Origin: Alphaproteobacteria bacterium | GTDB taxonomy: Bacteria; Pseudomonadota; Alphaproteobacteria; MPNO01 | Reading direction: 5' to 3' | DNA: 64,000 bases | NCBI GenBank assembly: GCA_965231875.1 | Contig: CBDDOM010000002.1 | Span: forward strand, 3,139,942 to 3,203,941 | Shown: one piece after another, positions 1-64,000 of the stretch | How positions within the stretch are numbered: the first letter of the stretch is position 1 | Layout: every line of letters begins with the position of its first letter | Notes under the pieces: generated by a model | Databases searched by the model: none | What the model saw: the letters and a program-made list of their open reading frames with translations, nothing else | Told to the model about the DNA's origin: nothing | Translations under genes and position numbers: made by a program

Positions 1-688
1 GGAGCGGAACACGGGTACGCTCGGCCTCGTCCGCGTGCTCGCTCCGCGCTGCCTCGACGAGCTCGGTCCCGGAAGATGGGACCGGGTGATCGATTTCTGG
101 AACCTGCCGCACCGCTCGCTCCGTATCCTCTACGTGCCGTGCAACGCCAACGACCTCTATCTCGCGATGATGGCGCCGGTCGAGGACAGGGAGGCGACCG
201 CGGTTCCGGTCCGCACCGATATCTGGGTCCCGGCCTTTCCCCAGCTGGAGCCCGCGATCCGCCAGGTCTCGGCCGAGGGGCGCTACGACGCCTACGAGAC
301 CGGCAAGCTCACGCGCTGGTCGTCGGGCCGGGTCGCGATCGTGGGCGATTCCGCGCACGCCATGGTCCCTTCGCTCGGACAGGGGGCCGGTCTCGCGATG
401 GCCAACGCGCTCGGCCTCGCCGTCGCGCTCGACGAGACGGCCGATGTTCCAGATGCGCTCGCGCGATGGGAACGACGCGAGCGGCCGCTTACCGAATACA
501 CCCAGGACATGTCGGCCAGGGTCGCCCGCGACCGGCTGGGCACGGCCGGGCGGATATGGTCGGACGACACCATCGCCACCGCGCGCAGCGTGCCCACGGG
601 AACCGGACACCTGCCGCACATTCTGGACGGGTTGCCAGACGCATCGGAGTCGCGGCTTGATGACGCGGACCGGGCGGCACGCCCCTGA
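1..688 (+). CDS. FAD-dependent aromatic-ring monooxygenase (salicylate/3-hydroxybenzoate hydroxylase-like), C-terminal fragment; 5' end lies outside the window
   Basis: ORF 35..688 open to the window edge; GDSAHAMVPSLGQGAGLAMANA matches the second FAD-binding motif (GDAAH...GQG) of class A flavoprotein hydroxylases. Confidence 0.7.
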   Translation, partial: ERNTGTLGLVRVLAPRCLDELGPGRWDRVIDFWNLPHRSLRILYVPCNANDLYLAMMAPVEDREATAVPVRTDIWVPAFPQLEPAIRQVSAEGRYDAYETGKLTRWSSGRVAIVGDSAHAMVPSLGQGAGLAMANALGLAVALDETADVPDALARWERRERPLTEYTQDMSARVARDRLGTAGRIWSDDTIATARSVPTGTGHLPHILDGLPDASESRLDDADRAARP

Positions 689-702
689 ACGGGAGGACAT
701 TC

Positions 703-1869
703 ATGCGCCGCTATGACGGGCTCAAGGCCGTCGCGCCCCGGGTCGGCGACGCCCTCGTGGTGACCAACCTCGCCAACACGGCGACCGAGTGGCGCACGCT
801 GCGCCCGCATGACGGCAACCTCTATTTCGTCGGCATGGGCATGGTGACTCCCTACGCATTGGGCCTCGCGCTCGCTTTGCCGCACCGGCGCGTGCTCGCC
901 TTCGACGGCGACGGGGGGATCCTGTTCGAGATGAGCGTCCTCGGCACGCTCGCCCAGTCGGCGCCGAGGAACCTTTGCGTCGTCGTGCTCGACAACGAGG
1001 GCTATGTCTCCACGGGCAAGTGGCAATCGGTCGCCTCGCTGTCGGCCGGCCCGGTGGATATCGCCGGCGTCGCGCGCGCCTCGGGGCTTGCGAACGTCTT
1101 CGAGGTGCGGACGGTCGAGGAATTCGAGGCGCAAGTCTCGGCGGGGCTCGCGCGCGAGGACGGACCCACCGTGATCGTCGCCAAGACCAGCACCGAGCAG
1201 GCCTTCGTCGGCACCTCGCCCGGCGACGGCAAGGAAAACAAGTACAGCTTCGTTCGCCATATCGAGGCGCTGGAAGGGAAGGCGATCCTCAAGCCGTCGG
1301 CGCGCGAGCACGGCGAGCCGCCCAGGCCCGATCCCGAGTTCAGCCCGGTGGACGAAGACGATCCGTTCGGCGAGGTGCTGTTCGATGGGTTGCGCGAGAA
1401 TTTCGTCGATTTCGTGATCGGCCTGCCCTGCAGCGGTTTCGCGCACACGCTCCAGCGCTGCATGGACGACCAGTCGATGCACTACGTGGCGGTCGCCAAC
1501 GAGGGCACCGGGATCGGCATCTGCGCCGGCGCATGGCTCGGCGGCAAGATACCCGCCGCGGTGGTCGAGAATTTCGGCGTCTATGCGGCGACCTACCAGC
1601 TGATGCGCGGCCACTACACGTTCGGCATCCCCACTTTGCTGATGACGGAATACCGGGGCGATGCCGGCGAGACCGAGTTCTTCGGCGACTCCGGCGACAT
1701 GACGGAGCCTTTGCTCCGGGCCGCGCGGATCAATTACCGCGTGGTGCGCGACATCCACGAGCTTAAGCCGGCGATCCGGGACGGGCTCCGGTGGATGAAT
1801 TTCGGGCTCCGTCCCTACGCCGTGCTGCCGGGGTTCGACCTGTCCCGGCCCAAGCCGCCCAAGCCCTGA
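703..1869 (+). CDS. Thiamine-diphosphate enzyme, sulfopyruvate/phosphonopyruvate decarboxylase-like, fused beta(PP)-alpha(PYR) domains
   Basis: N-terminal half carries the ThDP motif FDGDGGILFEM...LDNEGY (ComE-like); C-terminal half has GLPCSGF...VANEGTGIGICAGAWLGG (ComD/PYR-like); about 60-aa linker between them. Confidence 0.65.
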   Translation: MRRYDGLKAVAPRVGDALVVTNLANTATEWRTLRPHDGNLYFVGMGMVTPYALGLALALPHRRVLAFDGDGGILFEMSVLGTLAQSAPRNLCVVVLDNEGYVSTGKWQSVASLSAGPVDIAGVARASGLANVFEVRTVEEFEAQVSAGLAREDGPTVIVAKTSTEQAFVGTSPGDGKENKYSFVRHIEALEGKAILKPSAREHGEPPRPDPEFSPVDEDDPFGEVLFDGLRENFVDFVIGLPCSGFAHTLQRCMDDQSMHYVAVANEGTGIGICAGAWLGGKIPAAVVENFGVYAATYQLMRGHYTFGIPTLLMTEYRGDAGETEFFGDSGDMTEPLLRAARINYRVVRDIHELKPAIRDGLRWMNFGLRPYAVLPGFDLSRPKPPKP

Positions 1870-1884
1870 TACGGAACCCGTCCG

Positions 1885-2607
1885 ATGATCTTTGAATGCC
1901 GCCGCTACACCCTCCAGCCCGGCCGGATGGAGGAGTTCGTCGCGCTTCAGCACCGGCGCGGATTCGACGGGCCCAATGCCGGTTTCATCTCCCGGGTGAT
2001 CGGCTATTTCGAGACCGTCACCGGCACGCCCGAGCAGGTAATCCACCTCTATCGCTACGACAGCTACGAAGACTGGATCGAGAAGCTGCACGGGCTTTAC
2101 GCCATCCCCGAGCTCGGCTTCTACTTCACCGAGGCGCGGGCGATGGTGGACCGTCAGGAGACCGGTTTCTTCCAGCCCGCCCCCGTCGCCGAACTCTGCC
2201 CGCTATGGCACGGCGAGACAGACTGGCTGCCCGGACCCGGACAGGAGCGCTGGGATCTCCGGGAAATGCCCGACCTCGTGGTCGAGGAAACCCTTGAGGC
2301 GTTCAAGCCCGGCGGGCTCCCCGTCTACTGGCAGGCGATGACCGAATGCGGGCTGGAGGCCACGGCTCCGCTGCGCCGCGACACGATCGCCACATGGTCG
2401 TCGATGACCGGCCGGCTTCACGTCGTGGCGTCCTATCGCCTGTTCTCCTCTCTCACCGAACGCGAGGAACGCCGGCGGGAGGCCAGCGAGGGAACCGCGA
2501 TGGCCGCGTTCAACGAGGCGCTGAGACCCATCCTCCGCGAGCGTACGACGACCCTCCTCCGCCCGGTGCCCGTGCCGCAAATGAGCCCGCTCTTCCAGGG
2601 CGGCTGA
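1885..2607 (+). CDS. NIPSNAP family protein (two tandem NIPSNAP-like domains)
   Basis: 240-aa ORF 15 nt downstream of the TPP enzyme; sequence resemblance to the NIPSNAP dimeric alpha/beta-barrel family. Confidence 0.5.
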   Translation: MIFECRRYTLQPGRMEEFVALQHRRGFDGPNAGFISRVIGYFETVTGTPEQVIHLYRYDSYEDWIEKLHGLYAIPELGFYFTEARAMVDRQETGFFQPAPVAELCPLWHGETDWLPGPGQERWDLREMPDLVVEETLEAFKPGGLPVYWQAMTECGLEATAPLRRDTIATWSSMTGRLHVVASYRLFSSLTEREERRREASEGTAMAAFNEALRPILRERTTTLLRPVPVPQMSPLFQGG

Positions 2608-2618
2608 GGCGGCCATCG

Positions 2619-3911
2619 TTATCCCGAAGCGCAGCAGCGCGCCCCGACCCACTCCGCGACCGACAGCAGCAGATCGTCCGCGCCCCGCCGGGCGAGGAGC
2701 TGGATACCGACCGGCATGCCGTTTGGGCCGCGATGGGTGGGGAGCGTAATCGCCGGGACATGCAGCATGGTCCACAACGCCTGGAAGGCGGGATCTCCGG
2801 CATAGTCGAGCCCGACCGGAGCCTCGCCGTTTACGGCGGGGGCGAGTAGCGCGTCCCGGTTCTCGAACAGCCCGTCGAGAATGCGCCGGCATCGCTCCGT
2901 CCGCGCCAGCGCCGCGCGGTAATCGGCGTAAGGAACCGCCAGACCGTTGGCGACGGTTTTCTGCATTGCCGGGCTCAGCCGCTCCCGGTCGGTGCGCCAT
3001 TCATGCGCCATCGCGCGCGCCCGCTCGTAGTCGTTGATCGCCCGCCGTGCCTCGCTCAGCGCCTCGAAGCCAGAGGGAAGCCCGACTTCTTCCACCACGG
3101 CGCCCGCTCGACGGATCGCTTCGGCCGCGCCCTCAACCGCCGCCACAGTCTCCGGCTCCGCCAGATGCCAGAGCGGGGTACGGCAAACGCCGATCCTGGG
3201 CGTCCTCTCGAGCGGTGCGATCCCACCCGGCTCCCGGCCGGTGAGCACGTCGCGGACCAGCGCGACATCCTCCAGGTTGCGCGCGTGGAGGCCGATGGTA
3301 TCGAGGCTCTCGGCGGCGAACTTGATGCCGGCCCGGTTGAACGTACCGAAGCTCGGCTTGAACCCGACGATCCCGCAATAGGACGACGGGCGCAGCACCG
3401 ACCCGCCGGTCTGGGTGCCGAGTGCGACCGGGACCATGCCGTCGGCGACGCCCGCCGCCGATCCCTGGGACGAACCGCCCGGTGTCCGCGCCGGGTCGTG
3501 AGGGTTGGTCGTCGCGCCGGGATGGGTGCCGGCGAACTCGGCGGTGACGGTCTTGCCGAGGATGACCGCGCCCGCCGTGCGCAGGATCGCCACCGCCGCC
3601 GCGTCAGCCGCCGGGCGGTGCCCCGCATAGATCGGCGAGCCCATCTCCGTCGGCATGTCGGTCGTATCGAAGATGTCCTTGATCCCGACCGGCACGCCGT
3701 GCAGCGGACCCGCCGGCACCGGCGCGGCGTCACGGGCGCGCGCCTGGGCGAGCGCGAGGTCGGGATCCAAAAACGCCCACGCCTTTACCGTCTCCTCGCG
3801 CTCCGCGATGCGCGCGAGGCAGGCGTCGGCCACCGCCTCCGAGGTCGTTCGGCCTTCGGCGATCGCGCGCGCGGCCTCCGCGGCGCGCGGCGCGTCGAAC
3901 GGGCGGTTCAC
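2619..3911 (-). CDS. Amidase (amidase-signature family)
   Basis: GGSSQGSAAGVADGMVPVALGTQTGGSVLRPSSYCG amidase-signature motif; real start is GTG at 3911-3909 overlapping the stop of the upstream SDR gene (GTGA); the 547-aa M-start ORF is an out-of-frame extension. Confidence 0.8.
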   Translation of the reverse strand: MNRPFDAPRAAEAARAIAEGRTTSEAVADACLARIAEREETVKAWAFLDPDLALAQARARDAAPVPAGPLHGVPVGIKDIFDTTDMPTEMGSPIYAGHRPAADAAAVAILRTAGAVILGKTVTAEFAGTHPGATTNPHDPARTPGGSSQGSAAGVADGMVPVALGTQTGGSVLRPSSYCGIVGFKPSFGTFNRAGIKFAAESLDTIGLHARNLEDVALVRDVLTGREPGGIAPLERTPRIGVCRTPLWHLAEPETVAAVEGAAEAIRRAGAVVEEVGLPSGFEALSEARRAINDYERARAMAHEWRTDRERLSPAMQKTVANGLAVPYADYRAALARTERCRRILDGLFENRDALLAPAVNGEAPVGLDYAGDPAFQALWTMLHVPAITLPTHRGPNGMPVGIQLLARRGADDLLLSVAEWVGARCCASG

Positions 3912-4717
3912 CTGTCGCGGAACGCGTCCATCAGCGGCTTCTGCTGGCCGCCATCGATCTCGATCATCGTGCCGTTGACGAAATGGGCGAGCGGCGAGGC
4001 GAGATAGGTGACGAGGTTGGCGACCTCGTCGCATTCCGCGATGCGGCCGAGCGGGATCGCCCGCGGGGCCAACTGGTCGGCTTCCTCGTAGGGGATCTTC
4101 ATGTCGCGCGACATCGCCTGGACCAGCCCGTCCCAGCGTTCCGTCCTGACCGGGCCCGGGTTGACCGCGCACACCGTGATGTTCTCGCGCCCGTACTGCG
4201 CGGCGATCGAGATGCTGAAGTTCTGCCCGGCGGCGTTGGCGGCGCCCGGTGCGACCTCCCAATAGGAGTGCTTGATGCCATCGTTGCCGATCACGTTGAC
4301 GATCCGCCCGCCGCCCTGTTTCCGCATATGAGGGACCGCGTAGCGGGTGCAGCGCACATAGCCCATGAACTTGAGCCCGAGCGCGGCTTCCCAGTCCTCT
4401 TCCGAGAGGCCTTCGAGGACGCCGCCCGGCGCGGCGCCCGCATTGTTGACGAGGATGTCGAGCCGGCCGAAATGCTCCACGGTGCCGTCGATGAACGCCT
4501 GGGCGTCTTCGGCCTTGGTGAGGTCGGCGGCGATGGAATGGATTTCCTGGCCGGTGCGCTGCTGGAGCGCCGCCGCGGCGTTGTCGAGCCGCTGCTTGTC
4601 GCGGGCGCAGATGGCGACCTTGCAGCCCTCCGCCGCCAGGCTTTCGGCGACTGCCCGGCCGATACCGATGCTGCCCCCCGTCACCGCCGCGATCTTGCCG
4701 TCCAGTTGAAGATCCAT
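3908..4717 (-). CDS. Short-chain dehydrogenase/reductase (SDR) family oxidoreductase
   Basis: TGGSIGIG Rossmann motif, NNAG, catalytic Y...K region; 269 aa. Confidence 0.85.
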   Translation of the reverse strand: MDLQLDGKIAAVTGGSIGIGRAVAESLAAEGCKVAICARDKQRLDNAAAALQQRTGQEIHSIAADLTKAEDAQAFIDGTVEHFGRLDILVNNAGAAPGGVLEGLSEEDWEAALGLKFMGYVRCTRYAVPHMRKQGGGRIVNVIGNDGIKHSYWEVAPGAANAAGQNFSISIAAQYGRENITVCAVNPGPVRTERWDGLVQAMSRDMKIPYEEADQLAPRAIPLGRIAECDEVANLVTYLASPLAHFVNGTMIEIDGGQQKPLMDAFRDR

Positions 4718-4819
4718 TTCCGTCTCCTTGTACCCGCTGTCCGCGCGTTAGGTTTGCGCGCGAATTTGCTCGCCCCTACCCTAGCGCCGCGCGGCAAAGA
4801 TGCAAAACCGGCGGGCGGG

Positions 4820-7123
4820 ATGGCGGAGAAGTTGATCGGGCGCGCGCTGCACCGGCGCGAAGACAGGCGCTTGCTGCGCGGGACGGGGGAATTCGTCGAC
4901 GATTTCGCGCCGCCCGGCACGGCCCACATGGCGATCCTGAGGAGCCCTTTCGCCCATGCACGCATCCGCTCGGTGGACCTCGCCGCTGCCCGCGCGGCGC
5001 CGGGTGTGATCGATGCGTTTTGCGGCGCCGATCTCGACCGGCCCTTGCCGGAAATACCGTTCCGGCTCGCCGGGCTATCGGGCTTCGACCGTTTCCTGCA
5101 ACAGCCGATCGCCACGGACAAGGCGCGGTTCGCGGGCGAACCGGTTGCCGTGATCGTCGCTTCCGACCGCTACGCCGCCGAGGATGCGCTCGCCGCGATT
5201 GAGGTCGACTACGACCCCCTGCCGCCGGTGGCCGATCCCGAGACCGCGGCGGCGTCCGGGACGCTGGTTCACGAGGAGGCTGGCAACAACGTCGCGATCC
5301 GCTACACCGTCGGGCGCGGAGATGTCGATGCCGCGTTCGCCGCCGCGCCGTATCGCCGGAGCGAGCGTTTCCGGACCCATCGTCAGACCGCCCTGCCGCT
5401 GGAAACCCGGGGCCTTGTGGCCGACTTCTCGGACGGGGACACCCTGAGACTCTGGGGCGCGGCCAAGGTCACGTATTTCAACAAGCGGGCGCTCGTCCAG
5501 GCCTTCGACCTGCCCGAAGCCGCGGTCGAGTTGATCCAGCTCGATGTCGGCGGCGGTTTCGGGGTGCGGGGCGAGCTTTACCCCGAGGACTATCTGGTTC
5601 CCATCGCGAGCCGCCGCGCGGGGCGCCCAGTCAAGTGGATCGAGGACCGCCAGGAGCACCTGATGGCGGCGAACCATTCGCGCGACATCGTCTGCACACT
5701 GGAGATCGCGGCCGAGCGCGACGGCACGATCCTCGGCCTGCGCGGCGCCATGGTCGCCGATCTCGGCGCCTATGCCCGGACCAACGGCGGGATCGTACCG
5801 GTACGGACCGTGCAGTTCCTGCCCGGGCCCTACCGCATCCCGAACTATTCCTGCGACGCCTCGATCGTTGTCACCAACCGCACGCCCACCGGGACCTATC
5901 GCGGGCCGGGCCGTTTCGAGGCCAATTTCTTTCGCGAGCGGCTGATCGACCTGATGGCAACGGATCTCGGGCTGGACCCGGCGGAGGTGCGGCTCGCCAA
6001 CCTGATCGGCCCGGACGAGCTTCCCTTCGAGATCGGCGAACTGGTGCCCGGCGACACCGGCACCGCCTATTCCGATGGCGACTATCCCGCCGGGCTGCGC
6101 CGGCTGCTTGACGAGGCCGGCTATGAGAGCTGGCGCGCGCGTCAGGGGGAAATCGACGGGGACGGCCGCCTTCACGGCCTTGGCATCGCGTGCTTCGTCG
6201 AGAGCAGTGCGGCGGGGCCTCCGGAGCACGCGCATATCGGCGCGGACGGGAATGGCCGTATCGAGGTGCGCGTCGGTTCCTCCTCCTTCGGCCAGGGGGT
6301 GGAAACCGGGATGGTCCAGATCGCCGCCGATGCGCTCGGCGTCGCGCCCGATGCGATCGACGTCCGCCACGGCACCACCAGCCTGCTGCCCGACGGCAGC
6401 GGGAGCTATCACAGCCGCACCACGGTGATGGCCGGCAACGCGGTCGCCGAAGCCGCCGCGGTCTTCCGCGAGCGCTGCATCGCGCTCGCCGCGCTTAGAT
6501 GGAACGCCGAACCGGAAAGCCTCTCCTGGCGTGACGGCGTCGTCGAAAGGTCCGATGGCGAGGCGGTCCAGACCATCGGCATCGCGGCGCTCGCTGGCTT
6601 CGCACGATCCCGCGGCGAATCCCTTGGGGCCGCGGCGCGGTTCGACAACCGGGGCCGGGTCGCCTGGAGCTCCGGCGCGCATGCCGCGCATGTCGCGGTC
6701 GATGTCGAGACCGGAGAGGTCGCGGTGCTCGGCTATCACGTGGTCGAGGAACTGGGCCGGGTGCTCAACCCGATGCTGGCCGAGGGTCAGGCCGTCGGCG
6801 CGGCGGTCCAGGGGATCGGCGGCGCGCTGTTCGACCGGATCCGCCACGACGCCGACGGCCAGCTGCTGACCGCGAACCTGGCCGATTACCTCGTGCCCGC
6901 GAGCGCCGAGATCCCGCGCATCGAGACGGTCGCGCTCGAAACCCACCCGGCGGGTTCGAATCCGCTCGGCTTCAAGGGGGCGGGCGAGGGCGGGGTGATC
7001 GCCGTCGGCGGCGCCATCGCGAACGCCATCGCCAACGCGCTCGGCAAATCCGGCGCGGGTCCGACCGAGCTGCCTGCCTCGCCGAGCGATGTTCTCAGGC
7101 TCATGGAGGAGACTGCGGAATAG
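4820..7123 (+). CDS. Xanthine dehydrogenase family molybdopterin-binding large subunit (CoxL-like, non-form-I)
   Basis: N-terminus MAEKLIGRALHRREDRRLLRG...; YRGPGR active-loop variant; real start ATG 4820 inside the 1046-aa ORF 3983..7123. Confidence 0.8.
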   Translation: MAEKLIGRALHRREDRRLLRGTGEFVDDFAPPGTAHMAILRSPFAHARIRSVDLAAARAAPGVIDAFCGADLDRPLPEIPFRLAGLSGFDRFLQQPIATDKARFAGEPVAVIVASDRYAAEDALAAIEVDYDPLPPVADPETAAASGTLVHEEAGNNVAIRYTVGRGDVDAAFAAAPYRRSERFRTHRQTALPLETRGLVADFSDGDTLRLWGAAKVTYFNKRALVQAFDLPEAAVELIQLDVGGGFGVRGELYPEDYLVPIASRRAGRPVKWIEDRQEHLMAANHSRDIVCTLEIAAERDGTILGLRGAMVADLGAYARTNGGIVPVRTVQFLPGPYRIPNYSCDASIVVTNRTPTGTYRGPGRFEANFFRERLIDLMATDLGLDPAEVRLANLIGPDELPFEIGELVPGDTGTAYSDGDYPAGLRRLLDEAGYESWRARQGEIDGDGRLHGLGIACFVESSAAGPPEHAHIGADGNGRIEVRVGSSSFGQGVETGMVQIAADALGVAPDAIDVRHGTTSLLPDGSGSYHSRTTVMAGNAVAEAAAVFRERCIALAALRWNAEPESLSWRDGVVERSDGEAVQTIGIAALAGFARSRGESLGAAARFDNRGRVAWSSGAHAAHVAVDVETGEVAVLGYHVVEELGRVLNPMLAEGQAVGAAVQGIGGALFDRIRHDADGQLLTANLADYLVPASAEIPRIETVALETHPAGSNPLGFKGAGEGGVIAVGGAIANAIANALGKSGAGPTELPASPSDVLRLMEETAE

Positions 7124-7126
7124 GGA

Positions 7127-7906
7127 TTAGCGCCGCGCCACCATGCGCTGCTTGATCGCGCCGATGGCCTTGGCCGGGTTGAGGTCCTTGGGGCAGGTCT
7201 TGGTGCAGTTCATGATCGTGTGGCAGCGATAGAGCCGGAACGGATCTTCCAAGGCGTCCAGGCGCTCGCCGGCATGCTCGTCGCGAGAGTCGGCGATCCA
7301 GCGATAGGCCTGGAGCAGGGTGGCCGGTCCGAGATAGCGGTCGCCGTTCCACCAGTAACTCGGGCAGCTTGTGGTGCAGCAGAAGCAAAGGATGCACTCC
7401 CACAAGCCGTCGAGCTTCTCGCGCTCCTCCGGCGATTGCAGCCGCTCGGCATCCGGCGGCGCCGGGGTCTCGGTCTTGAGCCAGGGCTCGATCGAGGCGT
7501 ATTGCGCGTAGGCGTCCGTGAGGTCGGGCACGAGGTCCTTGACCACCGGCATATGCGGCAGGGGGTAGATCTTCACATCCCCCTCGATGTCGGAGATGAA
7601 CCGCGTGCAGGCGAGCGTGTTGGTGCCGTCGATGTTCATCGCGCAGCTGCCGCAGACGCCCTCGCGGCAGGACCGGCGGAAGGTGAGGGTGGGGTCGACC
7701 TCGTTCTTGATCTTGATCACCGCGTCGAGAACCATCGGACCGCAATCGTCGAGGTCGACGGTGTAGCTGTCGATCTTCGGAGTCTCGCCCGAATCCGGAT
7801 CCCAGCGATAGACCCTGAAGGTCCGCGGCCGTTTGGCGCCCTCCGGCACCTTGTGGTCGGTCCCCTTGCGGATCTTCGAATTGGCGGGAAGCCTCAGCTC
7901 GGCCAT
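7127..7906 (-). CDS. sdhB: Succinate dehydrogenase iron-sulfur subunit
   Basis: [40 protein letters not shown] cluster motifs. Confidence 0.92.
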
Positions 7907-7919
7907 GGCGGCTCCGGAA

Positions 7920-9728
7920 TCAGTAGACGCGGTCCTTGGGCGGTACCGCCTGGACCTCGTCGGTCATCGTGTTGGTGTGGACCGGCCGGTATTCCATGCG
8001 GGACCGGCCGTTCTCGTCGAGCCAGATCAGCGTGTGCTTCATCCAGTTCTCGTCGTCGCGTTCCGGGAAGTCCTCGCGCGCATGCGCGCCCCGGCTCTCC
8101 TCGCGATCCAGCGCCGCGTCGACGCTGACCACGGATTGCTCAAGCAGGTTGTCGAATTCGAGAGCCTCGACCAGGTCGGAATTCCAGATCATCGACCGGT
8201 CCGAGACCGATATGTCCGACCGGCCGTCCCAGACCTTCCCGAGCCTGTCCTTGCCCTCCGCGAGGATCTCGCCGGTGCGGAACACCGCGCAGTGGCTCTG
8301 CATGATCTGCTGCATTTCGAGGCGGAGCGCCGCGCAGGCGGTTCCGCCCTTGGCATGGCGGCGCGAATCGAACCGGCCCAGCGCCCGGTCCCCGGCATCG
8401 GCGGGGAGTGGCGGCTGGGACGCGCCGGGTTCCAGGATGTCGACGCAGCGATTGGCCGCCGCGCGGCCGAACACGACGAGGTCGAGCAACGAATTCGAGC
8501 CCAGCCGGTTGGCGCCGTGGACCGAGACGCAGGCCGCCTCGCCGATCGCCATCAGCCCCGGCACTGTCGCTTCCAGCGTGCCGTTGGCGGGCGACCGCGC
8601 CTCGCCGAGATGATTGGTCGGCACCCCGCCCATGTTGTAGTGGACGGTGGGCAGCACCGGCACCGGCTCGCGGGTGACGTCCACCCCGGCGAAGATCTTC
8701 GCGGTCTCCGAAATGCCCGGCAGGCGCTCGGCGATGATCTTGGCGTCGAGGTGTTCGATATGCAGGTGGATGTGGTCCTTGTTCTCGCCCACGCCGCGCC
8801 CTTCCCGCATCTCGACGGTCATCGCGCGCGACACCACGTCGCGCGAGGCGAGGTCCTTCACATTGGGCGCGTAGCGCTCCATGAAGCGCTCGCCCTCCGA
8901 GTTGGTGAGATAGCCGCCTTCGCCCCGCACCCCCTCGGTGATCAGGCAGCCCGCGCCGTAGATTCCGGTCGGGTGGAACTGGATGAACTCCATGTCTTCC
9001 AGCGGCAGCCCGGCCCTCAGCACCATCGCGTTGCCGTCGCCGGTCTGGGTATGCGCCCCGGTGCAGGCGAAATAGGACCGGCCGTAGCCTCCGGTCGCGA
9101 TCACCGTCATCTGCGCCTGGAAACGGTGGATGGTCCCGTCGTCGAGGTTCCACGCCATGACGCCGCGCACCGCGCCGGTCTCGTCGGTGAGCAGGTCGAT
9201 CGCGAAATACTCGATGAAGAATTCCGCGTCGTGGCGCAGAGATTGCTGGTAGAGGGTGTGCAGGATGGCATGCCCGGTGCGGTCGGCGGCGGCCGCGGTG
9301 CGCCTTGCCGGCGGACCCTCGCCAAAGCGGGTCGTCATGCCGCCGAACGGTCGCTGGTAGATCTTGCCTTCCGGGGTGCGCGAGAACGGCACCCCGTAAT
9401 GTTCGAGTTCGATCACCGCCGGGATCGCCTCGCGGCACATGTATTCGATCGCGTCCTGGTCGCCGAGCCAGTCCGCGCCCTTGACGGTGTCGTAGAAATG
9501 CCAGCGCCAGTCGTCCTCGCTCATATTGCCGAGCGCGGCGGAAATCCCGCCCTGGGCGGCGACGGTGTGGCTGCGGGTGGGGAAGACCTTGGTGATGCAG
9601 GCGGTCTTCAGCCCCTTGACCGCCATGCCGAAGGTCGCGCGCAGCCCGGCGCCGCCGGCGCCGATCACCACGACGTCGTAGCTGTGGTCGACGATTTCGT
9701 AAGCCCCGGTCACCGCTTCAGCCTCCAA
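7920..9728 (-). CDS. sdhA: Succinate dehydrogenase flavoprotein subunit
   Basis: [16 protein letters not shown] motif, SHTVAAQGG covalent-FAD histidine region; 602 aa. Confidence 0.95.
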
Positions 9729-10098
9729 GCGCGATCTTGAGGACCGAGAACGCGGCGCCTATCCCGCACGCGACCGCGCCGAACTTGATCGCCGTCACCA
9801 GGGTGAATTTGAGCCACTCGGTATGCACGTAGTCCTCGACCACCACCTGCATCCCCAGCTGGGCGTGATGGAACCCGGCGAGGATCAACAGAAGCATCGG
9901 GACCGCCGCCGCGGGGTTCCTCAGCCATTCCGTCACCGCTGCGTGGCCGGCGCCCGTCAGCACGATCAACGAGATCGCGAACCAGAGGATCAGCGGGACC
10001 AGGGCGATGGCGGTCAGGCGTTGCGCCCACCAATGGGCGGTCCCCTCCTTGGCCGAGCCGAGCCCTCGGACCCGGCCGAGCGGCGTCCGAAGGCTCAT
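9718..10098 (-). CDS. sdhD: Succinate dehydrogenase hydrophobic membrane anchor subunit
   Basis: 126-aa hydrophobic protein [30 protein letters not shown]...; internal start within ORF 9718..10533; overlaps sdhA start by 11 nt. Confidence 0.8.
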
Positions 10099-10523
10099 CG
10101 CAGCGCCCCCATCGATGCGTAGGCCAATACCCAGGCCAGCACGGTGAGCAATGCCGCCGAACCGACCGCCAGCCAGCCGGTCATCGATACGGTGTCGAGC
10201 TCGAATCCCCGACCCATATCCCAGAACAGATGCCGGATGCCGTTGCACAGGTGGTAGAACAGCGCGAAGGTCCAGCCGAACAGGAACAACCGCCCGAGGA
10301 ACGATCCCGCCGCCGCTTGCGCCGCGTCGAACGCGTCCTGGCCGGAAGCGGCGGCGGCGAGCCACCAGAGCAGCAGCAAGAGCCCTGCCGCCAGCACGAT
10401 CCCGGTCGCGCGGTGGGCGATCGACAGCACCGAGGTGATCTGCGGCCGGTAGACCTGCAAATGGGGCGACAGCGGCCTGTCCTGGTTGCTCATCGACGCT
10501 AACCCTGCTGGATAAGGCGGCAC
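10095..10523 (-). CDS. sdhC: Succinate dehydrogenase cytochrome b556 subunit
   Basis: RPLSPHLQVYRPQITSVLSIAHRATG signature; start could alternatively be Met at 10493. Confidence 0.8.
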   Translation of the reverse strand: MPPYPAGLASMSNQDRPLSPHLQVYRPQITSVLSIAHRATGIVLAAGLLLLLWWLAAAASGQDAFDAAQAAAGSFLGRLFLFGWTFALFYHLCNGIRHLFWDMGRGFELDTVSMTGWLAVGSAALLTVLAWVLAYASMGALR

Positions 10524-10622
10524 GAGGCCTCAAGCCGAACGGCGGCCCGGTTTAGACCGGGACCGGGGGCAAGTCAAATTGGCTCCCATCGCTACGATTG
10601 CGCGGTCGCTATCTCCCAACCT

Positions 10623-10651
10623 ATTGACGCGGAACCGGACCGGTCGTACAT
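10623..10651 (+). promoter_or_regulatory. Putative sigma70-type promoter for the tacA-tacT module (TTGACG-17nt-TACATA)
   Basis: ttgacg at 10623-10628, 17-nt spacer, tacata at 10646-10651, about 40 nt upstream of the antitoxin ATG. Confidence 0.3.
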
Positions 10652-10689
10652 ACGTCGTCGTTACATCAATACCGGAGACGAGGCCTTTC

Positions 10690-10974
10690 ATGCCGGTTCC
10701 CGAGCGAGTCCTGCAAAGTCAGACCATCAATCTGCGCGCGTCGATCAAGCAGAAATCGCTGATCGACCGCGCGGCGAAGCGCCTTGGCAAGTCACGCACC
10801 GAGTTCGTCCTCGACACGATGCGCGAAGCGTCCGAGAACGTGCTGCTCGACCAGCGCCTGTTTATCCTCGACGAAGCCGCGTTCGATGCGTTCGAAGCCA
10901 TGCTCGATGAGCCTGCCCAGCCGAGCGAAAGCTTGCGCCGGACCCTCACGACACCCCCGCCCTGGAGCCGATGA
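10690..10974 (+). CDS. tacA: DUF1778-family (RHH) antitoxin of a GNAT-toxin TA system
   Basis: 94-aa protein MPVPERVLQSQTINLRASIKQKSLIDRAAKRLGKSRTEFVLD; typical DUF1778 N-terminus; followed 10 nt later by GNAT gene. Confidence 0.75.
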   Translation: MPVPERVLQSQTINLRASIKQKSLIDRAAKRLGKSRTEFVLDTMREASENVLLDQRLFILDEAAFDAFEAMLDEPAQPSESLRRTLTTPPPWSR

Positions 10975-10984
10975 TCGCCCGGGC

Positions 10985-11482
10985 ATGAAGCTGACCGCTC
11001 CCGAGCCCATCGCCGACCGTCACGTACTTGCCGGTTTCGAAAGCGGCCAACCGACTCTGGACAGTTGGCTCGCGGCACGTGCTCTCAAGAACGAGCGGGA
11101 CGGGGCTTCGCGGACCTATGTCGTCTGCGACGACGGCGCCGTCTCCGCCTATTACTGCCTTGCCGCGGGTTCGGTGCAGCACCGGGACGTGCCCGGCAGG
11201 ATCAGGCGCAACATGCCCGATCCGATTCCGGTGATGCTGATGGGCCGTCTCGCCGTCGCCCGGTCCCATCAGGGCAGGGGGATTGCGCGCGGTCTCGTAC
11301 GAGATGCCGTTCTACGCACTTTGAAAGCTGCCGAGATCGCGGGGATCAGGGCGCTGCTCGTTCACGCGCTCGACGAAGATGCGGCAAGCTTCTACCGCCA
11401 TCTGGGCTTTCTGGAATCGCCGGTCGATCCCCTCGTACTTGCCCTTCCCTTGGCCGCCGCGCGCAAGGCGCTAGAGCCGTGA
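10985..11482 (+). CDS. tacT: GNAT-family N-acetyltransferase toxin (TacT/AtaT-like)
   Basis: 165 aa; acetyl-CoA motif VARSHQGRGIARGLVRDAV; immediately downstream of DUF1778 gene. Confidence 0.75.
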   Translation: MKLTAPEPIADRHVLAGFESGQPTLDSWLAARALKNERDGASRTYVVCDDGAVSAYYCLAAGSVQHRDVPGRIRRNMPDPIPVMLMGRLAVARSHQGRGIARGLVRDAVLRTLKAAEIAGIRALLVHALDEDAASFYRHLGFLESPVDPLVLALPLAAARKALEP

Positions 11483-11533
11483 GCGACGGTGGCTTGGTGC
11501 GTCGCACAAAATAACCATTGGTATTGCTTTCCT

Positions 11534-12421
11534 TCACACCGCCTCCCGCTCCAGCGCCGCGATCCCCTCCGCCAGCGCCAGGGTGCGTTCGGCTTCCTCG
11601 ACGTGGAGGGCCTCGATCAGCTTGCCGTCGACCAGGGTTACGCCCTTGCCCGCGGCCGCGGCCTCGCCCCATGCGGCGGAGATGCGGCGCGCCCATTCGA
11701 TGTCCCCCTCGGACGGGCCGAACACCGCGTTGGCGACGGCGATGGTCTTGGGGTGCAGCAGCGACTTGCCGTCGAAGCCGAAGGACCGCCCCTGACGGCA
11801 GGCGCGCTCGAAGCCTTCGTCGTCCGACAGGTCGAAATGGGGGGCGTCCATCACCGCGAGCCCGGCCTCGCGCGCCGCCAGCACGCAGAGTCCGATGCCG
11901 GTGAGCAGCGGCAGCCGGTCGGGCGCGTGCAGGTCCGCCCGGAGCGCTTTCGATAGATCGGCCGTGCCGAGTGTCAGCGCCGCCATGCGCGGGTGCGCCC
12001 TGGCGATGAGGCGTGCATCCAGGATGCCCCCGGGCGTTTCCAGCATGCACCAGATGCCCATGCCGCCCGGCGCCCCCGCCGCTTCCAGGGCGGCGGCCGC
12101 GTGCGTTACCGTCGCCGCGTCTTCGACCTTCGGCAGCATTGCCGCGTCGGCGCCGCTTTTCGCCACCGCTGCAAGGTCGTCTTCGAACCATGGGGTGCCG
12201 ATGCCGTTGATGCGCACCACGATCTCGCGCGCGCCGTACCCGCCCCCGGCGAGGAAGGAGAGAACGCGGTTGCGCGCCTCGACCTTGGCCTCGGGCAGCA
12301 CGCCGTCCTCGAGATCCATGATCAGGACATCGGCCGCGAGGCTCCGCCCCTTTTCCAGCGCGCGCGCGTTGGCGCCCGGCATGTAGAGCGCGCTGCGCCT
12401 CGGGCGGATGCGGCGGGTCAC
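11534..12421 (-). CDS. HpcH/HpaI aldolase / citrate lyase beta-like (CitE family, malyl-CoA/citryl-CoA lyase-like)
   Basis: 295 aa; RSALYMPGANARALEK...DLEDGV N-terminus typical of the CitE/HpcH family. Confidence 0.75.
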   Translation of the reverse strand: MTRRIRPRRSALYMPGANARALEKGRSLAADVLIMDLEDGVLPEAKVEARNRVLSFLAGGGYGAREIVVRINGIGTPWFEDDLAAVAKSGADAAMLPKVEDAATVTHAAAALEAAGAPGGMGIWCMLETPGGILDARLIARAHPRMAALTLGTADLSKALRADLHAPDRLPLLTGIGLCVLAAREAGLAVMDAPHFDLSDDEGFERACRQGRSFGFDGKSLLHPKTIAVANAVFGPSEGDIEWARRISAAWGEAAAAGKGVTLVDGKLIEALHVEEAERTLALAEGIAALEREAV

Positions 12422-12426
12422 CGGAG

Positions 12427-13191
12427 CTACCCGCCGGCCGCCGAGAGCGCTTCGATGCGCCGCTCGTATTCCGCCGCCTCGCCGTCCCGGCCGGTGTTAC
12501 GGAGGACATCGGCGAGAATCCGCATCGAATCGACCTGCTCCGGATCGAGTTCGAGGGACCGCCGCGCGCTCGCCTCGGCGAGATCGTAGTCTTCCCTCGC
12601 GGCGTGGATACCGCTCAGGAGGTTGAACAAATCCGCGTCGGTATCGTCCGCCGCGATTGCCGCCGTCGCGCTTTCGAGCGCTTCGTCATGGCGCCCCAGC
12701 GTGAGCAGGAGAGTGCCGAGGCCCCCGTGGGCCTGGCTCGACTCCGGGTCCAGCGCGACCGCGCACCGGCCGGCATCCACCGCCGCCTCGGTCTCGTCGA
12801 GCCGGTTGAGCGCCGCGCTCAGGCCGAGCCAATATTCCGCGTTGTCGGGCTTGAGCCGGATCGCCGCCCAGAAGGTTTCGCGCGCGTCCTCCATCCGCCC
12901 GGCGATCCCGAGCAATATGGCGCGGGCACCGTGAAACCTGGCGACCGAGGAGTCCGCCGCCACCGCGTCATCGAGAAAATCGAGCGCGGCCTCGAATTCC
13001 CCCTGCCCGAAAGCGATGGTCCCCCTGAGATATTTCGCTTCGCCGTTTCCGGGATCGAGGGCCTCGATCCGGTCCAGCACGCGCTCGGCCTTGCGGACCC
13101 GGTCTTCGAGATAGTAGTCGAGGGCCCGTTCGAGCAACTCGTAAACATCCGTCATGCCCGACCTTATAGGTTCGCGCTCTGAAGGCGGCAA
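12427..13191 (-). CDS. Tetratricopeptide-repeat protein
   Basis: Repeated A..Y..G......A...F motifs across 254 aa; start could be the downstream Met (MTDVY). Confidence 0.65.
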   Translation of the reverse strand: MPPSEREPIRSGMTDVYELLERALDYYLEDRVRKAERVLDRIEALDPGNGEAKYLRGTIAFGQGEFEAALDFLDDAVAADSSVARFHGARAILLGIAGRMEDARETFWAAIRLKPDNAEYWLGLSAALNRLDETEAAVDAGRCAVALDPESSQAHGGLGTLLLTLGRHDEALESATAAIAADDTDADLFNLLSGIHAAREDYDLAEASARRSLELDPEQVDSMRILADVLRNTGRDGEAAEYERRIEALSAAGG

Positions 13192-13245
13192 GCGGCGGCC
13201 CCGCTTTCGTCCCCGGCCGCCCGCGCCCTACACTCCGCCCGCCCG

Positions 13246-15546
13246 ATGAAGACACCGGAGGCGGCGATGACGAATGCCGGGCCGATCGGCCGCCCGGTCC
13301 CGCGCAAGGAGGACGCGCGGCTGCTGCGCGGACGGGCGCGCTTCGTCGACGACGTCCGCCTGGGCCGGATGCTGCACGGCGTCTTCCTGCGCAGCCCGCA
13401 CCCGCACGCGGAGATCGGTACGATCGACACCTCGGCGGCGCTCGCGGCCGGGGCCCGGCTGGTGCTCACGGCGGACGACCTCCCGTTCGCTGACCGGGCG
13501 TTCGTGGTCCGCTATTGGCACGAGGCGATCCGCGGCGGCACCCAGCCCTTCCTCGCGCGCGGCCGGGTGCGCTACGTGGGCGAGCCGGTGGCGCTGGCGG
13601 TCGCCGACGATCCCTACCGGGCCGAGGATCTGGCGGGGCTGGTCGAGATCGCGTACCGCCCGCTCGACCCGGTTGCCGGGATCGAGGCGGCGATGGCGGA
13701 CGGCGCGCCCGGGCTCCACGACTCCTGGACCCAAAACGTCGCCGCCCGGTTTTCCTACCAGCGCGGCGATGCGGGCGGCGCGCTCGAACGGGCGGCGCGC
13801 CGCGTCACCCACGAATCCCGCTTCGCGCGTCAGATCCCGCTGTCGCTGGAGACCCGCGGCGCCGTCGCCGATTTCGACCGCTCGCGCGGCGCGTTGACCG
13901 TCCGGCTCTCGACACAGGCGCATTACAACGTCCGGGAAAACCTCGCTTCCCTGCTGGACCTGCCGGAAAGCGCGGTGCGGGTGATCTGCGAGGACGTCGG
14001 CGGCGGGTTCGGCGCCAAGTCGCGCTGCTATGGCGAGGAGATCGTGCTTGCCGAGGCGAGCCGCGTGCTCGGCCGCCCGGTCAAGTGGATCGAGGACCGT
14101 CGCGAGAACATGCTGGCGACGACCCATTCGCGCGGGATCGACGTGACGCTGGAGCTGGGACTCTCCGAAGACGGGCGTTTCGAGGCGCTGCGCGCGACGG
14201 TCGCGCTCGACACTGGGGGCTATGTGTTCACCAGCGGGATCGCGACAGGCGAGCTCTGCGGCGCGTTGATCCCCGGCGCCTACCGGATCCCCGATTTCTC
14301 CGTCGAGGTGCTGGCGGTCGGCACCAACAAGACCCCGGCCGCGACCTATCGCGGCGCCGGGCAGCCGGAAGCCGCGCTCGCCATCGAGACCCTGGTCGAC
14401 CGTGCCGCCCGCGCGGTCGGACTCGGCGCGGCCGAGCTCCGCCGGCGCAACCTGGTGCGGCCCGGCGACCTGCCCCACGCGACGGGAACCGGATTCGGCG
14501 GCATCGCGTTCGAATTTCTCGGCGGCGATTTCCCCGCTTTGCTCGACCGGGTGACGGATGCAAGCGGTTATGACGAGGCGGTGGAAACCCGGCCCGACGG
14601 CACGCGCCTTGCCTGGGGGCTCGCCGGCGGCGTCGACGTTTCCGGCGTGGTCAACTTCGAGTCCGCGCGGGTCGGGATCGACCCGTCGGGCGACGTTCTC
14701 GTCCATTCGGGGATGAGTTCGCAGGGGCAGGGTCAGGCGACGACCTTCGCCCAGATCGCGGCAGACGCGCTCGGGGCGGATGTCGACCGCGTTTCGGTCG
14801 CCATGGGCGATACGGCGCTGCTCGCTTTCGGGCGCGGCGCGTTCGCGAGCCGGGGCGCGATCATGGGGGGCAGCGCGGTCCTTGAGGCGGCGGGGGCGTT
14901 GCGGGCGCGGACCCTCGAGGCCGCGGCGCAACTTCTCCAGGACGAAGCCGGCGGGCTCGACATCGTGGGCGGGCGCATCGTCCGGCGGAACGGCGGCGAG
15001 ACCGGGCTCACGCTCGGCGGGGTGGCGCGCGCCGTCGCGCCCGGCGGGCCGCTGTTCGACGGCGGCGCGGGACTCCAAGCGGAGACCGTCTGGCGCGCCG
15101 ACCGGCCCGCGACGCTCGCCTTCTCCGTCCATGCGGCGCGGGTGGCGGTCGATCCGGAAACCGGTTCCGTCGAGGTCGTGGACTATGCAATCGGCCACGA
15201 TATCGGGCGCGCGCTCAACCCCCTGATCGTCAATGGCCAGGTCGCGGGCGGTGCGGCGGAGGGGATCGCGAACGCGCTGCTCACCGAAATGATCTTCGCG
15301 CCCGACGGTCAGCCGCTCACATTGACCCTCGCCGACTATCTCGCCGGCGCCGCCGACGGCGCGCCCGCTCCGCGCCTGATCGAACGGGAAACGCCGTCGC
15401 CCACCAATCCGCTCGGCATTCGGGGCGTCGGCGAAAGCGCGACCATCGCGCCGCCCGCGGCGATCTGGAACGCCGTCGCCCGGGCCATGGGGTGGGACGC
15501 AGCTCCGGCCCGGATCCCGATTTCCCCCCACGCGCTGGCCGGTTAG
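13246..15546 (+). CDS. Xanthine dehydrogenase family molybdopterin-binding large subunit (CoxL-like), second paralog
   Basis: 766 aa; RKEDARLLRGRARFVDD N-terminus, YRGAGQ loop; similar architecture to 4820..7123. Confidence 0.8.
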   Translation: MKTPEAAMTNAGPIGRPVPRKEDARLLRGRARFVDDVRLGRMLHGVFLRSPHPHAEIGTIDTSAALAAGARLVLTADDLPFADRAFVVRYWHEAIRGGTQPFLARGRVRYVGEPVALAVADDPYRAEDLAGLVEIAYRPLDPVAGIEAAMADGAPGLHDSWTQNVAARFSYQRGDAGGALERAARRVTHESRFARQIPLSLETRGAVADFDRSRGALTVRLSTQAHYNVRENLASLLDLPESAVRVICEDVGGGFGAKSRCYGEEIVLAEASRVLGRPVKWIEDRRENMLATTHSRGIDVTLELGLSEDGRFEALRATVALDTGGYVFTSGIATGELCGALIPGAYRIPDFSVEVLAVGTNKTPAATYRGAGQPEAALAIETLVDRAARAVGLGAAELRRRNLVRPGDLPHATGTGFGGIAFEFLGGDFPALLDRVTDASGYDEAVETRPDGTRLAWGLAGGVDVSGVVNFESARVGIDPSGDVLVHSGMSSQGQGQATTFAQIAADALGADVDRVSVAMGDTALLAFGRGAFASRGAIMGGSAVLEAAGALRARTLEAAAQLLQDEAGGLDIVGGRIVRRNGGETGLTLGGVARAVAPGGPLFDGGAGLQAETVWRADRPATLAFSVHAARVAVDPETGSVEVVDYAIGHDIGRALNPLIVNGQVAGGAAEGIANALLTEMIFAPDGQPLTLTLADYLAGAADGAPAPRLIERETPSPTNPLGIRGVGESATIAPPAAIWNAVARAMGWDAAPARIPISPHALAG

Positions 15547-15611
15547 AGCGCAAGAGCCTATCCGTTTTAGTTCGGACCCTTCCCGCGCCGCCCCGGCCTC
15601 TCCTCTATCTC

Positions 15612-15768
15612 GTCATGCCCGGACTTGTTCCACTGCTGTCCGGTTCAGGCGTTCGGGGCAGGCTCCACGCCCATGAGCGAGACCGTCGCCGCCTCCTTGT
15701 TGTCACCCCGGACTTGTTCCGGGATCCAGGGCAGCCGGGTGAGGGCGGTGCCTGTGGCCTTGGACCCC
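15612..15768. repeat. REP-B family repeat copy (gtcatgcccggacttgttcc... / gtcaccccggacttgttccggg)
   Basis: Shares >20-nt blocks with copies at 31225, 36047, 37671 and 43683. Confidence 0.5.
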
Positions 15769-15950
15769 ATCTGTTTTAGATGGAACCGCTTGCACCGTTC
15801 CCTTCCGTCATGGTCGGCGGAGGCCGACCATCCACGAGTTTTTCTTTGTCGGCGGAACAACAGAAAACAAAACGTGGATGGTCGGCCTCCGCCGACCATG
15901 ACGCGGGAGGGGCAGGGACAGCAGCGGTTCCGCCTGAAACGGACAGGCCC
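15769..15950. repeat. MITE-like long imperfect palindrome (about 170 bp), copy 1
   Basis: cgtcatggtcggcggaggccgaccatccacg ... cgtggatggtcggcctccgccgaccatgacg inverted arms with about 30-nt loop; near-identical to 22410..22600. Confidence 0.65.
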
Positions 15951-17233
15951 TAGAAGCTGTAGGTGACGTTGAGGACGACGTACCCGTCGCGCCGGGTATC
16001 GTGGATCGCGTCTTTCTCGTCGACCTTGAGCATGACCGCCCCTTCCACTGTCGCGGTCCAGCTGTCCGACAAATCCCGCTTTGCTTCGAACCCCATCAGG
16101 TATGTCGAATAATCCGTGTCGGCGATGACGCTCGCCACGAACTCGGTGTTCTCGACGTCGTTCAGCGCGAGGCGGGATGCGAAGAAGACGTCGTTCTGGT
16201 ACCGGTTGGTCGACCGGCGCCCGCGCTCGTCGTAGCTCCACTCGCCGAGCAGGCTGATATCGGCCTCCGAATCGAAGACCCCGCTGAACGTGTACTCGAC
16301 CCCGGCGGCGAAGGCGGCGTAGTCCTCTTCCTTGCCCGCGGGGTTGCGCATGTCCGCCCGGTTTCTCGCCCCTTCGCGGCGGATGGCCTCGAGCTTGATC
16401 AGCCATGATTCGATGGTGAGCTGGGCGTCGAGCCCGTACTGGCGGATCTGCGCGTAGTGCGGGACCAGGGTCAACGATCCGCCATGGAATTCCGGATCGA
16501 AAGACGGCTCGCGGCTGGTGCCGTCGAACACGCTCACGCCCAAATCGAGCGGCCCGATGCTGCGGCTGTAGCGAGCGGCGAGGTCGACATGCCACTCCTC
16601 GGCCGCGCTCTCGTAGGAAACCCGCCTCTGGTCGAACGGGATCCGGGTCCGGAGGCGGCCCTTGCGCCCCGGCAGCGTCCGCTCGCGGTGAAGCGGCATG
16701 GCGAAGAACTCCAGCACGCCCCAGTCCGCCGACCAGGTGAGGTGGGCCATGAGCTGGCCCATCCGGCTCTCTTCGTTCGGGCGGTCGGTCAGGTCGACCT
16801 GGTTGACGATGTTGACCAAATGATGGAATTCGGTGACGCCCCAGAACACCCGGTCGACGCCGACCCGCGCCTCCCACTCGCCCTCGCCGAGCTCGCCGAA
16901 CAACAGCAGATAGGCCTCGCGCAGGTCGGCGTTGGTGCGGTGGGGATCCGCGCTGTCGTAGCGGTAATGCGGCGTGAGCGTGAAGCTTCCGCCGTCCTCG
17001 TGTTCGAGATAGAGCGTGGGTTCCGCGGTAAAGCCCAGGCTTCCGTCGCGCTGGCCCCGATGGGCCGCTTCGGTCGGGAACCAGCGGCCTTCCATGGTGA
17101 GGCGCCCCGAGAACTCGGCCTCGATCTTGCCGGTATCGGCGGCGGCGATCCAGGCGAAGACGGTGCAGGCGGCGCCCAGCGCCGCCCCGGCAGCGGCAGC
17201 GCGATGCCGGCGAAAGATGCGTGTCAGCGGCAT
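15950..17233 (-). CDS. Putative outer-membrane beta-barrel protein (secreted; unknown family)
   Basis: Signal-peptide-like N-terminus MPLTRIFRRHRAAAAGAALGAACTVFAWIAAA; C-terminal ...VLNVTYSF aromatic terminus; start is Met74 of ORF 15950..17452. Confidence 0.45.
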   Translation of the reverse strand: MPLTRIFRRHRAAAAGAALGAACTVFAWIAAADTGKIEAEFSGRLTMEGRWFPTEAAHRGQRDGSLGFTAEPTLYLEHEDGGSFTLTPHYRYDSADPHRTNADLREAYLLLFGELGEGEWEARVGVDRVFWGVTEFHHLVNIVNQVDLTDRPNEESRMGQLMAHLTWSADWGVLEFFAMPLHRERTLPGRKGRLRTRIPFDQRRVSYESAAEEWHVDLAARYSRSIGPLDLGVSVFDGTSREPSFDPEFHGGSLTLVPHYAQIRQYGLDAQLTIESWLIKLEAIRREGARNRADMRNPAGKEEDYAAFAAGVEYTFSGVFDSEADISLLGEWSYDERGRRSTNRYQNDVFFASRLALNDVENTEFVASVIADTDYSTYLMGFEAKRDLSDSWTATVEGAVMLKVDEKDAIHDTRRDGYVVLNVTYSF

Positions 17234-17509
17234 GCCATCGGTGTCCCGAATTTCGGCGCACTCGTGGGCGGAATCATAGTGGCCTCCGCCCCGCGTGGCA
17301 CGCGTGGGGTGCGATGCGGTAATCCAGACACGCACGCGGGTTGGTCTTACGGTACTCTTCCAAAGGCTACACCCTTGGCTTGTGCTCCCGATCCACCATG
17401 GACCGATGCTGTAGCACGGAGTATTTGAAGCGCGAATTCTGCGTGAGACCATTGTCCAGGCATGCCTGACGCGGTTATCGGCACTATGGATCCTGGGCAG
17501 GAGGGTAGG

Positions 17510-18871
17510 ATGTTAAAGAGACTGAAACTGACGAATTTCAAGGCATGGCGGGAAGCCGATCTGCGATTCGGGAAGGTGACCGGATTCTTCGGCACCAACA
17601 GCGCCGGCAAGAGCAGCCTTCTTCAACTCCTGCTCTTGCTCAAGCAGACCAAGAATGCGACGGACCGCGGCCTGGTGCTCGATTTCGGCGGGCCCTCCGA
17701 CTTCGTAAACCTCGGGACCTATAGCGATGTCGTGCACCGGCATGACGAGGAGACGAGAATAAGCTGGCTCCTCGACTGGTCTCTCCCAGAGACGATGAGG
17801 ATCGACCAGCGCGTGGCATCCCCCAGTCCCCTTGAATTGAAAGGAAATTCTCTTCAGACGCGATGTGAGGTCGGCCTGCGGCTCGAACGCCCTTGGCCGT
17901 ACGAGTTGGCATACAGGTTCGATGGGGTGGACTTCATTTTACAATCTCAGGTCGGTTCAGAGAACAAATTCAAGCTGGACACAACTGCCTCCGATTTCAG
18001 GTTCATACGCAATCAAGGTCGAGCGTGGCCGCTTTCCCACCCAATCAAGACGCACCTGTTCCCGAACGAGATGAGGGGTTTCTACCAGAACGCCGACTTT
18101 CTGCGCAATTTCGAGTTGGAATATGAGCGTTTCATGGACTCAATTTACTACCTGGGGCCTCTCCGGGAATATCCGCAGCGGGAATATGGCTGGGCAGGTT
18201 CCAGCCCCGGCGATGTCGGACAGCGCGGAGAACGCACGGTAGACGCAATCCTCGCCGCCAGTCGGGACGGACAGTCGAGGAGCCTCGGATATCGGATGCG
18301 CAGAAAAAAGTTTCAGGAGATGATCGCATATTGGCTCAGCGAGCTAGGGCTGATTCACGAGTTTCAAATCGAGGAAATTGTGAAAGGAACGAACCTGTAT
18401 CGGGCATTGGTGAAAACCACCCGGTCAAGTCCCCAAACCCTCTTGACCGATGTCGGGTTCGGCGTTTCGCAGGTTCTGCCGGCGCTGGTTCTTCTCTACT
18501 ACGTTCCAGAGGGTTCCACGGTGCTCATGGAACAGCCCGAGATCCATCTTCATCCTGCGGTGCAGAGCGGATTGGCCGATGTCATGCTGAATGTGGCGGA
18601 GGCCCGGAATGTGCAGATCATCGTGGAAAGTCACAGCGAGCACCTGATGCGGCGCCTGCAGCGCCGGGTGGCGGAGGAAGGGGCGTCCGCCGAGGACGTC
18701 AAGTTATATTTCGTTTCGACCAGCGGAAGCAGAGCGCAAGCGTCCGATCTCTGCCTGAATGAGTGGGGGGAAATCGAGAACTGGCCGGACAATTTTTTCG
18801 GCGACGAGATGGGAGAAATCGCGGCGATCACCAAGGCGTCTTTGAGGAGGAAAATAGGACATTCTCGATGA
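17510..18871 (+). CDS. SMC/OLD-like ABC ATPase (AAA_15/AAA_21-type), no nuclease domain
   Basis: MLKRLKLTNFKAW N-terminus; Walker A GTNSAGKSS; C-terminal LMEQPEIHLHP (Walker B/D-loop-like) and ESHSEHLMRRL (H-loop-like); perfect SD aggaggg 6 nt upstream of ATG 17510; lower GC than surroundings. Confidence 0.75.
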   Translation: MLKRLKLTNFKAWREADLRFGKVTGFFGTNSAGKSSLLQLLLLLKQTKNATDRGLVLDFGGPSDFVNLGTYSDVVHRHDEETRISWLLDWSLPETMRIDQRVASPSPLELKGNSLQTRCEVGLRLERPWPYELAYRFDGVDFILQSQVGSENKFKLDTTASDFRFIRNQGRAWPLSHPIKTHLFPNEMRGFYQNADFLRNFELEYERFMDSIYYLGPLREYPQREYGWAGSSPGDVGQRGERTVDAILAASRDGQSRSLGYRMRRKKFQEMIAYWLSELGLIHEFQIEEIVKGTNLYRALVKTTRSSPQTLLTDVGFGVSQVLPALVLLYYVPEGSTVLMEQPEIHLHPAVQSGLADVMLNVAEARNVQIIVESHSEHLMRRLQRRVAEEGASAEDVKLYFVSTSGSRAQASDLCLNEWGEIENWPDNFFGDEMGEIAAITKASLRRKIGHSR

Positions 18872-19344
18872 ACGCGTTTGTCGTGGACACCAATGTTGCG
18901 ATCGTTGCCAATGGCGGTAGCAGGACGCACGCCGATGAGCGATGCCAACTGACCTGTGTGGAAAGGTTGGAGTATCTGGTCAATCGCGGAACCATAGCGG
19001 TCGACGAAACAGGGCTAATGTTTGCCGAATATGCCGATCACTTGTCTTGGTCAGGCGCACCTGGTGTGGGGGATATGTTTTTCAAGCACTTGGTCGACAA
19101 TCAATATCTGGTCCATCGCGTTCGAAGAGTCCCGGTGACTCCGTGCGATGACGACCGGAAAGGATTTGAAGAACTGCCCTGGAACGCGTTCGATCCGTCG
19201 GACCGGAAGTTCCTGGCCGTCGCCGTTGTCGCGGATGCGGCGGTTCTCAACGCGACCGACAGCGACTGGGAGGAACAGGCGGCGCTGATCGCGGAATTGG
19301 GCGTCGAGATCGATCAGCTCTGTCCGCAGCACGCCAGCAAGTGA
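18868..19344 (+). CDS. Small PIN-like protein translationally coupled to the ATPase
   Basis: ATGA start/stop overlap with ATPase; N-terminal FVVDTNVAIV strand with conserved Asp; acidic residues at about 7/47/94/130 spaced like PIN catalytic residues; 158 aa. Confidence 0.45.
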   Translation: MNAFVVDTNVAIVANGGSRTHADERCQLTCVERLEYLVNRGTIAVDETGLMFAEYADHLSWSGAPGVGDMFFKHLVDNQYLVHRVRRVPVTPCDDDRKGFEELPWNAFDPSDRKFLAVAVVADAAVLNATDSDWEEQAALIAELGVEIDQLCPQHASK

Positions 19345-19381
19345 CGTTGGCCGAGCGGACATAGACGACGGTGCAGGGGCC

Positions 19382-20038
19382 TTGAACTGGAAGTATCCCA
19401 GAACGCCCTACTGGCCCCATTCCCCGGCTGTCGGCCGGGAGGACGGGGTGCATCCGGACCCCGGCCGTTTCGCGGGTGTGCCGGTTGTGGTGACGGAGAA
19501 GCTGGACGGCAGCAACATTCTCTTGCACGACGGCAAGGTTTACGGACGCAGCGTGTCCGCCCCCTCCGAAGCGAAATGGACGGCGATGGTGAAGAAACAC
19601 CATGCCTGGAAAGTGACCGGACCCGATGTCTACCTGTATGGCGAGGACATCTACGGGGTGCACAGCATCGTCTATGCGCCGGTGCCGGAAGACCGGACAT
19701 TCTACGCTTTCGCGCTCCGCGACGGGACCGGAGCCTTCGCCCCGTTCGCCGATGTGGAGGGCTATGCGGGGCGGCATGCCATCCCTGTCGTGCCCGTCCT
19801 GTTCAGGGGAATTGTCCGCTCCGTTGCCGAACTGCGGGCATTCCTAGAGCGCGCTCACGCCGAGCCCTCCATCCTCGGCGGCGAGCGCGAGGGTGTCGTG
19901 GTGCGGCGGGCGGCCGGGTTCCCGGAGGCCGAGTTCCCGCTCAACGTTTGCAAGAGCGTTCGCGCCGGCCATGTGCAGAGCGACGAACATTGGACGAGGA
20001 ACTGGAAGCCCTGCAAGCTCGCGCCGGGCCATGCGTAG
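19382..20038 (+). CDS. Minimal ATP-dependent RNA ligase family protein (nucleotidyltransferase domain only)
   Basis: Motif I TEKLDGSN (KxDG), motif III YLYGEDIYG, motif IV EGVVVRR, motif V CKSVR; TTG start; 218 aa, no OB domain. Confidence 0.65.
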   Translation: MNWKYPRTPYWPHSPAVGREDGVHPDPGRFAGVPVVVTEKLDGSNILLHDGKVYGRSVSAPSEAKWTAMVKKHHAWKVTGPDVYLYGEDIYGVHSIVYAPVPEDRTFYAFALRDGTGAFAPFADVEGYAGRHAIPVVPVLFRGIVRSVAELRAFLERAHAEPSILGGEREGVVVRRAAGFPEAEFPLNVCKSVRAGHVQSDEHWTRNWKPCKLAPGHA

Positions 20039-20113
20039 CGGGCGGGTCTTTCCGTGGGGAACCGCTACGCGGTGCTGCCGGATCGTTCGGGCATCCATCG
20101 GAGGAGCCAAGCC

Positions 20114-20542
20114 ATGAAAATCACCCCGGTCCATCCCGGCACGCCGCTGCCGGAGCACAACATGCCGTTCGTGCCGGCGTTCTCGGTCGAGGGCGGGCGG
20201 ACGCTCTGGCTCGCCGGGATGGGGCCGGTGCCGATCTACCACAGGCACCCGCACGATCCTGTCGACGAAGTGCAATGGTACCAGGGCGGGTTCCGCGTCC
20301 AGTGCGAGCGCACTTTCGAGAACATCGAGCGCATCCTCGCCGCCGCCGGCGCCGATCTCACCAACATCGTGAAGATGACCCAGTACCTCACCCACGTGAT
20401 GCGCGACCAGGACACGCTCAACGAGATCACCTGGGAGCTGTTCGGGCGCGAGCGCATGCCGCCCCGCACGCTGCTCGGCGTGCCGACACTGGCGCATGAT
20501 GACATGCTGCTGGAGATCGACGTGGTGGCGCAGGTTCCCTAG
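20114..20542 (+). CDS. RidA/YjgF/L-PSP family protein
   Basis: 142 aa; start MKITPVHPG inside ORF 20054..20542; typical RidA length and C-terminal half. Confidence 0.7.
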   Translation: MKITPVHPGTPLPEHNMPFVPAFSVEGGRTLWLAGMGPVPIYHRHPHDPVDEVQWYQGGFRVQCERTFENIERILAAAGADLTNIVKMTQYLTHVMRDQDTLNEITWELFGRERMPPRTLLGVPTLAHDDMLLEIDVVAQVP

Positions 20543-20603
20543 CGCCGGGTCGCGAAATGTCGTCTAATCCGGCGCGAGTTCGAGAAGACCGGCGGGAGTA
20601 GCC

Positions 20604-21431
20604 ATGGCGATCACCGTAAGCCCGCTTTCCGAGGCGATCGGGGCCCGGATCGAGGGCGTCGATTTGAGCAGCGAGCTCGATACCGGCACCTTCGATACGA
20701 TCAAGAACGCGCTGTTCGAGAACGCCATCGTCGTCGTCCCCCGCCAGACCCTCGACGAGGACGACCAGGAACGGTTCTGCCGCTATTTCGGCGAGCTCGA
20801 GATGGTCCGCTCCGGCCAGGCGCCCAGCGACCATCCGGCGGTGCTGATGATCACCAATGTCACGGACTCCGGCCGCCCGACCGCGCTCGAGGACGGCGAG
20901 ATGATGTTCCATTACGACCAGTGCTACTACGAGAACCCGGCGCTCGGCTCGACGCTCTACGCCATCGAGGTGCCGGACGAGGGCGGCAACACGCTATTCG
21001 CCAATTGCCGGCTTGCCTACGAGGCGCTCGATGACGGCTGGAAAGCGCGGCTCGACGGTCTCCGGGCGCTGCATTACTACGACTACAAGCGCGATCCCAC
21101 GCTGCGGCCGTCCGAGATCAACCCGGACGCGCCGCAATGGGTCCATCCCGTGATCCGCACCCACCCCGAGACCGGGCGCAAGGCGATCTACGTCAACCGG
21201 CTGATGACGCTCTGGATCGAGGGCGTCGACCGCGACGAGAGCGACGGGATCCTCGACTACCTGTTCGCCCATATCGAGAAGCCGGAATTCGTCTACGAGC
21301 ACGAGTGGACGGTGGGCGAGCTGATCATGTGGGACAATCGCTGCTCGGCGCACGCGCGCACCTGGTTCTCGCCCGAGAAGCGGCGGATGATGCGCCGGGT
21401 GACGGTGCGCGATCCCCACCCGGTCGTCTGA
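20604..21431 (+). CDS. TauD/TfdA-family Fe(II)/2-oxoglutarate-dependent dioxygenase
   Basis: 275 aa; HYDQCYY...H..D iron motif and C-terminal WDNRCSAHAR signature. Confidence 0.85.
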   Translation: MAITVSPLSEAIGARIEGVDLSSELDTGTFDTIKNALFENAIVVVPRQTLDEDDQERFCRYFGELEMVRSGQAPSDHPAVLMITNVTDSGRPTALEDGEMMFHYDQCYYENPALGSTLYAIEVPDEGGNTLFANCRLAYEALDDGWKARLDGLRALHYYDYKRDPTLRPSEINPDAPQWVHPVIRTHPETGRKAIYVNRLMTLWIEGVDRDESDGILDYLFAHIEKPEFVYEHEWTVGELIMWDNRCSAHARTWFSPEKRRMMRRVTVRDPHPVV

Positions 21432-21439
21432 GGCCGGAC

Positions 21440-22405
21440 ATGGGCTCCATCGACATCGAGAAGGCGGAACGGCCGACGCGCGGGCGCGTCGGCGGCACCG
21501 ACAAGGACCGCGCGGCCCGCTTCCGCGCCCGCTTCCCGCCGTCGGCGAAGAGAAGCCTCTATATCCGCGACAAGATCCTGCTGCCGGCGCGCGAGCCGCC
21601 GGTCAATCCCGAGCGCAGCGAGATCGGCGACCCCGCCGAGGCCGCGCGCGAGATCCGCGACACGGCGCGCGAGATGGGGGCCGACGCGGTCGGCATCGCC
21701 GAGTACGACCGCCGCTTCGCCTTCACCCAGGCCGGCGATCCGAAACACTCCGCCGTCGTCGTCTACGGGATCGCGATGTCCTACGACAACATGGCCGATA
21801 TCGGCCCGCGCTCGCAGGAGGAGGTGCACCGGGTTTATCACGCGCTCGACGATATCGGGGTCAGGCTCGCCCACCAGATCGCGGCGTTCGGCTACAGCGC
21901 CACGATGCAGCCCAACGAGGGCGACATCCCGATGCCGGCGCTCGCCTGGCTCGCCGGTCTCGGCGAGCTCGGCAAGCACGGCTCGCTGATCTCGCCCGAG
22001 CTCGGTTCCTCATTCCGGCTCGGCGCGGTGACCACCGACATGCCGCTCGAGGTCGACGGGCCGGCGGATTTCGGAATCGACGAGGTGTGCGCGAAATGCG
22101 GCGTGTGCACCCGCTTCTGCCCGGGCGATGCGATCAAGCCGGACAAGCGGACGGTCAACGGGATCGAGCGCTGGCATGTCGACACAGCGGCCTGCGAGCC
22201 GTGGTTCCACAAGCTCTACGGCTGCAAGATCTGCCTGATGGTCTGCCCGCTCAACAGCCGGGGCGTGTTCGGCGAGGATTTCAAGCGCGCCTCGCGCGTC
22301 CTGGTCGATGCCAGGGACGCCGACGGGATGCTGCGGCTGATCGAGGAGCGGACGGACATGCATTACGAGGATTTCGACGACGCGCCGAAAACCGGCGAGG
22401 ACTAG
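21440..22405 (+). CDS. 4Fe-4S di-cluster protein, QueG/reductive-dehalogenase-like
   Basis: CAKCGVCTRFCPGDAI and CKICLMVCPLN ferredoxin motifs preceded by GSSFRLGAVTTDMPLEVDGP, laid out as in epoxyqueuosine reductase. Confidence 0.5.
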   Translation: MGSIDIEKAERPTRGRVGGTDKDRAARFRARFPPSAKRSLYIRDKILLPAREPPVNPERSEIGDPAEAAREIRDTAREMGADAVGIAEYDRRFAFTQAGDPKHSAVVVYGIAMSYDNMADIGPRSQEEVHRVYHALDDIGVRLAHQIAAFGYSATMQPNEGDIPMPALAWLAGLGELGKHGSLISPELGSSFRLGAVTTDMPLEVDGPADFGIDEVCAKCGVCTRFCPGDAIKPDKRTVNGIERWHVDTAACEPWFHKLYGCKICLMVCPLNSRGVFGEDFKRASRVLVDARDADGMLRLIEERTDMHYEDFDDAPKTGED

Positions 22406-22409
22406 AGCC

Positions 22410-22600
22410 TGTCCGTCTTGGTTGGAAACGCTCGCACCGTTTCCTTCCGTCATGGTCGGCGGAGGCCGACCATCCACGAGTTTTTCTTTGTCAGCGGAAC
22501 AACAAAAAACAAAACGTGGATGGTCGGCCTCCGCCGACCATGACGTAGGAGAGACAGGGACAGCAGCGCTTCTATCTAAAACGGATACGCTCTAGCCCGG
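22410..22600. repeat. MITE-like long imperfect palindrome, copy 2
   Basis: Core 22449-22543 nearly identical (2-3 mismatches) to 15808-15902; flanks also similar. Confidence 0.65.
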
Positions 22601-22607
22601 CCGCGTT

Positions 22608-23966
22608 TTACCCCATGGTTCGCGGCAGCCAGAGAACGATCCCCGGGAAGGCCAGCAGCACCCCGACCGTGATCGCGTCGGCGACGAAAAACGGCCCGAT
22701 ACCGCGAAACACGTCCTGGAGCGGAATGGCGAGGGACCGGCCCTCCGCGTCGCGCAGTTCCCGCGAAACGCCCGCGACCACGAAGCAGTTGAGTCCGATC
22801 GGCGGGGTGATCAGGCAGATTTCGGCCATCTTGACGACGATGATGCCGAACCAGATCGGGTCGTAGCCGAGCGCGACCACCGCCGGGAAGACCACCGGAA
22901 GGGTGAGGACCAGCATCCCGATCGCATCCATGAACATGCCGAGCACGGCATAGGCGAGCAGGATGCAGATCATGATCAGGATGGGCGGCATGTCGAGCGT
23001 GACCACCCAGTCGGCGAACGCACCCGGCAGGCCGGCGAAGCCGAGGAAGCGGACGAACAGGAAGACGCCCCAGATCAGCGTGAAGATCATCGCGGTGAGC
23101 TTGGCCGTTTCCATCAGCGCTTCGCGGAGCCTGCCGCGCATTTCGCCGAGCGCTCGCTCGCGCCAGGCCCTCAGCACGTAGAAGCAGAACACCACCATGG
23201 CGCCCAGCGCGCCGGCCTCGGTCGGGGTCGCCGAGCCGGTATAGAGCGCGCCGAAGATCACGCCGATGACGATGAAAATCGGCAGCGTGCCGGGAAGGCT
23301 CTGGAAACGTTGGCGCCAGGTGAAGCCGCCGATCGACTGGCCGAACTCGGGGCGGATCTTGCACATGCCGATAATCAGCGCGGCGTAGATCAGCGCCGAC
23401 ACGATGCCCGGCAGGAAGCCGGCCAGCAGCAGCCGGCCGACCGATTCCTCCACGATGATCGCGTAGACGACGAGGATCGCCGATGGCGGTATCAGCGAGG
23501 CCAGCGTGCCGCCCGCCGCGATCACGCCCGCGGTCAGCCGGCGGTCATAGTCGTTGCGCAGCATGTCCGGGATCGCCACCCGGGAGAACACCGCCGCCGT
23601 GGCGGTCGATGCGCCGGAGACCGCGGCGAACCCGGCGGTCGCGAACACGGTCGCGACCGCGAGCCCTCCCGGGACCCAGCCGAACCAGCGGCGCGCCGCC
23701 TCGAACAGCCGCGAGGTGAGCCCGGCATAGAAGGCGAGAAATCCGATCAGGATGAACAGCGGCAGGACGGACAGCGGGTAGGTGACGGTCTTCGAATGCG
23801 GGATCGTGCCGGCGATCGCCCCGGCTATGCTCCAGTTCTTCAGCGCGAGCAGGCCGAGAAAGCCGGTCAGCGCCGCGGCGACGAAGACCCGGACCCCGAC
23901 GATCACCAACGCGATCAGGAGGCACACCCCGAGGATGCCGATGGTGAAATTGTCGAGGCCGAACAT
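22608..23966 (-). CDS. dctM: TRAP transporter large permease
   Basis: 453-aa polytopic membrane protein; start MFGLDNF is Met188 of ORF 22608..24527. Confidence 0.85.
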   Translation of the reverse strand: MFGLDNFTIGILGVCLLIALVIVGVRVFVAAALTGFLGLLALKNWSIAGAIAGTIPHSKTVTYPLSVLPLFILIGFLAFYAGLTSRLFEAARRWFGWVPGGLAVATVFATAGFAAVSGASTATAAVFSRVAIPDMLRNDYDRRLTAGVIAAGGTLASLIPPSAILVVYAIIVEESVGRLLLAGFLPGIVSALIYAALIIGMCKIRPEFGQSIGGFTWRQRFQSLPGTLPIFIVIGVIFGALYTGSATPTEAGALGAMVVFCFYVLRAWRERALGEMRGRLREALMETAKLTAMIFTLIWGVFLFVRFLGFAGLPGAFADWVVTLDMPPILIMICILLAYAVLGMFMDAIGMLVLTLPVVFPAVVALGYDPIWFGIIVVKMAEICLITPPIGLNCFVVAGVSRELRDAEGRSLAIPLQDVFRGIGPFFVADAITVGVLLAFPGIVLWLPRTMG

Positions 23967-23968
23967 CG

Positions 23969-24577
23969 TTAGTTGCCCCGCGCTATGTCTTCTTCGGCAT
24001 GGCTGATTTCCTCGGCCGCGGCCTGTTCGACGTCCCTCAGCAGCGGCACCGCTACCGGCTCGCCGTCCGGATGCAAGGCAAGGCGAAGATAGCCCGCCAT
24101 CTGCAGCACAAGGCGGAGCAGAAGAACGGATAGCGCGACCGGAACCGCCAGCTTGGCCGGCCAGGTGACGATCTCGATGTCGATCGTCGAGTCGCCGAAA
24201 TCGAAGGCGCGTTCGAAATGACGATAGGCATAGGGAATCAGCACCGCGACGATGAAGATGGCGAGCGCGGTGCCTACCGCCTCGGCAATCCACAGCGCCC
24301 TTCCCTTGAAGCGGGCGACGACGAGTTCCATCCGGACATGGCCGCCGACCCGCTGCACGAAGGAGATCGCGAGCACCGCGAACCCGACCATCGAGACCTC
24401 GACGATGTCGATATAGCCGAAGATCGGCGCGCGGAAGACGGTGCGGAGAAGGATCTGGGCGACGCCCAGCAGCATCAGCGCGAAGATCAGGATGCCGGCG
24501 AGCAGGTTGAGCCGGTTCTCGACCCATCCGAGCCAGAGATCGGCGCGTGCGAGGCCGCGGCTGAAGGCATCGCTCAT
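23969..24577 (-). CDS. dctQ: TRAP transporter small permease
   Basis: 202 aa, four hydrophobic segments, directly upstream of dctM. Confidence 0.8.
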   Translation of the reverse strand: MSDAFSRGLARADLWLGWVENRLNLLAGILIFALMLLGVAQILLRTVFRAPIFGYIDIVEVSMVGFAVLAISFVQRVGGHVRMELVVARFKGRALWIAEAVGTALAIFIVAVLIPYAYRHFERAFDFGDSTIDIEIVTWPAKLAVPVALSVLLLRLVLQMAGYLRLALHPDGEPVAVPLLRDVEQAAAEEISHAEEDIARGN

Positions 24578-24647
24578 GGCGGGACGGGTTTCCGCGGCGG
24601 GGACCCCGGGTCCGGCGCCGGACCCGGGGGGTTTCGGGAGCCGCCGC

Positions 24648-25679
24648 CTAGTAGGCCTGTCCGACCGCCTTGAAGATCGTCTGGATCACCCCGCGGGCGT
24701 CGAACTTGCCCTGGTTCTCCTCGATCCACTTCTCGATCACCGGCTTGCCGGCCGCGGCGCGGAACTTGGCGAGTTGAGCGTCGGAGTAACGGACCTCCTT
24801 CAGCTTCTTCTTGAGCATCGGCAGGTTCTTCTTGTCCATCGCGACATAGGCTTGGATCTGGGTCCCGATCACGTCCTCCTTCGCGTCGTCCAGCAGCTTC
24901 TTGTACTGCGCGGGAAGAGCGTCGTAGGCCTTGATCGAGAAGGCCAGCGGGCAGTCCGAGGTCCCGGGCGCCAGGTTGGCGGTATACCAGTCGGCCACTT
25001 CCGGGATCTTGTAGGCGACATGCGCGTAGGTGAAGGGGAATGAGACCGCGTTCATCGTTCCCTGTTGTATGCCGGTATAGACTTCGGTCGCGGTCGAGGT
25101 TGTCGGAGTCGCGCCCAGCACCTTCATCGCGCGGGCGACGCCGCCGCCTGCGCGCACCGTCAGCCCCTTCCAGTCGGCCAGCGTCGCCGGCGGCTTGCCT
25201 TTGCCCAGGAACTCGTATTGCGGCAGGTAGGAAGAGGTGTAGGTCATCGCGTTCCACCGCGCGAGCTCCTTCTTGACCGCCGGGTGGGCATAGACCGCGT
25301 CGCGGATCTTGCGGTTGTTGTCCCAGTCGCTCATCGGCAGGAACGGCATGGTGAGCGACATCAGCGCCGGGTTCTTCTTCGGGTGGTAGAAGTTGCAGAA
25401 CATCGCCGCCTGGAACGCATCGACGGACAGCCCGTCGAGGTTCTCGCGCGATTTCGACAGCGCCCCGCCGTAATGGAGCATGATGTTCCAGTTGCCGCCG
25501 GTCTTCTCCTTAACCAGCGCCGAAAGCCGCTCGACGCCCGCCGTGAAGGCGCGCTTCTTGCCCCACAGCGAGACATCCCATTTCAGCTTGGGCCCGTTGA
25601 CTTCGGCTGCCTGCGCACCCGATGCGGCGAGCCCGAGGGCCGCGAGCAGGGCCAGCCCCGTTGCACCGATTCTCGTCAT
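24648..25679 (-). CDS. dctP: TRAP transporter substrate-binding protein
   Basis: Signal peptide MTRIGATGLALLAALGLAASGAQA; about 343 aa periplasmic protein upstream of dctQM. Confidence 0.8.
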   Translation of the reverse strand: MTRIGATGLALLAALGLAASGAQAAEVNGPKLKWDVSLWGKKRAFTAGVERLSALVKEKTGGNWNIMLHYGGALSKSRENLDGLSVDAFQAAMFCNFYHPKKNPALMSLTMPFLPMSDWDNNRKIRDAVYAHPAVKKELARWNAMTYTSSYLPQYEFLGKGKPPATLADWKGLTVRAGGGVARAMKVLGATPTTSTATEVYTGIQQGTMNAVSFPFTYAHVAYKIPEVADWYTANLAPGTSDCPLAFSIKAYDALPAQYKKLLDDAKEDVIGTQIQAYVAMDKKNLPMLKKKLKEVRYSDAQLAKFRAAAGKPVIEKWIEENQGKFDARGVIQTIFKAVGQAY

Positions 25680-25790
25680 TGCACCTGATCTCCCTTGTCC
25701 GAGCGGCCCGGCGGATACCCGGACCGATGGAATCAATCTAGCCCAATTCACCGTGAAGTCGACCCGCTCCGTGAGCATGTCACGGGATCG

Positions 25791-26867
25791 TTATTGGCCC
25801 CGGAGCGCCGGCATGACGTGCTCGGCGAACAGTTCGACCGAGCGCGTCGTCTCCTCCAGCGTGAGGTCGCCGAACGCCATCTGGCCGACCAGGTAATCGG
25901 CCTCCGCGACCGCCATGCGCTCGGCGAGGAACGCGGTGACCGTCCCCGGGTTTCCCGCCACCGCGCGGCCCTGCTCCGCCATCTCGTCGAAGGTCGGCGG
26001 TCGCTGATGTTTGGGCGGTTCGGTGTCGTGGCGGACGAACAGGTAGTTGAAGCTCTCGTGCCAGACCGGGTAGGCGCGCCGGGCGGCGTCGAGCGCGCCG
26101 CCGTCGGTCTCGCCGACCACCACGAACAGACCGAGCCCGACAAGGCCGGGGGCGCTGTCGGCGCCGTGCTCCCCGGCCCATGCGGCGCGGTAGCTGCGCG
26201 CGAAGGTGCCGGTCTCCTCGGCGCTGTCGAGGCTCACGATATGGCAGCCTATACGCGCCGCCCGCGCCGCGCTTTCCGTCGCGTGAACGCCGTACCAGAG
26301 CGGCGGGTGGGGTTTCTGGTAGGGCTCCACCAGGAGCGGGATGTCGTCGAAGCTGATGTACTTTCCCCGGTGATCGAGCCTGCCGGTCGCGAGCCCGTTC
26401 AGGATGATCTCGAGATACTCGCGGTAGACCGGCTCCGCCTCCGCGTGGTCGTTGCCGAAATAGGCCGACTCGATCGCCGAGGCGCCGCGCCCGAAGCCGA
26501 TCTCCAGCCGGCCGCCGCTCATCTGGTCCAGCATGCAGATCTCCTGCACCAGCCGGAGCGGGTGGTAGAGCGGCAGCGCGAAGACCAGCGGGCCGAAGCG
26601 AAGCGTCTCGGTCTGCGTCGCCACCGCGCTCAGGAACAAATTGGGCGACGGCGCCATGCCGAGCGGCGTCGAATGATGCTCGGCGATGTGGTAGCTGCGG
26701 AAACCGGCCCGCTCGAACAGGCGGATCAGCGTCAGCCGGTCGGCGTAGTAGGCATCGAGCGGCTGCCCCGTCGTGTCCAGATGGTCGAATATCCCGAATT
26801 CCACGCGGTCGTCCTCCCGGGCCCGGAGCGCATCGCGCCCCGAGGATTGTTGCAGGGGACCGCCCAA
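25791..26867 (-). CDS. LLM-class flavin-dependent oxidoreductase (luciferase-like monooxygenase)
   Basis: EFGIFDHLD start region; of the two overlapping frames only 25791..26867 gives an LLM-like protein; true start may be an internal GTG. Confidence 0.7.
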   Translation of the reverse strand: MGGPLQQSSGRDALRAREDDRVEFGIFDHLDTTGQPLDAYYADRLTLIRLFERAGFRSYHIAEHHSTPLGMAPSPNLFLSAVATQTETLRFGPLVFALPLYHPLRLVQEICMLDQMSGGRLEIGFGRGASAIESAYFGNDHAEAEPVYREYLEIILNGLATGRLDHRGKYISFDDIPLLVEPYQKPHPPLWYGVHATESAARAARIGCHIVSLDSAEETGTFARSYRAAWAGEHGADSAPGLVGLGLFVVVGETDGGALDAARRAYPVWHESFNYLFVRHDTEPPKHQRPPTFDEMAEQGRAVAGNPGTVTAFLAERMAVAEADYLVGQMAFGDLTLEETTRSVELFAEHVMPALRGQ

Positions 26868-26910
26868 CCATCAATCATGGCCCGGTACCGCCGAGTTGGC
26901 AGGCGGCCCC

Positions 26911-27447
26911 ATGAGCGGAGGACGCACGATGGCCACGAGTCCCACGCCCCCCGGGATACGCAGGATCGTCACCGGCCACGGCGGCGACCGCGTCGCCCGC
27001 GTAATCGAGGACGGCTTCGCCGCCAACGCCAAGCAGGCCGGCAACGGCGCGGTCTCGACCCTGATCTGGTCCACCGACCGGACGCCGGCGGACATCGCCG
27101 TCGGTACCGATTTCGAGGATATGGGCGCGCGTATCATAGGCACCCAGCCCCCGCCGTCGGGCTCGCGGTTCGCCGTGATCGAGTTTCCGCCCGGCGCGCC
27201 GACCGCGATGCACCGGACGGAATCCATCGACTACGTGATCTGCCTCGCCGGCGAGATCGACATGGACATGGACGATTCGACCGTCACGATGCGGGCGGGC
27301 GACGCGATGGTCCAGCGCGGCACCAACCACTCATGGGTCAACCGCTCGTCCGGGCCCGCCCGGCTCGCCTTCGTGCTGATCGACGCCGAACCGCTCGGCA
27401 TCGGCGAACCGGTGAGGGCCGGGCAAAACGCCGGAGACAACGAATGA
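26911..27447 (+). CDS. Cupin-domain protein
   Basis: About 178 aa; FAVIEFPPGAPTAMHRTESIDYVICLAGEI cupin motif region; stop overlaps next start (ATGA). Confidence 0.55.
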   Translation: MSGGRTMATSPTPPGIRRIVTGHGGDRVARVIEDGFAANAKQAGNGAVSTLIWSTDRTPADIAVGTDFEDMGARIIGTQPPPSGSRFAVIEFPPGAPTAMHRTESIDYVICLAGEIDMDMDDSTVTMRAGDAMVQRGTNHSWVNRSSGPARLAFVLIDAEPLGIGEPVRAGQNAGDNE

Positions 27448-27998
27448 AACCCCAGAGGATCCCCGATCTGCGCCCTGACGAGATGAACGAACGCCAGCGC
27501 GCCCTGTTCGAAGCGATCGCGGGCCCGCGCGGCGGCGTCGTGCGGGGGCCGTTCGCGATCTGGCTGCGCCATCCCGAACTGGTGGAAAAGGCGAACGCGT
27601 TCGGCAACCATTTGCGCGACGACACGTCGCTGTCGAAGGGCCTGTCGGAGCTCGCGATCCTGGTTACCGCGCGGTTCTGGGGCGCGAGCTACGAATGGTT
27701 CGCGCATGAGGGCCAGGCCGCCGCCGCGGGCGTCGCTCCCGATGTCATCGAGGCGATCCGCAGCGGCGAAGAGCCCCGCCTGGACGACCCCGAGGCCGCG
27801 ATCGTCTATGAGGTGAGCCGCGAGATCTACCGGTCGAAGGAAATCCCGAACGAGACCTACCGCAAGGGCATCGAGGTTCTCGGCCGGACCCGGATGATCG
27901 ACCTGGTCGCGATCCTCGGTTTTTACACCATGGTCGCGATGACGCTGAACGCCTTCAACGCGCCGCTGCCCGAGGGCGCGGCCGACCCCTTCGCGTGA
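27444..27998 (+). CDS. Carboxymuconolactone decarboxylase (AhpD-like) family protein
   Basis: 184 aa; internal ORF in frame 27444; AhpD/CMD-like helical protein. Confidence 0.6.
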   Translation: MKPQRIPDLRPDEMNERQRALFEAIAGPRGGVVRGPFAIWLRHPELVEKANAFGNHLRDDTSLSKGLSELAILVTARFWGASYEWFAHEGQAAAAGVAPDVIEAIRSGEEPRLDDPEAAIVYEVSREIYRSKEIPNETYRKGIEVLGRTRMIDLVAILGFYTMVAMTLNAFNAPLPEGAADPFA

Positions 27999-28014
27999 GG
28001 CCGGAAAGAGAGAG

Positions 28015-29379
28015 ATGGCAAATTACGATCCGAAAGCGCATCCGCTCATTACCTTCCACGATCGCGTCGCCGCGTTCCGCGAAGGCTCCGACACGCCGCG
28101 CGCCTTGCTCGAACGCTGCATCGAGGCGATCGAGGCGCGCGAGGACGAGATCATGGCCTGGGCCCGGTTCGATCCCGAAGGCGCGCGCAAGGCGGCGGAT
28201 GAATCGACCGCCCGCTACCGGGACGGCGCTCCGCTATCGCCCGTCGACGGGTTGCCGATCGGCATCAAGGACCTCATCGACACCGTCGACATGCCGACCG
28301 AGTACGGCTCGACGCTGTTCGCAGGCCACCGCCCGAAACAGGACGCGGCGGTCGTGCTCGCGCTCCGGGAAGGCGGGGCGGCGATCCTCGGCAAGACGGT
28401 GACCGTCACCTTCGGCGGCGGCGACCCGGCGAAGACGCGGAACCCGCACGACACGAGCCGGACGCCAGGGGGCTCGTCCAGCGGCACCGCCGCGGCGGTC
28501 GGCGCGCCCACGATTCCGGCCGCGATCGGCACCCATGCGCGCGGCTCGACGATCCGCCCGGCGAGCTTCTGCGGCGCCTACGCGCTCAAACCCACCTTCG
28601 GGGCGATCAACCGGCAGGGCGTGTTCTCCGCCGCCGACAGCATGGACCATCTCGGGACCTTCGCCGGGTCGCTCCGCGACGTCTGGATCGTCGCCCGCCA
28701 CATGGCGCGTCTGGCCGGCGGCGATCCCGGTCATCCGGGGCTCTACGGCGGGGCCGCCCCGCCCGCGCCCCGCAAGCCGATGCGGCTGGTCCGGCTGGAG
28801 ATGGCGGGATGGGCCCGGACCGACGACGCGACGAAGGCCGCGTTCGAAGAGGTCGTGGCGGGCCTCGCCGCTTCGGGGGTGGAAATCTTCGCAAAGGGCG
28901 ACGATCCGACGATCGACGAATACGAGGCGCTTCTCGCCCGAATGCCGGAGCTCTGGCGCGACCTCTACCGCTTCGAGATGCGCTGGCCGATGCTGCAATA
29001 CCTTGCCCTCTATCCGGACGACGTGCCGCCCCGGCTGAAGCGCGGGCTGGAAGAGGGGGCGGGGCTGACGCAGGAGACCTACCGCGCCGCTTTGGTCCGG
29101 CGCGCCTACGCCAGGAACCTCCACTCCGAGCTTGCCGAACGGGCCGACGGGTTCGTGACGCTGGCCTCGCCCGGCCCCGGCCCGGTGGGGATGGACCAGG
29201 GCAGCGCGATCTTCAACGAGCCGTCCTCGGTCATGGGCGCGCCGGCGCTGTCGCTGCCCCTGATGGCGGTGGACGGCGTGCCGGTGGGCGTACAGCTGAT
29301 GGGCCGGATCGGCGGCGACGAGGCGCTCACCGCTTGCGGGCTATGGGTCGCCGAGCACGTCCTCGGCCGGCCGGCGTAG
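28015..29379 (+). CDS. Amidase (amidase-signature family)
   Basis: GGSSSGTAAAVGAPTIPAAIGTHARGSTIRPASFCG signature; 454 aa. Confidence 0.85.
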   Translation: MANYDPKAHPLITFHDRVAAFREGSDTPRALLERCIEAIEAREDEIMAWARFDPEGARKAADESTARYRDGAPLSPVDGLPIGIKDLIDTVDMPTEYGSTLFAGHRPKQDAAVVLALREGGAAILGKTVTVTFGGGDPAKTRNPHDTSRTPGGSSSGTAAAVGAPTIPAAIGTHARGSTIRPASFCGAYALKPTFGAINRQGVFSAADSMDHLGTFAGSLRDVWIVARHMARLAGGDPGHPGLYGGAAPPAPRKPMRLVRLEMAGWARTDDATKAAFEEVVAGLAASGVEIFAKGDDPTIDEYEALLARMPELWRDLYRFEMRWPMLQYLALYPDDVPPRLKRGLEEGAGLTQETYRAALVRRAYARNLHSELAERADGFVTLASPGPGPVGMDQGSAIFNEPSSVMGAPALSLPLMAVDGVPVGVQLMGRIGGDEALTACGLWVAEHVLGRPA

Positions 29380-29382
29380 GTC

Positions 29383-29490
29383 CAGCCCTCCCCCGACCCC
29401 TCCCGCAAGCGGGAGGGGAGAAGGCAGGGAGGAGTCGCGGAGCGAGTCCCCTCTCCCCCGCGGGGAGAGGGTTAGGGTGAGGGGCCCCGC
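29383..29490. repeat. REP-A family repeat (two GC-rich hairpins)
   Basis: cccctcccgcaagcgggagggg hairpin plus ctctcccccgcggggagagg hairpin; 5 further copies in the window. Confidence 0.6.
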
Positions 29491-30024
29491 TCAGGTAATC
29501 GTCGGCGCGACCTCCGCCCGCCAGTCCTCGACCGGGCGGAAGGAGTCCTCGCCGCCGAACCTCGCCCTGGTGACTTCGTGGATCTCCTCGTCTGAGAGCG
29601 AGAAGTCCAGCACCTCGCGCTGGGGCTGCTGGACGTACCACGGCGTGTCCATGAACACCTCCAGCCGGTTGCCTTCCGGGTCGCGGAAATAGATCGACCA
29701 CGCGTTGCCGTGATCGGTGGGGTCGAACCCGTCCACGCCCTCGGCCGTCAGCGCGTCGTGATAGACGCGGAGGTCGTCGAGCGACGACACCTTGAACGAG
29801 ATCTGGTTGATCGTGTTGTAGGACTCCGCCGGCCGCCCGGTGATGAACACGATCTGGTGGTGATGCCCAGCGTTGCGGCTGAGGAACGCCATCCGGCTCT
29901 CGCCGAAGTCTCCGCCGTCGGTGATCTTGAAGCCGAGCACCCGGCGGTAGAAATCCGTCATCCGGTCGAGATCGGTCACGTACACGCCGATATGGCCCAT
30001 CTCGAATCTGGGAGCATCCGTCAT
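29491..30024 (-). CDS. VOC-family (glyoxalase/bleomycin-resistance/extradiol dioxygenase fold) protein
   Basis: 177 aa; two beta-alpha-beta-beta-beta modules with HIGVYVTDLDR and EGNRLEVF motifs. Confidence 0.7.
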   Translation of the reverse strand: MTDAPRFEMGHIGVYVTDLDRMTDFYRRVLGFKITDGGDFGESRMAFLSRNAGHHHQIVFITGRPAESYNTINQISFKVSSLDDLRVYHDALTAEGVDGFDPTDHGNAWSIYFRDPEGNRLEVFMDTPWYVQQPQREVLDFSLSDEEIHEVTRARFGGEDSFRPVEDWRAEVAPTIT

Positions 30025-30276
30025 CGCGGTTTCCTTTCTCTCGCGCCGACAGTCCGTGCGGTTTTCTTAACCGACCGCGGCGCAAAAGACAAAGGCGTCG
30101 GGCAGTACCGCGAGCCGGTTCGCCGCTCCGCCGTGCTGGCGCGGCACCGGCCGGAATGCCGCATGGGGCGATTTCGGCTGCTGGACGGCGGGTTTGGAGG
30201 CAGTCCCAGAAGGGAGAAAAAAGTCCATAAAATCAGGTCATTACGCATAAAAATATCCGTATAAGGTATTTTTCTC

Positions 30277-30305
30277 TTGACCCGGGACGCGTTTCGGGGT
30301 ATATT
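30277..30305 (+). promoter_or_regulatory. Strong sigma70-like promoter (TTGACC-17nt-TATATT) in an AT-rich patch
   Basis: ttgacc 30277-30282, 17-nt spacer, tatatt 30300-30305; about 85 nt upstream of ATG 30392. Confidence 0.45.
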
Positions 30306-30322
30306 TCGCACAGTCGAGAAGT

Positions 30323-30356
30323 GGGGGCGCCGGAGCTTCCGGCGCCCCTTTTCTTT
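30323..30356 (+). terminator. Intrinsic-terminator-like hairpin in the leader between the promoter and ATG 30392
   Basis: gggggcgccgg agctt ccggcgcccc followed by ttttcttt. Confidence 0.45.
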
Positions 30357-30391
30357 CCCGCACCCCCACATCGCAAACGGAGCACCCCCCG

Positions 30392-31174
30392 ATGGACGAT
30401 CGGCCTCTCGGATATCTCGAACCCGTCGAGACCGCCAGCGTATGGAAAAGCGAGGCGGGCGATTTCGTGCCCTGGCTCGCCGCGCCGGTAAACCTGCGCT
30501 GTCTCGGCAACGCGCTCGGGCTCAAGCTCGAACCGGTGGCGCGGGAAAACCCGGTCGGGATTTTCCGCGCCGATCTCCTGTGCCGCGACCGCGACACCGG
30601 GGCCGCGGTGGTGGTCGAGGCCCAGCTCGGATCCTCCGACCACCGTCATCTCGGCCAGATCCTGACCTATGCCTTCGGTCTCGGGACCCGCGCCGTCGTC
30701 TGGATCGCTTCCCGTTTCCACCCGGAACACCGGCTCGTTCTCGACCGGATCAACGAGGTCGGCGCCTCCGAGCTGGGGTGCTTCGCCGTCGAGGTGGATC
30801 TGTGGAAGATCGGCGCGTCGCCCGCCGCGCCCCGGTTTACCGTCGTCGCCGAACCCCGCGATTGGCCCTTCCCCGTCGCCGACTGGCCCGACGACCGGAC
30901 CGCCGCGGCGGATGCCGCGCACCCGCGGCCGTCCGAAGACAGCCCGCTCAGGGCCTGGCGCAAGCGCACCGGCCTGTCGATGAAGCAGCTGGCCGCCGCC
31001 GCCGGCATCAGCTGCGCCTACCTGTCGCATATCGAGATCGGCAGGAAGCCGGGCACGCCGGAGATGCGCGCCGCCATCGCCAGAGCGCTCGCCGCGGCCG
31101 GCGGCACCGACCCGTTCGTGCCGCCCCGCGCCATGCAGACCGACGTCGGCGAGCGGAGGGGAACGGAAGCATGA
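30392..31174 (+). CDS. Fusion protein: N-terminal PD-(D/E)xK-like nuclease-fold domain plus C-terminal XRE-family helix-turn-helix
   Basis: FRADLLCRD...AAVVVEAQLGSSDH resembles restriction-endonuclease-fold core; C-terminus LRAWRKRTGLSMKQLAAAAGISCAYLSHIEIG is a classic XRE HTH. Confidence 0.45.
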   Translation: MDDRPLGYLEPVETASVWKSEAGDFVPWLAAPVNLRCLGNALGLKLEPVARENPVGIFRADLLCRDRDTGAAVVVEAQLGSSDHRHLGQILTYAFGLGTRAVVWIASRFHPEHRLVLDRINEVGASELGCFAVEVDLWKIGASPAAPRFTVVAEPRDWPFPVADWPDDRTAAADAAHPRPSEDSPLRAWRKRTGLSMKQLAAAAGISCAYLSHIEIGRKPGTPEMRAAIARALAAAGGTDPFVPPRAMQTDVGERRGTEA

Positions 31175-31224
31175 CCGCCTCCAGCGGGCGCGCCCTTGTC
31201 CCGCCCTCCCTCCGACTTCCCCTC

Positions 31225-31335
31225 GTCATGCCCGGACTTGTTCCGGGCATCCACGTCCTTCCGCCGCCTCGTCCGCTCCCGGCTCACACCGCGATGCCGC
31301 AAGACGTGGATATCCGGAACAAGTCCGGGCATGAC
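31225..31335. repeat. REP-B family, near-perfect 111-bp palindrome
   Basis: gtcatgcccggacttgttccgggcatccacgtc ... gacgtggatatccggaacaagtccgggcatgac. Confidence 0.6.
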
Positions 31336-31418
31336 GACAAAGAGGGCGGTGGGACGGGGCGGCGTTCCCGTCGCCGAACGCACCAGCCCACCGCCCGTCA
31401 ACCTTTCGGGGTAATCCC

Positions 31419-32240
31419 CTAAAAAAACGCGATCGTCCGCATCTCGATGCTCTCGCGCTCCGGCGCGCCGTCCGGGGTGTGCGGATCCTCGAAGGCGGTG
31501 TGGGCGGTGAAGCGGGCGCGGCCGTCGTTCTCGGAGTCGTAGACCTTGAACACCAGCGCCTCGTCGCGGGTCATGCGCGGGAAGTAGTACCACTTGTGAT
31601 CGGGCGCCCAGGAAACCTGGTAGGTCTCGCCCACCCGGTCGGGATAGCGGCGTTCGGAAGCGACGAGGTCTTTCGGCGCCAGGCTGCGCGCGTCGGCGAT
31701 GGCGAGCGGGTGGGATTCGATGGGCTTCGTGATCGCGCGCCACACCTGGACGATGGCGAAACGGCGCTTCAAGAGCTCCTCCGCCTCGTCGGGCAGCAGG
31801 TCGCGGACGCGCTGGGGGCCCGACCATTCGGTGTAATCGTTGTGCACCTGGGTGACCGGCTCGCGGACCTTGCGCGCCTCGCGTGTCTCCTCGCTGCCCG
31901 AGCGCAGCGTGTGGTCGAAGATCAGCACCCGCCTGGCGCCGGTCTCCCGCTTGATGAGTTCCTCGACCTCCGGGTAGTAGGTGGACGCCAGATCCTCGGG
32001 GTTGAAGAAGTCCCCGGTCGCCGTCTCGTGGTCGACGAAGACGAACCCGGTCTCCTCCAGCGAGAACGCGTCGCGCAACGGCCGCCCGTTGCGGATCGTC
32101 ATCTCGCGCGTCTCGTATTTGCCGGTTCGGACACGGGCCATGTTGCCCGTCTCCATGGTCCGGTTGACCGGCTTCACGCCGGTATCGACGACGTAGTTCA
32201 GCGCGGCGGTCACGGCGTCGATCGCGGCGGTGTCCGGCAT
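31419..32240 (-). CDS. Hypothetical protein, possibly CmcJ/NvfI-like oxidoreductase family
   Basis: 273-aa ORF with good coding periodicity; family assignment from memory only. Confidence 0.35.
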   Translation of the reverse strand: MPDTAAIDAVTAALNYVVDTGVKPVNRTMETGNMARVRTGKYETREMTIRNGRPLRDAFSLEETGFVFVDHETATGDFFNPEDLASTYYPEVEELIKRETGARRVLIFDHTLRSGSEETREARKVREPVTQVHNDYTEWSGPQRVRDLLPDEAEELLKRRFAIVQVWRAITKPIESHPLAIADARSLAPKDLVASERRYPDRVGETYQVSWAPDHKWYYFPRMTRDEALVFKVYDSENDGRARFTAHTAFEDPHTPDGAPERESIEMRTIAFF

Positions 32241-32444
32241 GGCGTTGCTCCCCGTTCTTACCGTTCCGATTTCATCGCAGCGACATAGGACGATGCGTCC
32301 GCGCGGGCAACCCGCCCCTCGATACGGCGCTGGCGCGCCTGCTCGGGATGAGGAGAAATTGCGGCCGACAACAAAATCTCCCTCATCCTGAGTAGCGGCG
32401 AAGCCGCGTATCGAAGGGGCTTATCCGGATAGTTTGACGTGCGT

Positions 32445-32505
32445 CCGCCCTCCCCCGGCCCCTCCCGCAAGCGGGAGGGGGGAAGGCAAGGAGCGCCCGG
32501 CGACA
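32445..32505. repeat. REP-A family, partial copy (first hairpin only)
   Basis: gccctcccccggcccctcccgcaagcgggaggggggaaggcaagg. Confidence 0.45.
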
Positions 32506-32525
32506 CCAGGTAAGGCGGACGCGCG

Positions 32526-33932
32526 CTACGCCAACGGCGGGCGGCGGTCGGTCGTCGGGTGCGCCGCCTCGTAGGCCCGTGCCGCGCGCAGCACCGTGGC
32601 CTCGTCATGGTACTGGCCGACGATCTGGAGTCCCACCGGGAGCCCCGCCTCGGTGAAGCCGCAGGGAACCGACATCGCCGGCTGGCCGGTCAGGTTGAAC
32701 GGGTAGGTGAAGGGCGACCATTCCATCCAGTTTTCCGGGTCGTAGCCGTCCGGCGACAGCCGCCCCGTCTCGAAGGGCGGCACCGCCATGGTCGGCGTGA
32801 CCAGAACGTCGCAAGTCTCGAGGAACTGCTTGGCCGCGCGCGAGAACGCGACGCGCCAGTCGATGGCCTCCATGTATTCGGCGCGTCCGATTTCGCGCGC
32901 TTGTTCGAGTATGGGAAGGATGCCGGGGTCTATCAGGTCGCGCTGCTCCGGCGTCAGGTTCCTGAGCGCGTGCGAGATGCCGGAGAAGAAGTGGATCCGG
33001 AAACACTCGCTCGGATTCTCGAAAGGCACGTCGACCTGCTCGACATCGGCGCCGAGCGCCTCCAGCGCCCCGGCGGCCTTCGCGGCCAGCCGCGCCACTT
33101 CGGGATCGACCCGCCCGTAGCCCAGCGTCGGGCTGAAGGCGACGCGGAGTCCCCGTACGCCGTCCTCGATTCCGTCCCGGAAGTCGCGCCCGTCCCAGGG
33201 CAGGTTCGCGGGATCGCGCGCGTCCGGTTTCGCCATGACGTTCAGCATTAGCGCGGCGTCGGCCACCGTCCGCGTCATCGGGCCGATATTGCTGAGCGTG
33301 CCGGCCGCGCTCAACGGGTAGTTCGCGACCCGCCCGTAGGACGCCTTGATCGCGACCAGGCCGCAGAAACTGCCGGGAATGCGGACCGAACCGCCCGCGT
33401 CGGTGCCGATCGCCGCGTTGCCGATGCCGGCCGCGAGCGCCGCCGCCGACCCGCCGCTCGACCCGCCGGGCGTCATGGCGAGGTTCCACGGGTTCCGCGT
33501 GATGCCGGTCAGCGGGCAGTCGTTGACGCCCTTCCAGCCGAATTCCGGCATCGTGGTCTTGCCGATGACGATCGCGCCGGCTTCCCGGACGCGCGCGACC
33601 GCGGGCGAATCCTCGGTATCCGGCGTGCCGGGATCGGACAGCTTCGAGCCCCGGAGCGTCGCCCAGCCGGTGGCGAGGATGGCGTCCTTGACGGTGATCG
33701 GCACGCCGTCGAGGGGGCCGGCCGGGGCTCCCTCCGCCCAGCGCCGCTCCGCCTGCCGCGCGGCCCCCAGCGCTTCGTCTTCGTCGAGCAGGTGGCAAAA
33801 CGCGTTGAGGTCCGCTTCGTGGCGGTCGATGCGCCGATAGGCGGTCCGCACCGCATCGACCGGGGACAGCCGTTTCGTTTCGAACGACGCGACCAGATCG
33901 GTCAGCGCCATGAAGGCGGTGGTTTCGGTCAT
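32526..33932 (-). CDS. Amidase (amidase-signature family), third paralog
   Basis: GGSSGGSAAALAAGIGNAAIGTDAGGSVRIPGSFCG; 468 aa. Confidence 0.85.
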   Translation of the reverse strand: MTETTAFMALTDLVASFETKRLSPVDAVRTAYRRIDRHEADLNAFCHLLDEDEALGAARQAERRWAEGAPAGPLDGVPITVKDAILATGWATLRGSKLSDPGTPDTEDSPAVARVREAGAIVIGKTTMPEFGWKGVNDCPLTGITRNPWNLAMTPGGSSGGSAAALAAGIGNAAIGTDAGGSVRIPGSFCGLVAIKASYGRVANYPLSAAGTLSNIGPMTRTVADAALMLNVMAKPDARDPANLPWDGRDFRDGIEDGVRGLRVAFSPTLGYGRVDPEVARLAAKAAGALEALGADVEQVDVPFENPSECFRIHFFSGISHALRNLTPEQRDLIDPGILPILEQAREIGRAEYMEAIDWRVAFSRAAKQFLETCDVLVTPTMAVPPFETGRLSPDGYDPENWMEWSPFTYPFNLTGQPAMSVPCGFTEAGLPVGLQIVGQYHDEATVLRAARAYEAAHPTTDRRPPLA

Positions 33933-33985
33933 CGGAGCCTCGCGCTGTCGGGCCGCCGCCCGGCGGACGGCCCGGGGTTTCGGTC

Positions 33986-34366
33986 GTGCCTCACTTTGAA
34001 ATCCGGCCTGTCATGGCCCGGCCCGGCATCCTATATGCTTCGCGGGAAGCATGGGAGACCGTCATGAATGGCAGTGCCGAGTTGGAGGAATTCGTCGATG
34101 AGTCGATTCGCAAATCGAGCGAGCATGGCTATCTTCCCACCGCCTTTGTCGGGATGCGCGGTCGCCTCGGGACGGTAGGCGCGATCGATCGCCTGGTGCG
34201 GAACGGGGACATTCAGAGTGGCTTCAAACGGCTGGAGGCTCTGGGGCTTCTGGAGTGGACTGTCGAGACAGCCGTATTGCAGTTCCCCGGCGAATTCTCG
34301 AGGGAGGTTCGAGAGGCTGCTGAATGGAGGCTCTCGCAAGCAAGATCGGGAGAACGGAGTCCCTGA
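33986..34366 (+). CDS. Hypothetical protein
   Basis: 126-aa ORF (or 99 aa from MNGSAELEE); convergent with fic; no family recognised. Confidence 0.3.
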   Translation: MPHFEIRPVMARPGILYASREAWETVMNGSAELEEFVDESIRKSSEHGYLPTAFVGMRGRLGTVGAIDRLVRNGDIQSGFKRLEALGLLEWTVETAVLQFPGEFSREVREAAEWRLSQARSGERSP

Positions 34367-34409
34367 AGGGCCGCACGCGCATAGGCGTCCCGTCGACCGG
34401 CCCGGTCGA

Positions 34410-35573
34410 TCAAAATCCCGGCAGCCGAGGCGACTCGTGGCCCGAGACTTCCGGCAAATCGTATGGATCGGGAACGGTTCTATTTCGTCGTGCTCGTTCT
34501 CTTACCTCTTTGAGTTCCTTGCCGGCTGTATAATACCTACCTCGCTTCTCTCCATGCGGGATCAGGATTTCTAAATCGGTCAAGACCCTCAAATCCCGAC
34601 CGGCGACGTACGAGCTTGCTTCGGTCTCATTTTGATATCTTGAATTGGTCACTCGGATTCCGAGCGCGGCGTTGAATAGCGGTATTGTCATCCTTTCAAT
34701 TAGTCCCTCTCGTTCAATGAGTTTTTCTATACTGTTGAAAACGGACTCGTACTCTTCAAATCGTCGGATGAACGTATGCGCTTGCTGATAGTGCGCCTTA
34801 AGGCAGAATCTGACCCATGGGAGCGCGGAATTCGCCGGGTTCCATCCCCCTTTCCCGACTTCATCAAGAACGTGGTAATACTCTTGAGTATTGCGACCCA
34901 GCCACTCTTCGATGCTGGAGAAGAGAGGATGTATAAGTCCTTCCCGTGCGAGCACCAAAGTTTGTAGGGCTCGGGCCGTTCGCCCGTTACCGTCCCGGAA
35001 TGGATGAATCATTGTCAAATTCAGATGTGCCATAGCCGCAGCTACAACGACTGACTGGTGGTTTTGGTTGTCGAGGTAGTCCACCAACTCACGGACCAGC
35101 GGGTCGACTTTTTCAACATCCGGTGCTTCATACACGATCGCTCCGCTCTCCTGGTTCACCACATTGACCGCCCCAGGCCTCCACTTCCCCGGATATGCCG
35201 ACAAATCAAACTGCGTCATCATAAAATGCAGGCTTTTCAGAAATTGCTTGCTGAATTCAAAGAAGGGATCTTCGGCCGCCTGTATGATGTAGGTCAATGC
35301 GTCCCTGTAGCCATTGATGGCGGCCCAAGTCTCCGTCTTCTCGTCCAAGGGAGGTTCATCTTCTACCGCGGCCATGGCTTCGTCCATCGAGGCGTTGTAT
35401 CCCTCGATTGCATTCGACCCCTGAATCACACGCGCAAGGGTGCTTTTCCGAAGGGTTCCGTACCAACGGCGGGGGTTGTTCTGCGTAGGAATTTTCAGAC
35501 GTTTCCTTTGATTCTTAAGGATTTCCAGCACCCTGTGGTCTTCCGCCGACAAGGTGGGTTCAGTGAAGATCAT
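34410..35573 (-). CDS. fic: Fic/DOC family protein (class II, N-terminal inhibitory helix)
   Basis: HPFRDGNGRTARAL FIC motif; N-terminal SNAIEG matches the [ST]xxxE[GN] inhibitory motif; gene region clearly lower GC. Confidence 0.85.
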   Translation of the reverse strand: MIFTEPTLSAEDHRVLEILKNQRKRLKIPTQNNPRRWYGTLRKSTLARVIQGSNAIEGYNASMDEAMAAVEDEPPLDEKTETWAAINGYRDALTYIIQAAEDPFFEFSKQFLKSLHFMMTQFDLSAYPGKWRPGAVNVVNQESGAIVYEAPDVEKVDPLVRELVDYLDNQNHQSVVVAAAMAHLNLTMIHPFRDGNGRTARALQTLVLAREGLIHPLFSSIEEWLGRNTQEYYHVLDEVGKGGWNPANSALPWVRFCLKAHYQQAHTFIRRFEEYESVFNSIEKLIEREGLIERMTIPLFNAALGIRVTNSRYQNETEASSYVAGRDLRVLTDLEILIPHGEKRGRYYTAGKELKEVRERARRNRTVPDPYDLPEVSGHESPRLPGF

Positions 35574-35607
35574 GCCCGATATCCATTTTTATATTGGCAA
35601 TTTGCAG

Positions 35608-35636
35608 ATATATATCTTGCAATTTGCAGAAGTCAA
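35608..35636 (-). promoter_or_regulatory. Putative fic promoter (TTGACT-17-ATATAT on minus strand) overlapped by two 12-bp direct repeats gcaatttgcaga
   Basis: Reverse complement reads attgacttctgcaaattgcaagatatatat; repeats at 35597-35608 and 35619-35630. Confidence 0.35.
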
Positions 35637-35689
35637 TCTATATTTCTGGCATGAACAAGCTCGCATTCACGACCCGCAAGCTGATCGTC

Positions 35690-36040
35690 TAGTGCCTGGT
35701 GGAAGGCCAGAGCATCCGCACCACAGCCCGGCCAGCCGATGTCTCCAAGAACCCGTGGCCAAGCTACCGATCGACGCTGGCAAGGCCTGCGTCGACTATC
35801 GGGACAAGGCGCTGCGCGATCTGTCATGCCGGTGCATTCAGGTCGAGGAAATCCGGTCCTTCATCCACGCGAAGGAAAAGAACGCAGCTGGCGCCAAGCC
35901 CGTCTCGACGGAAGCCGGCGACGTCTGGACCTGGACGGCGAATTGCGCGGACACCGAGCCGGTTCCGTCATGGCGGGTCGGGGCTCGCATTTCGGCGCGC
36001 CGGCATCGCTCGTCGCCGTCGCCGGTGTCGCCCCGGTTTC
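35690..36040 (+). pseudogene. IS1/IS1595-like transposase remnant (DDE-domain fragment)
   Basis: Translated CIQVEEIRSFIHAKEKN...GDVWTWTANCADTEPVPSWRVGAR resembles the (Q/E)xDE(x)WSFVGKK...WxWxAxDxxT...G.R core of IS1-type transposases; no intact ORF or start. Confidence 0.35.
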
Positions 36041-36046
36041 CTCCAA

Positions 36047-36322
36047 CGTCATGCCCGGACTCGTTCCGGGCACCCACGTCCATCCACCACCTCGCCCGCT
36101 CCCACGCTTGACGCGTTGCCCGACCCGTGGATGCCCGGAACGAGTCCACTGCTGTCCGGTTTAACTTCGGGACGGACTCTGTGCCGAAGGGCGAGACCGT
36201 CTTCGCCCCCTTCTTGTCACCCCGGATTTGTTCCGGGGTCCAGGCCTGCCCCGGACTCCGTTCCGGGATCCGGGGAAAGCCGGGCGAGAGCGATGCCTGA
36301 CAGTCTGGACCCCGGAACAAGT
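36047..36322. repeat. REP-B family composite repeat, interrupted at its 3' end by the IS
   Basis: gtcatgcccggactcgttccgggcacccacgtc ... gtcaccccggatttgttccggggtccaggcctgccccgga, parallel to 15612..15768 and 43683..43765. Confidence 0.5.
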
Positions 36323-37670
36323 CCCATAAGCGCTAACTTGTTATGGGTTGAAGTGGGTGGCGCGTTGAGGTCTGCGGCGTCTGGGCGGTTCGGCGAGGGC
36401 TTTTGCGATGTCGTTCCACTCGTCGATCGTGCGGGCGAGGCCGAACTCCGGCTCGACGGCCCGGCGGATCTGGTTGAGGACGAAGCGGAACTCGCGCCAC
36501 GGGCTATGGGGTCTGCGGCGGCGCCAGGTCGTATCCCCAGGGGGAAACGGCGCGGGCGTGGTCGACCAGCTTGTCGGCGAGCAGCGCCACCAGGAGCTTT
36601 CCGTAGAGCCAGGCGCGGGCGCTGTCGTCGTCGCGCTTGGGCAGGTGGCCCAGGCGGGCCAGCGACTTGAGGCGTTTGAAGACCAGCTCGACCTGCCAGC
36701 GCAGGCGGTACCATTCGAGAACCTCGCGGGCGCTGAAGGACTCTTCGCGAAACGTGGTGAAGACGATGACATAATCGGCGAAGGCCAGCGTCGCGGGGCG
36801 GACCTTGCTGCCCTGCCGCCTCGCCTCGCGGCGCGCCCTCTTGCGCGCCCGTGCGGCGGCCTGCGTCGACTTGCGCACCGCGCAGATGCGGCCGTGCACC
36901 GCATTCTCCCCGGCGGTCGCCACCGGCCACCACCCGACAGCCCCGGCGCGGGTCAGCCCGGACACCGCCGCGAGAAGATCGAACGGCGCCCCCTCGGGGG
37001 TCCGCAGCGGCAACGCGCCGGTGTTCACCCGCACCGCGATGCGCCCGCCCGCCGCCGACGCGTGGCGGAGCCCCGCCGCCGTCGCGTAGCCCCGGTCGGC
37101 CAGGATATGGTCGCCCGCGCAGACCGGAAACCGCGCCAGAACTTCCGCGCTGCCTGCGCCGCGCGTCGGTGTCACCTCGAAGAAATCGCAGCTCAGAGAG
37201 GACAGGCACAGGCTGTAATGCACCCGCCACACCGAACCCGTCCGCCCGGGCTCGCGCACCGTGGTGGCGTCGAACGCGCGCACCCGCAAGCCCGGCGCCG
37301 CCGCCCGCGCCAGGCCGCGTTCGCGGAACAGCGCCACGCACAGACCGTGCAGCCAGCTCGAGGACTTGCGGAGCCGCTTCAGAAGCGCAACGTCCGACAA
37401 CTCCGCCAGACCCGCCTTGCGCGCCCGCAGCGCCGTCTTGCGCAGCGAGTGACCGCAGCCCAGATGCAGCAGAAGAACCCGCAGCGCCGCCTCCGCAGAC
37501 TTGTCCTTGCGCAGACCCTTCAGCGCACCGGTCGAACGCCCCAGCTCTTCCCAGCCGGCCGGCAGAAAAGACCGCAGAACCGCCCAGTCCTCGTCCATCC
37601 CACGCCTCCGAGCCCAAACACCCGGAAACCCTAGACAAAATGACCGCCACAAACAAGTTAGCGCTTATGG
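36323..37670 (-). mobile_element. IS4-family insertion sequence (about 1.35 kb) with about 20-bp terminal inverted repeats and 9-11 bp target-site duplication
   Basis: Left IR cccataagcgctaacttgtt (36323-36342) matches the reverse complement of right IR (37650-37669); ggaacaagtc(c) duplicated on both flanks. Confidence 0.8.
36504..37601 (-). CDS. IS4-family DDE transposase
   Basis: Y-x2-R-x3-E-x6-K signature in EWYRLRWQVELVFKRLK; HILADRGY DDE region; start MDEDWAVLRSF. Confidence 0.8.
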   Translation of the reverse strand, partial: GMDEDWAVLRSFLPAGWEELGRSTGALKGLRKDKSAEAALRVLLLHLGCGHSLRKTALRARKAGLAELSDVALLKRLRKSSSWLHGLCVALFRERGLARAAAPGLRVRAFDATTVREPGRTGSVWRVHYSLCLSSLSCDFFEVTPTRGAGSAEVLARFPVCAGDHILADRGYATAAGLRHASAAGGRIAVRVNTGALPLRTPEGAPFDLLAAVSGLTRAGAVGWWPVATAGENAVHGRICAVRKSTQAAARARKRARREARRQGSKVRPATLAFADYVIVFTTFREESFSAREVLEWYRLRWQVELVFKRLKSLARLGHLPKRDDDSARAWLYGKLLVALLADKLVDHARAVSPWGYDLAPPQTP

Positions 37671-37850
37671 GAACAAGTCCGGGGTGACAGCAGAGGACAC
37701 GAACGGGCGGTGCGGGCATCCCGCGATCCGAGCCGCGATGCGGACGATACGCCGATAACCCGCTCGTGCCCAAGCCTCGCGCCCCGTCCGCAAGAATTAA
37801 ACCGGACAGCGGTGGAACGTGTCCGGGCATGACGGAAGAAATGTAGCGGT
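37671..37850. repeat. REP-B family repeat, right part of the element split by the IS4 insertion
   Basis: gaacaagtccggggtgacagcagagg and ccggacagcggtggaacgtgtccgggcatgacgg, reverse complement of the REP-B core. Confidence 0.45.
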
Positions 37851-38162
37851 CCTCTCGCCCATCAAGTAGTCGGGATAATCGCCAATTCAGGGACGACCCG
37901 CGTCCGGCGAATCGGTTGCAGCCGACCGGCGACGCCCACCATGCTCAACCGGTCAAGAACTGCGGCGAGCCGAAGGACGCAGAGAAGCGGTACAGCCCGC
38001 CGGTCCGTATCTGGGTCCGCAAGCGCCGTGCCGAAGCCCGCCCCGCGCGGCCCCTGCGGGAACGGAATTTCAAGGAGATGCACCGCTCACGCCGGGGTTC
38101 GGTTGACTTGCCCGCGGGCGCGCAGGAAGATCGGTCCGGTACAAGAAGAATTGTTGTTGGAA

Positions 38163-38197
38163 TCCTGCAACCCGCAAGGCCCGCAACCCGCAAGGGA
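38163..38197 (+). promoter_or_regulatory. Tandem heptamer/13-mer direct repeats (cccgcaa / gcaacccgcaagg) upstream of the dctP of TRAP system 2; candidate operator
   Basis: tgcaacccgcaaggcccgcaacccgcaagggatgcggcaacc, 30-65 nt upstream of ATG 38229. Confidence 0.25.
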
Positions 38198-38228
38198 TGC
38201 GGCAACCGGTCCGACCAAGGAGGCGAGC

Positions 38229-39227
38229 ATGAAGCTGGCGAGACTCGTATTCGGGAGCGTAATCCTTTCCTTCGCGCTTACCGCCCTGCCGGCGGCGGCG
38301 GAGAGCGTGTCGTGGAAATCGGTCACCGCGTTTCCGCGCAAGCATCCGTTCAACCCGCCGCTTGACGACTTCGCCAAGCGGGCGGCGCAGTACTCGAACA
38401 ACGAAATCAAGATCCGCTATATCGGCGGACCGGACGTGACGCCGGTCGACCAGCAGATGAAGGCCGTGGCCCGCGGCGTGATCGACGTCTATTACGGGCC
38501 GATGTCCTATTTCCTCGGCGAGATCCCCGAGATCCAGGCCTTCAACGGCTCCAACCTGCACGCGATGGAAGTCCGCTCGACCGGCGGGCTGGCGCTGATG
38601 AACGAGCAGGTGCGCCGGCGCCTCAAGGCGGAGCTGCTGGGCTATTACGGCTCCGGCTACACGTTCTACGTCTATCTCACCGAGAAGCCCAAATTCGCCG
38701 CCGACGGCGTGCCCGACTTCAACGGAATGAAGATCCGCGGCGTGGCGATCTACCGCGAGTTCCTCAAGCGGTTCGGGGGCAGCGCGGTGCCGATGCACGT
38801 GGCCGAAATGTATTCCGGCCTGGAGCGCGGCCTGGTCAAGGGCGCGGCGTGGATCGGTCCCGGCGTGACCAATTTCGGCTGGGACAAGTTCCTCAAATAC
38901 CGGCTCACCCCCGCCTACTGGCAGGGCGACATCATCATCGCCGCAAACAAGGCCAAGTGGGACAAGCTGTCGACAGCGCACAAGCGGGCGATGACCCGGG
39001 CGGCGATCGAGTCCGAGATCTGGGCGCACAATCTGTTCGCGAAGATGAGCGCCGACGAAAAGGTCAAGCTCAAGAAGCGCGGCATGGTCGATATCGACCT
39101 CAAGGGCAAGGCGGCGGAGATCTATCTCGACGCGGCCTACGATATCGGCGTGTGGCAGGCGCTCGCCAAGAACAAGATCCCGGCGGCGACGATCGAGGAC
39201 TTCAAGTCCAAGCTGTTCCGCAAGTAG
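38229..39227 (+). CDS. dctP: TRAP transporter substrate-binding protein
   Basis: Signal peptide MKLARLVFGSVILSFALTALPAAA; 332 aa; followed by dctQ and dctM. Confidence 0.85.
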   Translation: MKLARLVFGSVILSFALTALPAAAESVSWKSVTAFPRKHPFNPPLDDFAKRAAQYSNNEIKIRYIGGPDVTPVDQQMKAVARGVIDVYYGPMSYFLGEIPEIQAFNGSNLHAMEVRSTGGLALMNEQVRRRLKAELLGYYGSGYTFYVYLTEKPKFAADGVPDFNGMKIRGVAIYREFLKRFGGSAVPMHVAEMYSGLERGLVKGAAWIGPGVTNFGWDKFLKYRLTPAYWQGDIIIAANKAKWDKLSTAHKRAMTRAAIESEIWAHNLFAKMSADEKVKLKKRGMVDIDLKGKAAEIYLDAAYDIGVWQALAKNKIPAATIEDFKSKLFRK

Positions 39228-39261
39228 CAGTGCCGGATGCCGGCACCCGCCATGCCGCGCG

Positions 39262-39774
39262 ATGCGTAACCTTGGACGGGCTTACGACGCGGTGATCACG
39301 GGGCTGGCCGTCCTCGGCGGCTTCGTGCTCTCCGCGATCTTTCTCGCCATCGTCTACGACGTGACGGTGCGCACGGCCGGCATCCCGTCGCCGCTGTGGA
39401 CCGTCACGCTCGCGGAATACGGGCTCCTGCACTCGACGCTCTACGCCACGCCCTGGGTGCTCAGGCGCAAGAGCCACGTCTTCATCACCATTTTCATCGG
39501 CCGCCTCAAGGGCGCGCCCCGCCTCTGGGTCGAACGCCTGGTCTATGTCGCGGGAATTTCGATCTGCCTGCTGCTCGCCTGGTACTCGCTCACCGTGGTG
39601 ATCGCCGAATATATCCGCGGCTTCGAGGACATCCGCTCCTTCGCGATGCCCGGCTGGATCGTCACCGCGCCGGTGCCGATCGCCTTCTTCCTGCTGGCGA
39701 CCGAGTTCGCCCGTTTCCTGTTCGGACCGGACTCGATGTGGGCCGGCGACAAGGCCGCCGCCGAAGGCTTCTGA
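39262..39774 (+). CDS. dctQ: TRAP transporter small permease
   Basis: 170 aa, four TM segments. Confidence 0.8.
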   Translation: MRNLGRAYDAVITGLAVLGGFVLSAIFLAIVYDVTVRTAGIPSPLWTVTLAEYGLLHSTLYATPWVLRRKSHVFITIFIGRLKGAPRLWVERLVYVAGISICLLLAWYSLTVVIAEYIRGFEDIRSFAMPGWIVTAPVPIAFFLLATEFARFLFGPDSMWAGDKAAAEGF

Positions 39775-39775
39775 G

Positions 39776-41101
39776 ATGGAGTGGTACACCGCCGGTATCC
39801 TGATGCTCGGCCTGGTGGTCGGGCTGATGGCGCTCTCGATTCCCGTCGCCTTCGCCTTCCTGATCGCCAACGTGGTCGGCGCGGTCGTCTTCATGGGCGG
39901 GGTCGCCGGCATCGAGCAGCTGATCAACAACGGTACGCGGTCGATCTCCAACTTCCTGCTGATCCCGGTGCCGCTGTTCATCCTGATGGGCGAGCTGTTC
40001 TTCCACTGCGGCATCGCCGAGCGCATCTTTTCCACCCTCGACCGGGTGTTCGGACGGGTGCCGGGGCGGCTGTCCTACATGGCGGTCGCCGGCGGGACGA
40101 TATTCGCCGCGCTGTCGGGCTCGAGCATCTCGACGACCGCGATGATGGGCTCCTCGATGGTGCCCGAGATGACCCGGCGGGGTTACAAGAAGCACATGTC
40201 GATGGGGCCGATCCTGGGCTCCGGCAGCCTCGCCATCCTGATCCCGCCATCCGCGCTGGTCGTGCTGCTCGGCAGCCTGATGGGGGCGCTGACGACGATC
40301 GATATCGGACGGCTGCTGATCGGCGGCGTCGTGCCGGGGCTGATCCTGGCGACGTTCTACGCCATCCTGATCTTCGTCCAGGTCAAGTTCGATCCCGACG
40401 CGGCGCCCCTCTACGACGTGGAGGCCGCGAGTTTCGGCACCAAGATCCTGCTCACCGCGGTCAACATCCTGCCGCTCGGCTTCGTCTTCTTCTGCGTCGT
40501 CGGGCTGATCCTGATCGGCATCGCCACCCCCTCGGAGGCGGCCGCCTTCGGCGTCGTCGGGGTGCTGGTGCTGGCCGCCGCGTTCCGCGTCCTCAACTGG
40601 CGGGTGGTCCGCAAGTCGATCGAGGGCACGCTGGTGGTGACCACCATGGTGTTCATGATCCTGATGGCGTCGTCCACCTTCAGCCAGATCATGGCCTTCT
40701 CCGGCGCGAGCGCCGGGATCGTCGACTGGGTGACCGGGTTCGAGATGCCGCGGCTGGTCATGCTGCTGTTCATGTTCGCGGTGCTGCTCTTCCTCGGCAT
40801 GTTCGTCGACCAGATCTCCCAGATGATGTTGACCATCCCGATATTCGTGCCTCTAGCCATCTCTCTCGAGTTCGACCCGGTTTGGTTCGGGATTATCGTC
40901 GTGCTGGCGCTGGAGATTTCGACCACCACGCCGCCCTTCGGGCTGCTGCTGTTCGTGATGATGGGGGTCGCGCCGCCGGGGACGACGTTCTCGCAGGTCG
41001 TCTATGCGGGGCTCCCCTATATCGGCTGCGCCTTCGTCCTGCTGGCATTGCTGATCGCGGTGCCGGACGTGGTGCTGTTCCTGCCCGGGCTGATGGGCTG
41101 A
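39776..41101 (+). CDS. dctM: TRAP transporter large permease
   Basis: 441-aa polytopic membrane protein; stop of dctQ abuts its start. Confidence 0.85.
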   Translation: MEWYTAGILMLGLVVGLMALSIPVAFAFLIANVVGAVVFMGGVAGIEQLINNGTRSISNFLLIPVPLFILMGELFFHCGIAERIFSTLDRVFGRVPGRLSYMAVAGGTIFAALSGSSISTTAMMGSSMVPEMTRRGYKKHMSMGPILGSGSLAILIPPSALVVLLGSLMGALTTIDIGRLLIGGVVPGLILATFYAILIFVQVKFDPDAAPLYDVEAASFGTKILLTAVNILPLGFVFFCVVGLILIGIATPSEAAAFGVVGVLVLAAAFRVLNWRVVRKSIEGTLVVTTMVFMILMASSTFSQIMAFSGASAGIVDWVTGFEMPRLVMLLFMFAVLLFLGMFVDQISQMMLTIPIFVPLAISLEFDPVWFGIIVVLALEISTTTPPFGLLLFVMMGVAPPGTTFSQVVYAGLPYIGCAFVLLALLIAVPDVVLFLPGLMG

Positions 41102-41112
41102 GGAGACGGAAA

Positions 41113-41799
41113 ATGACCGGAACCTTCCGCGAGGAGCTGCAGGGCGTCGTGGATGCGCGCCACCAGGCGGATCACCCGCTGATCGACAAATGGGCGGCGG
41201 GCGAGGCCAGGCGCGAGACCGTCGCCGGCGCAATCCGCGAGCACTGGTACTGGATCGGCAATCTGATCCCGACGGCGCTGTTCAACATATGCGCCAACGC
41301 GCCCGAAGACGTCGTCGAGATGGAGATGGAGAACTACCGCGAGGAGACCGATCCCGCCAACCCGCATGTCGAGCTGCTGCTCCGGTTCTGCGAGGCCTGC
41401 GGGATGACCCGCGAGCAGCTTGCCACCGAGCGCGGCCTGCCGACGACCGAGTGCTGGCTCGACTGGGAGCTCAACACCTCCGCGACCCGGCACTGGATCG
41501 CCGGCGTCGCCGGTGTCCATATCGCGAGCGAGGCGCAGGAGCCCAGGCTGTTCTCCAAGGTGCTGCCGGCGCTGCGCGAGACCTACGGGTTCACGGAGCA
41601 CGAGCTCGAATACTGGTGGGTCCACGCCGAGGCCGATATCGAGCATGGCGGGCGCGCCTTCGAGATCCTGGTCAAGCACTGCGACACCCGCGAGAAGCAG
41701 GACATGGCGCTGCACTACGCGAGCGAGGGGGCGCGGCTCAAATACATGTTCTGGGACGGCATCAACCTCCACTACGAGGTCGGCTACCGCCTGCAATAG
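41113..41799 (+). CDS. Heme-oxygenase-like fold protein (TenA/PqqC/CADD-type iron-containing redox enzyme family)
   Basis: 228 aa; YWWVHAEADIEHG and HWYWIGN motifs; 11 nt after dctM stop, same strand. Confidence 0.5.
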   Translation: MTGTFREELQGVVDARHQADHPLIDKWAAGEARRETVAGAIREHWYWIGNLIPTALFNICANAPEDVVEMEMENYREETDPANPHVELLLRFCEACGMTREQLATERGLPTTECWLDWELNTSATRHWIAGVAGVHIASEAQEPRLFSKVLPALRETYGFTEHELEYWWVHAEADIEHGGRAFEILVKHCDTREKQDMALHYASEGARLKYMFWDGINLHYEVGYRLQ

Positions 41800-41805
41800 C
41801 CCGGG

Positions 41806-43146
41806 TCAGAGCTTGATCGAGACCAGCCAGGTCGCGATCGGCGGGAACGCGATGACCAGGATCAGGACGACCAGCATCGCCAGCGCGAACGGCGCCGAGC
41901 CGATGAAGATGTCCTTGAGCGTGATGTCGGGGCGCGCGAGCGTCGAGTGCACCACGTAGACCGCGATCCCGAGCGGCGGGGTCAACAATCCGATCTCGGT
42001 CGCGATCACGGTCACGATCCCGAACCACACCAGGTCGATCTGGAAGAACTGCAGCGCCGCGAGGAACAGCGGGACCATGATCAGCATGATCGAGACCGAA
42101 TCGATGATGGTGCCCAGGACAATCACCACCAGGACATAGAAGGCGAGCATGCCGTAGAAGCCCGCGCCCAGATTGTCGAAGATCGCCGCCATCTCCGACG
42201 GCAGCCCCGACATCCCGAGCATCCGGCTGTACATGCTGGCCGAGCAGATCAGGAACAGCAGCGTCGCGGTGATGTTCCCGGAGTCCAGCAGCACGTTCCA
42301 GAAGCTGCGCCAGGTAAGCGCGCGCCGGGCGAGCGCGAATATCAGCGCCAGAAGCGCGCCGGCCGCGCCCGCCTCGACCGGGGTGAAGACGCCGCCATAG
42401 AGCCCGCCCAGCACCAGGAGGACCAGCGACGTGATCGGCAGCGCCTTGCGCCACAGGTCGGCGGCGCTGAGCGTTTCCTCTTCCTCGGCCCCGTCCTCGG
42501 CCACGGCGGTGTCCCGGACCGCCTGCACGGTGCGCGGGAACAGCGTCGCCATGATGTAGATCAGGCCGCAGAACGCGATCGTCAGCAGGATGCCTGGGCC
42601 GATGCCGGCGATGAACAGATCGCCCACCGACTCTTCGGCGATCAGCGCGTAGATGATCAGCAGCACGCTCGGCGGGATCAGCATGCCGAGCACCGACGAC
42701 CCGGCGACGGTGCCGACGGCGAAGCGGCCGTAATAGCCGTGCCGCATCATCTCCGGGACGGCGACCTTGGAGAACACCGAGGCGGACGCGACCGAGGCGC
42801 CGGTGATCGAGGCGAAGATCGCGTTGGCGACCACGGTCGCCATGCCGAGCCCGCCGCGCACCCGGCGCAGCATGATCTGGCCGATGTCGTAGGCGTCCCG
42901 CCCCATCCCGGCGGCGGCGACCAGGAATCCCATCAGGACGAAGAGCGGGATGACCGCGAAGACGAAGTTGTTCACCGTCTTCTCGGCCGCGATCAGCAGC
43001 AGGTTGAAGGCGATCGCCGCGTTGCCGGTGATCACCCAGGCGCCGACGAAGGAGATCGACGCCAGCGTCACCGAGATGTGCATGCCGAAATAGATCAGCA
43101 GCAGCATCGCGAACACCGACACCAGGGCGATTTCGAAGGCTTCCAT
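41806..43146 (-). CDS. dctM: TRAP transporter large permease
   Basis: 446 aa; paralog of the other DctM proteins. Confidence 0.85.
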   Translation of the reverse strand: MEAFEIALVSVFAMLLLIYFGMHISVTLASISFVGAWVITGNAAIAFNLLLIAAEKTVNNFVFAVIPLFVLMGFLVAAAGMGRDAYDIGQIMLRRVRGGLGMATVVANAIFASITGASVASASVFSKVAVPEMMRHGYYGRFAVGTVAGSSVLGMLIPPSVLLIIYALIAEESVGDLFIAGIGPGILLTIAFCGLIYIMATLFPRTVQAVRDTAVAEDGAEEEETLSAADLWRKALPITSLVLLVLGGLYGGVFTPVEAGAAGALLALIFALARRALTWRSFWNVLLDSGNITATLLFLICSASMYSRMLGMSGLPSEMAAIFDNLGAGFYGMLAFYVLVVIVLGTIIDSVSIMLIMVPLFLAALQFFQIDLVWFGIVTVIATEIGLLTPPLGIAVYVVHSTLARPDITLKDIFIGSAPFALAMLVVLILVIAFPPIATWLVSIKL

Positions 43147-43668
43147 CTAGGGGGTTTCCGCCGGGTGGACCAGCGCCCGCGCGCTCCTCGCGGCGAGGAT
43201 CAGGAACTGGAGCCCGGTGAGCGTGCAGCCGATGAAGACGACCAGCAGCCGCGGCCAGTCGGGGAAGGTGAACACGCCGACCACCCCGACATAGAAGTCG
43301 AGCTCGTAGGACCTGATCCATTTCGGCCAGGCGCCCCGCACGATCGCCCCCATCAGGGCGGCGCCCGCGAGGTAGAAGACGACCGACATGAAGTGGCCGA
43401 CGCGCGGGTAGCTGGCGATCGTCCGGTTCAGCACCGTGTCCGACCGCGTCATGCTGCCCGAGCGCAGGGTGTAGGCGAGCTGCAGATAGAGGACGGCGAC
43501 CACCGACATGGTGACCAGCTCGGTGGTGCCGTTGATCGGCGCGTTGAACAGGAACCGCATCGCGATGTCGGCCGCGATCGCCAGCATCATCACGAAGATC
43601 CAGGCCGAGCCGAGGCTGTTGCCCGAGATGACGAGCACCCCGAGCACACGGTCGAGGGTCTTCAGCAT
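43147..43668 (-). CDS. dctQ: TRAP transporter small permease
   Basis: 173 aa; stop adjacent to dctM start. Confidence 0.8.
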   Translation of the reverse strand: MLKTLDRVLGVLVISGNSLGSAWIFVMMLAIAADIAMRFLFNAPINGTTELVTMSVVAVLYLQLAYTLRSGSMTRSDTVLNRTIASYPRVGHFMSVVFYLAGAALMGAIVRGAWPKWIRSYELDFYVGVVGVFTFPDWPRLLVVFIGCTLTGLQFLILAARSARALVHPAETP

Positions 43669-43682
43669 CGTCCCGGGCGGTT

Positions 43683-43765
43683 CACGCCGGCGTCCAACCC
43701 AAAGCCGTCACCCCGGACTTGTTCCGGGGTCCAGGCCTGCCCCGGACGCCGATCCGGGGGAAGCC
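43683..43765. repeat. REP-B family repeat copy
   Basis: gtcaccccggacttgttccggggtccaggcctgccccggacgccgatccggggg. Confidence 0.5.
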
Positions 43766-43794
43766 GGGCTACAGCATTTTCCGACCTGACCGGG

Positions 43795-43910
43795 TCGCCG
43801 CCCTCCCCCGGCCCCTCCCGCGAGCGGGAGGGGGGAAGGTAAGGAGGAGGCGGCGAGCGAGTCCCCCCTCTCCCCCGCGGGGGAGAGGGCCGGGGTGAGG
43901 GGGACCGCTT
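43795..43910. repeat. REP-A family repeat copy
   Basis: ccctcccccggcccctcccgcgagcgggaggggggaagg ... ctctcccccgcgggggagagggccggggtgagggg. Confidence 0.6.
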
Positions 43911-43960
43911 GAGAGCGGCCCCGGTCCGGGTTCCCTGTCGGACGCGCGAGGGGATCGCGG

Positions 43961-45034
43961 CTACTCTTTGTCCCAGTTGCGGGTCACGAGCTGCTTCTTG
44001 TCCCGCATGTAGTCCATGTAGCTCGCCAGCATCTTGGTGCCGGGGAGCCCCGCCTTGTCCTGACGCTTGGCCCATGCCTGCGCGATATTGGGGATCGCGA
44101 AGGCCCAGGTCTTCTTCTCCGCGGCCGACAGGGCGTGGGTCTCCTGACCGTATTTCTTCTCGCAGACGCCGAGGCCCCACTTGCCGCCGCCGATGATCTT
44201 CTGGTTGGCGCCGGCCGACCACGTGGCGGAGGCCTCCTTGATCGCCGCCTGCACCTCGCGCGGGATCTTGGGCCAGGAATCCGTGTTGGCGGTGAGCAGC
44301 GCGTTGGCGACCGCCCCGAACCCGGCTTCCAGCTTGTACTTGGTGATCTCGCAGAACTTGAACCCGGCCATCGCCTGCTGCCAGAGCACGCCACCCTCGT
44401 AGATGCCGGTCTTGAGCGCGTTGTACATCGTGGCCAGGCCCTTGATCGTCACCGGCGTCGCGCCGGCCGCCGTCACCCAGGGGATGTTCGCGCCCACCGC
44501 GCCGATCTTCATGCCCTTGAGGTCGGCGAACTTGGTGATCTTCTTCCTGGTCCACAGTTCGTAGAAATCCGCCGTCCCTGTGATGCCCAGCAGCGACTGG
44601 TTGAAACGCTCCACCTGTTTCGCCATCGCCGGGTATTTCGCGTACAGATCGTTCAGCGCGTCGGTCGCGACCTGCACGTCGAGCGTGGTGAACGGGGTGA
44701 CGTAGGCGATCTGGTAGAGCGACAGCTCCGACTGGTGGAACGGACCGGGCACCACGCCCAGGTCGCCGAGCCCGGACTGCACGCCGTCGAGTTCGCCGCG
44801 CACCTTGACGATCTGCCCGCCGAAGCCCTGCACCCAGGACACCTTGTATTTGCCGGTCCTGGCGAGGATCTCGTCGACCTTCGGGACGAAGTCCTTGATC
44901 GCCGCGCCGACCGGCGCGTAGTTGTGATTGTTCCCCGAGATGATGGTCAGGCGCACCTTCTCGGCGGCCTGTGCCGTCCCCAGGGCGAGCGCCGCGCCCG
45001 ACAGGGCGGCGGCGATGAATCCGATCCTGCGCAT
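43961..45034 (-). CDS. dctP: TRAP transporter substrate-binding protein
   Basis: Signal peptide MRRIGFIAAALSGAALALGTAQA; paralog of 58390..59454 (both end ...WDKE). Confidence 0.8.
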   Translation of the reverse strand: MRRIGFIAAALSGAALALGTAQAAEKVRLTIISGNNHNYAPVGAAIKDFVPKVDEILARTGKYKVSWVQGFGGQIVKVRGELDGVQSGLGDLGVVPGPFHQSELSLYQIAYVTPFTTLDVQVATDALNDLYAKYPAMAKQVERFNQSLLGITGTADFYELWTRKKITKFADLKGMKIGAVGANIPWVTAAGATPVTIKGLATMYNALKTGIYEGGVLWQQAMAGFKFCEITKYKLEAGFGAVANALLTANTDSWPKIPREVQAAIKEASATWSAGANQKIIGGGKWGLGVCEKKYGQETHALSAAEKKTWAFAIPNIAQAWAKRQDKAGLPGTKMLASYMDYMRDKKQLVTRNWDKE

Positions 45035-45174
45035 GGCTTCCCCCTTCGCATGTCCTTGACCGTAACGGATCGCTCCCGCGATCTTGGCTTCGATACCACA
45101 GCAATTGCGGAAACCGGTCAAGCGCGCCGCAGTGACAGCCCGGGGCGGCGCCCGCATAATCGGGCGGCAACGAA

Positions 45175-46398
45175 TTGCCGAGAGGCGCCCCGATGGACGC
45201 CCCCAGCCAGGATCTGACCGCGCTCGATACCGACGCCTGGCTCGCCCGGGTGGCGGAGGCCGGGCCGGTCGTCGAGTCGCTCGCCCCGGAGGCAGACCGC
45301 GCCCGGCGGCTGAGCGCGGCGGCGATGGCGGCGCTGCACGAGCAGGCGCTGTTCCGGCTTCTCCTGCCGGTTGCCTATGGCGGCGCGGAGATGACGCTGC
45401 CGGTCTTTCTCCCGGCGATCGAGGCGGTCGCGCGCCATGACGGCAGCGCCGCCTGGTGCGTTGCTCAGGGCAACGGATGCGCCTCCCTCGCCGGTTTCCT
45501 CGAACCCGCTCTGGCGCAGGAGATCTGGGGGCGGGATCCGGCCGGCGTGCTCGCCTGGGGGCCCGGCAAGGCGGAGGCCCGCGCCACAGACGGCGGCTAC
45601 AGCGTCACCGCCCGCACCGGGTTCGCCAGCGGCAGCCACCACGCGACTTGGCTCGCCGCCCATTGCAACGTGTTCGAGAGCGACGGCACGCCCAGGCTCG
45701 GCGCCGGGGGCGCGCAAGAGAACCGGACTGCCCTGATCCCGGCCGATACGGTCGCGCTGTCCGACGGCTGGGATGCGGTGGGCCTGCGCGGCACCGGCAG
45801 CGACGGGTTCGCTTGCGACGACCTGTTCGTGCCCGGGGAAAGGACCGTCGTCCGCGCCACGATGATCGAGGACAGGCCCGCCATTTCCTCCCTTCACGGC
45901 ATGCCGCTGATGTCGGTCTACGCCACCGGCTTCGCCGCCGTCGCGCTTGGCCTCGCGCGCGGCTTGTTCGATGCGTTCGTCGCGCTGGCGCGGGACAAGC
46001 GCCCGCGCGGCGCCCGGTTCGCGCTCAGGGAGAACCCGGCGGTCCAGGAAGAGGTCGCCCGGGCCGATGCGAGAATCCGCGGCGCCCGCGCCTTTCTCGT
46101 CGACGCGGCGGAGGCGGGGGCCGCCGATCTCGCGGCGGAGGGTCGCATGTCCGTGGATACGCTGATGACGATCCGGCTCGCCGGCACGCATGCCATCCAC
46201 GAGGCCAAGGCGGCCGTCGACCCGCTTTTCGATACCGCCGGCACCGGCGCGGTCATGGCCTCCAGCCCGCTCGAGCGGCGGTTCCGGGACATCCGTGCCG
46301 TCGGTCTGCAGATGCAGGCGCGCAAGACCCATCTCCAGACCTGGGGCTCCTGGGCGCTCGGCGGGACGGTGACCTCCGACGGGGTCAATGTGGGGTGA
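45175..46398 (+). CDS. Acyl-CoA dehydrogenase-fold flavin-dependent monooxygenase (HsaA/DszC-like)
   Basis: About 400 aa with ACAD N/M/C domain arrangement; start could be MDAP at 45193. Confidence 0.7.
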   Translation: MPRGAPMDAPSQDLTALDTDAWLARVAEAGPVVESLAPEADRARRLSAAAMAALHEQALFRLLLPVAYGGAEMTLPVFLPAIEAVARHDGSAAWCVAQGNGCASLAGFLEPALAQEIWGRDPAGVLAWGPGKAEARATDGGYSVTARTGFASGSHHATWLAAHCNVFESDGTPRLGAGGAQENRTALIPADTVALSDGWDAVGLRGTGSDGFACDDLFVPGERTVVRATMIEDRPAISSLHGMPLMSVYATGFAAVALGLARGLFDAFVALARDKRPRGARFALRENPAVQEEVARADARIRGARAFLVDAAEAGAADLAAEGRMSVDTLMTIRLAGTHAIHEAKAAVDPLFDTAGTGAVMASSPLERRFRDIRAVGLQMQARKTHLQTWGSWALGGTVTSDGVNVG

Positions 46399-46431
46399 AT
46401 CGGAACCCACCTTGTGCCGCACAGCTCCGGT

Positions 46432-46540
46432 ATCCCCCCTCACCCCGGCCCTCTCCCCCGCGGGGGAGAGGGGAATTTACGGCGCCCTCTCTATCTTCTC
46501 CCCTCCCGCCTGCGGGAGGGGCCGGGGGAGGGCGTCGCGC
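46432..46540. repeat. REP-A family repeat copy (inverted orientation)
   Basis: ctctcccccgcgggggagagg ... cccctcccgcctgcgggagggg. Confidence 0.6.
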
Positions 46541-46572
46541 GCGCGGCGCAGACCGGATAGACAGGTAACGGA

Positions 46573-47781
46573 TTGGACCGGACAATAATGGACATCGAAT
46601 CTCTTCTCGACCGGCTGGACCGGCGTTTTCTGATCGATACGCTGGTCGAGCTGGCGCGGGTTCCGGCCGACGTGCCGTTGGGGACAGAGGTCTTCATCGA
46701 GCCGGACGATCCGAAGCTGGTCCACTACGTCCAGCATGTCCTGCGGCCCAGGCTCGCGTCGGCGGGCGCCCACGACCTGATCGACGTTCCGGGCAACCAG
46801 ATCGTCGCGCGCTACGGGGCCGGAACCGGCGGGAAGTCGCTGCTGGTCCAGGTCTATACCCCCGTCCAGCACCACAATTTGATGGACGATCCGTGGTCCG
46901 GCAGGATCGCCTCCGGCGCCGCGTGGGGGCGCGACGAGCCCTGCGTGTTCGGCATGGGGGTCGGCCAGAACAAGTCGCACCAGGCGATCGCGCTCGCCAT
47001 CCTCAAGCTGCTCGCCGACACCGGGACGGAACTCCCCGGCACCCTCTATGTCGCGATCAACAACGAGGGAAGGTCGAGCCACAAATGCTCCGAGGCGATC
47101 CTTGCCGCGCTCGATGAAAAGCCCGATTTCGCGCTGCTGATGACCGCGACGGGCGAGCGGATCTCGATGGGCAATCGCGGCCGGGTCGACGTCAACGTGA
47201 CGGTGCGCGGCAAATCCGTCCATTCGAGCGTCCCCGACACCGGGCTGAGCGCCATCGAGGGCGCGTGGGAGGTTATGAGCCGCCTCAAGCGGATGACCTT
47301 CGAGGGGACCCACCCGCAGCTCGGCGGCCGCCACGTGCTGCCCTACCAGATCGCCTATTCGCCGCTCGCGCCGCACACGATCCCCGATACCGCGAGAATG
47401 CGGGTCGACCGGCGGCTGCTCCCCGGCGACGATCCGGCGGCCGCGACCGAGGAGGTGCGGGCGGCGATCGGCGACCTCTCGCCCTGGGAGGTGAGCGTCG
47501 AGCAGGGCCATCACATGTGGCCCGCGATGGTCGATCCGGAGAACCCGGCGGTCCGTCTGCTCGCCGCCGCGCATGAGTCGGTCCACGGAGAGCCGCCCGG
47601 AACCTATTACGGCCAGGGCACGTTCGACGCCGGCGGTCCCTGCGCCGCCGGGGTGCCGGCGGTAATGTACGGCGTCGGCGGCGGGACCGGCGTGCTCGGC
47701 ACCGACCTGGTCGCGCTCTCCTGCCTCGACCGGGTCTCGCGCACGGTCGCGCGCACGATCCTCTCGTATCTCGGTGAGTGA
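46573..47781 (+). CDS. M20-family metallopeptidase / ArgE-DapE-like deacylase
   Basis: 402 aa; metal-binding His/Asp/Glu pattern typical of M20; overlaps next gene by 8 nt. Confidence 0.7.
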   Translation: MDRTIMDIESLLDRLDRRFLIDTLVELARVPADVPLGTEVFIEPDDPKLVHYVQHVLRPRLASAGAHDLIDVPGNQIVARYGAGTGGKSLLVQVYTPVQHHNLMDDPWSGRIASGAAWGRDEPCVFGMGVGQNKSHQAIALAILKLLADTGTELPGTLYVAINNEGRSSHKCSEAILAALDEKPDFALLMTATGERISMGNRGRVDVNVTVRGKSVHSSVPDTGLSAIEGAWEVMSRLKRMTFEGTHPQLGGRHVLPYQIAYSPLAPHTIPDTARMRVDRRLLPGDDPAAATEEVRAAIGDLSPWEVSVEQGHHMWPAMVDPENPAVRLLAAAHESVHGEPPGTYYGQGTFDAGGPCAAGVPAVMYGVGGGTGVLGTDLVALSCLDRVSRTVARTILSYLGE

Positions 47782-48790
47782 CATGAGCGCGGCCGTTCCC
47801 ATGCGGGCGAAGTTCGGCATTTCGCTCTCCACGCGGGCGATCCTGTTCGACTGGGGATCGCTCGACGATCTGCTCGACATGGCGGAGACCGCCGAGAACT
47901 CCGGGCTCTTCCACGGCGTCTGGGTGGGCGATAATTTGCTGTCCAAGCCGCGGGTGGAGGCGGTGGTCACGCTGTCGGCGATGGCGGTGCGAACCAGCAG
48001 GGTGAAGCTCGGTACGGTCTGCCTCGCGAGCTTCCCGTTCCGCGATCCGCTGCTGTTCGCTTTGCAATGGGCGAGCCTCGACGTGTTGTCCGAAGGGCGG
48101 ACGATCCTCGCCGTCTGCAATGGCGGCTCGCGCTTCGACGGTCCGCAATTCGCGCACGAGCTCGACGTTATGGGGGTCGAATCCAGCGAACGACCCGCCC
48201 GGGTGGTCGAGGGGATCGAAATCCTCCGCAAGCTGTGGGGCGACGGGAAGGCAAGCCACGCGGGCCGGTTCCGCAGCTTCGCCGATGTCGACCTCCAGCC
48301 CAAGCCGGTGCAGAACCCGCCGCCGATCCATATCGCCGTCAATCCCAAGCGCGACGACGTGCCGGAAGAGGCGATGGAACGGATCCTGAAGCGGGTCGCC
48401 GCGCACGCGGACGGCTGGCAGACCGACGGCACGCCGGTCGAGCGGTTCAGGGAGCGTTTCGACAGGATCCGGGCCCACGCCGAGGATCTCGGGCGCGATC
48501 CCGCCGGTTTCGACGGATCGCTCCACATGATGGTCAATATCGACGAGGACCGGGACCGCGCCTTCGAGGAGGCGACGACCTTCCTCGGCGCCTATTACGG
48601 CGCGGGGTACATCTCGCGCGACCAGGCCGAGACCTGGCTTGCCTACGGCTCGCCGCAGGCGGTGATCGACAAGCTCGCCGCCTATATCGAGGCCGGCTGC
48701 ACCATGCCCATCATGCGCTTCGTCTCCGCCCGCCCGCGCGAGCAGCTCCAAAGGTGCATCGAAGAGGTCCTGCCGGCGTTCCGGGGCTGA
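47774..48790 (+). CDS. LLM-class flavin-dependent oxidoreductase (luciferase-like)
   Basis: 338 aa; TIM-barrel LLM signatures. Confidence 0.75.
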   Translation: MSDMSAAVPMRAKFGISLSTRAILFDWGSLDDLLDMAETAENSGLFHGVWVGDNLLSKPRVEAVVTLSAMAVRTSRVKLGTVCLASFPFRDPLLFALQWASLDVLSEGRTILAVCNGGSRFDGPQFAHELDVMGVESSERPARVVEGIEILRKLWGDGKASHAGRFRSFADVDLQPKPVQNPPPIHIAVNPKRDDVPEEAMERILKRVAAHADGWQTDGTPVERFRERFDRIRAHAEDLGRDPAGFDGSLHMMVNIDEDRDRAFEEATTFLGAYYGAGYISRDQAETWLAYGSPQAVIDKLAAYIEAGCTMPIMRFVSARPREQLQRCIEEVLPAFRG

Positions 48791-48835
48791 GGCGGGGTCT
48801 CTCTCCAGCGACCGACGGGACGTTCTCCGCCGCGC

Positions 48836-48940
48836 CCCGCCCTCCCCCGGCCCCTCCCGCAAGCGGGAGGGGGGAACGCTCGGCGAGCGAGTCTCCCTCT
48901 CCCCCGCGGGGAGAGGGTCGGGGTGAGGGGGCCGCTCGGC
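48836..48940. repeat. REP-A family repeat copy
   Basis: cccctcccgcaagcgggaggggggaacgctcggcgagcgagtctccctctcccccgcggggagagggtcggggtgagggg. Confidence 0.6.
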
Positions 48941-48962
48941 GTGAGGGTGGGACGTCAGCCCC

Positions 48963-50138
48963 TCAGATAAACGGCGAGGCGGGGTCGAGGCCTAAGGCGA
49001 CGCGGCCGTAGGTGGTTCCGGCCACGTCCCATTTGAGGATGATGTGGTTCGCGGCCACCCGGACGTCGCGGAACTTGCGCTGGGGGATGCTGTCGGAATA
49101 GACGCTTCTGGCGCCGCCCGCCTCGAACAGGCCTTCGACGGCGCGCTGGCAGAACCGGGCCGCGAACGCCATGTCGCGGCGGTTCCGCGCGCGCTCCGCC
49201 AGGGTCAGCGAACGCCCCTCCCGCATCGCTTCCATCGCCTCCCTCGTGTCGCGCTCGATCAGCATGCGGGCGCAGTCGATCTCGGCGGAGGCGGCGGCGA
49301 TGCGGAGCTGCGTCGTGGCGTACTCGGCGACCGGGGCGCCGAAGGAGTGCCGCTCCCCGATTTCGGCGATGACGTCGTCCAGCAGGCTTTCGGCGGTTCC
49401 GAGCGCCGTGGCGCAGAAATGGAACGGGATGGTGGTGACGTGCGGCAACCGGTAGAGCGGCGGCACGTCGGGCTTGCCGCGCGCTTCCCAGCCGCCGCTC
49501 GACAGCCTGAGCGGGATCGTGCGGTGCCGCGGCACGAACACCCCGTCCGCCACCAGGGTCTTCGACCCCGTGCCGGCGAGCCCCATGACCTGCCAGTCGT
49601 CGTCGATCTCGACCTCGTCGCGCGGCACCAGGCAGAGATAGGGTTCGGGCGGCCCGTCGCCCGCCGCGATGACGCTGCCGAGAAACACCCAGCGCGCGTG
49701 GTCGCACCCGCTCGCGAAGCCCCAGCGGCCGGTCAGCCGCCATCCGCCGTCGGCGGGCTCGTTGGTGCCGGACGGGAAGAACCCGGCCGAGATCGACGCG
49801 TCCGGATCGTCGGCCCAGACCTCGTCCGCGACCCCGGGATCCATCATGCCCACGATCATCGCGTGGTCGCTGTAGACGCCGCAGACCCAGGCGGTCGAGC
49901 CGCAGCCGCGGGCGAGCGTGGCGACGACCTGGACGATCGCGTCGAACGGCAGCTCGCCGCCGCCGAGCCGCTCGGGCTTGCCCATCGCGTGGAGGCCGGC
50001 CGCCCGGATGTCGGCGATCGTCTCGTCCGGCAGGCGGCGCAAAGCTTCCGTCCCGGCCGCCCGTTCGGCGAGGACCGGGACGAGGTCTTCCGCCCGCCGG
50101 AGCATCTCCGCGGCGCGGGTCTCTCCATTTTCGCTCAT
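48963..50138 (-). CDS. Acyl-CoA dehydrogenase-fold flavin-dependent monooxygenase, second paralog
   Basis: 391 aa; ACAD-like domain order. Confidence 0.7.
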   Translation of the reverse strand: MSENGETRAAEMLRRAEDLVPVLAERAAGTEALRRLPDETIADIRAAGLHAMGKPERLGGGELPFDAIVQVVATLARGCGSTAWVCGVYSDHAMIVGMMDPGVADEVWADDPDASISAGFFPSGTNEPADGGWRLTGRWGFASGCDHARWVFLGSVIAAGDGPPEPYLCLVPRDEVEIDDDWQVMGLAGTGSKTLVADGVFVPRHRTIPLRLSSGGWEARGKPDVPPLYRLPHVTTIPFHFCATALGTAESLLDDVIAEIGERHSFGAPVAEYATTQLRIAAASAEIDCARMLIERDTREAMEAMREGRSLTLAERARNRRDMAFAARFCQRAVEGLFEAGGARSVYSDSIPQRKFRDVRVAANHIILKWDVAGTTYGRVALGLDPASPFI

Positions 50139-50142
50139 GCTG

Positions 50143-50634
50143 TCACCTCGGGGCGCTCATGGGTCGGGCTTGTTTCGGCGCAAGCTTGCGGGCGGGCTCG
50201 AAGCGGTCTTCGAGACGGTTGGCGTGGCGATGAATCAGCCGCCATTCGCCGTCGATCACGCGGAAGACATGGGTGACCCGGTTCGACCACCGCGCCGGAT
50301 CGTCCATCCCGTCCATCGCGGTCTCGAAGGTCTCGATGTCGGTGGTGTAGGCGAGTTCCGGCGTGACCACCGCGGTCAGGTTCTCGTGGCGGACGGTGCC
50401 GCCCTTGAACTGCCGGCCCGCCCAGTCCCAGCGCCGCGAAACCCGGTCCCAGCCTTTCTCGTAGCCGCCCCAGCCGTAGAAGCTGGTGGCGTCCCCGGTG
50501 TGCGCATAGAGCGCCTTGATCGCCGCGACATCGCCGTTGGCGACATCGGCGAGCGCCGCGCGGAGCCGCGCGAGCGCTTCTTCGAAGGGCGGTGCGTCTG
50601 CCATCGTCGTCCCGCTGGATTGCCTGCGGACCAT
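50143..50634 (-). CDS. SnoaL-like / NTF2-like (DUF4440-type) protein
   Basis: About 150-160 aa; W/Y-rich alpha+beta cone fold pattern. Confidence 0.45.
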   Translation of the reverse strand: MVRRQSSGTTMADAPPFEEALARLRAALADVANGDVAAIKALYAHTGDATSFYGWGGYEKGWDRVSRRWDWAGRQFKGGTVRHENLTAVVTPELAYTTDIETFETAMDGMDDPARWSNRVTHVFRVIDGEWRLIHRHANRLEDRFEPARKLAPKQARPMSAPR

Positions 50635-50658
50635 GGTTGTCCAGCCGGGTTTTCCATG

Positions 50659-51672
50659 TCAATTCCGCGCCTTGCGGCTCGCGTGAAGGGCGTGGACCGC
50701 GAGGCTCAGCAGAACCACCGCGCCCGCCTGGTGGAGCGCGGCGGCGGCCAGCGGCACGCCGAGAAGAAGGGTCGCGACGCCGAGCCCGGCCTGGAGAACG
50801 GCCATTGCGGCCAGGAGATCGAATGCCAGGCGGTCGCCGGGCGGCAGGTCGCGGGCGCGCCACCACAGCGCGAGGATCGCCGCGACAACGAGCATCGCGA
50901 GCCAGCGGTGGACGAACTGCACCGTCACCGGATTGCCGGTCAGGTCGGCGGTCCACGGCGCCACGGAGAAGATCTCCCGGGGGACCAGGCGGTCGTCCAT
51001 CAGCGGAAAGGTCGGATGGATGTGGCCCGCGTCGAGCCCGGCCACGAACGCGCCCCAGATCGCGGTCAGCGCGACGCCCGCGATCACGAGCCCGATATGC
51101 GTGTCGTAGGCGCCTCGCGCCGCGCGTTCCCGCGCCGGTCCCAGCGCCAGCCATAACAGCCAGGCGTAGACCGCGAGCGCCAAAGCGAGATGGGCGGCAA
51201 GCCGGTAATGGCTGACCTCCGGCCGGTCGACCAGCCCGCTTTGCACCATGTACCAGCCGAGCACCCCCTGGCCCGCGCCGAGCAGGAAAGCGACGGCGAG
51301 CCCGATCCCCAGCCGGCGCCCGATCCGGCCGTGCCACGCGAACCAGGCGGCCGGGAGGACGAAGGCCAGCCCGATCAGCCGGCCCCAGACCCGGTGCAGG
51401 TATTCGAGCCAGAAGATCGAGCGGAAGTCGTCGACCGTCATCCAGAAATTGACGCGCCGGAACTCCGGCGTCTCGCGGTAGAGGGCGAAGACCGCTTCCC
51501 ACTCCGCGGCGTTCAGCGGCGGCAGCCAGCCGGTGACCGGCCGCCAGGCCGCCATCGAGAGCCCCGACCCGGTGAGCCGGGTGAGGCCGCCCAGCACCAC
51601 CATCGCGAAGATCATCGCGCAGCAGGCGTAGAGCCACAGCGCGACCGCGCGGTCGGTCTCCCGGGCGGGCAT
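50659..51672 (-). CDS. ctaA: Heme A synthase (COX15/CtaA)
   Basis: GGLTRLTGSGLSMAAWRPVTGWLPP...FWLEYLHRVWGRLIG motifs; start is Met88 of ORF 50659..51933. Confidence 0.8.
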   Translation of the reverse strand: MPARETDRAVALWLYACCAMIFAMVVLGGLTRLTGSGLSMAAWRPVTGWLPPLNAAEWEAVFALYRETPEFRRVNFWMTVDDFRSIFWLEYLHRVWGRLIGLAFVLPAAWFAWHGRIGRRLGIGLAVAFLLGAGQGVLGWYMVQSGLVDRPEVSHYRLAAHLALALAVYAWLLWLALGPARERAARGAYDTHIGLVIAGVALTAIWGAFVAGLDAGHIHPTFPLMDDRLVPREIFSVAPWTADLTGNPVTVQFVHRWLAMLVVAAILALWWRARDLPPGDRLAFDLLAAMAVLQAGLGVATLLLGVPLAAAALHQAGAVVLLSLAVHALHASRKARN

Positions 51673-51689
51673 CGCGCGGACCCGGGCGC

Positions 51690-52094
51690 TCAGGGCGTCA
51701 TGTGCCGCGCCCGCGCGCCGCGCTCGATCGCCGCCGCCGACAACCGGTCGACGGGAAGGCTCTGGGCGAGCATTTCGAGCAGCCGGAGTTCCTCCTGCGC
51801 GATCCTGCCGTCCGCCACCACGATCTCGCAGGCGACCGCATAGGCGGTCTCGCGCAGCTTCTCCGGCAGGGCGTCGCGGATCGCGTCGAGCACGGTTTCG
51901 AGCCCGTCCTCCGCGTTCAGAAGCTCCGCGCATTCCGCCGCCCTGCGGGCCAGCGAGCCGGTATCGAACCCGTCGAATACCGGCAGGCGTTCGACGATCT
52001 GGCCGATCCGTCGGAGCTCGGTGTCGGTCATCTCGCGGTCGGCGGCGGAGGCCAGGACCATGGAATAGATCAGCGCGCTGTGATGATCGGTCAT
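51690..52094 (-). CDS. TerB-like (tellurite-resistance TerB family) protein
   Basis: 134-aa helical protein; family call from overall pattern only. Confidence 0.4.
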   Translation of the reverse strand: MTDHHSALIYSMVLASAADREMTDTELRRIGQIVERLPVFDGFDTGSLARRAAECAELLNAEDGLETVLDAIRDALPEKLRETAYAVACEIVVADGRIAQEELRLLEMLAQSLPVDRLSAAAIERGARARHMTP

Positions 52095-52240
52095 TCTCTC
52101 TCTCGATATGGCGGGGGCGCTCGACGCGCTAGCGGGCAGATATGCGCTCGGGCCGTCCGGATCAAGGGACCGGGTTTCGGTTGGCCCCGGCGCCGGTTCG
52201 CGTCACAATCGTTTCGGTCCGGCCGGAACAGGAGGCGGCG

Positions 52241-53248
52241 ATGAGCCAGCGCGTGGCCCTTTCCGATTTTCACCAGGCGATGGAGGCGGCGAACGTCGTC
52301 GCGCTCTGGGAGCTTGAGGACACCACCAACCGGCCGCCCGAGCCGCCGCATATCTGGCGCTGGGAGACGCTGGAGCCGCTGCTGGAGACGGCGATCGAGG
52401 CGACCTCGATGACCGACGCCGAGCGCCGGGTGCTGGTGCTCAACAACCCGGCGCTGCTGGAATCCGGGCGCAGCCGGGGCTCCGGCCTCACGCTCGGCTT
52501 CAATCTCCAGGTCCTGATGCCGGGCGAGACCGCGCGCCCGCACCGCCATTCGATGAACGCGCTGCGCTTCGTCATGGAAGGGACGGGCGCGACGACGATC
52601 GTCGACGGCAAGCCCTGCCCGATGGAGCCCGGCGACATGGTGCTCACCCCCGGCTGGACCTGGCACGAGCACGTGCACGAGGGCGACGGGCGGATGATCT
52701 GGCTCGACGTGCTGGACGTGCCGTTCCACCACTATCTCGATACCGGCGAATTCGAGCCGGGCCCGGCCCACGACGTGCCCGACATGCCGCCGGACGAAGC
52801 CTTCTCGGCGCCCGGGTTCGCCCCGGTCTCGGGCGCGGCGGACATGGCCTATTCGCCGCTGTTCCGCTACCCGTGGGAGACCGCGCGCGATGCCCTGGCC
52901 GCGCTTCCGCCGGCGCCCGACGGCAGCCGCCGCATGCTCTACACCAATCCGCTCACCGGCGGACCGACCATGGCGACGATGGAATGCTCGCTCCTTTCGC
53001 TGGCCGAAGGGCGGCGCACGCGCGCCTACCGCTCCAACAGCAATTCGGCCTTCATCGTGGTCGCCGGAGAGGGGCGCTCGGAGATCGGCGAGACCGAGAT
53101 CGCGTGGCGCAAGCACGACATCGTCTCGCTGCCGCACGGCCACTGGATCGGCCACACCGCGGAGGCGGAGGGCGCGCACCTGTTCGAAGTCTCCGACCGC
53201 GAGATGCTGAAGCGCCTGCACATCCTGCGCGACGAATTCGCGGACTGA
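52241..53248 (+). CDS. Gentisate 1,2-dioxygenase-like bicupin dioxygenase
   Basis: 335 aa with two cupin modules; HRHSMNALRF and HWIGHTAEAEG metal motifs; start ATG 52241 inside ORF 52142..53248. Confidence 0.7.
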   Translation: MSQRVALSDFHQAMEAANVVALWELEDTTNRPPEPPHIWRWETLEPLLETAIEATSMTDAERRVLVLNNPALLESGRSRGSGLTLGFNLQVLMPGETARPHRHSMNALRFVMEGTGATTIVDGKPCPMEPGDMVLTPGWTWHEHVHEGDGRMIWLDVLDVPFHHYLDTGEFEPGPAHDVPDMPPDEAFSAPGFAPVSGAADMAYSPLFRYPWETARDALAALPPAPDGSRRMLYTNPLTGGPTMATMECSLLSLAEGRRTRAYRSNSNSAFIVVAGEGRSEIGETEIAWRKHDIVSLPHGHWIGHTAEAEGAHLFEVSDREMLKRLHILRDEFAD

Positions 53249-53257
53249 AGCCCCGCC

Positions 53258-54115
53258 TCAATAGGGCCTGTCGCCCAGCACCGTCGTTCTGTGCATGGTC
53301 CGGATGTCCGGATAGCGGTAGCCGCCGGTCGCATAGTGGATCACGCAGCGGTTGTCCCACATCAGCAGATCGCCCTCCCGCCACTTGTTCATGTAGACGA
53401 ATTCCGGACGGATCTGGTGGGCGAAAAGGGCGTCGAGGATGGGCTGGGCCTCGTCGTCGTCCATGCCCTCGATGCCGATGGTGAAGCGCCGCTGGACGTA
53501 GAGCGATTTCTCGCCGGTCGCCGGATGGGTCCGGACGATCGGGTGCGAGATTTCGGCGAAGCGCGCGCTCTGGCCGGCGTAGAACGCGGCCGCGTCCTTC
53601 CTGAGCGGCGAAATCTCGACCCGGGGGTTCGCCAGCTTGCTCGGATTGTGGATCGCGCGCCTGCCCTCGATCCTGGCCTTGATGTCCGCCGGCAGCGCGG
53701 CGTAGGCCCCGGTCATGCACGCGAAGGCGGTATCGCCGCCCTCGCGCGGGAGCTTTACCGCCTGCAGGAGGGTGCAGAGGCTCGGGGTCTCCTTGAACGA
53801 CAGGTCGGTGTGCCACGAATCCCCCGCGTCCGGGACGCCGACCGGCTCGCCGTCCCTGAGGTCGTTCGACAGCACCATGACGTGTTCCTGGCCGGGCAGG
53901 TTGTAGCGGCGGTTGTCGTGCACCTCGAGCGGGCCGAAGCGGGCCGCGAAGGAGACCTGGTCGGCGGGCTCCAGATATTGCTCGCGGAACGCCAGCACGC
54001 GGTAGCGGTGGAAGGCGTCGAGCACCGCCCCGAACGCTTCTTCGTCCAGGTCGCGGGCGATGTCTATCCCGGTGATTTCGGCCCCGAGCACGTCCGAAAG
54101 CGGCGCGATGTTCAT
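53258..54115 (-). CDS. TauD/TfdA-family Fe(II)/2-oxoglutarate dioxygenase
   Basis: 285 aa; WHTDLSF iron motif, C-terminal WDNRCVIHYA; start is Met208 of ORF 53258..54736. Confidence 0.8.
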   Translation of the reverse strand: MNIAPLSDVLGAEITGIDIARDLDEEAFGAVLDAFHRYRVLAFREQYLEPADQVSFAARFGPLEVHDNRRYNLPGQEHVMVLSNDLRDGEPVGVPDAGDSWHTDLSFKETPSLCTLLQAVKLPREGGDTAFACMTGAYAALPADIKARIEGRRAIHNPSKLANPRVEISPLRKDAAAFYAGQSARFAEISHPIVRTHPATGEKSLYVQRRFTIGIEGMDDDEAQPILDALFAHQIRPEFVYMNKWREGDLLMWDNRCVIHYATGGYRYPDIRTMHRTTVLGDRPY

Positions 54116-54211
54116 TCTTGTCCCGGTCTCCGTACGGCGGTGCGCTGGACACCCCAACCGAGCCAAATATAATCCAGCGACTTCGCGATTGCAGTTTTTC
54201 AGGGGGGGGCC

Positions 54212-54820
54212 GTGTCGATGGCGGATCGGTCGACGGAGGCGGGCGGCATCGAGGTCGGCACCAAACAGGCCGGCATCGGCCACAACCGGCCCAAGGAAGT
54301 CGTCTGGGAGCGCTGGCAGAGAAAGCGCACCTTCGTCCGCGCGCTCGAAGGCACCTACGGCGAGCTCCAGGAAGAGCTTTACAACCAGCCACGGGTCTAC
54401 AGCGCCGCCGACCAGGAATGGCGCGGCGGGCCGCAGCTCTTCGACAAGTCCATCGTGAACCCGATGAAGACCGACATCGCGCAGTCGATCGAGACCCATA
54501 TCTCGGTGATCGCGCCCAAGGGCACCGGCCAGCGCCACGGCCACATGAATTCGGCGATCTTCTACTGCCTGCGCGGCAAGGGTTACGACATCCACGACGG
54601 CAGGCGCTTCGACTACGAGGCGGGCGACATCATGGTGGTGGAGAACGGCTGCGTTCATCAGCACTTCAACGCCTCGGAGGACGAAGACCTGGTGCTGCTG
54701 GTGATGAAGGCGAAGCCGCTCTTCCTGTTCATGCACATGCTGTTCCAGAAGATCGCCAAGTACCCGCCCAAGGAGCCGGTGCCTGGCTGGGAGGACTGGA
54801 CGCCTCCCAAAGACATCTGA
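54212..54820 (+). CDS. Monocupin protein (first of an adjacent pair)
   Basis: GQRHGHMNSAIFYCLRGKG cupin motif 1 with HxH. Confidence 0.55.
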   Translation: MSMADRSTEAGGIEVGTKQAGIGHNRPKEVVWERWQRKRTFVRALEGTYGELQEELYNQPRVYSAADQEWRGGPQLFDKSIVNPMKTDIAQSIETHISVIAPKGTGQRHGHMNSAIFYCLRGKGYDIHDGRRFDYEAGDIMVVENGCVHQHFNASEDEDLVLLVMKAKPLFLFMHMLFQKIAKYPPKEPVPGWEDWTPPKDI

Positions 54821-54843
54821 CCGACCGGAGAGGAGCGACCGGA

Positions 54844-55440
54844 GTGGCGGACGAGAGGGATATCGCGAGGCTCGGCGACGACAACGCCGACATCTATGCC
54901 GAGTGGCTGCGGGAATCGGCCGAATTCCGGGCCGATTACCGGCAGCGGCTGACCGTGATCAAGGCCAGCGACATGCCGTTCGAGAACTCGCCGGACGGCC
55001 TCCTGAAGCACATGGTCCACGAGAAGCTCAACACCACCGAGTGCTGCCTCGACATCTACATGCAGTTCCTCGAACCCGGCGGGAAGTCGGGCAAATCGCG
55101 CAAGCTCGCCGAGCAGATCGTCTATGTCGCCGAGGGCTCGGGCTACGACCTCCACTGGGACGTCCGGTTCGAGGTCGACGTGGAGTTTTCGTGGAGCTGG
55201 GCCGACGAGCCGAAGAAATACGAGTGGACCAAAGGCGACTTCGTCTTCATCCCCGCCTATTGCATCAAGCAGCACGTCAACGCCGACCCGGACAACCAGG
55301 CGCGGCTGATCGTGATGACCAACCGGATCTTCAAGGCGATGGGCCTCGACTGGGTCGAGCAGGTCGAGAACGCCGAGGGTTATACGGGGGACCTGCCCAC
55401 CGGGCTCGCGGGCCCCGGCTGGTTCCCCGACACGCGCTGA
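54844..55440 (+). CDS. Monocupin protein (second of pair; GTG start with ggagaggag RBS)
   Basis: GDFVFIPAYCIKQHVN cupin motif 2; 23 nt after previous stop, different frame. Confidence 0.5.
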   Translation: MADERDIARLGDDNADIYAEWLRESAEFRADYRQRLTVIKASDMPFENSPDGLLKHMVHEKLNTTECCLDIYMQFLEPGGKSGKSRKLAEQIVYVAEGSGYDLHWDVRFEVDVEFSWSWADEPKKYEWTKGDFVFIPAYCIKQHVNADPDNQARLIVMTNRIFKAMGLDWVEQVENAEGYTGDLPTGLAGPGWFPDTR

Positions 55441-55445
55441 GGCCG

Positions 55446-55555
55446 GCCCGCCCTCCCCCAACCCCTCCCGCAAGCGGGAGGGGAGAAGGTAGAGCGGAGT
55501 CGGCGCTGCAAGTCTCCCTCTCCCCCGCGGGGGAGAGGGACGGGGTGAGGGGGAC
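55446..55555. repeat. REP-A family repeat copy
   Basis: cccctcccgcaagcgggaggggagaaggtagagc ... ctctcccccgcgggggagagggacggggtgagggg. Confidence 0.6.
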
Positions 55556-55594
55556 ACCGGCGCCCGGTACGACCGCGTCCGGTCGGAAATTGCT

Positions 55595-56374
55595 CTACGC
55601 GACGCCTTCCGGCTTGCCGCCCGGGAGCACGTTCCAGTCGTGGGTCGGCAGAATCGTGTCGGCCTTCGACTTGATGTCGATCAGCGCCCGGCGCATCGAA
55701 TCGAGGTCGTAATAGATGCCGGGCATGATCTCCTGCTCGATGTTGAGATCGAGCTTCCTGGCGATGTCGCCGATGATCGCGACGATGCCGTCCGCCGTCT
55801 CGACATAGATGCATTGGTGGCCCGGCGTGTGCGAATTGGCGTAGAGCACGCAGCGGATCCCCGGATAGGGCTCGTAATCGCCCTCCATCAGGTCCACCCG
55901 GCTCCACAGCGGATCGACCAGGTCGGCGACGTCCGCGCGGTCGAAGAACAGGCCTTTCCCGCCGATATCCAGCTGTTCCGGGCCCATCGGCGCGGCCGCC
56001 GCCATGAGCTCCGTCCGCTGCAGGACGAAACGCGCGTTGGGCAGCAGGTTGCACCCGCCCGCGTGGTCGTAGTGGAGATGGGTCAGATGGACGTGCTTGA
56101 TGTCCTCCGGCGCGTAGCCGTGCTTGGCGAGCTGCGTGGGGATCGTCTGGTCGTCCGCGACATTGTGCGGACCGAGGCCGTGGACCTCCTGCGCCCGTTC
56201 GGCGCTCCGCATTCCGGTGTCGATCAATAGCGGCCCGTCCGGAGTGCCCTCGATGAGGAAGGCGAGGATCGGCACCGACGACGCGCCGCGGGCCTTGGTC
56301 AGGCTCCAGAACACGTCGAGCACGTCCGGGACCACGGCATCGCCGAGCAGGAGCGGAGTGACGCGATAGCTCAT
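55595..56374 (-). CDS. MBL-fold metallo-hydrolase (lactonase-like)
   Basis: HLHYDHAGG zinc motif; 259 aa. Confidence 0.8.
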   Translation of the reverse strand: MSYRVTPLLLGDAVVPDVLDVFWSLTKARGASSVPILAFLIEGTPDGPLLIDTGMRSAERAQEVHGLGPHNVADDQTIPTQLAKHGYAPEDIKHVHLTHLHYDHAGGCNLLPNARFVLQRTELMAAAAPMGPEQLDIGGKGLFFDRADVADLVDPLWSRVDLMEGDYEPYPGIRCVLYANSHTPGHQCIYVETADGIVAIIGDIARKLDLNIEQEIMPGIYYDLDSMRRALIDIKSKADTILPTHDWNVLPGGKPEGVA

Positions 56375-56435
56375 GGGTCAAGCCTCCTATCCGTTTGCGA
56401 TGGTAGAGCCTTATCGCGCCGCGTGGGAAGGGCCG

Positions 56436-57752
56436 TCAGCCATAGCCGGTCACCAGCCAGGGGAAGAAGATGATCAGCAGCAGCACGACGAACATGACGA
56501 CCGCGAACGGCGCCGCCCCGATGAAGATGTCGGCGAGCGATATCTCGTCGGTATCCAGCGTGCTCTTGATCACATAGGCGGACAGGCCGAGCGGCGGGGT
56601 CAGAAGGCCGATCTCGACCGCGATCACGGTGACGATCCCGAACCACACCAGGTCCACGCTGTAGCCGTCCAGAAGCGGCAGGAAGATCGGGATCATGATC
56701 AGCATGATCGAGATCCCGTCCAGGATGGTCCCCATGATCACGATGATCACGGCGTATAGGATCAGCAGCGTGAAGAAGCCGAGCTCCAGCCCGTTGACGA
56801 AGTCGTTGATGAACACCGGAACGCCCGAGAGGGCCAGCAGCCTGGTGTAGATGTTGGCGGCGATGATCAGCATCAGGATCGAGACGGTGACGTGGCCGGT
56901 CTCGACGAGGACCTGCCATATATTGGCCCAGGTGAGCTTGCGGCGCGCGAAGGCCAGCGCCAGCGCGCCCAGCGCACCGACAGCGCCCGATTCGGTGGGG
57001 GTGAACCAGCCGAGATAGATGCCGCCGATCACCGCGAAGACCAGCACCGGCAGCGGCCACAGGCGGAAGACCGCCGCCGCCAGGGACTCCACGGACTCGC
57101 CGGAAGCGGCATCGCCCGCTTCCTCGCGCATGACCGTCCTCGGCAGGAACGTCGCCATGCCGAGAATGGCGATCGCGAAGGCGAACGACAGCAGGATACC
57201 GGGCACGATGCCGGCGATGAACAGATCCCCGATCGATTGCTCGGCCAGGAGGGCGTAGACGATCAGAAGCAGGCTGGGCGGGATCAGCATGCCGAGAACC
57301 GACGAGCCCGCGACCACACCGACGGCAAAGCGGGGCCGGTAGCCGAGCGAGATCATCTCCGGCACGGCAAGCTTGGTGAAGACGGCGGCGGAAGCGACGG
57401 AAATCCCGGTCACCGCCGCGAAGACGGCGTTCGCGGCGACGGTGGCGATGCCGAGACCGCCCCGGATCCGCCGCATCAGGATGTTCGCGACCACATAGGC
57501 GTCCTTGCCGAGATCGGAGACGCTGACCAGCAGCCCCATCAGCACGAAGAGCGGAACGACGCCGAACACGTAGCCCGCGACCGTATCGTAAGCCGCGATG
57601 GCCAGCAGCTTGGTCGCGAGCGTGACGTTGCCCTTGACCGCCCACACCCCGATCAGCGAGACGACGCAGAGCGTCACCGCGACATGCATGCCGAGATAGA
57701 TCAGCAGCAGGATCGCGCCGATCGAGATCAGCCCGATCTCGACACCGCTCAT
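56436..57752 (-). CDS. dctM: TRAP transporter large permease
   Basis: 438 aa; fourth DctM paralog. Confidence 0.85.
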   Translation of the reverse strand: MSGVEIGLISIGAILLLIYLGMHVAVTLCVVSLIGVWAVKGNVTLATKLLAIAAYDTVAGYVFGVVPLFVLMGLLVSVSDLGKDAYVVANILMRRIRGGLGIATVAANAVFAAVTGISVASAAVFTKLAVPEMISLGYRPRFAVGVVAGSSVLGMLIPPSLLLIVYALLAEQSIGDLFIAGIVPGILLSFAFAIAILGMATFLPRTVMREEAGDAASGESVESLAAAVFRLWPLPVLVFAVIGGIYLGWFTPTESGAVGALGALALAFARRKLTWANIWQVLVETGHVTVSILMLIIAANIYTRLLALSGVPVFINDFVNGLELGFFTLLILYAVIIVIMGTILDGISIMLIMIPIFLPLLDGYSVDLVWFGIVTVIAVEIGLLTPPLGLSAYVIKSTLDTDEISLADIFIGAAPFAVVMFVVLLLIIFFPWLVTGYG

Positions 57753-58339
57753 TTCAGCATTTCCGCAAGCCGGCGCCGGTCATCCGGGGCGGCCGGCTCC
57801 AGCCATCCGAACACGACGGCGATATCGCGCCATGCGAACAGGCAGTACTGGATCGCCGCCACCGCGCAGCCGATCAGGATGATCAGGCGGACCGGCCAGA
57901 CCGGGTAGCTGACATAGCCCTGGATGCCGGCATACTCGCCGGTGGTCCAGGCCTCGACGAAGAACGGATAGCTCGCGTGGAACACGAGGACGAACAGCCC
58001 GGCGCCCACGAGGTTGAAGAGCAGCGTCATCGCGTGCGACAGACGCGGCAGCCGGGTGCGGGAGATGCGCAGCAGCCCGTCCGAGCGCGTCATGCGGCCC
58101 GACCGCAGCGTATGGCCGAGCTGGATGAACACGATGCCGACGATCGAGAGCTTCACCAGCTCGGGCACGCCGCGCAGCGGCATGCTGAGCGCCGTTCTCC
58201 CCACGATGTCGACAATGATGACCACCATGAGGACGGCGATCCACAAACTGCCGAGCGAGTTGAGCGCCGAGACCGCCGCTTCGAAGGTCAGGAAACGGCG
58301 CCAGCCGGGCTGGTTCGACGGTTCCGCCCGATCGGTCAT
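57749..58339 (-). CDS. dctQ: TRAP transporter small permease
   Basis: 196 aa; stop overlaps dctM start. Confidence 0.8.
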   Translation of the reverse strand: MTDRAEPSNQPGWRRFLTFEAAVSALNSLGSLWIAVLMVVIIVDIVGRTALSMPLRGVPELVKLSIVGIVFIQLGHTLRSGRMTRSDGLLRISRTRLPRLSHAMTLLFNLVGAGLFVLVFHASYPFFVEAWTTGEYAGIQGYVSYPVWPVRLIILIGCAVAAIQYCLFAWRDIAVVFGWLEPAAPDDRRRLAEMLK

Positions 58340-58389
58340 GGCGGGGCCGCCCCTGTCGCGGGCGGCCCCGGGCTACGCTGTCGGATGCC

Positions 58390-59454
58390 CTATTCCTTGT
58401 CCCACTCGCGTACCAGCGGCACCTTGTTGGCGCGGAGCTTGTCCATATAGGCCTTCAGCACCTTGTTCCCGGCGAAGCCCTTGGCTTCGACGCGGGCCGC
58501 CCATTCCTTGGCGATGTTGGGCATCGCCTTGGCCCAGGCGAGCTTCTGGTCGAGCGGCATCTGCGAGAACACCACGCCCTCGGCCTTCATCTTGGCCTCG
58601 AAGGTGTCGACCAGCCTGGTCATCTTCTCGTTCTGGGCGTTGCGGTAATCGACCCCCGCTTCGCGCATCGCCTTCCTGACCGCGTCCGGCAGCTTGCCCC
58701 AGACCGACTTGTTGACGGTCACCCCGCCGCCCGGCATGGCGCCGAAATTCACCTTGGTGGCGTAGCGCGCGATCTCGTGCAGCTTGTTCGGGTAGTAGCC
58801 GGTGGTAAACGCGATCAACCCGTCATAGACGCCGGTCTTGAGATTGTTGAAATGGACCGCGAAGTTCCCCTGCACGGGCACGATGCCGATCGGCGCCTCC
58901 CAGAGCGACACCGCCCCGGCGCCCGCCAGCTTGCGGCCCTTGAGGTCCTTGAGCGATTTGATCGGAAACTTGGTCAGCGGATAGAACGTGTCGAACCCGA
59001 TCGGGGCGATGAAGACCTGGCCGTGCTTTTCCCACGAGCCCGACATCTCCGGCAGTTCGTCATGCAGCTCCTGGAAGACCCGCAGCGCAAGGCCGAGGTC
59101 GTCGGAGCCGAAGGGCGCCATATAGGCGACGTTCTGGAGCGGCAGCTTGGCCTGCTCGAACAGCGAATAGAGCATGCCGGCATCGGCGATGCCTTCCTCG
59201 ATCGTTTCCAGCGTGCCGCCCACCTTGGAGAGCGTGCCGCCATAGGCCGTGGTCCAGTTGATCTTGTGCTCGGTTCCCTCGAGCCGCTTGTCCACCCCGG
59301 CGATGAACACCGTGCGGGTCAGGGCGATCCAGGTCATATGCTCGCCCTGCGGCGCGGCGAAGGTCAGGTTGAACGTCTTGGCGGATGCCGCTCCGATGGA
59401 CAGGCAGGCCGCCGCGCCGAGCGCGGCCGCGACATGCCGAATTGCGATCTTCAT
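58390..59454 (-). CDS. dctP: TRAP transporter substrate-binding protein
   Basis: Signal peptide MKIAIRHVAAALGAAACLSIGAASA; start is Met256 of ORF 58390..60219. Confidence 0.8.
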   Translation of the reverse strand: MKIAIRHVAAALGAAACLSIGAASAKTFNLTFAAPQGEHMTWIALTRTVFIAGVDKRLEGTEHKINWTTAYGGTLSKVGGTLETIEEGIADAGMLYSLFEQAKLPLQNVAYMAPFGSDDLGLALRVFQELHDELPEMSGSWEKHGQVFIAPIGFDTFYPLTKFPIKSLKDLKGRKLAGAGAVSLWEAPIGIVPVQGNFAVHFNNLKTGVYDGLIAFTTGYYPNKLHEIARYATKVNFGAMPGGGVTVNKSVWGKLPDAVRKAMREAGVDYRNAQNEKMTRLVDTFEAKMKAEGVVFSQMPLDQKLAWAKAMPNIAKEWAARVEAKGFAGNKVLKAYMDKLRANKVPLVREWDKE

Positions 59455-59643
59455 CGAGTCTCCTCCCTTGGTTGCCGTATCCGGACCGTCGCGTTCCCGG
59501 CCCACGCCCCGGACTCTTTTTTCGAGGTTAGTGCATCGGCAAGACGATTGCCAAGCTGGTACAGGGCGGGATTCCGCCGGACGGTCCACTATCCATCGGC
59601 GGCAAATCCGGGCTAAGCTTCGGCCGGAGAGGAGACCCATGCC

Positions 59644-60507
59644 ATGGCCGAAATCGTTGCCGTCTGCGCGCTGTCCCATGCGCCGGGGCTGACCGGCTGG
59701 CTCGACCGCGCGACGCCGGAAGAGCAGGAAAGCCTGACCCGGGGTTTCCACGGGCTGGGCCGCATGCTGCGCGAGACCCGGCCCGACGTCATCGTCGGCA
59801 TCGCCAACGACCATCTTCTCAACCTGCCGCTGGATTCGTCCGCCGATTTCTGCGTCGGGACCGCCGCGCGCTGGACCGGCCCGGCGGAATGGTTCTCCGA
59901 CTGGCTCAACGTCCCCGAGTATGAGGTCGCGGGCCATCCCGATCTCGCCAGGACGCTGGTCCGCGAGGGCGACCGGCGCGGGCTCCGGCTGGCCTGGAGG
60001 GACCGGCTGCTGTTCGACGACAACTGGTCGGTGCCGCTTCTCTACCTGACGCCGGATCACGACATCCCGCTGGTTCCGATCCACATGAACTGCATCGTCC
60101 CGCCGCTGCCGGGCCCGGAGGAGTGCTACCGGGTGGGGCGTGAGATCGCCGACATCGTGCGCACCTGCCGTCCCGCGGGCGAGCGGGTCGCGATCATGGG
60201 GACCGGCGGTCTCAGCCACGATCCCGGCGGTCCCAAATATTTCGACGTCGATGAGGCGTTCGACCGCGCCTTTCTCGCCCTCCTCGAGGCAGGAGATCCG
60301 GAGAAGGTCGTGGCCGAGACCACGCTCGACAAGATGGCCGCGGCGGGCGACGGCGGCACCACCGAGCTGCTGTCCTGGATCGTCGCGATGGGCGCGGTGG
60401 GCGACCGCAAGGCCCGGACGATCTGCTACGAGCCCGCCGTGGAACTCCGCTGCGGCATGGGCTGCGTCTGGTGGGACATGGCGGAGGAGACGGCGGCGGT
60501 GTCGTAG
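59644..60507 (+). CDS. Class III extradiol ring-cleavage dioxygenase, LigB-type catalytic subunit
   Basis: 287 aa; LSHAPG...H...GTGGLSHD pattern typical of LigB/PCA 4,5-dioxygenase beta family. Confidence 0.65.
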   Translation: MAEIVAVCALSHAPGLTGWLDRATPEEQESLTRGFHGLGRMLRETRPDVIVGIANDHLLNLPLDSSADFCVGTAARWTGPAEWFSDWLNVPEYEVAGHPDLARTLVREGDRRGLRLAWRDRLLFDDNWSVPLLYLTPDHDIPLVPIHMNCIVPPLPGPEECYRVGREIADIVRTCRPAGERVAIMGTGGLSHDPGGPKYFDVDEAFDRAFLALLEAGDPEKVVAETTLDKMAAAGDGGTTELLSWIVAMGAVGDRKARTICYEPAVELRCGMGCVWWDMAEETAAVS

Positions 60508-60528
60508 GAGCGCCGGCGCCGCGGTGCT

Positions 60529-61011
60529 TCAGTCGTCGGCCGCGCCGACGCCCCAGACCGCCGTCTTCCGGATCCAGCCGTTCCGCCCCGAGAATTCGAC
60601 CGAGCACCACGCGCCCTCGCACCGGAGCAGCCGGCCGACGGCGCGGCGCTCCACCCGCGCCACCGGGCGCGCCTCCGGATCCGGTCTCCGATGGAACGCG
60701 GCCGGGCCGTCGAGGACGATGACGCTCCGGCGTGCCGACAGGAGCGATTGGTGGATCCAGCCCTCGCTCCCTTCCCAGTCCCTGATGCGGCGCCAGGTCT
60801 CGAACCTGCCGACGATCCGGACCGGCAGGCCGCGCCGCACGAACACCCATGCGATGGGATAGCGCCGCCCCGGCCCGAACCGGACATTGGTCTTCGACGC
60901 CCGCAACGAGAGGAAGCGGGGTTTCTCGGCGCCCGCCGCGCCCGGCTCGCTCGCGTCCGGCCCGTTCGCCGCGACAAGGCCGAGGGCTGCGACAATCATC
61001 CAAAGAGGCAT
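60529..61011 (-). CDS. Secreted SH3-like (SH3b) domain protein
   Basis: Signal peptide MPLWMIVAALGLVAANG; two SH3b-like segments; only the C-terminal 160 aa of ORF 60529..62085 is real. Confidence 0.45.
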   Translation of the reverse strand: MPLWMIVAALGLVAANGPDASEPGAAGAEKPRFLSLRASKTNVRFGPGRRYPIAWVFVRRGLPVRIVGRFETWRRIRDWEGSEGWIHQSLLSARRSVIVLDGPAAFHRRPDPEARPVARVERRAVGRLLRCEGAWCSVEFSGRNGWIRKTAVWGVGAADD

Positions 61012-61134
61012 CCGCGGTCCCGTGCCTCGATCCGTGGCATCGGGCAGTATAGCCGATGCAATGGGCCTCCTCCTCTGGACAACGCCGCGCCGGGTTGATA
61101 GAGGCGTCGCACCCTTGAGCCAACGACCGGATCG

Positions 61135-62124
61135 ATGACGATCGAGAAACCCTCCGTCCTGGTTACGCGCAAGCTGCCGCAGGCGATCGAGACCCGTCTC
61201 AAGGAGCTGTTCGAGACGCGGCTCAACCCGACCGACGAGCCGATGCCGGCCGAAGCGCTCATCGCCGCCGCCGCCGATTGCGACGTGCTGGTGCCGACGG
61301 TCACCGACAAGCTCGGCGCGGCGGTCCTCGCCGCGCTGCCCGACCGGCTGAAGCTGATCGCGAATTTCGGGGTGGGCGTCGACCACATCGACCTCGCCGC
61401 CGCCGCGTCGCACGGGATCGTCGTGACCAACACCCCGGGCGTGCTCACCGAGGACACCGCCGACCTCACCATGGCGCTGATGCTGAGCGCGCCGCGCCGC
61501 ATGGTCGAAGGCGACCGCCTGGCGCGGTCCGGCGAATGGGACGGCTGGACGCCCACCTTCATGATGGGACACCGGGTGTCGGGCAAGCGGCTCGGCATCG
61601 TCGGCATGGGCCGCATCGGCACCGCGGTGGCGCGTCGGGCGCGCGGCTTCTCGATGTCGATCCACTACCACAACAGGCGCCGCGTCCACCGCGAGGTCGA
61701 GGCGGAGCTCGAGGCCACCTGGTGGGAAGACCTCGACCAGATGCTGGCGCATATGGACTTCATCTCGATCAACTGCCCGCATACCGCCGAGACCCGTCAT
61801 CTGCTTTCCGAAGAGCGTCTGCGCTCGCTGCAACCCCATGCCTATGTCGTCAACACCGCGCGCGGCGAGATCATCGACGAAGCCGCGCTCGCCCGCTGCC
61901 TCGCCGAGGGCGTGCTGGCCGGCGCCGGCCTCGACGTCTACGAGCGCGAACCCCTGATCGAGGAGGGCCTGCGCCGGCTCGACAACGCGGTGCTCGCCCC
62001 CCATCTCGGCTCGGCGACCCGGGAGGGGCGGATCGCGATGGGCGAGCGGGTGACGATCAACATCAAGACCTTCGTCGACGGCCACGCGCCGCCGGACCGC
62101 GTGATCCCCGCCGACGGGCTCTAG
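61135..62124 (+). CDS. D-isomer-specific 2-hydroxyacid dehydrogenase (glyoxylate/hydroxypyruvate reductase-like)
   Basis: GIVGMGRIGTAVARRA NAD motif, catalytic R/E/H triad region. Confidence 0.85.
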   Translation: MTIEKPSVLVTRKLPQAIETRLKELFETRLNPTDEPMPAEALIAAAADCDVLVPTVTDKLGAAVLAALPDRLKLIANFGVGVDHIDLAAAASHGIVVTNTPGVLTEDTADLTMALMLSAPRRMVEGDRLARSGEWDGWTPTFMMGHRVSGKRLGIVGMGRIGTAVARRARGFSMSIHYHNRRRVHREVEAELEATWWEDLDQMLAHMDFISINCPHTAETRHLLSEERLRSLQPHAYVVNTARGEIIDEAALARCLAEGVLAGAGLDVYEREPLIEEGLRRLDNAVLAPHLGSATREGRIAMGERVTINIKTFVDGHAPPDRVIPADGL

Positions 62125-62147
62125 GGCCGCGCGCCCCGGGCCCGCGG

Positions 62148-63137
62148 ATGGAACCGGTCCCCGCGTTTCGCCGCCGCTGGCCGTGGCTCACCGCCGACCT
62201 GCAGACGATACGGAACGTTCTCCCCGGAAGGCTTCCCGGCATACCGCCCGAGTCCGGCCGGCGCTTCGAGATCCCGCTCCGCGACGGCAGCGGGGACCGC
62301 CTGGCCGCCCGTTACCACGCCGGGTCGGGGAGCGCGCCGGCGGTGATCCTGGTTCCCGGGCTGACCGGCTGCGAGGCGAGCCGGCACGTGCTGCAATCGG
62401 CCGGCGCGTTTCTCGAGGCCGGCCACCCGGTGGTCCGCCTCAACCTGCGCGGATCGCCCCCCGGCCGGTCCCTCGCCCGCTTCCACTACCACATGGACCG
62501 GGTGCGCGATCTCGCCGATGCCTGTCTCGCGGCGGCGGAGCTCGACCCCGGTATCCGGGAACGGGGCATCGCGGTGCTGGGCTACTCGCTGGGCGGCGCG
62601 CTGGCTCTCCGCCTCGCCGCGGCGCCGTACCTCCCCGAAACCGTCAGGGCGGCGGTCGCGATATCCGCGCCGCTCGATCTCGCGGCGGCGGCGGACTGGA
62701 TCGCCCGTCCGCGGAACCGCCTCTACGAGCGCTGGCTTCTGGCGCGGCTCCGGGAGGAAACCGGGCCGGTCCGGCTCCGGGCGCCGGCGGCGGTGCGAAA
62801 CGCCGTGGCGAGGGCGCGGCACATCCGGGATTTCGACGATGCGCTGACCGCGCCGGAGGCGGGGTTTCGCGATGCGGCGGATTATTACGCCTCGTGTTCG
62901 CCGGCCCGCTCCCTGGGCTCGCTACGCGTGCCGGCGCTGATCGTCCATGCCGACGACGACCCCTGGGTGCCGCCGCCCCCGGTCGGCCCCTCGTCCCGCC
63001 TCGGCGTTGTCGTGACCCGGGGCGGCGGGCATGTCGGATTTCACGGACGGGGCGGCCGGCTGCCCTGGTATGTGGCGGCCGCCGCCGGTTTCCTGCGGAG
63101 CTCCGCCGGCGCGGGCCCCGGTTCCCCCGCGCCGTGA
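62148..63137 (+). CDS. Alpha/beta-hydrolase fold protein (YheT-like)
   Basis: GYSLGG nucleophile elbow; 329 aa; start ATG 62148 inside ORF 61278..63137. Confidence 0.65.
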   Translation: MEPVPAFRRRWPWLTADLQTIRNVLPGRLPGIPPESGRRFEIPLRDGSGDRLAARYHAGSGSAPAVILVPGLTGCEASRHVLQSAGAFLEAGHPVVRLNLRGSPPGRSLARFHYHMDRVRDLADACLAAAELDPGIRERGIAVLGYSLGGALALRLAAAPYLPETVRAAVAISAPLDLAAAADWIARPRNRLYERWLLARLREETGPVRLRAPAAVRNAVARARHIRDFDDALTAPEAGFRDAADYYASCSPARSLGSLRVPALIVHADDDPWVPPPPVGPSSRLGVVVTRGGGHVGFHGRGGRLPWYVAAAAGFLRSSAGAGPGSPAP

Positions 63138-63182
63138 CCGGCGGCGAAAGGCGGCCGCGAACGGGAAGCGTCGGCCGCCGGC

Positions 63183-63569
63183 TCAGGAACCGAAGGAGGA
63201 GAGCGCTTCGGCCTTGGAGGGGTGGATCGCGACGATCTTGTCGAAACCGCTGATCTGGAAGACTTCCCGGATCGGATCGGACATGGAGCAGAGCGCGAAC
63301 TTGGCGTTCCGGCTCGACAGGGACTTGGCGGTCATCAGCACGGCGCGAAGCCCGGCGCTGCTGATATAGCCGAGATTCTCGCAGTCGATCAGCACGGCGC
63401 GGTCGCTCTCGTCGATCGCGGTCCTGATCGCCTCCTCGAACTGGGCGACGTTCGAGCCGTCGATCCGTCCGCCGACCTGGGCGGTCAGGACGCCTTCCTG
63501 CCGTTCCGTCGTTACATCCATCGTCTTGGTCTCCTGAGCTTCTGTCGCTGTCTGTCGGTGCTGCGGCAC
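63183..63569 (-). CDS. STAS-domain protein (anti-sigma-factor antagonist-like)
   Basis: DCENLGYISSAGLRAVL motif with phosphorylatable Ser; likely start MDVTTERQ at 63521. Confidence 0.65.
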   Translation of the reverse strand: MPQHRQTATEAQETKTMDVTTERQEGVLTAQVGGRIDGSNVAQFEEAIRTAIDESDRAVLIDCENLGYISSAGLRAVLMTAKSLSSRNAKFALCSMSDPIREVFQISGFDKIVAIHPSKAEALSSFGS

Positions 63570-63594
63570 CCGGGGGAAAAGGACGAGCCGCCGG

Positions 63595-64000
63595 TCAATG
63601 CATCGGCATGGCGATCGCCGCCGCGAGCGAGGTTTCGATCTCCCGTACCGCCTTCGCGACCTCCCGGCCCATCAGGTCCAGCTTGCGGACCTGCCCGATG
63701 CGCTCGGCGGCCGAATCCAGTTCCGCGGTGGATAGCAGGCTGCCGAATATGCCGCAAACGTCGGAGAGCGAGATGAGCAGGATGTCGCGCGAATCCGGGA
63801 TTTCGTCGCTGAACAGGACGCCCATGAGGCGGAGCTTGACCTCGCGGACGGTCCGGTTGTCGATCACCGGGTAGCGGCGCGTATGGAACACCCACATGAA
63901 CCGGTCGTCTTCCCGCCGCAGAATGCCGCGCTCCACGAGGCGGGCGAGGGACCGGTCGTGGATCTCGTCGGCGTGGGCGGTGGTATCCCTGATCCAGTGG
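63595..64000 (-). CDS. Hypothetical protein, N-terminus outside the window (frame open to window edge)
   Basis: Frame continues without stop to position 64000; no confident family. Confidence 0.35.
   Translation of the reverse strand, partial: HWIRDTTAHADEIHDRSLARLVERGILRREDDRFMWVFHTRRYPVIDNRTVREVKLRLMGVLFSDEIPDSRDILLISLSDVCGIFGSLLSTAELDSAAERIGQVRKLDLMGREVAKAVREIETSLAAAIAMPMH

Follow-up and report, generated by a model that had tools for sequence, protein, structure and literature searches.

In the present study, a 64,000-nt stretch of DNA (the window) was found to carry a cassette in which the genes of an ABC ATPase and a PIN-like nuclease are followed by that of an RNA ligase. We give a probability of about 60% to the reading that positions 17510-20038 hold a three-gene anti-phage cassette of the HEC-03 type, working in the way proposed below. 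Its membership of the HEC-03 family is very probable on the sequence comparisons. A defence function is likely; the one homologue for which protection itself has been demonstrated is that of Pseudomonas cichorii, expressed in E. coli. The ATPase-PIN pair taken alone adds one more ordinary example to a system that is already catalogued and backed by experiment, and the PADLOC label for it would be HEC-03. The new part is the third gene, a predicted catalytically intact RNA ligase that accompanies the HEC-03 pair in most of the lineages sampled here and has been left out of the current HEC-03 definitions and of the only experiments so far.

Organisation and composition of the cassette

The original prediction had described a low-G+C, translationally coupled pair of ATPase and PIN-like genes, and its sequence details were all borne out on re-inspection (Table 1). 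The ATG of the small gene does overlap the ATPase stop as ATGA (18868-18871), and an overlap of -4 or -1 nt between these two genes was found in nearly all of the 80 related loci. The Shine-Dalgarno sequence that had been noticed is a GGAGG 5 nt before the ATPase ATG, and an AGGAG-type site 5-10 nt before this ATG recurs across the related loci, in which no other conserved upstream motif was found. The ATPase reading frame starts with MLKRLKL, and a longer in-frame ATG lies at 17462. Promoter and terminator scans stayed at chance level, and no promoter was identified in the intergenic region upstream of the cassette. The divergent setting of this region had been seen correctly; the minus-strand gene that it faces, described as an outer-membrane gene, gave a weak DUF1302 (outer-membrane) match (E = 4.7e-4) that is below the Pfam cut-off. 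The unit extends past 19344. The RNA-ligase gene starts 37 nt downstream of the PIN gene in the same orientation, and the two-gene cassette of the original prediction is completed in this clade by a conserved third member.

Table 1. Features of the cassette region and the evidence for each
Feature	Coordinates	Strand	Basis
Divergent intergenic region, upstream of cassette; holds GGAGG at 17500-17504	17234..17509	.	Sequence read
HEC-03-type ABC ATPase, 453 aa	17510..18871	+	PADLOC, Pfam, identity to tested homologue
HEC-03-type PIN-like nuclease, 158 aa	18868..19344	+	PADLOC, Foldseek, conserved acidic residues
ATP-dependent RNA-ligase-like nucleotidyltransferase, 218 aa, TTG start	19382..20038	+	Pfam PF09414, motifs, synteny

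The lower G+C of the pair was confirmed by the composition analysis. The ATPase gene has a G+C of 0.562 and the PIN gene of 0.574, against 0.656-0.73 in the flanking genes, and the corresponding GC3 values are 0.69 and 0.67 against 0.85-0.92. The same offset was found in 64 of 65 loci from other genomes and is a property of the whole family. Therefore, low G+C alone does not show recent acquisition, and we rejected it as proof of a recent transfer here. The G+C of the ligase gene is higher (0.656), and it lies above that of the pair across the family too (mean 0.62 vs 0.56).

Identification of the pair as HEC-03

HEC-03 stands for Hma-embedded candidate 03 and was described from P. cichorii ATCC 10857, where it consists of WP_025259138.1 and WP_025259137.1 (Payne et al. 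2024, bioRxiv 10.1101/2024.01.29.577857). In the same report, the P. cichorii system expressed in E. coli decreased plaquing by orders of magnitude, both genes being required, and the strains expressing it were plated without IPTG owing to apparent toxicity. Payne et al. 2024 and PADLOC-DB v2 (models PDLC04148 and PDLC04147) both define the system as two genes. The embedding in Hma (helicase-methylase-ATPase) is how HEC-03 was discovered and is not required by the PADLOC model.

The window pair has the HEC-03 order, with the ATPase gene first and the PIN gene adjacent on the same strand, and the PADLOC models match both proteins over their full length. For the ATPase, PDLC04148 gave E = 1.9e-202 and 671 bits, with residues 1-450 aligned to positions 1-454 of the 458-position profile. 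For the PIN protein, PDLC04147 gave E = 1.5e-66, with residues 4-158 aligned to positions 3-157 of a profile of 159. The ATPase is 56% identical to its tested P. cichorii counterpart, over the 399 residues available, and the PIN protein 54% (WP_025259137.1). The proposed pair of ABC ATPase and PIN-like nuclease is real, and its assignment to the defence type holds, while its description as uncharacterised, and as no named system, was superseded: a homologue 54-56% identical has protected E. coli. Shared with the tested system are the gene order, the overlapping genes, the motifs GTNSxGKSS, MEQPEIHLHP and SHSEH of the ATPase, and in the PIN protein E54, D112, D131 and an acidic residue at position 7, where the window protein has D and that of P. 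cichorii E. The two also differ in setting, as the tested system has two genes and lies inside Hma, whereas the window cassette stands alone among metabolic genes and its ligase gene is outside the published and PADLOC definitions.

In Pfam, the ATPase matched AAA_15 (2.6e-23), AAA_21 (3.8e-19) and DUF3696 (1.5e-8), the last being its C-terminal tail, and no other family, in agreement with the earlier statement that it has no Toprim, HNH or helicase domain. The motifs pointed out before, namely Walker A GTNSAGKSS (residues 28-36), EQPEIHLHP (341-349) and SHSEH (374-378), are each invariant or nearly so in 68 homologues. The Walker A lysine is K34, the H-loop residue is H375, and the signature-like motif is GFGVSQ. 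In Walker B, E341-Q342 stand in place of D-E, and both this dyad and GFGVSQ are invariant in the 68 sequences. The nearest named relative outside HEC-03 is NsnB of Menshen (E = 1.5e-62 in PADLOC). ATPase models of other defence systems gave partial and far weaker matches than HEC-03 (AriA 4.7e-26, GajA about 1e-10, PtuA 2e-5). Membership of PARIS, Gabija, Septu, AbiL and MADS was rejected, the ATPase matches being much weaker and mostly partial and the partner genes being absent.

The small protein begins MNAFVVDTNVAIV..., and its assignment to the PIN nucleases held. The candidate catalytic residues are D7, E54, D112 and D131, with spacings of 47, 58 and 19 residues, which we take to be like those of VapC. 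In 13 sequences spanning 30-100% identity, position 7 holds D or E throughout and the other three residues are invariant; D46, D69 and D109 are also invariant over this range. Foldseek with the predicted model (pLDDT 64) found mostly VapC/PIN structures, and the matches to VapC have a probability of 0.9-0.98 and weak E-values. The single sequence reached 17.5 bits with Pfam PIN, against a curated cut-off of 23.6, and the only recurrent Pfam matches in the family were weak ones to PIN_3 (23 of 32 members, best E = 2.5e-4) and PIN (21 of 32). The best reading of these comparisons is a catalytically intact, VapC-like RNase. The ORF and Pfam survey of the window found no VapB-type DNA-binding antitoxin and no small antitoxin ORF family.

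The RNA-ligase gene

The protein of the third gene matched Pfam PF09414 (E = 6.5e-18; 65.9 bits, cut-off 27) and consists of the nucleotidyltransferase domain only. Its motif I is E39-K40-L-D42-G43, followed by G87-E88-D89, FxAF (107-110), E170-G171-x-V-x-R175 and C190-K191-S-V-R194. These motifs (I, III, IIIa, IV and V) are fully or almost fully conserved in sets of 33 and 36 sequences. A family-specific N-terminal motif, KYPxTPYWPxSP, is nearly invariant as well. Sequence searches against solved structures, with the single sequence and with a profile, gave no real match. The AlphaFold model is poor (pLDDT 54); its leading structure matches are RNA ligases, as are nearly all the others listed. 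From its family membership, the protein would be expected to join RNA strands with 3'-OH and 5'-phosphate ends.

The link of this gene to the pair is seen over a wide range of relatives. A complete ligase gene adjoins the PIN gene in 71 of the 80 related genome loci, belonging to many bacterial phyla, at a spacing of -4 to about +65 nt (-25 nt in one), and in 13 loci its start overlaps the PIN stop by 4 nt. Of five distant plasmid copies examined, four also have it after the pair, and plasmids of Aeromonas, Azotobacter, Tistrella and Rhodococcus retain the triad at 27-35% identity, with ligase identity down to 27%. A search begun from the ligase recovered the same ATPase-PIN-ligase triad, and in three lineages with unrelated flanking genes the cassette covers this triad and nothing more. 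Among the three proteins the ligase shows the highest conservation (mean pairwise distance 0.31 vs 0.34 and 0.39), and it has diverged in step with the ATPase (r = 0.81) and with the PIN protein (r = 0.70). The Mantel correlations (0.69-0.81, p = 0.001) are a sign of co-inheritance and not proof of shared function. Judged from these comparisons, the ligase belongs to the unit in this clade, and the cassette is an extended form of the two-gene definition, which does not exclude it from the HEC-03 family.

The third gene is missing from a whole clade, has decayed once (locus L042) and is absent in another locus (L022); therefore, the ligase is not an indispensable antitoxin. The tested two-gene systems fall in a single ligase-less clade, and since the tested system still protects, defence can do without the ligase. 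The place after PIN is taken in some relatives by a nuclease gene, HNH in locus L082 and NOV_C in locus L053, which could mean that the third position is one of effectors and not of repair enzymes.

In the related loci, the cassette is patchy across phyla and flanked by unrelated genes, so the pair is not a core-conserved one of native G+C. Two-gene relatives sit in integrase/AlpA islands and beside Pf prophage genes, and a distant relative in Acinetobacter has helicase and N-6 DNA methylase genes around it. The cassette is also met on conjugative plasmids, next to toxin genes of the AbiEii family and of Hok/Gef. In several genomes the cassette stands alone among metabolic genes, and among 2.9 million viral contigs one distant relative was found.

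Proposed mechanism and alternative explanations

We propose that the ATPase would act as sensor and switch; with its Walker A intact and E-Q in Walker B, ATP is probably bound and hydrolysed slowly or not at all. By analogy with the predicted NsnB-NsnC complex of Menshen and with the PARIS and Septu assemblies, the PIN protein may be held inactive through the DUF3696 tail of the ATPase until a phage cue is received. Once freed, it would cleave an RNA that translation requires, and phage growth would stop; by the example of the VapC toxins, tRNA or rRNA is the likeliest target. Metal-dependent PIN-like nucleases are expected to yield 3'-OH and 5'-phosphate ends, and these are the ends joined by ATP-dependent Rnl-type ligases; because of this agreement, the ligase, presumably co-transcribed, could reseal the PIN cuts directly. 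Such resealing might make a leaky nuclease tolerable for the uninfected cell, or allow recovery once the infection is over. To a role of the ligase as repair enzyme or antidote we give slightly less than an even chance. A little more tentative still is the idea that the ancestral HEC-03 was a three-part system which cut and then resealed RNA, with a response that was reversible, or safe for the host, and not purely suicidal, and that the two-gene form is derived and has lost this safety catch. If the ligase does reverse PIN damage, the cassette would represent a defence system that is encoded by the host and has a step of RNA repair built in. Phage T4 repairs RNA against the PrrC anticodon nuclease, and the ligase, if the proposal is true, would mirror this on the side of the host and bear on how self-harm is avoided in abortive-infection-type systems.

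The role of the third gene can be read in other ways. It is unlikely that the ligase-like protein is a second effector, which would adenylylate or aberrantly join nucleic-acid ends and so hurt phage or cell, with the PIN protein mainly an adaptor that links the ATPase to the third-gene product. This reading agrees with the ligase being the most conserved protein and with the HNH or NOV_C nuclease genes that follow PIN in some relatives, although the latter may be mere defence-island neighbours; we also know of no Rnl-type ligase that is a toxin. The NsnB-type ATPases are predicted to bind adaptor PIN-like domains (PMC12065111), but unlike NsnC the PIN protein of this family keeps every acidic active-site residue, and the tested system protects, and is toxic when induced, without a third gene. 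Less probable again is that only the pair, in its published two-gene form, makes up the functional unit and that the ligase is a passenger with an unrelated role in RNA metabolism. PADLOC and the original paper do define two genes, and in the window the ligase gene differs from the pair in G+C (0.656 vs 0.56-0.57) and is separated from it by a 37-nt gap with no overlap. However, its excess of G+C holds as a family average and gives no sign of a separate origin, a 4-nt start/stop overlap is present in 13 other loci, and the adjacency (71 of 80 loci, in many phyla and between unrelated flanks), its persistence on plasmids at 27% ligase identity, the co-divergence (r = 0.70-0.81) and the return of the same triad by the ligase-first search are all hard to expect of a passenger.

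The function of the whole unit has also to be weighed. The ATPase might control the nuclease and ligase on host tRNA or rRNA, in a stress-responsive cycle of RNA cutting and rejoining outside immunity, or in an addiction module like a toxin-antitoxin system that is kept by selfish spread. The pairing of an endonuclease with a ligase is the principle on which RNA processing and repair systems work, the cassette is alone among metabolic genes in several genomes and nearly absent from phage contigs (one relative in 2.9 million), and the conjugative-plasmid copies are near AbiEii-family and Hok/Gef toxin genes. Even so, we hold this to be improbable: the closest tested homologue confers phage resistance, the patchiness, the low G+C and the link to mobile elements are at least equally in line with defence genes, and an antitoxin-like DNA-binding gene is absent. 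As for a housekeeping DNA-repair ATPase of the RecF/RecN/SMC type with an accessory protein, N-terminal SMC_N, RecF and Rad50 matches were indeed obtained, but they cover only about 45 residues of the P-loop and reach 18-24 bits, where the curated cut-offs are 40-1087. In related genomes the genes and their flanks are not kept together, and the composition of the genes is foreign. Together with the HEC-03 match, this effectively refutes a RecF, RecN or Rad50 function, and the chance of it is negligible.

Comparison with known systems

The parallel with PARIS, Septu and AbiL that had been drawn from the architecture was judged right. PARIS, Septu, Gabija and OLD likewise pair an ABC-ATPase sensor or scaffold with a nuclease effector, but their effectors are Toprim or HNH and not PIN, and to our knowledge none of them includes a ligase gene. 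From PARIS the window cassette further differs in that the best AriA model gave 90 bits, against 671 for HEC-03, with its best stretch at residues 296-379 only, and in that no Toprim (AriB DUF4435) protein is present. AriB of PARIS and P2 OLD are reported to cut tRNA.

In Menshen, NsnB has an E-N dyad and a GxG motif, and its DUF3696 tails are predicted to clamp a PIN-like domain (PMC12065111). The window ATPase shares with it AAA_15 and DUF3696, a non-canonical Walker B (E-N in NsnB, E-Q here), GxG in place of SGG, and a partner with a PIN-like fold. However, no NsnA (ParB/DUF262) sensor gene was found among the neighbours of the cassette checked by Pfam, and the PIN-like domain of NsnC is without catalytic residues and fused to a C-terminal toxin domain (PMC12065111), whereas the 158-aa PIN protein of the window is free-standing, has no extra domain and keeps all its acidic residues. 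With VapBC, the cassette has in common the PIN fold, the VapC-like acidic active site, best structural matches that are VapC, and the likely targets, tRNA or rRNA; it differs in that the overlapping upstream partner is a 453-aa ABC ATPase and no VapB-type antitoxin is present.

The ligase resembles Rnl2 (phage T4), Rnl3 (archaeal) and Rnl5 (Naegleria), which are also its leading structure matches and nearly all of those listed, in matching PF09414 and in having every motif (I, III, IIIa, IV and V) of the covalent nucleotidyltransferases. It is shorter, with 218 aa against 233-392 residues in the matched solved ligases, and its family carries the N-terminal KYPxTPYWPxSP of its own.

A related proposal comes from comparative genomics. 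According to the one-sentence summary by Matelska et al. 2017 (PMC5499597), Burroughs and Aravind 2016 (NAR 44:8525) predicted conflict operons of PIN_3, ATPase, HNH and RNA ligase, in which the ligase seems to have been proposed to neutralise the toxicity of the nuclease. As far as this summary allows the families to be compared, the window cassette agrees in its PIN_3-like nuclease, ATPase and RNA ligase and differs in having no HNH gene, which is present in one relative (L082). Our literature search found no paper that ties the 2016 prediction to HEC-03, and no direct description of a defence triad of ATPase, PIN and RNA ligase. If the ligase does undo the damage of the PIN nuclease, this would give an experimental footing to a prediction that apparently dates from 2016.

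Neighbouring genes and repeats

The neighbours of the cassette in the window are the DUF1302-like outer-membrane gene, RidA, TauD and a ferredoxin-type gene; they are metabolic, and no defence island is recognisable. Rfam and tRNA scans of the window found nothing, and exact look-ups of P0001 and P0208 returned no record. Two copies of a 191-nt repeat are present, at 15763-15953 and 22405-22595, each between convergent genes, and no copy was found in 91 related loci. We rejected these repeats as island or MITE boundaries, as there are only two copies and the stretch between them contains housekeeping genes whose synteny is shared by the related locus L069. RidA (20054-20542) and TauD (20604-21431) were likewise rejected as cassette members, their synteny being limited to the four closest relatives (L001-L003 and L069). 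The Pfam name of RidA, 'endoribonuclease L-PSP', had made its membership tempting.

Results

Both proteins of the pair matched PADLOC models labelled HEC-03 from end to end, the large protein PDLC04148 (E = 1.9e-202) and the small protein PDLC04147 (E = 1.5e-66), although the original prediction had not recognised them as a named system. In Pfam, the large protein carried AAA_15, AAA_21 and DUF3696 domains, and the small protein, searched as a single sequence, gave only a sub-threshold PIN match. The runner-up PADLOC models for the ATPase were NsnB (1.5e-62), the ATPase of the NsnABC defence system Menshen, and then PDC-M55A (7.2e-51). PARIS, Gabija, AbiL, MADS, Septu, RecF and Rad50 were also considered for the ATPase, and their matches were much weaker and mostly partial. 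HEC-03, one of nine 'Hma-embedded candidates', pairs an ABC ATPase with a PIN protein described as VapC-like. Expressed in E. coli, it lowered plaquing by orders of magnitude for at least two phages, and protection needed both genes; the expressing strains showed apparent toxicity and were for that reason plated with no IPTG (Payne et al, bioRxiv 10.1101/2024.01.29.577857). The window proteins share 56% (ATPase) and 54% (PIN) identity with the tested pair, which is that of Pseudomonas cichorii ATCC 10857. On these sequence matches, the pair is assigned to HEC-03, a homologue of which has already been tested. The naming of the subunits differs between sources: in PADLOC-DB v2, HEC-03A is the 159-position PIN model PDLC04147 and HEC-03B the 458-position ATPase model PDLC04148, and Payne et al use HEC-03A for the ATPase and HEC-03B for the PIN protein.

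The two overlapping reading frames of the pair were confirmed in the ORF list and the raw sequence, and the motifs GTNSAGKSS, EQPEIHLHP, SHSEH and FVVDTNVAIV were all found. A ribosome-binding site had been proposed, and GGAGG lies 5 nt ahead of the ATPase ATG in the raw sequence. The divergent intergenic setting was likewise borne out; the facing gene ends at 17233 if its start is Met74 of the ORF, where a signal-peptide-like sequence begins.

Coordinates of the cassette genes and associated features in the window
Feature	Position	Strand	Description
191-nt element, copy 1	15763-15953		between convergent gene ends
Divergent intergenic region	17234-17509		opposite a minus-strand gene with a weak DUF1302 match (Pfam)
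ATPase gene	17510-18871	+	453-aa ORF
PIN gene	18868-19344	+	158-aa ORF; its ATG overlaps the ATPase TGA as ATGA
RNA-ligase gene	19382-20038	+	directly downstream of the PIN gene; PF09414 match
191-nt element, copy 2	22405-22595		between convergent gene ends

The lower G+C claimed for the pair was also observed (0.562 for the ATPase gene and 0.574 for the PIN gene, against 0.656-0.73 in the neighbours), and GC3 showed the same difference (0.69 and 0.67 against 0.85-0.92). Low G+C is a family-wide trait; over 65 loci the mean difference is -10 points in the pair and -4 points in the ligase gene. Among the window ORFs searched with Pfam, no other defence gene adjoins the cassette, and the neighbours are metabolic. 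The downstream RidA-TauD genes are common to the loci of the closest relatives and the upstream outer-membrane gene is also shared with L069, a locus of Defluviicoccus sp., so the insertion of the cassette is older than these lineages. The genes in 20054-22405, for a RidA-like protein (PF01042), a TauD-like dioxygenase and a ferredoxin-type protein, keep this synteny in the closest relatives only; they have native G+C (0.66-0.69) and a GC3 of about 0.9, and are the host's, outside the cassette. Viral contigs hardly ever carry the cassette, with one distant relative in 2.9 million.

A 6.6-kb block including the cassette is enclosed by the two copies of the 191-nt element, which are 87% identical. 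Each copy contains a near-perfect hairpin, whose arms are about 44 nt long and whose minimum free energy is -91 kcal/mol over 131 nt (z = -12). The 64-kb window holds no further copy, 91 related loci hold none, and there was no Rfam match. The element could be REP- or MITE-like, or a bidirectional terminator.

The small protein belongs to a large and strongly conserved family of 1514 protein clusters, and none of the 120 listed clusters has a Pfam domain on record. The Pfam scan of 32 members gave PIN_3 (23/32) and PIN (21/32) as the main recurrent matches; SecA_SW recurred in three, with a best E of 0.071. Position 7 is always acidic, mostly D; the tested P. cichorii protein has E there, as does L053, one of the related loci. 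Even in homologues of 30% identity, E54, D112 and D131, together with D46, D69 and D109, do not vary. The AlphaFold models of the PIN protein and the ligase were both weak; that of the PIN protein reached a pLDDT of 64, a moderate confidence, and a structure search with it returned mostly VapC and other PIN structures. Thus the PIN-like character originally proposed for this protein was upheld, and we conclude that it is a predicted, catalytically competent PIN nuclease.

Among 68 homologues of the ATPase, the Walker A lysine K34 and the H-loop H375 are invariant, and GFGVSQ forms the signature-like motif. All 68 have M-E341-Q342-P-E at the Walker B position (E341-Q342 at window 18530-18535). 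If this corresponds to the D-E-P-E typical of such ATPases, we infer that a glutamine would stand in place of the catalytic glutamate.

The unit had been described as a two-gene cassette, but a conserved gene, a clear match to the RNA ligase family PF09414 (E = 6.5e-18), also forms part of it. Scanning the PIN alignment over one genome per species yielded 80 loci, nearly all of them in metagenome-assembled genomes; the groups represented include Alpha- and Gammaproteobacteria, Latescibacterota, Acidobacteriota, Binatia, Thermodesulfobacteriota, Spirochaetia, Gemmatimonadota, Rhodothermales and Cyanobacteria. Every one of the 80 has the ATPase gene ahead of the PIN gene, with an overlap of 4 or 1 nt in nearly every case. 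A ligase homologue with 62-86% identity to the window ligase follows in 75 of the 80 (71 complete, two cut by a contig end and two degraded; absent from five), and in intact copies its spacing from the PIN gene is -4 to about +65 nt, with one at -25. The flanks are unrelated in loci of Latescibacterota and of one Gammaproteobacteria genome, and the common block is exactly the three cassette genes. The distance matrices correlate (ATPase-PIN 0.69, ATPase-ligase 0.81, PIN-ligase 0.70; Mantel p = 0.001, n = 68). In the same set the ligase has diverged least among the three proteins, and its motifs I, III, IIIa, IV and V are invariant. A reverse search seeded with the ligase recovered the same triad. 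Distant triads in unchanged gene order occur on annotated plasmids of Aeromonas, Azotobacter, Tistrella and Rhodococcus (identity to the window proteins: PIN 31-35%, ATPase 38-45%, ligase 27%); their third gene is annotated 'RNA ligase family protein', and the HEC-03 models still recognise the Aeromonas and Rhodococcus copies, the two that were scanned. This comparative evidence argues that the ligase belongs to the cassette unit.

For the ligase, a single database cluster is 99% identical; it has 196 aa (90% query cover) and maps to the same contig as the 100%-identical PIN cluster. Compared with the TTG-initiated ORF, this call is missing 22 residues, presumably the N-terminal ones (window 19382-19447); if so, it lacks the nearly invariant N-terminal motif KYPxTPYWPxSP and is probably a truncated annotation. 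On a conjugative plasmid of Aeromonas veronii (L083:2036-3865 and 7910-12465), the triad adjoins an AbiEii/AbiGii-family toxin pair together with genes for Hok/Gef, a metallophosphoesterase and GASH of a 'GTPase-associated system', in what looks like a plasmid-borne defence and addiction island.

Genes of the P. cichorii type lie within integrase/AlpA islands, and their relatives lie beside Pf prophage genes in Pseudomonas and beside an integrase fragment in Burkholderia, in each case without the ligase. Clustering of concatenated ATPase and PIN sequences places them in one cluster of 10, which also takes in the loci from Methylococcales and cyanobacteria that lack the ligase; the ligase is carried by the main clusters and the distant plasmid clusters alike. 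By parsimony, this distribution suggests that the ligase is ancestral and the validated two-gene HEC-03 a derived form. Elsewhere, a frameshifted ligase remnant lies beside intact ATPase and PIN genes (L042:10512-10776), and L022 has no third gene. At L053:10592-11611 the PIN gene is followed by a NOV_C/DUF3883-type nuclease-like protein instead of the ligase, and on an Acinetobacter soli plasmid (L082:6538-7296) by an HNH endonuclease (Pfam HNH_2; PADLOC 'HNH' E = 1.9e-22), in a neighbourhood of helicase and N-6 DNA methylase genes. The slot after the PIN gene may be interchangeable, or the HNH and NOV_C genes may be unrelated defence-island neighbours. At L101:4380-4860 the PIN gene is broken into two ORFs of 67 and 94 aa, and the adjoining ATPase and ligase genes are intact; this split and the L042 frameshift could be assembly errors instead of decay.

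Discussion

The cassette is a further example of the known, experimentally supported HEC-03 kind. The observation behind the original prediction was confirmed and its interpretation partly supported: an ATPase/PIN pair of the defence type stood, although it was already named HEC-03 and the third gene had been overlooked. The worthwhile lead is the conserved RNA-ligase gene left out of published HEC-03 definitions, and its putative role here.

E-to-Q mutants are classic hydrolysis-deficient ABC ATPases, and the E341-Q342 dyad resembles them. It is paralleled by the E-N dyad reported for Menshen NsnB together with GxG substitutions, and in the Menshen model paired DUF3696 tails are predicted to clamp the PIN-like domain of the partner (PMC12065111). 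By this analogy, we read the ATPase as a possible ATP-binding switch holding the nuclease, not a motor. Unlike the effector NsnC, whose PIN-like domain is inactive (PMC12065111), the window PIN protein keeps its acidic residues.

Family membership, active-site conservation, operon structure and co-inheritance are established, as is phage protection by a homologue; beyond them, the ATPase would detect infection and then free or activate the PIN nuclease, which would cleave tRNA or rRNA in a VapC-like manner. Metal-dependent PIN-like nucleases are expected to leave 3'-OH and 5'-phosphate products. By this general chemistry the cuts would bear such ends, and an Rnl-type ligase, which joins exactly these, might reseal them. 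VapC target classes are summarised by Matelska et al (PMC5499597), and the 'neutralising ligase' idea is not new, being credited there to Burroughs and Aravind 2016; as far as that citation goes, the 2016 prediction may concern the same families as the HEC-03 triad. Because the ligase has been lost repeatedly with the pair intact, and the ligase-less system is protective, a strict antitoxin role is counted against. The toxicity of ligase-less HEC-03 on induction is compatible with a buffering role for the ligase, without proving it. The closest relatives (L002-L081) are nearly all uncultured metagenome-assembled genomes from many phyla, whereas cultured Pseudomonas and Burkholderia hold the ligase-less clade; experiments may therefore have overlooked the three-gene form.

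Follow-up and report, generated by a model that had tools for sequence, protein, structure and literature searches.

Three adjacent genes on the forward strand, together spanning 17510-20038, are described here. They lie in what we call the window, the whole 64,000-nucleotide stretch of alphaproteobacterial DNA that was analysed, and the features are as follows.

17510 to 18871, forward strand: ABC-type ATPase with a C-terminal DUF3696 tail, corresponding to the HEC-03 ATPase (PADLOC, Pfam, identity to P. cichorii)
18868 to 19344, forward strand: VapC-like PIN-domain nuclease, corresponding to the HEC-03 effector (PADLOC, Foldseek, identity to P. cichorii)
19345 to 19381, forward strand: PIN-ligase spacer of 37 nt, with no terminator-like or promoter-like match inside it
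19382 to 20038, forward strand: minimal ATP-dependent polynucleotide (RNA) ligase-family gene, third in the operon (PF09414, phrogs, motifs)

The first two genes correspond to HEC-03, which was defined and tested as a two-gene anti-phage system (Payne et al., bioRxiv 10.1101/2024.01.29.577857; PADLOC-DB v2). As there, a DUF3696-tailed ABC ATPase is followed by an adjacent, co-oriented VapC-like PIN gene, the stop of the one overlapping the start of the other as ATGA (18868-18871). The ATPase (453 aa) matches PADLOC model PDLC04148, labelled HEC-03B there, at 671 bits, carries the Pfam domains AAA_15, AAA_21 and DUF3696, and shares 56% identity with the validated HEC-03 ATPase of P. cichorii; its ATG at 17510 is preceded by GGAGGG and agrees with the starts of the profile and of homologues. 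The PIN protein (158 aa) matches PDLC04147, labelled HEC-03A there, at 220 bits and shares 54% identity with the validated PIN of P. cichorii. A Pfam search of this protein gave no match, but structure supports the PIN fold: the AF2 model has a pLDDT of 90.5, and each of the top 8 Foldseek hits in the PDB is a VapC/PIN protein (probability 0.66-1.0, TM about 0.5). Seven acidic residues (D7, D46, E54, D69, D109, D112, D131) do not vary even among distant homologues, and an eighth, D133, is invariant inside the window's clade. The pair is not a VapBC module, as the gene just upstream of the PIN is the 453-aa ABC ATPase and not a VapB-type DNA-binding antitoxin; Payne et al. likewise describe the HEC-03 ATPase as unrelated to VapB.

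The likely role of the ATPase is to sense or regulate, keeping hold of the PIN effector. It also matches NsnB of Menshen (NsnABC) at 210 bits and AriA of PARIS (AriAB) at 90 bits, and the DUF3696 tails of Menshen are predicted to clamp a PIN-like domain (PMC12065111), which therefore offers a plausible model of the ATPase-PIN contact here. The operon nevertheless differs from Menshen, PARIS, Septu and Gabija in having no ParB/DUF262 sensor gene, and none of these systems has been described with a ligase. The PIN protein of the window also keeps its acidic catalytic residues, whereas the PIN-like domain of NsnC is inactive.

The third gene sets this locus apart from HEC-03 as described. In the window and in most relatives sampled, a co-oriented minimal RNA ligase gene directly follows the PIN gene, so that a conserved third member is added to the two-gene composition. 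The open reading frame at 19382-20038 begins with TTG and encodes 218 aa, and the start position is kept in relatives as TTG, ATG or GTG. Pfam PF09414 (RNA_ligase) matches residues 34-191 with 65.9 bits against a curated cutoff of 27 (E 6.5e-18), placing the protein in the covalent nucleotidyltransferase/ATP-dependent ligase superfamily, and phrog_34045 and phrog_24030, both named ‘RNA ligase’, match it as well. Only 33 residues precede the Pfam domain and 27 follow it, which leaves no space for an OB fold on either side. Across an alignment extending to relatives of 26-35% identity, motif I (E39-K40-x-D42-G43-x-N45), motif III (G87-E88), motif IV (E170-G171...R175) and motif V (K191-x-V193-R194) are all invariant, and K40 is the predicted AMP-accepting lysine. 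A profile built from the family alignment matches the nucleotidyltransferase (NTase) domains of solved Rnl3 and Rnl5 RNA ligases in the PDB (E 1e-9 to 1e-5); single-sequence phmmer against the PDB returned nothing meaningful, so that the profile search alone succeeded. Neither NCBIfam nor PADLOC has a model that matches the ligase, and an AF2 model from a 21-sequence alignment (pLDDT 51.6) was too poor for viewing the substrate-binding surface. Judged from its sequence, the protein is a stand-alone, NTase-only enzyme of the RNA ligase family with no OB domain. The sequence-only reading had proposed just this on the strength of motifs I, III, IV and V, which are borne out by the alignment, as the protein's family is by the RNA_ligase profile, the short flanks and the Rnl3/Rnl5 matches. 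Its further claim, that such enzymes are rare in bacteria, does not hold, as 2108 clusters at 50% identity match the family at E<=1e-3, mostly about 220 aa long.

Among studied proteins the closest relative is DRB0100 (‘LigB’) of D. radiodurans, with 35% identity over residues 4-204 (E 5e-28). The two share a length of about 210 aa, similarity over the full length of an NTase-only protein, an N-terminal KYP..P..P.SP motif, motifs I-V and K40. In DRB0100, K40 is the demonstrated AMP acceptor and is required for adenylylation, and no sealing was detected in vitro (PMC1997131). The genomic settings differ: DRB0100 sits in a ligase-PARG/macro-HD-Pnk end-healing operon that is induced by DNA damage and has no ATPase/PIN alongside, whereas the window ligase has ATPase/PIN upstream and RidA/TauD downstream. 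A ligase-like protein of Runella slithyformis encoded beside HD-Pnk also forms enzyme-AMP and sealed no DNA or RNA tested (PMC6097658); from its gene context we infer that it belongs to the same subfamily as the DRB0100-type ligases. Homology to Rnl5 (DraRnl, Naegleria NgrRnl) and Rnl3 (Pab1020, MthRnl, PDB 8uce) is confined to the NTase domain over motifs I-IV. The window ligase lacks the N-terminal OB-like module that defines Rnl5, having 33 residues before the Pfam domain and matching NgrRnl within residues 155-325 of the latter; it has neither the N-terminal domain nor the C-terminal dimerisation domain that flank the NTase of Rnl3, an enzyme of about 380 aa, and its match is confined to the NTase part of chains of 378-402 aa. 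Phrog_24030 and the ligase of Caulobacter phage CcrSC align to it through their C-terminal NTase part.

Whether the ligase belongs with its neighbours was addressed by sampling in both directions. Starting from the ligase, ATPase, PIN and ligase recur in the same order and spacing at 47-49 of 79 loci from many phyla, and beyond these three genes no neighbour recurs in more than 7 loci. Starting from the PIN, the next gene downstream carries PF09414 in 6/6 loci sampled in the window's clade, and in a distant clade drawn from metagenomes it is a ligase in 61/63; the ATPases of these two clades, which share the order and strand of the trio, are only about 45% identical. The sequence-only reading had placed the ligase 37 nt downstream of the PIN gene on the same strand, and so it is (PIN stop 19344, ligase start 19382); in relatives the spacing runs from a 4-nt overlap of the reading frames (L088 and L173, both in the window's clade) up to about 60 nt, with a median of about 15 nt in the Azotobacter-type clade. 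Pairwise identities of one gene track those of the other two, with a Mantel r of 0.72 between ligase and ATPase, 0.61 between ligase and PIN and 0.68 between ATPase and PIN (p = 0.001). The trio is also annotated on Azotobacter, Aeromonas and Rhodococcus plasmids, and HEC-03-type loci occur in defence islands, restriction-modification (R-M) neighbourhoods and plasmids. The co-occurrence with ATPase/PIN pairs that had been put forward as a check is thus seen from either starting gene.

Base composition had suggested otherwise. The ligase has 65.6% GC and the ATPase/PIN pair 56-57% in a window of 67.5%, as might be expected if a host housekeeping ligase happened to stand beside a recently inserted low-GC island, and the contrast had been entered as a caveat against linkage. 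The same step, ligase above ATPase, is however present in 43/43 complete cassettes from hosts of 46% to 73% GC, and all three cassette genes average below the GC of their flanks. As the trio is moreover found again at unrelated genomic sites and in other phyla, coincidental adjacency can for practical purposes be dismissed. The ligase is very probably an integral component of the ATPase-PIN operon, and 17510-20038 is best explained as an HEC-03-type anti-phage operon of three genes that moves horizontally, its genes being transferred together and diverging together. The HEC-03-linked ligases form two subclades only about 27% identical to one another, which may mean that the operon has swapped its ligase in the course of evolution.

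The surroundings of the operon were surveyed as well. A scan for promoters and terminators rose no higher than chance: its single promoter-like site is on the wrong strand and its single terminator-like site falls within the ATPase gene. An Rfam scan of 15000-23500 found no match. The downstream RidA (‘L-PSP endoribonuclease’) gene was considered as a fourth component and rejected, being conserved only in three syntenic relatives. In the distant clade an HNH endonuclease gene after the ligase forms a fourth gene in 14/61 loci. The closest syntenic relatives are alphaproteobacterial MAGs (L002, L003, L005), one of them a Defluviicoccus sp., and many loci apparently come from sponge symbionts, going by MAG names only.

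The ligase can also outlast its partners. At 30 of the 79 ligase loci the ATPase/PIN pair is lost or truncated and the ligase is intact, and PIN loci without a ligase number only 2 of 63, both in the distant clade from metagenomes; this asymmetry contrasts two clades and two sampling schemes, each of which sees only loci that retain the query gene. Conservation is high in these copies, with all 23 family-invariant residues kept in 21 solo ligases and one conservative change in each of 3 copies beside remnants. Solo ligases in defence islands adjoin type I R-M, NYN, ubiquitin-like and other AAA ATPase modules, and Nmad2/MazG_C/UDG. Ligase homologues are also present in jumbo phages.

Damage paired with its reversal is a familiar theme, as in PrrC/RloC against T4 Pnk and Rnl1, bacterial Pnkp/Hen1, RtcB against MazF damage, and DarT/DarG; PrrC and RloC also have an ABC-type ATPase module. 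What sets the present locus apart is that nuclease and ligase stand in one operon on the host side; its ligase, moreover, is not of RtcB type. No kinase/phosphatase or Hen1 gene, of the kind that marks Pnkp/Hen1 or T4 Pnk/Rnl1, is in the cassette or conserved beside it. By analogy with Menshen, PARIS and Septu, the ATPase would sense infection, its DUF3696 tail holding or releasing the nuclease. The VapC-like PIN effector would then cut RNA, probably tRNA or rRNA of the translation apparatus, and being metal-dependent would leave 5'-phosphate and 3'-OH ends. The minimal lysine-adenylylating ligase would most likely reseal these ends, cancelling the damage of a leaky or finished activation so that growth could resume; the ligase would thus be a built-in repair step or antidote, outside the killing step. 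We infer, then, that the PIN cuts RNA to ligatable ends and that the ligase seals them and protects the host. To this three-gene account as a whole we assign a probability of roughly 0.45, and its resealing or antidote step, taken by itself, is a tentative proposal somewhat short of even odds.

The chemistry of the ends is central to this proposal. Classical ATP-dependent ligases require 5'-PO4 and 3'-OH ends, and such ends are the usual products of metal-dependent PIN-like nucleases, PRORP and FEN-type enzymes among them, so a kinase or phosphatase would be unneeded, and none is found in the operon. The end chemistry of VapC-type enzymes is, however, disputed, with one laboratory finding that VapC toxins leave 5'-OH ends (PMC6459853). 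If the PIN of this operon did the same, a lone ATP-dependent ligase with no end-healing partner could not seal them. An accessory, protective role for the ligase is supported by the defence that the two-gene P. cichorii HEC-03 provides and by the outlasting of ATPase/PIN by the ligase described above. Counting against resealing, both studied relatives, DRB0100 and the Runella protein, adenylylate and have sealed no substrate tried.

Other roles can be imagined for a ligase so placed. It might form part of the weapon, nuclease and ligase together remodelling a target RNA, for instance by excising nucleotides from a tRNA loop and then resealing, circularising or mis-joining the pieces, so that no broken ends are left and phage repair by T4 Pnk/Rnl1 is powerless. 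A precedent is RloC, whose removal of the wobble base thwarts repair by the phage, so that irreparable damage is a selected trait. The tight operon linkage and co-diverging genes would fit, as would the failure of the family's minimal ligases to seal generic substrates, which suits a need for a dedicated partner or substrate, and homologous ligases in jumbo phages suggest that repair is a live front in these conflicts. We nevertheless regard this role as improbable, because the two genes as which the P. cichorii HEC-03 was listed and cloned are enough to protect E. coli (Payne et al., who also note toxicity with IPTG), and because intact, conserved ligases alone or beside a deleted ATPase/PIN at 30/79 loci are unexpected of a nuclease-dependent component. 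Alternatively, the protein might act in the cell as an adenylyltransferase, placing AMP on a nucleic-acid 5'-phosphate, and so capping or marking PIN products, or on a protein partner, and thereby regulate the PIN or ATPase or block further RNA processing. DRB0100 and the Runella protein do complete the first step, enzyme-AMP formation, with no sealing detected, and the window ligase is without any of the accessory nucleic-acid-clamping domains of Rnl1-5. However, motifs III, IV and V, which serve the later steps in classical ligases, are invariant across the family, and the negative sealing assays may only reflect a wrong substrate or a missing partner; we give this possibility a low likelihood.

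The solo copies raise a further idea: the ligase might work on its own in nucleic-acid repair, travelling in defence islands and guarding against nucleases from outside (competitor toxins, phage enzymes), with no interplay with the PIN and linked to it by co-transfer only. Fully conserved solo copies beside unrelated systems in defence islands are consistent with this, as are relatives in other contexts (the DRB0100-PARG-HD-Pnk operon and jumbo phages). The ligase is however directly downstream in 61/63 and 6/6 loci, with 4-nt overlaps, the same order and strand in two clades and correlated divergence, and no other neighbour is conserved. Such linkage goes far beyond co-residence in an island, and it leaves autonomous repair with little probability.

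Resealing of PIN-cut RNA thus being preferred, it can be extended to a bolder form that we consider possible but doubtful. HEC-03-type immunity would be self-healing RNA cleavage, in which the PIN halts translation by severing one particular host RNA and the operon's ligase mends exactly that break, so that the arrest can be undone; ligases of the DRB0100 and Runella type would have PIN-cut RNA as their natural substrate, and the PIN or ATPase would be the missing substrate-binding module of the ligase.

Protection against phage is known only for the P. cichorii homologue, whose two proteins are 54-56% identical to those of the window. The ligase goes unmentioned in the HEC-03 paper and in the searched text of its supplements (Payne et al.). 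In the literature searched, which did not extend to the Burroughs & Aravind 2016 RNA-repair survey, where an earlier mention is possible, we found no prior description of a DUF3696 ATPase/PIN/RNA ligase trio or of the ligase as a conserved third gene of the HEC-03 operon.

HEC-03-type immune systems may carry their own RNA repair step. Cleavage of tRNA or rRNA in abortive infection is commonly regarded as one-way, and the RNA ligases of such conflicts belong to the phage, for which they carry out repair. A ligase carried routinely by the host's own defence operon suggests RNA damage that is controlled, reversible or insured, a point relevant to how a cell lives through the activity of its immune nucleases. 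PIN-cut RNA also provides a concrete substrate hypothesis for the minimal ligases, a family of 2108 clusters that has resisted biochemical assignment since 2007, and defence-system catalogues, the HEC-03 models of PADLOC among them, would have to add a third gene and in some cases a fourth.

The ATPase and PIN genes at 17510-19344 are HEC-03, a system described by Payne et al. as two genes, an ABC ATPase and a VapC-like PIN, both of which are required to guard E. coli against phages and which is toxic under IPTG (bioRxiv 10.1101/2024.01.29.577857). The features concerned are:

17510-18871, + strand: ABC-type ATPase (PADLOC HEC-03, 671 bits; Pfam AAA_15, AAA_21 and DUF3696)
18868-19344, + strand: VapC-like PIN protein (PADLOC HEC-03, 220 bits; fold search)
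19382-20038, + strand: RNA-ligase-family gene (ORF of 218 codons, TTG start)
15763-15953: 191-nt element, copy 1, in direct orientation to copy 2, 87% identical
22405-22595: 191-nt element, copy 2, in direct orientation to copy 1, 87% identical

The ATPase stop and PIN start overlap as ATGA. The PIN protein has no Pfam match. AF2 models it with high confidence (pLDDT 90.5), VapC/PIN proteins make up all eight of the model's best Foldseek hits in the PDB, and the protein's acidic residues are invariant among distant homologues. Compared with the tested HEC-03 of Pseudomonas cichorii ATCC 10857, the ATPase is 56% and the PIN 54% identical. The window operon departs from the two-gene definition in carrying a third gene, the ligase, of which Payne et al.'s paper and the available supplement text make no mention.

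The ligase matches Pfam PF09414 (RNA_ligase) at 65.9 bits against a cutoff of 27 over residues 34-191, and since the flanks are only 33 and 27 residues there is no space for an OB or other accessory domain, so that the minimal RNA ligase proposed in the sequence-only reading is borne out. The motifs named there are also real, their positions being invariant in an alignment (A3) including relatives down to 26-35% identity: E39-K40-x-D42-G43-x-N45 in motif I, G87-E88 in motif III, E170-G171...R175 in motif IV and K191-x-V193-R194 in motif V. The predicted catalytic residues are thus conserved. The spacing of 37 nt from the PIN stop is as measured earlier, and the TTG start at 19382 is supported by the TTG, ATG or GTG at the aligned starts of relatives. 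Most close relatives have a weak start (TTG or GTG), with ATG in one of ten aligned (window 19382 and L002-L039, alignment A5). Two PHROG families match, one annotated RNA ligase, and neither NCBIfam nor PADLOC holds a model of this protein. The A3 profile matches the nucleotidyltransferase domains of solved RNA ligases (E 1e-9 to 1e-5), including those of Rnl3 (8uce, Pab1020 2vug, MthRnl 5d1o) and Rnl5 (Naegleria NgrRnl 5cot and others), confined to the catalytic core. Membership of Rnl3 or Rnl5 was rejected, because the accessory domains defining both are absent.

The window ligase is a DRB0100-like minimal ligase of the covalent nucleotidyltransferase superfamily. The sequence-only reading called such enzymes rare in bacteria, which does not hold: matches at E<=1e-3 amount to 2108 clusters at 50% identity, and those at E<=1e-30 to 243, with most members of ~220 aa. 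A few proteins of 1000-2357 aa embed the domain, with two matched stretches each (P0298, P0299, P0310, P0315, P0341, P0381 and others). Homologues of ~200 aa with 25-43% identity are carried by jumbo phages such as Atu_ph07, XacN1, SCTP-2 and Phosso; Caulobacter phage CcrSC has a 359-aa ligase whose C-terminal part is homologous. The closest studied relative (35% full-length identity) is D. radiodurans DRB0100, first gene of an operon with DRB0099 (PARG) and DRB0098 (HD-Pnk). Blasius et al. found a covalent AMP adduct on DRB0100 dependent on K40, with DNA or RNA ligation undetected (PMC1997131); this lysine occupies the same position as K40 of the window ligase. The Shuman laboratory reported that a ligase-like protein beside Runella HD-Pnk, which we infer to be of the same subfamily, forms enzyme-AMP and sealed none of the 3'-OH/5'-PO4 substrates tried (PMC6097658). 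On D. radiodurans megaplasmid MP1 (L081, 114777-125358) the DraRnl gene, annotated 'RNA ligase (ATP)', lies ~4 kb from the DRB0100 operon, making a minimal and an Rnl5 ligase near neighbours.

Association of the ligase with HEC-03 was examined from both sides. Scanning the ligase alignment over one genome per species gave 79 loci at 67-86% identity, spanning Alpha- and Gammaproteobacteria, several Acidobacteriota orders, Latescibacterota, Gemmatimonadota, Rhodothermales, Thermodesulfobacteriota and Spirochaetia. The ATPase and PIN lie immediately upstream, with order and spacing kept, in 47-49 of them; nine hold deletion remnants of ATPase/PIN, with breakpoints differing in each, and 21 the ligase alone. 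When the flanking ORFs were clustered no other neighbour was common to more than seven loci, which argues that the trio is the unit that moves. Starting from window-clade PINs on megabase contigs, a PF09414 gene was directly downstream in six of six; this gene and the PIN share 4 nt in L088 and L173, and in L089 IS elements split the locus with the ligase still present. L089 and L173 represent one chromosomal site on Mb-scale contigs, between Aminotran_5/NAD_binding genes and an MFS transporter, with the cassette intact in one and IS within the ATPase and between PIN and ligase in the other.

A metagenome scan seeded with the distant Azotobacter-type PIN gave 80 loci. Of these, 63 extend at least 750 nt past the PIN: the ligase comes directly downstream in 61 (60 intact), and an HNH endonuclease takes its place in two; on two shorter contigs (L128, L159) there is no ligase within the ~630 nt available. 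The trio is annotated as 'DUF3696 protein - hypothetical protein (PIN) - RNA ligase family protein' on Azotobacter chroococcum pAcX50e, and likewise on plasmids of Aeromonas veronii, A. salmonicida and Rhodococcus aetherivorans, while an Acinetobacter soli plasmid has ATPase-PIN-HNH adjoining a DNA methylase. The HNH endonuclease, of ~250 aa in this Azotobacter/Aeromonas-type clade, is a fourth gene after the ligase in 14 metagenome loci (L090, L091, L094, L097, L114, L120, L132, L136, L141, L143, L147, L156, L158, L163) and directly follows the PIN without a ligase in L085 (the A. soli plasmid), L153 and L160, so the operon is modular at its 3' end. The HEC-03-linked ligases form two subclades ~27% identical to each other, the DRB0100-like window type with an N-terminal KYPRTPYWP motif and the Azotobacter/Aeromonas/Rhodococcus type with FPHTPHL, whereas their ATPases are ~45% identical. 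Faster evolution of the ligase or its exchange would account for this, and in both cases the association has been maintained.

The three genes also diverge together. In pairwise identities from 44 cassettes (the window and 43 complete loci), Mantel r was 0.72 for ligase and ATPase, 0.61 for ligase and PIN and 0.68 for ATPase and PIN (p = 0.001 each), the ligase thus tracking the pair as well as its members track each other. The sequence-only reading had feared chance adjacency from base composition. The step itself is real (ligase 65.6% GC, ATPase 56.2%, PIN 57.4%, window overall 67.5%), but it does not speak against linkage, as ligase GC exceeds ATPase GC in 43 of 43 complete cassettes (mean +6.4 points) across hosts with flanks of 46-73% GC. 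All three genes are on average below flank GC, and host GC is tracked more closely by the ligase (r = 0.89) than by the ATPase (r = 0.68). The step thus belongs to the cassette itself and does not indicate separate origins, and coincidence is excluded by this and the recurrence of the trio in order across phyla. Operon-like linkage and co-transfer are observed, and the ligase is very probably an integral third component of the operon.

The two 191-nt elements, the only copies in the 64-kb window, bracket 6.6 kb holding a DUF1302-like gene, the cassette, RidA, TauD and an Fe-S-like ORF. With a near-perfect inverted repeat of 44 nt inside, each copy looks like a MITE or REP-type palindrome; the element has no Rfam match and is absent from all 169 loci compared. 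The ligase and whole cassette are 67-86% identical across at least seven phyla (L002-L080), and many of the MAG names or bin labels, our sole guide to habitat, point to sponge or other marine-host symbionts (e.g. Ca. Poriferihabitans). If that habitat holds, these identities would suggest recent transfer between phyla within it.

In L007, L011, L014, L018, L019, L024, L027, L028 and L034 most of the ATPase and/or PIN has been lost through internal deletions that arose independently; in L014 and L018, ATPase residues 1-50 are joined to PIN residues 63-157. Several keep the ATPase 5' end with an intact ligase, and upstream expression signals may therefore persist for the ligase. All 21 solo ligases keep the 23 family-invariant residues, and three remnant-locus ligases show one conservative change each among these. 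Some solo ligases sit in defence islands with unrelated modules (L001/L004 of Pseudohongiella, L017, L038, L047, L057, L062, L077), their neighbours, identified by Pfam in L001 and elsewhere by eye from N-terminal ORF translations, including Nmad2-MazG_C-UDG, DUF499, GmrSD, another AAA_15/DUF3696 ATPase, type I R-M subunits, an NYN-domain protein, ImmA plus a ubiquitin-like/E1 module, and paired AAA ATPases.

By analogy, the ATPase would probably sense infection and license the PIN, because related ATPases hold or control a nuclease: Menshen NsnB is predicted to grip a PIN-like domain with its DUF3696 tails, and PARIS and Septu keep a bound nuclease under ATPase control (PMC12065111). In the reading we favour, the ligase may reseal RNA cut by the PIN as a safeguard or reset, to which we give a probability of about 0.4. 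The related HEC-03, catalogued and cloned with two genes, defends without a ligase and was toxic with IPTG, so the ligase is dispensable for killing, which favours a safeguard. So does the asymmetry of loss, although it contrasts two clades under two sampling schemes: the nuclease side is lost or truncated with the ligase intact in 30 of 79 ligase-first loci, the ligase missing from only 2 of 63 distant-clade PIN loci, the pattern expected of antidote and poison. The operon gives the ligase no kinase or phosphatase partner, which would fit a PIN acting as a metal-dependent nuclease; such PIN-like enzymes generally leave 5'-P/3'-OH ends, and a classical ligase can join these directly.

However, one group reports 5'-OH ends from VapC toxins (PMC6459853), and the DRB0100 and Runella relatives failed to seal in vitro (PMC1997131; PMC6097658). 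Their AMP adducts would suit an enzyme acting only as an adenylyltransferase, capping ends or modifying a partner, which we consider improbable. We rate a contribution of the ligase to irreparable damage, whether through excision followed by resealing or through circularisation, as similarly unlikely. An autonomous repair gene merely co-travelling with ATPase and PIN would accord with the solo ligases and less with the co-divergence, and seems an equally doubtful prospect.

In working logic, the safeguard reading resembles known pairings of nuclease and repair, namely PrrC/RloC against T4 Pnk-Rnl1, Pnkp/Hen1, and RtcB after MazF. Unlike these, the HEC-03-ligase operon has both sides in one host operon and is without an end-healing enzyme. 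No account of this association turned up in the literature that could be searched, which did not include one relevant RNA-repair survey. The operon suggests self-repairing immunity, and RNA cut by the PIN provides a substrate hypothesis for the orphan minimal-ligase family.
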